Below are positions 1-20,000 of a stretch of 20,000 bases of DNA, one piece after another. The notes beneath the pieces are model-generated. The model saw only the letters and a list, made by a program, of their open reading frames with translations, was not told the origin of the DNA and did not search any database. The stretch is taken from the IMG/VR virus record IMGVR_UViG_3300033388_003316. One strand, given 5' to 3'. This DNA comes from an uncultured virus (IMG/VR IMGVR_UViG_3300033388_003316). Lineage: Duplodnaviria > Heunggongvirae > Uroviricota > Caudoviricetes. The first letter of the stretch is position 1. Each line of letters starts with the position of its first letter. Made by a program: the position numbers and the translations under genes.

Positions 1-1
1 C

Positions 2-214
2 AACGCCAACGTTGTTGTTATTTTAGATGGTGATGCATATGAAGATGCTAAACGAATTTACCAAATGCTAAACATTATGAATTTGAGGGGCAAAATCAGA
101 TTAATTCGTCTAGGTATAGATTTTGACCCAGCATTAATAAATCAAAAATTTGGTAGAAAAACATACATTAAAGTGTTATCTAACACCAAAATAATACCAG
201 AAAGTGAATTATAA
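2..214 (+). CDS. DNA primase, C-terminal TOPRIM portion (5'-truncated by window edge)
   Basis: Frame 2 reads NANVVVILDGDAYEDAKRIY...IRLGIDFDPALINQKFG...ESEL*. Hydrophobic strand + DGD (TOPRIM DxD) and a later DP motif are typical of DnaG/T4 gp61-like primases. Sits next to nuclease and SbcCD genes. Not in the ORF track. Confidence 0.7.
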   Translation, partial: NANVVVILDGDAYEDAKRIYQMLNIMNLRGKIRLIRLGIDFDPALINQKFGRKTYIKVLSNTKIIPESEL

Positions 215-251
215 TCTTTTTCTGTAAAATATAATAATACAAATAATAATA

Positions 252-1196
252 ATGATTACAAACGATAAAGAATTATTACGTATCGGTTCGGAAATAAGAC
301 AAATAATAAGTGATAAACAAAAAGAAATATCACTATCATTTGTTGAGGATACACACACATACTATATTAAAAACAAGGAAGGTAAGATAGTTAGTAACCT
401 ACCATCAGTATCAACAGTAATCACCCAATACTATGAACCATTTGATGACATTACAAAATCATTTGAGATGTGTGATGGTGACTTACTAAAACAAGATGGG
501 TTATTGAAGGAATGGAAAGGTACAGCTGATTATGCAAATAATCAAGGTTCTAGAGTCCATTACTTACTTGAATGTGATTTACTTAAGATGTATAAATACA
601 ATAAGGAAGTTAGGAGACCAATATTCAAATGTGATGAGGAACAAATATTTATTGGTAATCAGATGATAGATGCTGGACACAACTTTATAAGACTAATGCA
701 TAGACGTGGTGCTGTATTACTTGATACTGAGATGGTATTGGGTAGTATTGATTTGGGTTACACTGGCCAACCAGATAAGGTTTGGTTGATTAGGAATGCT
801 AAAGGTGAATTAGGTTTTATCATTACCGATTGGAAAACAAATAAACCAAAGAATTTCATAGTACAACATTATACTGGTAAAATGTTACCACCTTTTGATG
901 ACCAAAACGATACAGCTTTGGAGCACTATAAAATTCAATTACCACTTTACGGTAGGTTGATTTTGGATATGTTAAAGGGAACTAAATTTGAGAGTTTGAA
1001 ATTCTTCGGATGTGTTATTGTTCACTTATTACAGAACGGAACGTACAAAGAATATAGGGTTGAGAATACCTTTATTGATAGAATATTGACTGAACCACCA
1101 TTACCTAGAATTAATGAGGTTATTGAGTATAAAAATAATCATGCTCGTAGAGAAGAAAATCGAATTAAACAAGTAAATAAATTAATCAATGGGTAA
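252..1196 (+). CDS. PD-(D/E)XK family exonuclease (RecB/Cas4-like phage nuclease)
   Basis: Motifs HTY, PSVSTVI, GSRVH, E-x10-GQPD, ITDWKT and YKIQLPLY (QLxxY) match the phage PD-(D/E)XK nuclease pattern. Confidence 0.85.
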   Translation: MITNDKELLRIGSEIRQIISDKQKEISLSFVEDTHTYYIKNKEGKIVSNLPSVSTVITQYYEPFDDITKSFEMCDGDLLKQDGLLKEWKGTADYANNQGSRVHYLLECDLLKMYKYNKEVRRPIFKCDEEQIFIGNQMIDAGHNFIRLMHRRGAVLLDTEMVLGSIDLGYTGQPDKVWLIRNAKGELGFIITDWKTNKPKNFIVQHYTGKMLPPFDDQNDTALEHYKIQLPLYGRLILDMLKGTKFESLKFFGCVIVHLLQNGTYKEYRVENTFIDRILTEPPLPRINEVIEYKNNHARREENRIKQVNKLING

Positions 1197-1237
1197 AAAA
1201 CAAATTAGTTTTAATAAAATATAAACATGTGGTAAAC

Positions 1238-1268
1238 TTGTGGGGGTCTAAAAATTTATATATCTTTG
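1238..1268 (+). promoter_or_regulatory. Bacteroidota housekeeping-type promoter (-33 TTG, -7 TAnnTTTG) upstream of sbcD
   Basis: TTG at 1238-1240, 20-nt spacer, TATCTTTG at 1261-1268, 10 nt before the ATG at 1279. Confidence 0.7.
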
Positions 1269-1278
1269 TATAAAAACT

Positions 1279-2103
1279 ATGGGAAATAAAGTTTTAAAAA
1301 TCATTCATTTGGCTGACATACACATTAGGACGTTTAGGATGCATGAGGAATATAAAGAAGTGTTTCAGACATTCATTGATAAATGTAAGAGACTTACAGA
1401 AGGTTATGAACATGGGGAGGTACGTATAGCCATTGTTGGTGATTTGGTTCACCAGAAAATTACAATATCAAATGAACAATTGGTATTATGTACTTGGTTA
1501 TTAGCTGAACTAGCCAAAATAGCTCCAGTTGTGTTAGTTGCTGGAAATCACGATTTATTGGAAAACAATAAAGATAGAATGGATTCACTCACCCCAATCG
1601 TACAACTACTAGATAATGAAAATATTCGTTATTATAAAGAGAGTAAGTGTTATATAGATGAAAATATTGTTTGGTGTAACTACTCGATATTTGATGAAAA
1701 CAAAAGACCAGATATTGAATACGGTAGGGTTAATCACGGTGACGATAAGTGTTTCATTGGGTTATACCACGCACCCTTAATTGGTGCTACCACAGATACA
1801 GGTTATGAATTTGACGAACACCACACTAATTTAGAACATTTCGAGGGTTGTGACATGGTGTTATTGGGTGATATCCACAAAAGACAAATATTTAACCACC
1901 AAGGGATTACTATAGCATATCCATCATCATTAATCCAACAAGGGTTCGGTGAGACCGTTAGTAAACATGGGTTTTTATTCTGGGACGTGGAGACTAGAAC
2001 TTATGAAGAACATGATATAGAGACTAGATATGGTTTCTACCAATTTAAAATAAAATCATTAGATGATTTGGAGAAAGGTATTGAAGTACACACTAATAGC
2101 TAA
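1279..2103 (+). CDS. sbcD: SbcD/Mre11-like metallophosphoesterase nuclease (T4 gp47-like)
   Basis: All calcineurin-like motifs present: HLADIH, VGDLVH, AGNHD, LYH, LGDIH, plus YPSS. Upstream of an SbcC ATPase. Confidence 0.9.
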   Translation: MGNKVLKIIHLADIHIRTFRMHEEYKEVFQTFIDKCKRLTEGYEHGEVRIAIVGDLVHQKITISNEQLVLCTWLLAELAKIAPVVLVAGNHDLLENNKDRMDSLTPIVQLLDNENIRYYKESKCYIDENIVWCNYSIFDENKRPDIEYGRVNHGDDKCFIGLYHAPLIGATTDTGYEFDEHHTNLEHFEGCDMVLLGDIHKRQIFNHQGITIAYPSSLIQQGFGETVSKHGFLFWDVETRTYEEHDIETRYGFYQFKIKSLDDLEKGIEVHTNS

Positions 2104-2564
2104 TGAAAATAAATAATACCATAATAGATAATATTAAGGAATACTGCAAACTTAATGGGATTTTAAATATTGATGAATTTGTAAATAAAGCATTAAATCG
2201 TGGATTCACAATCGCTAAGTATGGTGAAACGCCAACAACAACACAACATATCCCAAAAGTAATAGAAAAAGAAGTCCCTATTGAAGTGATTAAAGAAATT
2301 GAGGTAATTAAAGAAGTTGAAAAAATAGTAAATGTTACTGATGATGTAGAAATTAATAGGTTATTAAATAAAATTGAAGATATGAAAATGTCTCATATAG
2401 AAACCATTAATTTACTTAAAAAAGATATGGGGGAGCAAAACCAAGTAATAATAAAATTAAATAAGGAGAAAAATCTTATTAAATTGGATTGTGATGAACA
2501 ATTAAAAAATAAAGACGAAGAAATAAGAAAACTTAAATCTAACAAAGATTTTTACGGTGAATAA
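2103..2564 (+). CDS. Hypothetical coiled-coil protein with EVIKE-type low-complexity repeats
   Basis: 153-aa ORF coupled to sbcD by a TAATG overlap. Contains KVIEKEVPIEVIKEIEVIKEVEKIV and a charged helical C-terminus. Confidence 0.7.
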   Translation: MKINNTIIDNIKEYCKLNGILNIDEFVNKALNRGFTIAKYGETPTTTQHIPKVIEKEVPIEVIKEIEVIKEVEKIVNVTDDVEINRLLNKIEDMKMSHIETINLLKKDMGEQNQVIIKLNKEKNLIKLDCDEQLKNKDEEIRKLKSNKDFYGE

Positions 2565-2565
2565 T

Positions 2566-4932
2566 ATGAAAAAAATCGAAGAAAATAAATTAGTTAAAAT
2601 ACCACCATATGCTAAAGTTAAGGTATATTGGGATGATAATCCAGAAAATTATTCTAGAGAAGGTAGAAATAGAGTTCAATCATATTTTTCTAGAAAATAC
2701 GGGGTGACAAAAACAAACGTTAATGTCGTATTCAGACCAACTAAGATAGATAAAAACGGTAATGAAATCGAAATCAGTGGTGCTGGTATTGATAACATAA
2801 TGGACAGTAATTATCAAAGGGGTTTAATGAAAGAGTGGATTGAAAGAAATGAAAAAAAAGTTGATTTCCAAAGAATAGTTAAATTAGATGAAAAGGTTAA
2901 TGGTTCATTAGAAATAGATGTAAACGAAGTTAAACATAGGAGATGGGAAATAAAATGGTTAAGTATAAATAATTTTCTTTGTTATGGTGAAAACAATTAT
3001 GTTAATTTTGGTAAACTAAAAGGGTTATCAATCATTAATTCAACCCCTAAAAACCAAGGTGGTAAAACAACATTTAGTGTTGATGCTATAAAATTTTTAT
3101 TATTTGGTAAAACAACAAAAACAGACACTAATGCTGAAGTTTTTAACACATTTACTAATGAAAATAAAATAACTTTAAGAGGTATGATTACTTACGATGG
3201 TAAAGATATCATTATTGAAAGGGTGTTAAGTAGGACCGAAAAAAGAGCGGGTGGTTACACTATTAAAAATAAATTATCTTACTATAAGTTAATGCCAGAC
3301 GGTGAAGAAATAATTTTGGAAGAAGAAGACGCAACTTCAACCACAGCTGAAATTAAAAGAACTATTGGTGATGAATCTGATTTCGATATTACAATCCTTA
3401 CAACGGCAAAAAACTTAGAAGATTTAATAGACACCACCCCTACCGAGTCTGGAAAACTACTCACTAAATTTATTGGTATTGAAGTAATTGAAATGAAAGA
3501 AAAAATAGTTCGTAAAATGCACAATGAATATAGTAAAACTATGAAATCTAATCATTTTAATGTTGAGGAACTTAAAAATGAAATTATTGAACATAAAGAA
3601 GCCGTTGATTATAGTAAAAAATTATTAATTAAACAAAAACTTGAATTAGATGAAATAAAAAGTCGTATCAACATATTGAACAACGATAAAGATAATTTAT
3701 TAATTAGTAAAAAACCAGTTGATGTTACGATATCCCAATTAAACCCAGAAACAATAGAATCTGAAATAAAAAGTATAACTAATAAAGGTAAAGAGTTTGC
3801 GGAATCTATTAAGAAATATTTAGTTGAAATAAATGAAATTGGAAATGTAACATATGATGAAACAAGTTATTTTAATTTAAATAAGGAATATAATGCACTA
3901 GATGCTAAGTTAAATGCAAATATGGTAACTAAAGAAAACCATATTTGTACGGTAGACCAGTTAAAAAATGGTGAAATATGTCCAACATGTAAAAGACCAT
4001 TGGAAGATGTTGACCATTCAAACGAAATTAAAATTGAAGAAGCCAAAATCGAAAAATTAATTACTGAACACAAGGTTGGTACTAAAAAACTAGAAAAAAT
4101 AAGAGATGAAATTAACTTAATGGGTGAGGTTAAAAAATCTGTTGACCTAAAAAATAAGATTGAATTACAAAAAGACCGTGCTGAGGTTGAAATAGAGGCA
4201 CTAAGAAACAAAATAAAGGTTAAAAGAATTGATTTAAAAAATTATAATGATAATATTGAAACTATTAACCTTAATAGACTTATAGACTCAAAAATTGAGG
4301 TTGTTAAAACAAATATTGTGGTACAAGAAACCAAAAAAGACTCAATAATAGGTGAAATAAAAACTACAGAGAGTGATATAACCACCAATAATACTAGTAT
4401 CAGGACAAAAGAAACACTTATTGATACTATAGGTAAAGAAAAAGAGGTAGATAGGCTATTTAAGATATATGTTGAAATGATTGGTAAAAAAGGTATTAGT
4501 AAATTAATACTAAGGTCAGTACTACCAATCATCAACTCTGAGTTATATAGGTTAATGGATGAGGTTTGTGATTTTGAAGTAGAATTAACAATTAATGATA
4601 AAAATGATGTTGTATTTATACTAAGTAAAAATGGTATTGAGAAAAAATTAAAATCTGGAAGTGGTTTTGAAAAAACAACAGCAAGTATTGCATTAAGGTG
4701 TGTTTTAGGTAAAATATCACACCTACCCATGCCAAACTTCGTTACTTTTGACGAACCATTTGGTATGGTCGCTGATGTAAATCTAGATAAGATTAAACCA
4801 ATGTTTGATAAGATTAAAGATATGTATGATATTGTTTTTTTAATTTCCCACATAGATACTGTTAAAGATTGGGGTGACAATGTAATTACCGTTAAAAAAG
4901 TTAAAGATATTAGTGAAATATCAGTAAAATAA
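2566..4932 (+). CDS. sbcC: SbcC/Rad50-like SMC ATPase (T4 gp46-like) with ~125-aa N-terminal extension
   Basis: INNFLCYG, Walker A variant STPKNQGGKTT, coiled coil with zinc hook CPTC (3979-3990), signature variant SGSGFEK, Walker B FVTFDE, H-loop LISH. ATG 2566 preferred over the GTG at 2557. Confidence 0.9.
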   Translation: MKKIEENKLVKIPPYAKVKVYWDDNPENYSREGRNRVQSYFSRKYGVTKTNVNVVFRPTKIDKNGNEIEISGAGIDNIMDSNYQRGLMKEWIERNEKKVDFQRIVKLDEKVNGSLEIDVNEVKHRRWEIKWLSINNFLCYGENNYVNFGKLKGLSIINSTPKNQGGKTTFSVDAIKFLLFGKTTKTDTNAEVFNTFTNENKITLRGMITYDGKDIIIERVLSRTEKRAGGYTIKNKLSYYKLMPDGEEIILEEEDATSTTAEIKRTIGDESDFDITILTTAKNLEDLIDTTPTESGKLLTKFIGIEVIEMKEKIVRKMHNEYSKTMKSNHFNVEELKNEIIEHKEAVDYSKKLLIKQKLELDEIKSRINILNNDKDNLLISKKPVDVTISQLNPETIESEIKSITNKGKEFAESIKKYLVEINEIGNVTYDETSYFNLNKEYNALDAKLNANMVTKENHICTVDQLKNGEICPTCKRPLEDVDHSNEIKIEEAKIEKLITEHKVGTKKLEKIRDEINLMGEVKKSVDLKNKIELQKDRAEVEIEALRNKIKVKRIDLKNYNDNIETINLNRLIDSKIEVVKTNIVVQETKKDSIIGEIKTTESDITTNNTSIRTKETLIDTIGKEKEVDRLFKIYVEMIGKKGISKLILRSVLPIINSELYRLMDEVCDFEVELTINDKNDVVFILSKNGIEKKLKSGSGFEKTTASIALRCVLGKISHLPMPNFVTFDEPFGMVADVNLDKIKPMFDKIKDMYDIVFLISHIDTVKDWGDNVITVKKVKDISEISVK

Positions 4933-4989
4933 TTGTATTTTTGTGGTAGAATTATTATATTAGCTTTATTATTTAAAATATTTATAATT

Positions 4990-5460
4990 ATGAAATTTAA
5001 AAATTATTGTATAGTAGCACTAGGTGGTGTAGACGGAATTAAAGATATTGTATCTAAAATAACTGAAACAAAATTAAGATGTCTACAACAAACAGGTGTC
5101 TTTATAGGTACATTTACATGTACTATGACAGCAACAGAATTAAAAGAAGTTTTTGATAGGGAAAGTAGAACTTTTTTTATATTTGAAGTTGGTAATAACA
5201 CTAGTGCCTTTAAGATGGGTAAAGAAGATATCCACAACCAATTATTCGGATTTATTGAAAATGACAATAGTGAGGTTTTAAACATTATGAGTGATAAGTT
5301 AATGAATGAAATTAACAGTATTAAAATGAGTGGTAATACAAATGAACAATTAGGTCAAGAACTATCACTACAAGAACAACTTAATTTAGCTGTAGATACT
5401 GAGGATTATCTTAAAGCAGCTGAACTAAGGGATTTAATAAAATTAAATAGTAAAGATTAA
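4990..5460 (+). CDS. Hypothetical protein with C-terminal UVR (UvrB/UvrC coiled-coil) motif
   Basis: C-terminus LQEQLNLAVDTEDYLKAAELRDLIK matches the UVR motif. ATG at 4990 is more plausible than the track's TTG at 4933. Confidence 0.7.
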   Translation: MKFKNYCIVALGGVDGIKDIVSKITETKLRCLQQTGVFIGTFTCTMTATELKEVFDRESRTFFIFEVGNNTSAFKMGKEDIHNQLFGFIENDNSEVLNIMSDKLMNEINSIKMSGNTNEQLGQELSLQEQLNLAVDTEDYLKAAELRDLIKLNSKD

Positions 5461-5564
5461 ATTATTACATAAAAAACATTTAAAAAAGGTTTACTTTTTA
5501 ACATTATGTTGTATATTAATGTGTTCAGACGAACCAAAATAATAGTAAAGGAAAATGAAAATTG

Positions 5565-6413
5565 ATGAACAAAAAATATGTAAGTACTAACGGAGATGAT
5601 AGTATAACTAAATATTTTAAAGATATTAGACGAAGTGAAACACTAACCCCAGAAGAAGAATTGGACTTAGCCCAGAGGATTAAAAACGGTGATGATAACG
5701 CTATCGATACTTTAGTTAACGCCAATCTTAGGTTTGTGATATCCATAGCAAAAGAATATCAAGGCCAAGGTTTATCTTTAGCGGATTTAATTAGTGAAGG
5801 TAATTATGGTCTAATTAAAGCAGCGACTAGGTTTGACCACACCAGAGGGTTTAGATTTATATCTTATGCAGTATACTGGATTAAACAAGCAATTATGCAA
5901 AGTTTAAATGATAATTCTAGGTCAATTAGATTACCAGCAAATGTTATTAACAAACTTTATAAGATTAGAAAACAAATAGCTAAATTTGAGTCAGAAAATG
6001 GTAGATTACCAACTAATGGTGATGAGGTTATAAATAATAAAGGTGAAGTTGAGGAATTTGAATCAGGACCAAACACCCCAACATGCGGTTCTTTAAACCA
6101 AAGGATAAATGAAGATGGTGATGAATTATTAGAAGTAGTCATTGATGAAACATTTAACCAACCAGATATTTTTGAAATCAATGAGGATAAAATTAATGAA
6201 GAACTTTACAAAGCACTTGATGTGTTAGATGAAAGAGAAAGAAATATTATTGAGTCTTATTTTGGTTTAAACACTAATTTTGAACCGATGACTCTAGAAG
6301 CTATTGGTGAAAGATACGACTTAACTAAAGAACGTATCAGACAAATTAAGGAAAAGGCCATTAGAAAATTAAGGTATAATGTACATAATCTTTATGAGCT
6401 AATAAATGAATAA
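5565..6413 (+). CDS. rpoD: RNA polymerase sigma-70 family factor, RpoD/SigA-like, lacking region 1.1 (Bacteroidota type)
   Basis: Region 1.2 (ITKYFKDI...LTPEEE), region 2 (ANLRFVISIAKEYQGQGLSLADLISEGNYGLIKAATRFD...FISYAVYWIKQAI), region 3 (SIRLP) and region 4.2 (MTLEAIGERYDLTKERIRQIKEKAIRKLR). Confidence 0.92.
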   Translation: MNKKYVSTNGDDSITKYFKDIRRSETLTPEEELDLAQRIKNGDDNAIDTLVNANLRFVISIAKEYQGQGLSLADLISEGNYGLIKAATRFDHTRGFRFISYAVYWIKQAIMQSLNDNSRSIRLPANVINKLYKIRKQIAKFESENGRLPTNGDEVINNKGEVEEFESGPNTPTCGSLNQRINEDGDELLEVVIDETFNQPDIFEINEDKINEELYKALDVLDERERNIIESYFGLNTNFEPMTLEAIGERYDLTKERIRQIKEKAIRKLRYNVHNLYELINE

Positions 6414-6442
6414 AAATACATTGTTTTTAATATAATTAATTT

Positions 6443-7780
6443 ATGAAACTACATTTAGGATACATTTTAGGGTTATTTGCTATCGCATTAGCAGCATCAG
6501 CTGGTTATATTTCAGTTGTTGGTTGGGGTAAATTATTTGCTGGTGAATCAACAATCGTAATGATTGTTATGGGGATAATAGAGGCAGCCAAAGTTATTAC
6601 AACAATATATTTACATAGGTACGGTAAACGAAAACCTAGAACTAAAGATGTTGGGGTATTTAAGTACTTTTACACGGGATTATTATCACTAAAATCTTAT
6701 TTAGTTATTGGTGTTATGTCAACAATGTTCCTAACATCTGTTGGTATTTATGGGTTCTTAACTGGTGCCTATCAAGACACAGCTAATAAAATGGAAATAC
6801 ATGATGGTGAGGTGACGATACTTGAAGGTAAAAAAGAAATATTTGAAATTAAAATTGAAGATAATAAGGGTGTTATAAATACTAAAACAAATAGAATAAC
6901 AAGATTATCAGACCTTAGACTTAAACAAGAAACTAGATTAGATTCACTATTAAGTAATCGACACTGGAGTAATGTTAAAAAAACACAAGTTCAAATTGAG
7001 GAAGCAAATGAGGAGATTCAAAAACTAACATCTGATATTGATATTATAGTAGATAACAACTCATCATTACAAGACTCAGTTAGTAGATATCAAGTTAAAA
7101 TACTAGAATTAAAGGGTAATTCAGATGTTGCAGCTGAGATTGGCCCCCTTAAATACATTGCATCACTTACAGGACACCCTATGGGGTCAATAATAAACTG
7201 GCTGGTATTGGTTATAATATTTATTTTTGACCCGATGGCTATTTCACTAGTATTAGCGTCAAACAAAGTATTTGAAGTTAATAAGCGTAAATATGATAAT
7301 AACATTAATACATCAGAATTAGTAATCCCTAAAGGGTCAAACATATTTGTTAATGAAAATAATAGTGATTTAGAATTATCAGAAGAACCTACCGAAACAC
7401 TTAAAGATATTTGGGTGGGTCAAGATGAAGACATCATTGAACCAGAGCCGTTTGGTGACATTAACTATGAAGATGAGCAATCTCCAATAACTAACGATGT
7501 TAATAAACCAGAGGGTAAAACACTAGAATCAGATAAAGTAATCACACCAGAAGACCAAATTAAAGAGAATAAGGGGAAAATTAATGATGTGGTTAAAGGT
7601 ATTACAAGTACCACCACTCCAGTGATACCAACAGGTAATGTTAAAAGGGAAGAGATTAAGGAAATAAAAGAAGGTACTAGGGGATACTCAGTTTCCGTTC
7701 CAGAACCAACAAAGGTAGGAACTAATAAAGAAGTTAGGGGAGATAAACCTAAAACATTTTTTTTTAGAAGACCTAAATGA
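6443..7780 (+). CDS. Multi-pass membrane protein with long coiled coil and acidic low-complexity tail
   Basis: About three N-terminal hydrophobic segments, heptad-rich region ~aa110-225, AEIGPLKY motif, a further TM (IINWLVLVIIFIFDPMAISLVLA) and a P/E/D-rich tail. Confidence 0.75.
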   Translation: MKLHLGYILGLFAIALAASAGYISVVGWGKLFAGESTIVMIVMGIIEAAKVITTIYLHRYGKRKPRTKDVGVFKYFYTGLLSLKSYLVIGVMSTMFLTSVGIYGFLTGAYQDTANKMEIHDGEVTILEGKKEIFEIKIEDNKGVINTKTNRITRLSDLRLKQETRLDSLLSNRHWSNVKKTQVQIEEANEEIQKLTSDIDIIVDNNSSLQDSVSRYQVKILELKGNSDVAAEIGPLKYIASLTGHPMGSIINWLVLVIIFIFDPMAISLVLASNKVFEVNKRKYDNNINTSELVIPKGSNIFVNENNSDLELSEEPTETLKDIWVGQDEDIIEPEPFGDINYEDEQSPITNDVNKPEGKTLESDKVITPEDQIKENKGKINDVVKGITSTTTPVIPTGNVKREEIKEIKEGTRGYSVSVPEPTKVGTNKEVRGDKPKTFFFRRPK

Positions 7781-8397
7781 TGGGGAATATAATAATAGAT
7801 AAGACCCACCCACTAGGTATTCAAAACTTTTATCAAACCGAACACACTAAAAAACAAATAATAATTGGTAATACATTCTCCCATGGGTTAAACCATATTT
7901 TTGGGTGGGAAAATAGGTTAAATGGTAAGTATAAAATTACAGCCCCGATAACTATATTAAGGGATGGTACCATATACCAACACTATGACCCAAAATATTA
8001 CTCAGATTTTATGGGTATTAAGGATATCGATATGAATTCAATACCTATTGTTTTAGAAAATCAAGGTTGGTTAATTAAGGATTTAGAAGACAATAGGTAT
8101 ATTACTTGGGTTGGTGATATTTATAATAAAGAAAACGGGATTGTTGAAAAAAAATGGAGAAATAAAACGTACTGGGTACCTTACACAAATGAACAAATTA
8201 ATTCACTAGTTGATGTGTGTAAGTACCTTTGTGATAGATTTGGTGTCATACAAGAAACACTAAATCATAACACTATTGTTTCTGATGTGAGAAATTTTGA
8301 AGGAGTCACTTATAGAAGTAACTTCAGTAAATTTTACTCAGACGTGAACCCAACATTCTTGTTTGATGAATTTAAAAATAAATTAGAGTTAAAATAG
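7777..8397 (+). CDS. Amidase_2 (N-acetylmuramoyl-L-alanine amidase)-fold protein with degenerate catalytic residues
   Basis: Colinear by eye with the amidase domain of 13684..14661 (KQIIIGNT, ILRDGTIYQ, SIPIVLENQGWL, YWVPYTNEQINSL, YRSNF...SDVNP) but lacks the Zn ligands. ATGA overlap with the upstream gene. Confidence 0.7.
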   Translation: MMGNIIIDKTHPLGIQNFYQTEHTKKQIIIGNTFSHGLNHIFGWENRLNGKYKITAPITILRDGTIYQHYDPKYYSDFMGIKDIDMNSIPIVLENQGWLIKDLEDNRYITWVGDIYNKENGIVEKKWRNKTYWVPYTNEQINSLVDVCKYLCDRFGVIQETLNHNTIVSDVRNFEGVTYRSNFSKFYSDVNPTFLFDEFKNKLELK

Positions 8398-8403
8398 TTA
8401 AAA

Positions 8404-8832
8404 ATGAGTGAACTTAATGAATATGACATCACAAAAAAGATGTTAAATACAATTAGAGAGAATGTTAATCAAAACACTAACGACCAACAATCGTCAAATA
8501 ACACCCAAAATGATGTAATAGAATTAAGTGGTGAAGAAAGGAGTTCACAAGAAAAAAAGTTTAGAGAACTAGTAGATTCATCAGCACAATTCAACGTATT
8601 CAATGTGTACCCGAAAGCCAATAATGTTGTTTTCGGAGGTATGGTTCAAGGTATGGGTGGTATCGAATTCCAAATGACACTTGAAGATACTAATGGTTTA
8701 TACATTAGTGGTGATAATATACAAATAACTGATGAGGTATCTGATAAAATTAAAAAACTTAAAGCATTTTATGATGGTTTTAAAGATGAGTGGTATCAGA
8801 AATTAGCTTCCGAATATAAAAGCAAACAATAA
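8404..8832 (+). CDS. Hypothetical protein
   Basis: 142-aa ORF, tightly packed in the operon; no recognisable motif. Confidence 0.7.
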   Translation: MSELNEYDITKKMLNTIRENVNQNTNDQQSSNNTQNDVIELSGEERSSQEKKFRELVDSSAQFNVFNVYPKANNVVFGGMVQGMGGIEFQMTLEDTNGLYISGDNIQITDEVSDKIKKLKAFYDGFKDEWYQKLASEYKSKQ

Positions 8833-8844
8833 GGGTATTAATTT

Positions 8845-9651
8845 ATGGGTAATCAAGATAACATTGTGAATGAAGTCACAACAATACTCACTATCAAAAG
8901 ACAAAGAAATATTTTAATAACCATATTACTACTATTATTTATAGGTGGTGGTTTTATACTTAATAGAATGTCATCATTAAGTACACAACTAACGGTATCA
9001 GAACAAAATAAAAAAGCTTTGTCTGATTCACTTAGGTTATCAAAAAATAAAATTAAAGACTTAGTTTATTCCAAAAACGTATTAATAGCTGAAAAAGGTA
9101 ACTTAGAAAAACTTAATGCTGATTTAGCTTATGAGGTAAAAAAGGAAAAAGGTAAAGTTAGGGAATTAACCAAAATTGTCGGACTAGTTAAATTAGATAC
9201 AATTTACATCACAAATACACTCATAAAATACTCGGATGGTACCAAAGGTTTATCTTGGAGTTATGATACAATATACAACATTAACAATGAAAGACATATC
9301 AGTGGTATTAGTAGGTTTAATATAACAAATAATGGGGTTATTAACCCACTTGAGACTAAAATAACTAGTGATAAGTTTAAATTTAATATTGTTACTGGTT
9401 TAGTAGAAAGGGATGGTAATGTTGAAATCTTTGTTAGGTCAGATTTCCCTAATTTTAGTGTATCTAAATTAGATGGGGCGATAATTGACCCGAACAAACA
9501 CCCAGTAATTAAAAAATTCACCAAACCAAAGAAATGGGGGGTTGGACCATATGTTGGGGTAGGCTTTGGTGTGAATACTTGGCCTAAAAGTAACATAGGG
9601 TTTGGGTTTCAATTTGGCATTGGGGTCACATATTCATTATTAAAATTTTAA
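8845..9651 (+). CDS. Membrane-anchored coiled-coil protein with C-terminal Gly/aromatic beta-hairpin ending in Phe (spanin-like candidate)
   Basis: N-terminal TM (NILITILLLLFIGGGFIL), coiled coil ~aa42-112, C-terminus KKWGVGPYVGVGFG...GFGFQFGIGVTYSLLKF. The ORF is secure; the function is inferred. Confidence 0.55.
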   Translation: MGNQDNIVNEVTTILTIKRQRNILITILLLLFIGGGFILNRMSSLSTQLTVSEQNKKALSDSLRLSKNKIKDLVYSKNVLIAEKGNLEKLNADLAYEVKKEKGKVRELTKIVGLVKLDTIYITNTLIKYSDGTKGLSWSYDTIYNINNERHISGISRFNITNNGVINPLETKITSDKFKFNIVTGLVERDGNVEIFVRSDFPNFSVSKLDGAIIDPNKHPVIKKFTKPKKWGVGPYVGVGFGVNTWPKSNIGFGFQFGIGVTYSLLKF

Positions 9652-9653
9652 AA

Positions 9654-9712
9654 AAACTGAGTTTAGGGTAATATAATTCACGCACCGAAATATAATAACT
9701 TAAACTCAGTTT
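9654..9712. repeat. 26-bp imperfect inverted repeat (long hairpin, 7-nt loop)
   Basis: Arm 9654-9679 AAACTGAGTTTAGGGTAATATAATTC pairs with arm 9687-9712 GAAATATAATAACTTAAACTCAGTTT. Outer 12 bp perfect, one G-U, three mismatches; loop ACGCACC. Confidence 0.85.
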
Positions 9713-9761
9713 AAATTAAAATAGTGGTTTTAACCAAAAAACTTAAAAAAATATTATAATT

Positions 9762-9788
9762 AAAACCCACAACTAAGTGGTTTTTTTT
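9762..9788 (+). terminator. Probable intrinsic terminator
   Basis: AAAAC-CCAC-aactaa-GTGG followed by T8. The stem is short. Confidence 0.55.
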
Positions 9789-9820
9789 GTTTATATCAAA
9801 TATTTATTAAAAAAAGTAAG

Positions 9821-10075
9821 ATGAAAAAGTTCATTAGGAAAAGACTAAATGAAGAGTTAACTAAATCTGATGTAAAAGATGAGGTATCAAATATGTTAAA
9901 ATCAGATACATTAAAAAATAAAGTTATTGAAATTCTAAAGGATAAAATTAAGAACGACCCAGAATTGGAAAATTTTATGGTTGATATTAGTAAAAATGTT
10001 CTTACACAATTATATAAAACATTATGGACAAAAAGAGGTTTCTGGCAGTCTAGTTTAAAAAACAAAAGAGCGTAA
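9821..10075 (+). CDS. Hypothetical protein (possible head-associated protein)
   Basis: 84 aa with N-terminal MKKFIRKRLNEE leader; ATATTTAT upstream at 9800-9807; TAATG overlap with the next gene. Confidence 0.7.
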   Translation: MKKFIRKRLNEELTKSDVKDEVSNMLKSDTLKNKVIEILKDKIKNDPELENFMVDISKNVLTQLYKTLWTKRGFWQSSLKNKRA

Positions 10076-11907
10076 TGGGAAAAATTAAATTAACTGAATC
10101 ACAAATCACGATGTTACAATCGTTTGAATCAAAACTTTCAAGTAAGAAAGTGATTAAAGTAACAACTGAACAATACAATAGATTATTTGAATCAGACAGT
10201 TCACATGAATTCAACATGCCACCTAAATCAATTATGGCTTCAAGTAAAGTAACTAAAAACTTTAAAAATAGTGGTAAAACAATACCAGATTCTAATATAA
10301 AATTTGAAAACGAAACACACGAACCAAGGGAGGTTGAAGTATTTGGTAGGGAAGTAATTAGATTCCTTAAAAGATTACTAAGTGACCCAACAGACAATAA
10401 AATTAATAGTTATTGGAGAAAATTAGGTGTATCTAAAGAAGAATTAACAAACAAAATGTTTGAACTAGGTATGTTAGGTCATGGGGTTATCAATGATAAA
10501 AAGATTATTAAAATCATGAAAGATAACTTTACGGGGAACATAAAGGAATTATATGATGAATATAGACCTAAAAGTGAAGGTATCGTTCAAATGGGAGATG
10601 ATATTGAAATATCTGAAATGGATAGTAGTGATATCAAACAATCCATGATTAAACAATTAAATAGAAAAAACATACCTAAACCATCTCCAGAATCAATAAA
10701 AGCCAAAATAGCTCAAAAGAGAGCTGAGGAAATGAAAAGAAGGGAAGTTGAGAAGAATAGACAATTAGGTGAGTTATCAAAAATATCTGATGTAGGTGGA
10801 TTAGAAGAAAGTGATTGGTTTGATAAGTTATCACACCACCCAGCAAATCAAGAAACCCCAAACAACGCTAATAGACCTGAGACAATAATTTTTGATTTAT
10901 TATTATCTTTAGGTGAATTCAGTATCTTTGAAAAAGATGGTAAATACTTTACATTTAATGTTGAGGGTACTAGTCACGATGAATTTGCTGACTATGCAGA
11001 CAGGGAAGAAACATTTAACGGATATGATGAAGACGGAACACCAAACGTAGATTATAGCGATTTTGAACTTAATGATGAAGTAATTAGTAACTATGTAAAT
11101 GATAGGTACCAAGACCTTTCGTTCGGTAAAGGTTTTGATGATTACGAGAACGGTATTGATATGGTTGAAATAGACCAAGAAATGATTGATGAAATGTTAT
11201 CTGTAGCAAAATACATCAAGAACCCAAAACTAAAACAAGAATTTTCATCAATATTAACTAACCTTACTGTAAGTGAGGTAACATCAGCTGCTGGTTCATC
11301 TGGCGCATTTGTAGGTAAAATGAGTACTAACCCCACAGTAGTTGGAGTTAACCCGTCAGATGAGATGAAAAACATTGTTGGTGAGGCTGATGAAAAGCAC
11401 GAAGAATTAAATAAAAAAATTAGTGAATTAAAGTATCAAAATTTTCAACACCCATCATTAGGTGTATTTTTTTTAGGTAAAGTAAATAACAAACACGAAG
11501 ATAAAAATAAAATCGATATCACTATTGGGTTAATGAGAGACGGTGAAAATTTGGACAGCGAATTAATTTATACGTATAATAAAAAAACTGATAAAGATGA
11601 ATTAATATTTAATCATGATTCAGAAATATTTCGTAGTGCTTATGTTATGTTTGATGAGTTATATAAATTAGTATTTGATTCTATTAAAGATGCATTAAGG
11701 CCAACTGCTGATGTTCAAGAACAAGGTATTAATCATGTCTCAACATATGATACCCCTAGCTTCCCATCATCAGATTTTATGGGTAATAAAAACAAGAAAG
11801 GTAAAGCACCTGTTAATAAAGGGGTCACACATAAAAAAACTATGTACCCAAAAGGTAAAATGGTTAAAGTAAGTGAAACTAAAATTATTTTAGTAAAAAA
11901 AAAATAA
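10075..11907 (+). CDS. Large acidic/charged hypothetical protein (probable virion head-internal protein); 0-frame product ends in KKK at an A10 run
   Basis: 610-aa ORF. N-terminal KIKLTESQ and KVIKVTTEQYNRLFE motifs and many [ILV]-x-E sites. The structural role is inferred. Confidence 0.75.
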   Translation: MGKIKLTESQITMLQSFESKLSSKKVIKVTTEQYNRLFESDSSHEFNMPPKSIMASSKVTKNFKNSGKTIPDSNIKFENETHEPREVEVFGREVIRFLKRLLSDPTDNKINSYWRKLGVSKEELTNKMFELGMLGHGVINDKKIIKIMKDNFTGNIKELYDEYRPKSEGIVQMGDDIEISEMDSSDIKQSMIKQLNRKNIPKPSPESIKAKIAQKRAEEMKRREVEKNRQLGELSKISDVGGLEESDWFDKLSHHPANQETPNNANRPETIIFDLLLSLGEFSIFEKDGKYFTFNVEGTSHDEFADYADREETFNGYDEDGTPNVDYSDFELNDEVISNYVNDRYQDLSFGKGFDDYENGIDMVEIDQEMIDEMLSVAKYIKNPKLKQEFSSILTNLTVSEVTSAAGSSGAFVGKMSTNPTVVGVNPSDEMKNIVGEADEKHEELNKKISELKYQNFQHPSLGVFFLGKVNNKHEDKNKIDITIGLMRDGENLDSELIYTYNKKTDKDELIFNHDSEIFRSAYVMFDELYKLVFDSIKDALRPTADVQEQGINHVSTYDTPSFPSSDFMGNKNKKGKAPVNKGVTHKKTMYPKGKMVKVSETKIILVKKK

Positions 11908-12161
11908 CTGAAAATAGTAACCAAAGTGATACTCAGTACCCAGAAGGTAGTTTTGTTAAGTTTGATGATTGCACAAAATTAAATAATAATAAAGAAGCCC
12001 AAAACGGTGGTTGTAGTACTGGAGCTAAAGACGGTGTGGTAAAAACAAAACAAACAATAGGTTCAGTTATTTCTGATGATGCTTTATATTATGAGATAGC
12101 CAAAAAAACTGGTTTAACAATGACTGAAGTCAAAAAGATAATAGAAAGAAAAAAAGGGTGA
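11904..12161 (+). CDS. -1 frame continuation of the 10075 gene (85 aa, no own start codon)
   Basis: Reads ITENSNQSDTQYPEGSFVKFDDCTKLNNNKEAQNGGCSTGAKDGVVKTKQTIGSVISDDALYYEIAKKTGLTMTEVKKIIERKKG*. Frame opens at 11883 (after TAA 11880-11882); the only ATG is near its end (12120). Fills an otherwise empty gap. Confidence 0.7.
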   Translation: MTENSNQSDTQYPEGSFVKFDDCTKLNNNKEAQNGGCSTGAKDGVVKTKQTIGSVISDDALYYEIAKKTGLTMTEVKKIIERKKG

Positions 12162-12192
12162 TTTTACTCTTAAATGATATATTTATAATATA

Positions 12193-12345
12193 ATGTCTAA
12201 ACATAATAAGATTGAAGAATTAAAAGCTCAATTAAAAGCTGAATTAGAAAAACCAACACCAAATAAAGATTTAATTGGTAAACTAAGAAGGCGAATTGTA
12301 ATGTTTGGGTTAGGATTAACTGGGAGAGATATAAAACTATTTTAA
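12193..12345 (+). CDS. Small hypothetical protein (50 aa)
   Basis: MSKHNKIEELKAQLKAELEKPTPNKDLIGKLRRRIVMFGLGLTGRDIKLF*. Preceded by ATATTTATA (12179-12187); stop lies 1 nt before the next ATG. Below the ORF-track cutoff. Confidence 0.65.
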   Translation: MSKHNKIEELKAQLKAELEKPTPNKDLIGKLRRRIVMFGLGLTGRDIKLF

Positions 12346-12346
12346 T

Positions 12347-13585
12347 ATGTATAAAAATTTAATAAACAAACATTTGTCTAATAGACATATAAATGAAGAA
12401 GCCAAACACAATGGTCTTGCTACAACTGAAAAAGTTCAAAAACAAGATGATAAAGTAAATAAGGCTGCCTACAAAGAAGTTGAAAAGAAAATGAAGGATT
12501 ATGATAAAGCATCAACCCAAGAAGATGATAACTCAATAGATGAACCTAAAACTAACATTGAAGGTAAAACTAAAGAATATCATGATGAGATGGAAATCAG
12601 AAATGGTCAAGAAATGTTAAAATATGATAATGAACCTTCCGAAAACTTCACAAAAAGAGCTGAAATGGCTTTAGCTGGTGACCCTAAAATGGGTAACGAA
12701 ACTAAAGAAGGTAAGTGGGACCCAGAAACGGGTGAAGGTAACGGAAATACTGAGGAAGTTTGGGGCTCATCTGGTGGGAAAAACACTGGTGAAGAAATCA
12801 TAAAACTTGCAAAGTCTTCAAATAAGAAAAGAAATGATGCTGAATACAACTTAATTCAGTTTGGTGATGATATTGAACAATCTGGTGAATCAAAAACTAG
12901 AGGTAAAGCTAGAGGTATTGCAGTTGAAAGTAAAATAAATAATAAAAAGTCTTTAAAAGAAAATAAAATGAAAAGATTGAAATTTAAAAAACCATTTGAT
13001 GGTGTTGGGAACGCATTAAGGTTAATTCCAGAAACATATAAAGTTGATAATAAAACATTTCAAATGACTGATGGTAATGAAAATTACGAAATCAGATGGG
13101 AAGGGTCATTAAACGAAGGTAAAGCTGTTGTACTAAAAGCGTCAGATAAAAATATGGTAAATGAGGATGTCCAAAAAATGAAACACCTTATGGGTTATAA
13201 ATCTCAAGACACATTAGGTACTCTTAAAGGTTCTGACAGAATAACTGAGAATAAGGATAATTCATTTAGAAATATGCTTAATAAAACTAGAGGACTTATG
13301 ACAGAATCTATGGAAGAAACAGAATTATCACCAAAACAAAGTAAAGTAATGGATAAAGATAATGATGGTGATATAGACGCTAAAGACCTTAAAAAACTTA
13401 GAAACGAATCAACACCAAAAGACGATAAAAAAGACGACCATGTTACGGAATCTGACAGCGATACCCCAGATATGAGTGAAATTAAAAAATGTGTTTCTGA
13501 AGGCATGACATATGAGCAAATTTGTGAAAAATATTCAAACTGTGATAAGTCAAAACTTAAAGAGATGTATGAATCTTGTAAATAA
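12347..13585 (+). CDS. Highly charged hypothetical protein with EF-hand-like loop (probable prohead core/internal head protein)
   Basis: 412 aa, K/E/D-rich, repeated INEE/LKE/LNE/VNE/ITE/VTE/VSE sites, and DKDNDGDIDAKD at 13352-13387. Confidence 0.75.
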   Translation: MYKNLINKHLSNRHINEEAKHNGLATTEKVQKQDDKVNKAAYKEVEKKMKDYDKASTQEDDNSIDEPKTNIEGKTKEYHDEMEIRNGQEMLKYDNEPSENFTKRAEMALAGDPKMGNETKEGKWDPETGEGNGNTEEVWGSSGGKNTGEEIIKLAKSSNKKRNDAEYNLIQFGDDIEQSGESKTRGKARGIAVESKINNKKSLKENKMKRLKFKKPFDGVGNALRLIPETYKVDNKTFQMTDGNENYEIRWEGSLNEGKAVVLKASDKNMVNEDVQKMKHLMGYKSQDTLGTLKGSDRITENKDNSFRNMLNKTRGLMTESMEETELSPKQSKVMDKDNDGDIDAKDLKKLRNESTPKDDKKDDHVTESDSDTPDMSEIKKCVSEGMTYEQICEKYSNCDKSKLKEMYESCK

Positions 13586-13611
13586 ATTACATTTTAATTT
13601 ATTAAATTAAT

Positions 13612-13639
13612 AAAAAACAACCAATGGTTGTTTTTTTTT
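13612..13639 (+). terminator. Intrinsic terminator (potentially bidirectional)
   Basis: AAAAAA-CAACC-aat-GGTTG-T9. Confidence 0.75.
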
Positions 13640-13683
13640 ATTTAATCTAAAATAATATACAAACATTAAATCATTAAAAAAAA

Positions 13684-14661
13684 ATGTTATTAAAAAGAGG
13701 AAGTAAAAATAAAAAGGCTGTTATGGAATTACAGTTATCTTTAAAAGAAAAGGGCTTTTACGATGGTAGAATAGATGGTGATTTTGGCCCCAACACAGAA
13801 AAAGCAGTTAAGAGTTTTCAAAAAACAAAGAGAATTACCCAAGACGGAATAGTTGGTAACACCACTTATAAATATTTAGTTGATATGGACACCGATAGGG
13901 GTGGTAAAGATAGTGACGTACCAGTAAACGATACAGATAATAAATTAAGTAAACTTGGTCATTATATAACCACTAGCGGATTAAAAATTGATAAAGTTTA
14001 TATGGATACTGATGAGTACGTTAGGGATTACGGTAAGATTGAGCCTAAAAATTTATTTATACACCATACTGCTGGTTGGGACAACCCATATAGTGTGATT
14101 GATTCATGGAATAGAGACAAAAGAGGACGTGTTGGGACACAATACACAATCGGTGGGCAATCTGTTAAAGGGGGTAATGATTACGATGGTATTGTTGTAG
14201 AATCATTCCCAAACAATTATTTAGCATGGCATTTAGGTAAGGTTGGTAATTTCAATGCATCCAAGTACTCAGTTGGTATTGAGTTAAACAATTTTGGTTA
14301 TGTTGATAAAAAAGGTGATAAATTTTATACCTATGTTAACACTGAAGTAAAGTCAGACCAAGTGTGTGATTTAGGATATAAGTTTAGGGGGAAACAATAT
14401 TGGCACAAGTATTCGGATGCACAAATAAAATCACTTAGAAAATTAATTTTACACATCCAAGAAATATACCCAAAAATAGATATCACTAAAGGCTTAATAA
14501 GTGAATTAAAGACAAAAACACCAGCTGAAGCGTTTGAGTTTAATAATAATGCTTATAATGGTAAAATATATGGTATGTGGACACATACAAACGTTAGGAA
14601 AGATAAATTTGATTGTTATCCAGACCCAAGACTAATAGAAATGTTAAAATCTTTAGAATAA
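13684..14661 (+). CDS. Endolysin-like: PG_binding_1 domain + Zn-dependent N-acetylmuramoyl-L-alanine amidase (Amidase_2)
   Basis: N-terminal LKRGS...VMELQ...IDGDFGPNTEKAVKSFQ...DGIVG; catalytic motifs FIHHTAG, AWHLG, SVGIELNN, YSDAQIKSL, THTNVRKDKFDCYP. Confidence 0.9.
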   Translation: MLLKRGSKNKKAVMELQLSLKEKGFYDGRIDGDFGPNTEKAVKSFQKTKRITQDGIVGNTTYKYLVDMDTDRGGKDSDVPVNDTDNKLSKLGHYITTSGLKIDKVYMDTDEYVRDYGKIEPKNLFIHHTAGWDNPYSVIDSWNRDKRGRVGTQYTIGGQSVKGGNDYDGIVVESFPNNYLAWHLGKVGNFNASKYSVGIELNNFGYVDKKGDKFYTYVNTEVKSDQVCDLGYKFRGKQYWHKYSDAQIKSLRKLILHIQEIYPKIDITKGLISELKTKTPAEAFEFNNNAYNGKIYGMWTHTNVRKDKFDCYPDPRLIEMLKSLE

Positions 14662-14696
14662 TATTTAATTACCCTAAATATTTTATATATTAATGT

Positions 14697-15188
14697 ATGA
14701 GTAAATTTGAAAATAAAAAAAAATTTTTAAACTATATTACTAATCCATTATCTAGAACTAGTATTGAACTATTATATAGTTCAAACCACATTATTTTTGA
14801 AAAATGTGACTTATATCGTGATTTCGTCTTGTCATTATTTGACATAATATTCACAACATACATGGGTGATAAAGTAACTAAAGAAAATGATAGAATAACC
14901 CACTTCAAATGGTGTTGGGGTCGAACTATAAAAAACTTTGAGATAGAAAATATATATTTTGGCCACAATCAAGAATTATATGATTATTTCTTAAATTTTA
15001 TGGTAGAAATTTTTTATTCTGTAGATAACGAATCACCATATAACAATATTAATAATAATATGGTAAAATTATGGACTCACACCTTTAATTATGAGACAAT
15101 AAAGACTCGTTCTGATGTGGACATATTCATTGAGGTGTATAAAATGTTTGATAAATCATTGAAAAAGGGTAAAAAACTTAATTTTTAG
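14697..15188 (+). CDS. Hypothetical protein
   Basis: 163-aa aromatic-rich ORF; no recognisable motif. Confidence 0.7.
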   Translation: MSKFENKKKFLNYITNPLSRTSIELLYSSNHIIFEKCDLYRDFVLSLFDIIFTTYMGDKVTKENDRITHFKWCWGRTIKNFEIENIYFGHNQELYDYFLNFMVEIFYSVDNESPYNNINNNMVKLWTHTFNYETIKTRSDVDIFIEVYKMFDKSLKKGKKLNF

Positions 15189-15227
15189 TATTTATTTTTT
15201 AAAATACTTTAGTATAATTGTTTTACT

Positions 15228-15440
15228 ATGGGAGTACCAGTGATATTTAATACGGTTCTAGCGGACTTAATGAATGACCGACTTCAACTCGAACAAGAGT
15301 TGGAAAGGGCTTTTAATTTAAATATTGAAGTACCACATAAAGTAAATAAAATAAAAGTCGCCTTGGAAAACATCACCAAGAACGATTTAATGGTAAGTAA
15401 ATTACAAAGTTACATACCAATAACAAATGATGAAAAATAG
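15228..15440 (+). CDS. Hypothetical protein (short helical)
   Basis: 70-aa ORF packed with its neighbours. Confidence 0.65.
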   Translation: MGVPVIFNTVLADLMNDRLQLEQELERAFNLNIEVPHKVNKIKVALENITKNDLMVSKLQSYIPITNDEK

Positions 15441-15446
15441 AACAAA

Positions 15447-15620
15447 ATGGAAAAGTTTAATGAATTAAAAGCATTGATTAGCTCAATTGAAGAAGATACA
15501 AGTAAGTTTTTTGATAAAGGGACAAAAGCTGCGGGTGTAAGAGTTAGAAAAGGACTACAAGAAATAAAAAAAGTGGCTCAAGAAATGAGAATTGAAATCT
15601 CCGAGCAAAACAAAAAATAA
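15447..15620 (+). CDS. Histone H1-like nucleoid protein (Hc1 family, Bacteroidota type)
   Basis: 57 aa, absent from the ORF track: MEKFNELKALISSIEEDTSKFFDKGTKAAGVRVRKGLQEIKKVAQEMRIEISEQNKK*. Matches the KG(N/T)KAAGxRxRK signature. Confidence 0.85.
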   Translation: MEKFNELKALISSIEEDTSKFFDKGTKAAGVRVRKGLQEIKKVAQEMRIEISEQNKK

Positions 15621-15832
15621 TGGTTTTTGAAATAATTAATAAAATATTAGTGATGTTATTTGTATTATCATGTCTGAATGTATTCAGACATACTTATTAT
15701 TTTATACAAGCTTGGGTTAAGTCTAACGATAAAACCCCAACTAAATATAGAATTGGTGCAACATCACTAATATTTTTAGGGTTATCATTATCCTACATCA
15801 TTACCAGTATTACAGTTGGTATAACAATATAA
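15620..15832 (+). CDS. Small two-TM membrane protein
   Basis: Hydrophobic segments ILVMLFVLSCLNVF and SLIFLGLSLSYIITSITVGITI; TAATG overlap with the Hc1 gene. Confidence 0.65.
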   Translation: MVFEIINKILVMLFVLSCLNVFRHTYYFIQAWVKSNDKTPTKYRIGATSLIFLGLSLSYIITSITVGITI

Positions 15833-15847
15833 AAAAATAATTTTACA

Positions 15848-16030
15848 ATGAATCCAGAAGAAGCATTACAAATATTAAGAAATGTAGCAAACTTTGCTGT
15901 CACCAAAGGAGGTATTTACAATAACGTAAATGAAGTAGCCACAGTTAGTCATGCATTAAAAGTATTAAATATGACAATTGAGTCAAAAACAAGTGAAGTA
16001 GGTCAAACTAGTGAAAATAAAGAACGATAA
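15848..16030 (+). CDS. Hypothetical protein
   Basis: 60-aa ORF in the gene run. Confidence 0.6.
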   Translation: MNPEEALQILRNVANFAVTKGGIYNNVNEVATVSHALKVLNMTIESKTSEVGQTSENKER

Positions 16031-16038
16031 TTTTTAAT

Positions 16039-16686
16039 ATGAATATTGAAAAACGAATAAAAGCACTACAACCATACGTAATCCAGATTAGGTTTTCAAA
16101 TGGTGTTGGTATTGTTGATGTAGTATTTAAAGACGGCTGGAAAGTACCTGTATCAAAAGTTATTGATGCAGTTAAGGGTGATGATAAAAATGTTAATTAT
16201 TATATGTTCTATACTGAAAAAGATGGTTTAGGTATAGATGATGTGTTAGATTATATAGAACAAGTCATTAACATAAATATTGAGAGAGAGAAAAAGTATG
16301 AATTATTAAAAGTAAAAACTGAGGAATTAAAAGATATATTCAGAAAAAACCCATTATCAAAACTTCAAGATATGAAGTTCATATTAGGTGATGATGAATT
16401 AATATCAAACAACATACCAGAAGACTTTGATAGTATACCTATTATTAATACTAACACCACAATCAATAGTGAAGATAAATTAATTGATAAAGTTGAGGAA
16501 AAAAAACTAAGTACTAATGGTGAAACCCATAAAACCAAGACCAAAAAAGTTGGGGACCAAGAAATTGAGTTACCACCTAAAAACAAAAAAATTCACTTAG
16601 AAAATTACTCAGAACCAAATACGGTATGTAAGTGCAATAAAGACGATGTTTGTCCAACATGTATAAATAAAAAAATGGATTATTAA
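16039..16686 (+). CDS. Hypothetical protein with C-terminal Cys cluster
   Basis: 215 aa, ending CKCNKDDVCPTC (possible Zn site) after a low-complexity linker. Confidence 0.7.
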   Translation: MNIEKRIKALQPYVIQIRFSNGVGIVDVVFKDGWKVPVSKVIDAVKGDDKNVNYYMFYTEKDGLGIDDVLDYIEQVININIEREKKYELLKVKTEELKDIFRKNPLSKLQDMKFILGDDELISNNIPEDFDSIPIINTNTTINSEDKLIDKVEEKKLSTNGETHKTKTKKVGDQEIELPPKNKKIHLENYSEPNTVCKCNKDDVCPTCINKKMDY

Positions 16687-16716
16687 AAAAAAAAACACCT
16701 ATTGGTGTTTTTTTTT
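16687..16716. terminator. Bidirectional intrinsic terminator between convergent genes
   Basis: A-run, CACC-tatt-GGTG, T9; lies between the stops at 16686 (+) and 16715 (-). Confidence 0.8.
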
Positions 16717-17023
16717 AAGATTCAAGTTTCTCTTGAATTGTGTGAAGTACCCACACTGCACCAGAGGCTAGACAACCATCTAAGAATATGTTTAAGTATT
16801 CGATTGAAATATTTAATTGTTCAGTTGGTGAATACATAAATATTGATAATAATACTCCCCACCAAAAAGGTAAGCACATCATACAACCAAACAATTTACC
16901 AAAAAAACTTGGGTCATCTGAATCAACACCAACGATATTCCTAAACTTTTTAAATATTGAACCGAACACCATAATATTACTTGCGCCGTATACTGTGACT
17001 ATAAAAATTAATAACTCTACCAT
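16715..17023 (-). CDS. DUF1360-like small membrane protein with CxxC motif
   Basis: Three hydrophobic segments and KLFGCMMCLPFWWG (CxxC-xx-FW). The only credible minus-strand gene; ends at the shared terminator. Confidence 0.7.
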   Translation of the reverse strand: MVELLIFIVTVYGASNIMVFGSIFKKFRNIVGVDSDDPSFFGKLFGCMMCLPFWWGVLLSIFMYSPTEQLNISIEYLNIFLDGCLASGAVWVLHTIQEKLES

Positions 17024-17089
17024 AATTTTTTATTTTAAAATTAAGTATAAAGGTATAATAAGTAAATATTTAATATAAAATAAAATTAT

Positions 17090-17482
17090 ATGAAAAAAAA
17101 TACAGAAGAAGAAAACTTTGCTGGTGTTTTAGTCAAAGCAAAGGACACTGGCAGGGTGTTTTTGATGTTGAGAAGTCCAAGCCCTAACCATGGTTTAACT
17201 TGGGGATTGATAAGTGGTGGACTTGATAGTGGTGAGGACATACTTGAAGGACTTAAAAGAGAAATATCAGAAGAAACTCAAATAAACCCAAATATAATCA
17301 AATATAACTTTATTCATAGTGAAGAAGAAAGGGGTGGGTTATTTTATTATTACGAAGGCTTTACAGATTCAGAATTTATACCTACATTAGATTATGAGAA
17401 TTTAGAGTATGGTTGGTTTGAAAAAGATAATTTACCAAGTCCATTATACCCAGAATTACACAATAAAATTAATTTAATATGA
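17090..17482 (+). CDS. NUDIX hydrolase
   Basis: Nudix box GGLDSGEDILEGLKREISEETQ (G-x5-E-x7-RE-xx-EE); C-terminal EYGWF...LPSPLYP. Confidence 0.9.
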   Translation: MKKNTEEENFAGVLVKAKDTGRVFLMLRSPSPNHGLTWGLISGGLDSGEDILEGLKREISEETQINPNIIKYNFIHSEEERGGLFYYYEGFTDSEFIPTLDYENLEYGWFEKDNLPSPLYPELHNKINLI

Positions 17483-17805
17483 ATGAAAAAAAAAATTATT
17501 CTATAGAAAATGGTTATATGAGTATTCATGAGCTATTGGCCACCAACGGGGTTAATCAGAGAAATTTAATTAATAATCTAGAAAGGGAAGAGCAAATAGA
17601 TGGTAGGGAAAGTTATGATATGATTGAAGCTGACATTAAAGCTAATATAAATAAAACCAATTTAAGTAAAGAGCGTTATATAAATGATATTAAGGGTGGT
17701 TTAGGTGACTTAATTAAAAAAGAACCCAACACAATCAAGATTATCAAAAAAACTACATTAAATAAGTTTACTGATATAATAAAAAAAATATTTACAAAGT
17801 TTTGA
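17479..17805 (+). CDS. Hypothetical protein
   Basis: 108-aa ORF overlapping the NUDIX stop (ATGA). Confidence 0.65.
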   Translation: MNEKKNYSIENGYMSIHELLATNGVNQRNLINNLEREEQIDGRESYDMIEADIKANINKTNLSKERYINDIKGGLGDLIKKEPNTIKIIKKTTLNKFTDIIKKIFTKF

Positions 17806-17806
17806 T

Positions 17807-18037
17807 ATGAGATACGAACAAGTTTTATTAACAATTAGAAATATTCTAGAAAATGAATTAATTGAAAAAAAAGGACTAACACTAATATACCAATTAGATG
17901 AAAATGACCATAAAAAACTAGATGAAGAAGTTTATATACAAATTAATGGACACATCAATGAACATGAACATAGTGATGTGTTCGAAATAGAATTAGGTGG
18001 TATTTTAGTTAAGTTTATCAAAAAAAAATTAGTTTAA
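17807..18037 (+). CDS. Hypothetical protein
   Basis: 76-aa ORF, tightly packed. Confidence 0.65.
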   Translation: MRYEQVLLTIRNILENELIEKKGLTLIYQLDENDHKKLDEEVYIQINGHINEHEHSDVFEIELGGILVKFIKKKLV

Positions 18038-18051
18038 TTAAATATATTTAT

Positions 18052-18059
18052 TATATTTG
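18052..18059 (+). promoter_or_regulatory. Bacteroidota-type -7 element upstream of rnhB
   Basis: TATATTTG at 18052-18059 in the intergenic gap (second copy at 18127-18134). The -33 element is imperfect. Confidence 0.45.
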
Positions 18060-18137
18060 TGTTATTGAAGAAAAATACATTATTGAAACTTAATCAATAT
18101 TGGTATAGATGAAAATTTAAAAATTTTATATTTGAAC

Positions 18138-18761
18138 ATGTTACGAAATTATAGTAAGGAAAATGGGTTAAAATTGGTTTGTGGTGTTGATGAAACTGGT
18201 TGGGGTGCGTTTGCTGGCCCTATTGTAACAGCTTCAATTATACTACCACCAGATTTTGAATCAGAACTAATTGTGGACTCCAAATTAATTTGTAAGTCAA
18301 AAAATAAGATTCAGAAAGCATATGATTTAATAATTAAAAACGCACTATACGTTAGTTGTACAGCCGTACAAGCTGGAATAATTAATGATATAGGACCAAT
18401 GCCAGCACTAACAAAGTGTTTACATAATTCAATTGACGGTTTGGGTGTTACACCAGAATACTTATTAGTTGATGGTGATAAATACACCTCTGGACATAAC
18501 ATACCATATGAGTTAGTAACTAAGGGTGATAATACATATCTTTCTATTGCTGCCGCATCAATTGTAGCTAAGTATAGGCGAGATGAGTATATGACTAAAG
18601 TTCATGAGGAATTCCCACACTATAATTTTAAAGGTAGTAAAGGTTACTACTGTGCTAAACATAAGGTTGGGTTAATGGAACACGGCAAATGTCGTTACCA
18701 TAGAGATAAATATGTGAATACTTGGACCAAGAATAAAGGGATAATTTTACCAAATGAATAA
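18138..18761 (+). CDS. rnhB: Ribonuclease HII
   Basis: GVDETGWGAFAGP, DSK, LLVDG, KGD...SIAAASIVAK..RD, KGY...H, HR motifs. ATG 18138 (track uses TTG 18132). Confidence 0.92.
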   Translation: MLRNYSKENGLKLVCGVDETGWGAFAGPIVTASIILPPDFESELIVDSKLICKSKNKIQKAYDLIIKNALYVSCTAVQAGIINDIGPMPALTKCLHNSIDGLGVTPEYLLVDGDKYTSGHNIPYELVTKGDNTYLSIAAASIVAKYRRDEYMTKVHEEFPHYNFKGSKGYYCAKHKVGLMEHGKCRYHRDKYVNTWTKNKGIILPNE

Positions 18762-18990
18762 GATAATCAATATAGATACGTTAGAACTACATGAATTAGA
18801 TGATAAACAAATAGACCAGATGTGTGAAATTTGTGAAAACACATTATTCTGTCAACCAATGAATACAAACCAATACAACCAATGTGAGGGTTCAAATTGT
18901 GATTTAGCGTTTGATTTATTCATTAGTGAATTAAAAAAAGAACGTGATAAAAATATTAAATTAATAGAAGATGTTTGTAAATTAATTTAA
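18754..18990 (+). CDS. Small Cys-rich hypothetical protein
   Basis: 78 aa with CEIC...C...CEGSNC; overlaps the rnhB stop. Confidence 0.6.
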   Translation: MNKIINIDTLELHELDDKQIDQMCEICENTLFCQPMNTNQYNQCEGSNCDLAFDLFISELKKERDKNIKLIEDVCKLI

Positions 18991-18997
18991 AAATAAC

Positions 18998-19028
18998 TTG
19001 TTTTAATAATATTTTATATTTATATTTG
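18998..19028 (+). promoter_or_regulatory. Bacteroidota housekeeping-type promoter
   Basis: TTG 18998-19000, 20-nt spacer, TATATTTG 19021-19028; ATG at 19049. Confidence 0.7.
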
Positions 19029-19048
19029 TTTAACATTAAAACTAAAAT

Positions 19049-19543
19049 ATGAAAAATTTACTATTTTTAATTACAATTACAATATTAGTTTTTACCTCAT
19101 GTGAAAAACAATTAATAGAACCTAATTATGTTGAGGTTTCAGAAGCAGAAGTTGACACAACATCTTGGAACTCTGGATATACTAATGGTGGTACATTACC
19201 TAACGGTGGTGGGACATTTACTAATGGTTTAATTGAGACCACTTGGGTACTAACTAAGATAGTTTCCGCATTTGCAACGGAATTTCCAGACGATACAATT
19301 TACTTTGTGGATAATACCCATTACACTTTGAATAACGGAGCGGTGAGGAATTACCAACTTAGTCAACTTCCAAACTCAAGTAACTTTGATTTAAGTCTAT
19401 ATTATTTCGCACCGTTTGGTGGTAGCCAATATTCTGGACAAGTAGGTCAATACTTTATAGATGATGCCGAAATAAACAATGTCGAATTTACCGACATTCA
19501 GAACCCAAGTACCGTAACAAGGGCTTGGTTTGAAAAGATTTAA
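19049..19543 (+). CDS. Putative lipoprotein (SPII signal; possibly lipocalin-like beta fold)
   Basis: MKNLLFLITITILVFTS-CEKQ lipobox, Gly/Asn linker, then TTWVLTKI. Confidence 0.75.
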   Translation: MKNLLFLITITILVFTSCEKQLIEPNYVEVSEAEVDTTSWNSGYTNGGTLPNGGGTFTNGLIETTWVLTKIVSAFATEFPDDTIYFVDNTHYTLNNGAVRNYQLSQLPNSSNFDLSLYYFAPFGGSQYSGQVGQYFIDDAEINNVEFTDIQNPSTVTRAWFEKI

Positions 19544-19545
19544 CA

Positions 19546-19737
19546 ATGGAAAAAAACGAAGAGAAAGCAAAACTGTACGACCAGTATGTGCACCAAGGTA
19601 GCCGATTAGATAGAGAAATATCTAAATTAAAAGCTGATTATATTCCAAATATACCACTTTATATCCAACAAATAATTGATAAAAAGAAAGTTGAGTTGGA
19701 TTTATTGGATAAAAAAATAAAAGAATTATATAAATAA
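19546..19737 (+). CDS. Hypothetical protein (helical hairpin)
   Basis: 63-aa ORF starting 2 nt after the lipoprotein stop. Confidence 0.6.
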   Translation: MEKNEEKAKLYDQYVHQGSRLDREISKLKADYIPNIPLYIQQIIDKKKVELDLLDKKIKELYK

Positions 19738-19738
19738 A

Positions 19739-19770
19739 TTTGGTAGATTAAAATAAAATATTTATATTTG
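19739..19770 (+). promoter_or_regulatory. Bacteroidota housekeeping-type promoter (full consensus)
   Basis: TTTG 19739-19742, 20-nt spacer, TATATTTG 19763-19770; ATG at 19804. Confidence 0.75.
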
Positions 19771-19803
19771 TAATCTAAACAATTAACAAAAACAAAAAAT
19801 AAG

Positions 19804-20000
19804 ATGAAAAAAGTATTATTAGTATTCGCATTATTAGGGTTAGTTTTAACTTCAACTTCATGTAATAAAGAAACGATTGAACCAGTCGAACCAACACCAA
19901 CAATTACAGAACCAACAGTGGTAAACCCAGATAACACAAATAATGGTGGTGAAGCAAATAATGGTGGTGAAGCAAATAATGGTGGTGAAACAAATAATGG
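19804..20000 (+). CDS. Putative lipoprotein, 3'-truncated by window edge
   Basis: MKKVLLVFALLGLVLTSTS-CNKETIEPVEPTPTITEPTVVNPDNTNNGGEANNGGEANNGGETNN. Not in the ORF track. Confidence 0.75.
   Translation, partial: MKKVLLVFALLGLVLTSTSCNKETIEPVEPTPTITEPTVVNPDNTNNGGEANNGGEANNGGETNN
19937..20000 (+). repeat. 18-nt in-frame tandem repeat encoding NNGGE(A/T)
   Basis: CAAATAATGGTGGTGAA(G/A), at least 3.5 copies, running off the window edge. Confidence 0.9.

Follow-up and report, generated by a model that had tools for sequence, protein, structure and literature searches.

The stretch of DNA analysed here, referred to as the window, comprises 20,000 nucleotides from an uncultured, AT-rich, T4-like giant marine phage. 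On its + strand, a conserved gene of 84 amino acids (9821..10075) ends with a stop codon that overlaps the start codon of an open reading frame (ORF) of 610 amino acids plus TAA (10075..11907), and the end of this upstream gene also precedes the family gene at most loci. The 610-aa ORF opens with the MGKIKLTESQ-type leader of its family, covers the N-terminal and middle parts of the gene, and finishes as GTA AAA AAA AAA TAA. The run of ten A (A10; 11895..11904, +), which the zero frame reads as (GT)A AAA AAA AAA, is the putative slip site. The −1 frame is open from 11883 and closes at TGA 12159-12161, which gives a −1 continuation of 85 codons plus TGA (11904..12161, +) that encodes the C-terminal domain of the same gene. 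The first ATG, GTG or TTG in this frame is the GTG at 12036; thus, the conserved part of the extension has no start codon. Both non-productive frames on the + strand are stopped close to the tract, the zero frame by TAA at 11905-11907 and the +1 frame by TGA at 11909-11911, the latter closing immediately (AAC TGA, 11906-11911) with one open codon past the run. The next large gene, of 412 amino acids (12347..13585, +), is intact in the window, and its orthologues in three relatives (L019, L026 and L031) have an A10 frame break of their own. An earlier, sequence-only reading had described the ORF end on A10, the −1 frame lacking a usable start and its 85 codons to 12161; these were confirmed, and the slippery heptamer A_AAA_AAA that it named is present and in phase within GTA AAA AAA AAA.

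The two frames belong together when relatives are considered. There, a single ORF runs through to the extension as its in-frame C-terminus: this holds for 12 of 13 loci and for 30 of 31 in a larger viral set into which those 13 contigs also enter. Among metagenome loci it holds for 18 of 19, the other being uninformative, and among database proteins for 8/8. These homologues are colinear single ORFs, matching the window exactly if its tract is read as A11, and alignment of the DNA with the closest homologue (L014) requires exactly one extra base at the tract. Furthermore, the motif that had been reported to recur across the shift is real, with copies KKTMYPKGKMVKV at 11833-11871 and SDTQYPEGSFVKF at 11925-11963, and both copies also occur in homologues. 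The earlier proposal that the extension and the 610-aa ORF form the same polypeptide is borne out by this colinearity, and, judged by sequence comparison, 10075..11907 and 11904..12161 are one gene encoding one polypeptide.

The extension is present in relatives and evolves with a dN/dS of about 0.2. Its amino-acid identity is 76% to L014 (dN/dS 0.21) and 75% to L015 (dN/dS 0.19), and the upstream part has dN/dS values of 0.18 against L014 (70% identity, 599 aligned codons) and 0.26 against L015; among the contigs searched, none exceeded 76% amino-acid identity. By this measure, the extension is under purifying selection and maintained. Its conserved core (11952..12026, +; residues 24-48 of P0001) contains an NNNKEAQNGGC motif and the Cys pair noted earlier, both residues of which are invariant across 36 aligned sequences, as are N34, N35 and G47 (the cysteines being C30 and C44). 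No other part of the family is as well conserved as the Cys-pair core, and the domain is carried by 277 cluster representatives (E≤0.001); searches of Pfam and PHROG gave no family match for the extension. AF2 modelling of the extension from 36 sequences, with an overall confidence too low to support fold searching (mean pLDDT 61.4, pTM 0.34), predicts two C-terminal helices (12075..12152, +; P0001 residues 65-76 and 80-90) in blocks with pLDDT of about 79. Atlas structure matches to HTH/HU-type clusters reached a TM of 0.33-0.44, all under the bar, and a PDB profile search returned one weak match (8vd6_A, E 0.0021, 29 residues) that was judged uninformative. The DNA-binding, HU/HTH-like tail proposed from the sequence is therefore retained as a lead only. 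The C-terminus of the family is modular and variable: the helical tail is absent from L004, L005, L007 and L013, and some members bear other C-terminal modules.

The tract and the frame break are not kept among orthologues, and at this position they occur in the window only. In the closest relatives, the A runs are shorter and interrupted and the frame is continuous, L014 reading A7-C-AA at the site. Broken family loci amount to the window and L005 among about 50, and the L005/L024 break in the same gene family sits at a different position. Since homologues are almost always in frame and L014 has A7-C-AA, conservation cannot show that the site is programmed. For the candidate programmed site of the earlier reading, the long −1 continuation without a start holds, but the A run with its break is not conserved; homologues are single in-frame ORFs at 30/31 viral loci, which comes close to an outcome that the earlier reading had itself named as counting against it. 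A break that is not conserved points to a young, lineage-specific site. A search of a GenBank phage collection with DNA and protein gave no match and no cultured relative, and no relative emerged when loci were searched by pattern with the 610-aa part.

The tract by itself is not unusual in the window, where three runs of A≥10 are observed against 2.6-3.1 expected under Markov models of order 1-5. Another window ORF holds an in-frame A10 (17486-17495), which shows that such tracts also appear without a recoding role. The placement of the tract, however, is far beyond chance. Across 20 window ORFs, the −1 frames contain 1014 stops in 5451 codons, a density of 0.186 per codon, and no −1 stretch stays open for more than 40 codons; at that density, 88 open −1 codons have P ~1e-8.

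The length of the tract, A10 as opposed to A11, agrees in contigs from two other public sequencing runs. The contig of run X3 (record 14; 230 nt) covers 11754-11983 and bridges the tract with 0 gaps and one SNP relative to the window, the SNP indicating another haplotype and not the same assembly. The contig of run X2 (record 10; 306 nt) covers 11883-12188 with 0 differences, tract included. These are contigs rather than raw reads and of low depth (3.4 and 4.6), only one of them has at least 31 bases on either side of the tract, and one of the two runs, which come from different studies, may be the source sample of the window itself. The A10 state is therefore found, in contigs, on at least two haplotypes, and its occurrence without gaps in two other runs makes an assembly error unlikely. 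Assemblies elsewhere call in-frame A11 tracts (L020, L040 and L044), and 16 redundant loci of a head-region gene described below reproduce the junctions of their counterparts exactly, so run lengths are reported reproducibly. Exact-pattern scans of viral and metagenome contigs for the tract flanks with 7-14 bases between them gave no match. Among the public sequencing runs listed, each matching run contained <0.3 of the sequence words and none was an RNA run. A further limit on the contig support is that the X2 contig ends 12 nt ahead of the tract, possibly at a point where the assembly graph branches.

Long A tracts occur in other genes of this phage clade. A head-region gene, which in G004, the complete relative closest to the window, lies two kb upstream of the terminase, has an A9-A11 tract followed by a long start-less −1 continuation at 80/80 loci (L077-L156). 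These loci represent 64 non-redundant junctions, of which 53 are A10, nine A9 and two A11, with none shorter than nine A, and each length is exactly that predicted from the preceding codon. The zero frame stops 1-8 codons past the tract, and the −1 frame stays open for 257-750 codons, except at one locus cut by the contig end. In that frame, the first ATG comes only after as many as 153 codons, and right past the tract lies the start of a conserved peptide. Read from these junctions, the clade depends on A9-A11 tracts in this gene. A10 breaks also occur sporadically, always in the −1 direction, in L005 (the family of the window gene) and in the neighbouring gene of L019, L026 and L031, where the −1 peptide is conserved. 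Six of the 13 A≥10 tracts inside long ORFs are frame breaks, and 6/6 require one added A, none a deletion; for two contigs (107 kb and 53 kb), a break of this kind is the sole A≥10 tract along the entire contig. Many of the A6-A9 'breaks' that came up in a genome scan of G004 are ordinary gene junctions and were set aside.

On balance, it is probable that the A10 tract stands one base short of frame and that a minor product of 695 amino acids arises by slippage at a young, lineage-specific site. The genomic tract would truly contain ten A, one short of the frame kept by relatives, and standard decoding would yield the 610-aa protein, without the Cys-pair domain or the two-helix tail. Full-length products, at 695 amino acids, would be in the minority. 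The favoured route would be the addition of one A on the tract by RNA polymerase (+1A transcriptional slippage), and the alternative would be a −1 ribosomal slip on A_AAA_AAA just ahead of the TAA. A slip on the tract is the sole route to the long form; that slippage takes place at the window tract, by what mechanism and at what level, we infer from the sequence. The site would then be an adventitious use of an existing decoding habit of the clade and not an anciently conserved signal. Transcriptional slippage is described for A or T homopolymers of about 9 nt or more (PMC5009743, in part), a length reached by the A10 at 11895-11904. In addition, a sigma-70-type factor is encoded in the window, which suggests transcription by a host-type RNA polymerase.

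The RNA around the tract offers one candidate stimulator. The weak downstream stem of the sequence-only reading is predicted, but it is not significant (z = −0.72 over 100 nt and +0.34 over 75 nt). Inspection by eye of the 34 nt upstream found no GGAGG-like stretch that could act as a Shine-Dalgarno-like 5' stimulator. On the 5' side, an inverted repeat abuts the tract (11878..11894, +), with a 7-bp stem (ACTAAAA/TTTTAGT) and a 3-nt loop, and could form a weak nascent-RNA hairpin (MFE −2.2 kcal/mol). A nascent-RNA stem-loop is described as stimulating slippage in a Roseiflexus insertion sequence (PMC5009743, in part), and the 5' hairpin of the window resembles it. A stem of 5-7 bp abuts the tract at each of the five sporadic frame-break sites, and stems of ≥7 bp occur at 6-8% of control A-run edges, in a post hoc comparison of five sites of which two are orthologous. 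The hairpin directly upstream is a better candidate stimulator than the downstream stem. As a general feature of the head-region site it was rejected, given that a stem of ≥5 bp is found at 12/64 junctions vs 17% of controls. Strong 3' hairpins are frequent at the head-region site (z of about −2 or lower in 10 of the 14 tested), and the window has none of this type; the two kinds of site may therefore operate differently. RNAalifold on 20 aligned head-region junctions gave no consensus structure, as the hairpins are not in register in the sequence alignment.

The closest parallel within the clade is the head-region site, which shares with the window three AAA codons, a zero-frame stop a few codons on, a long −1 continuation and an [LIV]-x-E motif soon past the tract. 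However, it is found at 80/80 loci, often with strong 3' hairpins, whereas the site in the window is confined to its lineage and lacks 3' structure. In Citrobacter rodentium, an A11 tract in tssM1 gives mRNAs with 10-15 A's and two protein length variants (PMC4256274, as excerpted). As in the window, the long A tract of tssM1, and also of Yersinia pseudotuberculosis tssM, precedes the stop of the gene. The excerpted account further describes a conserved C-terminal domain in the other frame, no nearby ribosomal stimulator, and homologues elsewhere that are one ORF, all of which the window shares. The short and full-length variants made from tssM1 correspond to those proposed for the window gene. 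The tract is A11 there and A10 in a phage gene here, and the mRNA heterogeneity and the need for both forms were established by experiment for tssM1, whereas for the window gene two forms are predicted from the sequence.

Other systems resemble the window in part. According to the relevant sections of PMC5009743, poly(A)-tract slippage corrects 12-50% of transcripts in AT-rich insect endosymbionts, which have in common with the window an AT-rich genome, an indel in a long A run and adventitious use. Those cases are regarded as tolerated decay under weak selection, whereas the phage clade also has a strictly conserved site, which suggests that its tracts are used rather than merely tolerated. 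In the same sections, the 9-nt run of Thermus thermophilus dnaX likewise has at least nine A/T and stops close by in the non-productive frames, and it gives two products with a common N-terminus, as proposed for the window. In dnaX, however, the long form comes from the zero frame and the short form from slipped mRNAs, the reverse of the window. The lambda G/GT tail chaperones described there yield a minor, C-terminally extended isoform through an overlapping −1 frame, which is also what is proposed for the window. They differ in using a heptamer conserved among orthologues in a fixed gene pair, whereas the window has a 10-nt tract in a different gene, at a site that is not conserved.

The long form could instead come from DNA. 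Homopolymers of ≥6 bp in T2, T4 and other phages have been reported as reversible frameshift switches that serve in bet-hedging against host defence (10.1101/2025.10.21.683753, in part). The window tract has the length of these loci and, like them, is a frame-changing homopolymer in an ORF of a T4-type phage; their own feature, as far as that source describes it, is a DNA-level switch in a mixed population. By analogy, replication slippage would toggle the window tract between A10 (domain off) and A11 (domain on) and the long form would stem from an A11 subpopulation; the phage population would be mixed, with the assembly showing the majority state, and RNA-level recoding would play no part. 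Both states occur among relatives, as L040 has an in-frame A11 in the gene family of the window and L020 an in-frame A11 in the neighbouring gene, where L019, L026 and L031 have A10 breaks, and an intergenic tract is A10 in one and A9 in another of two near-identical contigs. An ArdC-N/HExxH anti-restriction-like module in some family members would also suit pressure from host defence. Against such switching, the head-region gene is out of frame at 80/80 loci, which indicates that it is not toggling and that the clade bridges its tracts at the level of expression; a run-length variant is absent from the contigs examined, which is weak evidence since contigs drop minor variants. Switching in place of RNA-level slippage is considered unlikely, although the two do not exclude each other.

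An equally unlikely account is plain recent truncation, whereby a 1-bp loss from A11 removed the C-terminal domain; read-through would then be noise and the extension would be dispensable or decaying. In its favour, homopolymers are prone to deletions, the break is limited to the lineage of the window, and the C-terminus of the family is modular and variable, with L004, L005, L007 and L013 lacking the helical tail. However, the family conserves no part more strongly than the Cys-pair core, the A10 state is found on at least two haplotypes, and 6/6 breaks in the clade are in the direction repaired by an added A. The extension also remains free of stops for 85 codons at a dN/dS of about 0.2, although a very recent event would look alike. 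Sequencing or assembly error, by which the true tract would be A11 in an ordinary single ORF of 695 codons, is very improbable: long homopolymers are error-prone, close homologues are all in frame and the support consists of low-depth contigs, but two other runs from different studies give A10 without a gap, one in a contig with a SNP, and the same collections report in-frame A11 tracts and the head-region A9, A10 and A11 lengths that the preceding codon predicts, frames that a systematic undercall would break.

Slippage at the window tract, as favoured above, would bear on how such genes are annotated and how such sites arise. Gene callers give a 610-aa protein and an orphan gap, and joining both pieces restores the most conserved domain of a family that spans at least 277 sequence clusters and has no Pfam or PHROG name. 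In AT-rich phage metagenomes, genes split at A9-A11 tracts should not be dismissed as errors. A recoding site could originate when a lysine-rich linker drifts to a long A tract and one base is then lost, the gene staying usable since the expression machinery of the clade already bridges such tracts. The fixed site (80/80) and the window would together give slip sites of different ages, old and young, in a natural series; comparing them could tell what slippage requires (tract length, 5' hairpin and 3' hairpins) apart from historical accident. Slippage on long A tracts is already known, and the window site would add a further case.

T4-type packaged internal head proteins have a short N-terminal leader that ends in an (L/I)-x-E protease motif. 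The protein of the window begins with MGKIKLTE, and G004 has three ORFs with the leader pattern in the first 14 residues, against 0.2 expected. G004 also encodes PF03420 Peptidase_S77 (T4 gp21-type prohead protease; 5.7e-21), together with Portal_T4 and Gp23. The head association that had been proposed for the 610/695-aa protein is kept as a lead only, suggested by this leader motif and the T4-type head protease in G004. A wider and rather doubtful reading is that the A9-A11 tracts of the clade are a general and evolvable recoding device at module boundaries before [LIV]-x-E, with slippage setting the ratio between short and extended forms of packaged proteins. There would be one fixed head-region site surrounded by shifting, young, lineage-specific sites, including that of the window. 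The [LIV]-x-E motif fits a T4-type head protease, and the sporadic sites are preceded by a small predicted nascent-RNA hairpin. If this were true, the proteins would be packaged and possibly injected, and the appended module would be freed inside the head.

The string formed by an A run and TAACTGA occurs in the window, L024 and L040, with A7 in L044 and with a GTC spacer in G004. It was considered as a mobile or signal cassette and rejected, being accounted for by the K-[IL]-T-E peptide motif of the family; the N-terminus of the protein is built from this motif as well (AAA ATA ACT GAA).

The 610-aa ORF of the focal gene (10075..11907, + strand) terminates GTA AAA AAA AAA TAA, with an A10 tract at 11895-11904 (+) at its end. 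The −1 frame (P0001, + strand) opens at 11883 and runs to the TGA at 12159-12161; the first codon at which it could start, a GTG at 12036, lies beyond the conserved part, and the +1 frame meets a stop two codons past the tract (11909-11911). Sequence and frames thus confirm the A10 tract and the open, start-less −1 frame described in the sequence-only reading. The tract as such is unsurprising in a window of ~29% G+C with all large ORFs on the + strand, given that three runs of at least 10 A were observed against 2.6-3.1 expected (Markov models of order 1-5). The 88 open codons of the focal −1 frame are surprising when set against ORFs of the window (1014 stops in 5451 codons across the −1 frames of 20 ORFs, with a longest open stretch of 40 codons).

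The 610-aa ORF and the −1 extension are established as a single gene. When the 92-residue −1 translation was used as the query against viral contigs, the extension was the C-terminus of a single ORF in 12 of 13 viral loci, and in 30 of 31 in a profile search whose set includes the contigs of those first 13. These single ORFs comprise 345-1090 codons and begin with an MKKIKITE-type leader. The extension likewise lies within a single ORF in 18 of 19 metagenome loci (the nineteenth is too short to judge) and in all eight proteins matched by the 610-aa part. The earlier claim that both parts belong to the same polypeptide is therefore borne out by the in-frame viral and metagenome loci. The closest relative (L001/L014, on the complete 353-kb genome record G004) is colinear residue for residue with the window tract read as A11. 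The site had also been put forward as a candidate programmed one, which, in the sense of conserved, does not hold at the focal position, where the DNA of L014 reads A7-C-AA and almost all relatives are in frame; it does hold for another gene of the clade. The extension itself is conserved among relatives, with a dN/dS of 0.21 against L014 and 0.19 against L015 (0.18 and 0.26 for the rest of the gene). Its core, which is better conserved than any other part of the family, was found in 277 cluster representatives (E ≤ 0.001), and the Cys pair noticed earlier corresponds to two invariant Cys around NNNKEAQNGG. Five short database proteins (P0124, P0076, P0134, P0080 and P0125) begin a short way before the Cys-pair domain, and the N-termini of some look foreign or junk-like (dehydrogenase-like in P0124); these proteins could represent edge fragments of contigs, chimeras or more frame-broken copies.

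The clade-wide pattern of A tracts is a more interesting result than the window site itself. Long A tracts before an open −1 frame occur elsewhere in the clade at a fixed site, present in G004, and at sporadic sites in the focal family and in the neighbouring gene. The neighbouring-gene sites (L019:5305-5314, L026:5352-5361 and L031:6345-6354) are in orthologues of the window gene 12347..13585, which is itself intact and without a tract. Their zero frames end ...KKKVK*, ...KKKVN* or ...KKKIN* at an A10 tract, and the −1 frame goes on for 105-199 codons with an acidic peptide conserved among them; L020:5192-5202 carries an in-frame A11 at a comparable place. Within the focal family, a break of A10 plus TAA lies ~50 residues N-terminal to the window's position (L005:2791-2800 = L024:3291-3300), with an in-frame sister in L007, and is the sole tract of at least 10 A in its 53-kb contig. 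In a 107-kb and a 53-kb contig, the one tract of this length is such a break. Among the 13 tracts of at least 10 A inside long ORFs, seven are in frame and six are breaks, all six of which are mended by one added A.

The window is syntenic with ~114-134 kb of G004, the common gene order being exonuclease, SbcD, SbcC, a 268-aa membrane protein, the focal gene, the next large gene, a PG-binding amidase, NUDIX and phrog_19422. The G004 head module is of T4 type (Portal_T4, Peptidase_S77, Gp23), and the genome contains only about seven tracts of at least 10 A or T. At one of these (339666-339675) a 271-aa ORF comes to an end (...KKKV*), and a 383-codon −1 frame continues beyond it. The gene concerned (G004 338866-340826; L056:1167-3127; loci L077-L156) belongs to no named family and lies in the head region, two kb upstream of the terminase. 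A search with the 271-aa part yielded 80 loci, which represent 64 non-redundant junctions. An A9-A11 tract occurs near the ORF end in 80/80 (non-redundant: 53 A10, nine A9 and two A11), with a zero-frame stop 1-8 codons past it in every locus. The −1 frame is open for 257-750 codons, bar one locus ended by a contig edge; its first ATG is as far as 153 codons off, and a conserved peptide follows directly after the tract. The tract constitutes a fixed recoding site.

Slippage at the window site is likely but unproven, and transcriptional slippage is the mechanism favoured from the sequence. For a ribosomal heptamer by itself 7 A would suffice, and the shortest fixed-site tract has 9. The review by Atkins et al. 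(PMC5009743) includes accounts of bacterial RNA polymerase slipping in vivo at high efficiency when it meets a 9-nt run of A or T, of Thermus dnaX, which uses such a run, and of endosymbiont poly(A) tracts, where 12-50% of transcripts are corrected. In C. rodentium tssM1, where an A11 precedes the stop, transcripts are described as carrying 10-15 A's and the protein as occurring in two lengths (PMC4256274). Alternatively, the long form in the window may come from −1 ribosomal frameshifting on A_AAA_AAA beside the stop, or from ribosomes sliding along the poly(A). Folding tests found no significant RNA structure 3' of the window tract, the weak downstream stem noted earlier included, and no SD-like stretch was found 5' of it. 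A 7-bp inverted repeat (11878-11894, + strand, −2.2 kcal/mol) directly adjoins the tract on its 5' side, resembling the nascent-RNA stem-loop stimulator described for the Roseiflexus IS (PMC5009743). A stem of 5-7 bp abuts the tract at 5/5 sporadic break sites, although the stems are weak, the sample small and the test post hoc; a stem of at least 7 bp was present in 6-8% of control A-run edges and absent from all 13 in-frame tracts of at least 9 A. In contrast, of 14 fixed-site junctions tested, 10 show strong 3' hairpins (z about −2 to −5.9, dinucleotide shuffles), and 5' stems are not enriched at the fixed site (12 of 64 junctions). Two hairpins often occupy the 75 nt past the fixed-site tract, the first from base one and the second, G+C-rich, ~35-45 nt further (L077, L081, L089, L095, L110, L132, L149, L154 and others); stem sequences vary by locus, and alignment of the junctions did not bring the hairpins into register.

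A DNA-level A10/A11 contingency switch at the window tract would fit the mixed states at sporadic sites, where both run lengths occur, but not the 80/80 fixed site; a 2025 preprint (10.1101/2025.10.21.683753) describes homopolymer contingency loci for T2 and T4. Assembly error at the window tract is possible, at a lower probability. Support for A10 comes from Logan contigs of four runs aligned to 11400-12400, rather than raw reads; the runs giving contigs over the tract are from different studies, one possibly the window's own source. The X3 contig (230 nt, depth 4.6) spans 11754-11983 without a gap and with one SNP (A>G at 11850), and the X2 contig (306 nt, depth 3.4) spans 11883-12188 with zero differences, including only 12 nt 5' of the tract. 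This start at 11883, exactly 12 nt before the tract, may reflect low depth alone or an assembly-graph branch at the homopolymer, from variation in length or strain. Systematic undercalling of A-run length is unlikely, because in-frame A11 tracts are reported in the same collections (L020, L040, L044) and near-identical contigs from different samples have identical run lengths. Run length does vary where the reading frame imposes no constraint: L032:5497-5506 has A10 and the near-identical L034-L036:5497-5505 have A9; the first bases of this tract belong to the TAA stop of a 590-codon frame ending at 5498, and the remainder is intergenic. A plain recent truncation of the focal gene is likewise possible, with lower odds.

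Pfam and PHROG searches returned no fitting family for the focal protein. The family leader pattern K-[ILV]-x-[ILV]-[TS]-E opens three G004 ORFs (starts 123828, 319969 and 337857, one directly upstream of the fixed-site gene) against 0.2 expected, and may be a shared targeting or processing signal. T4-type head proteases prefer (L/I)-x-E, which the L-T-E end of the focal family's leader fits, and [LIV]-x-E also occurs past the tract in the window (ITE), at the sites in the neighbouring gene and at the majority of fixed-site junctions. Some family members (L030, L031:2232-4814, L044; also L163 and L167) carry an ArdC-N + HExxH (IrrE/M78-like) module and look like anti-restriction-type proteins. 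The module follows the Cys-pair domain in some members and precedes it in others; therefore, modules have been shuffled. Together, the leader, its L-T-E end, the post-tract [LIV]-x-E and the ArdC-N/HExxH module suggest that the focal protein is modular, packaged and possibly injected. The HU/HTH-like helix suggested at the end of the extension is a lead: two C-terminal helices are modelled (pLDDT ~79 within a weak model); the Atlas structure matches to HTH/HU-type clusters were all under the bar.

Other A tracts in the window include an in-frame A10 (17486-17495) within codons 3-6 of ORF 17479..17805 and an in-frame A9 (14715-14723) inside ORF 14697..15188. An A11...T9 inverted repeat (16685-16716) that closely follows the ORF 16039..16686 stop resembles a bidirectional terminator.
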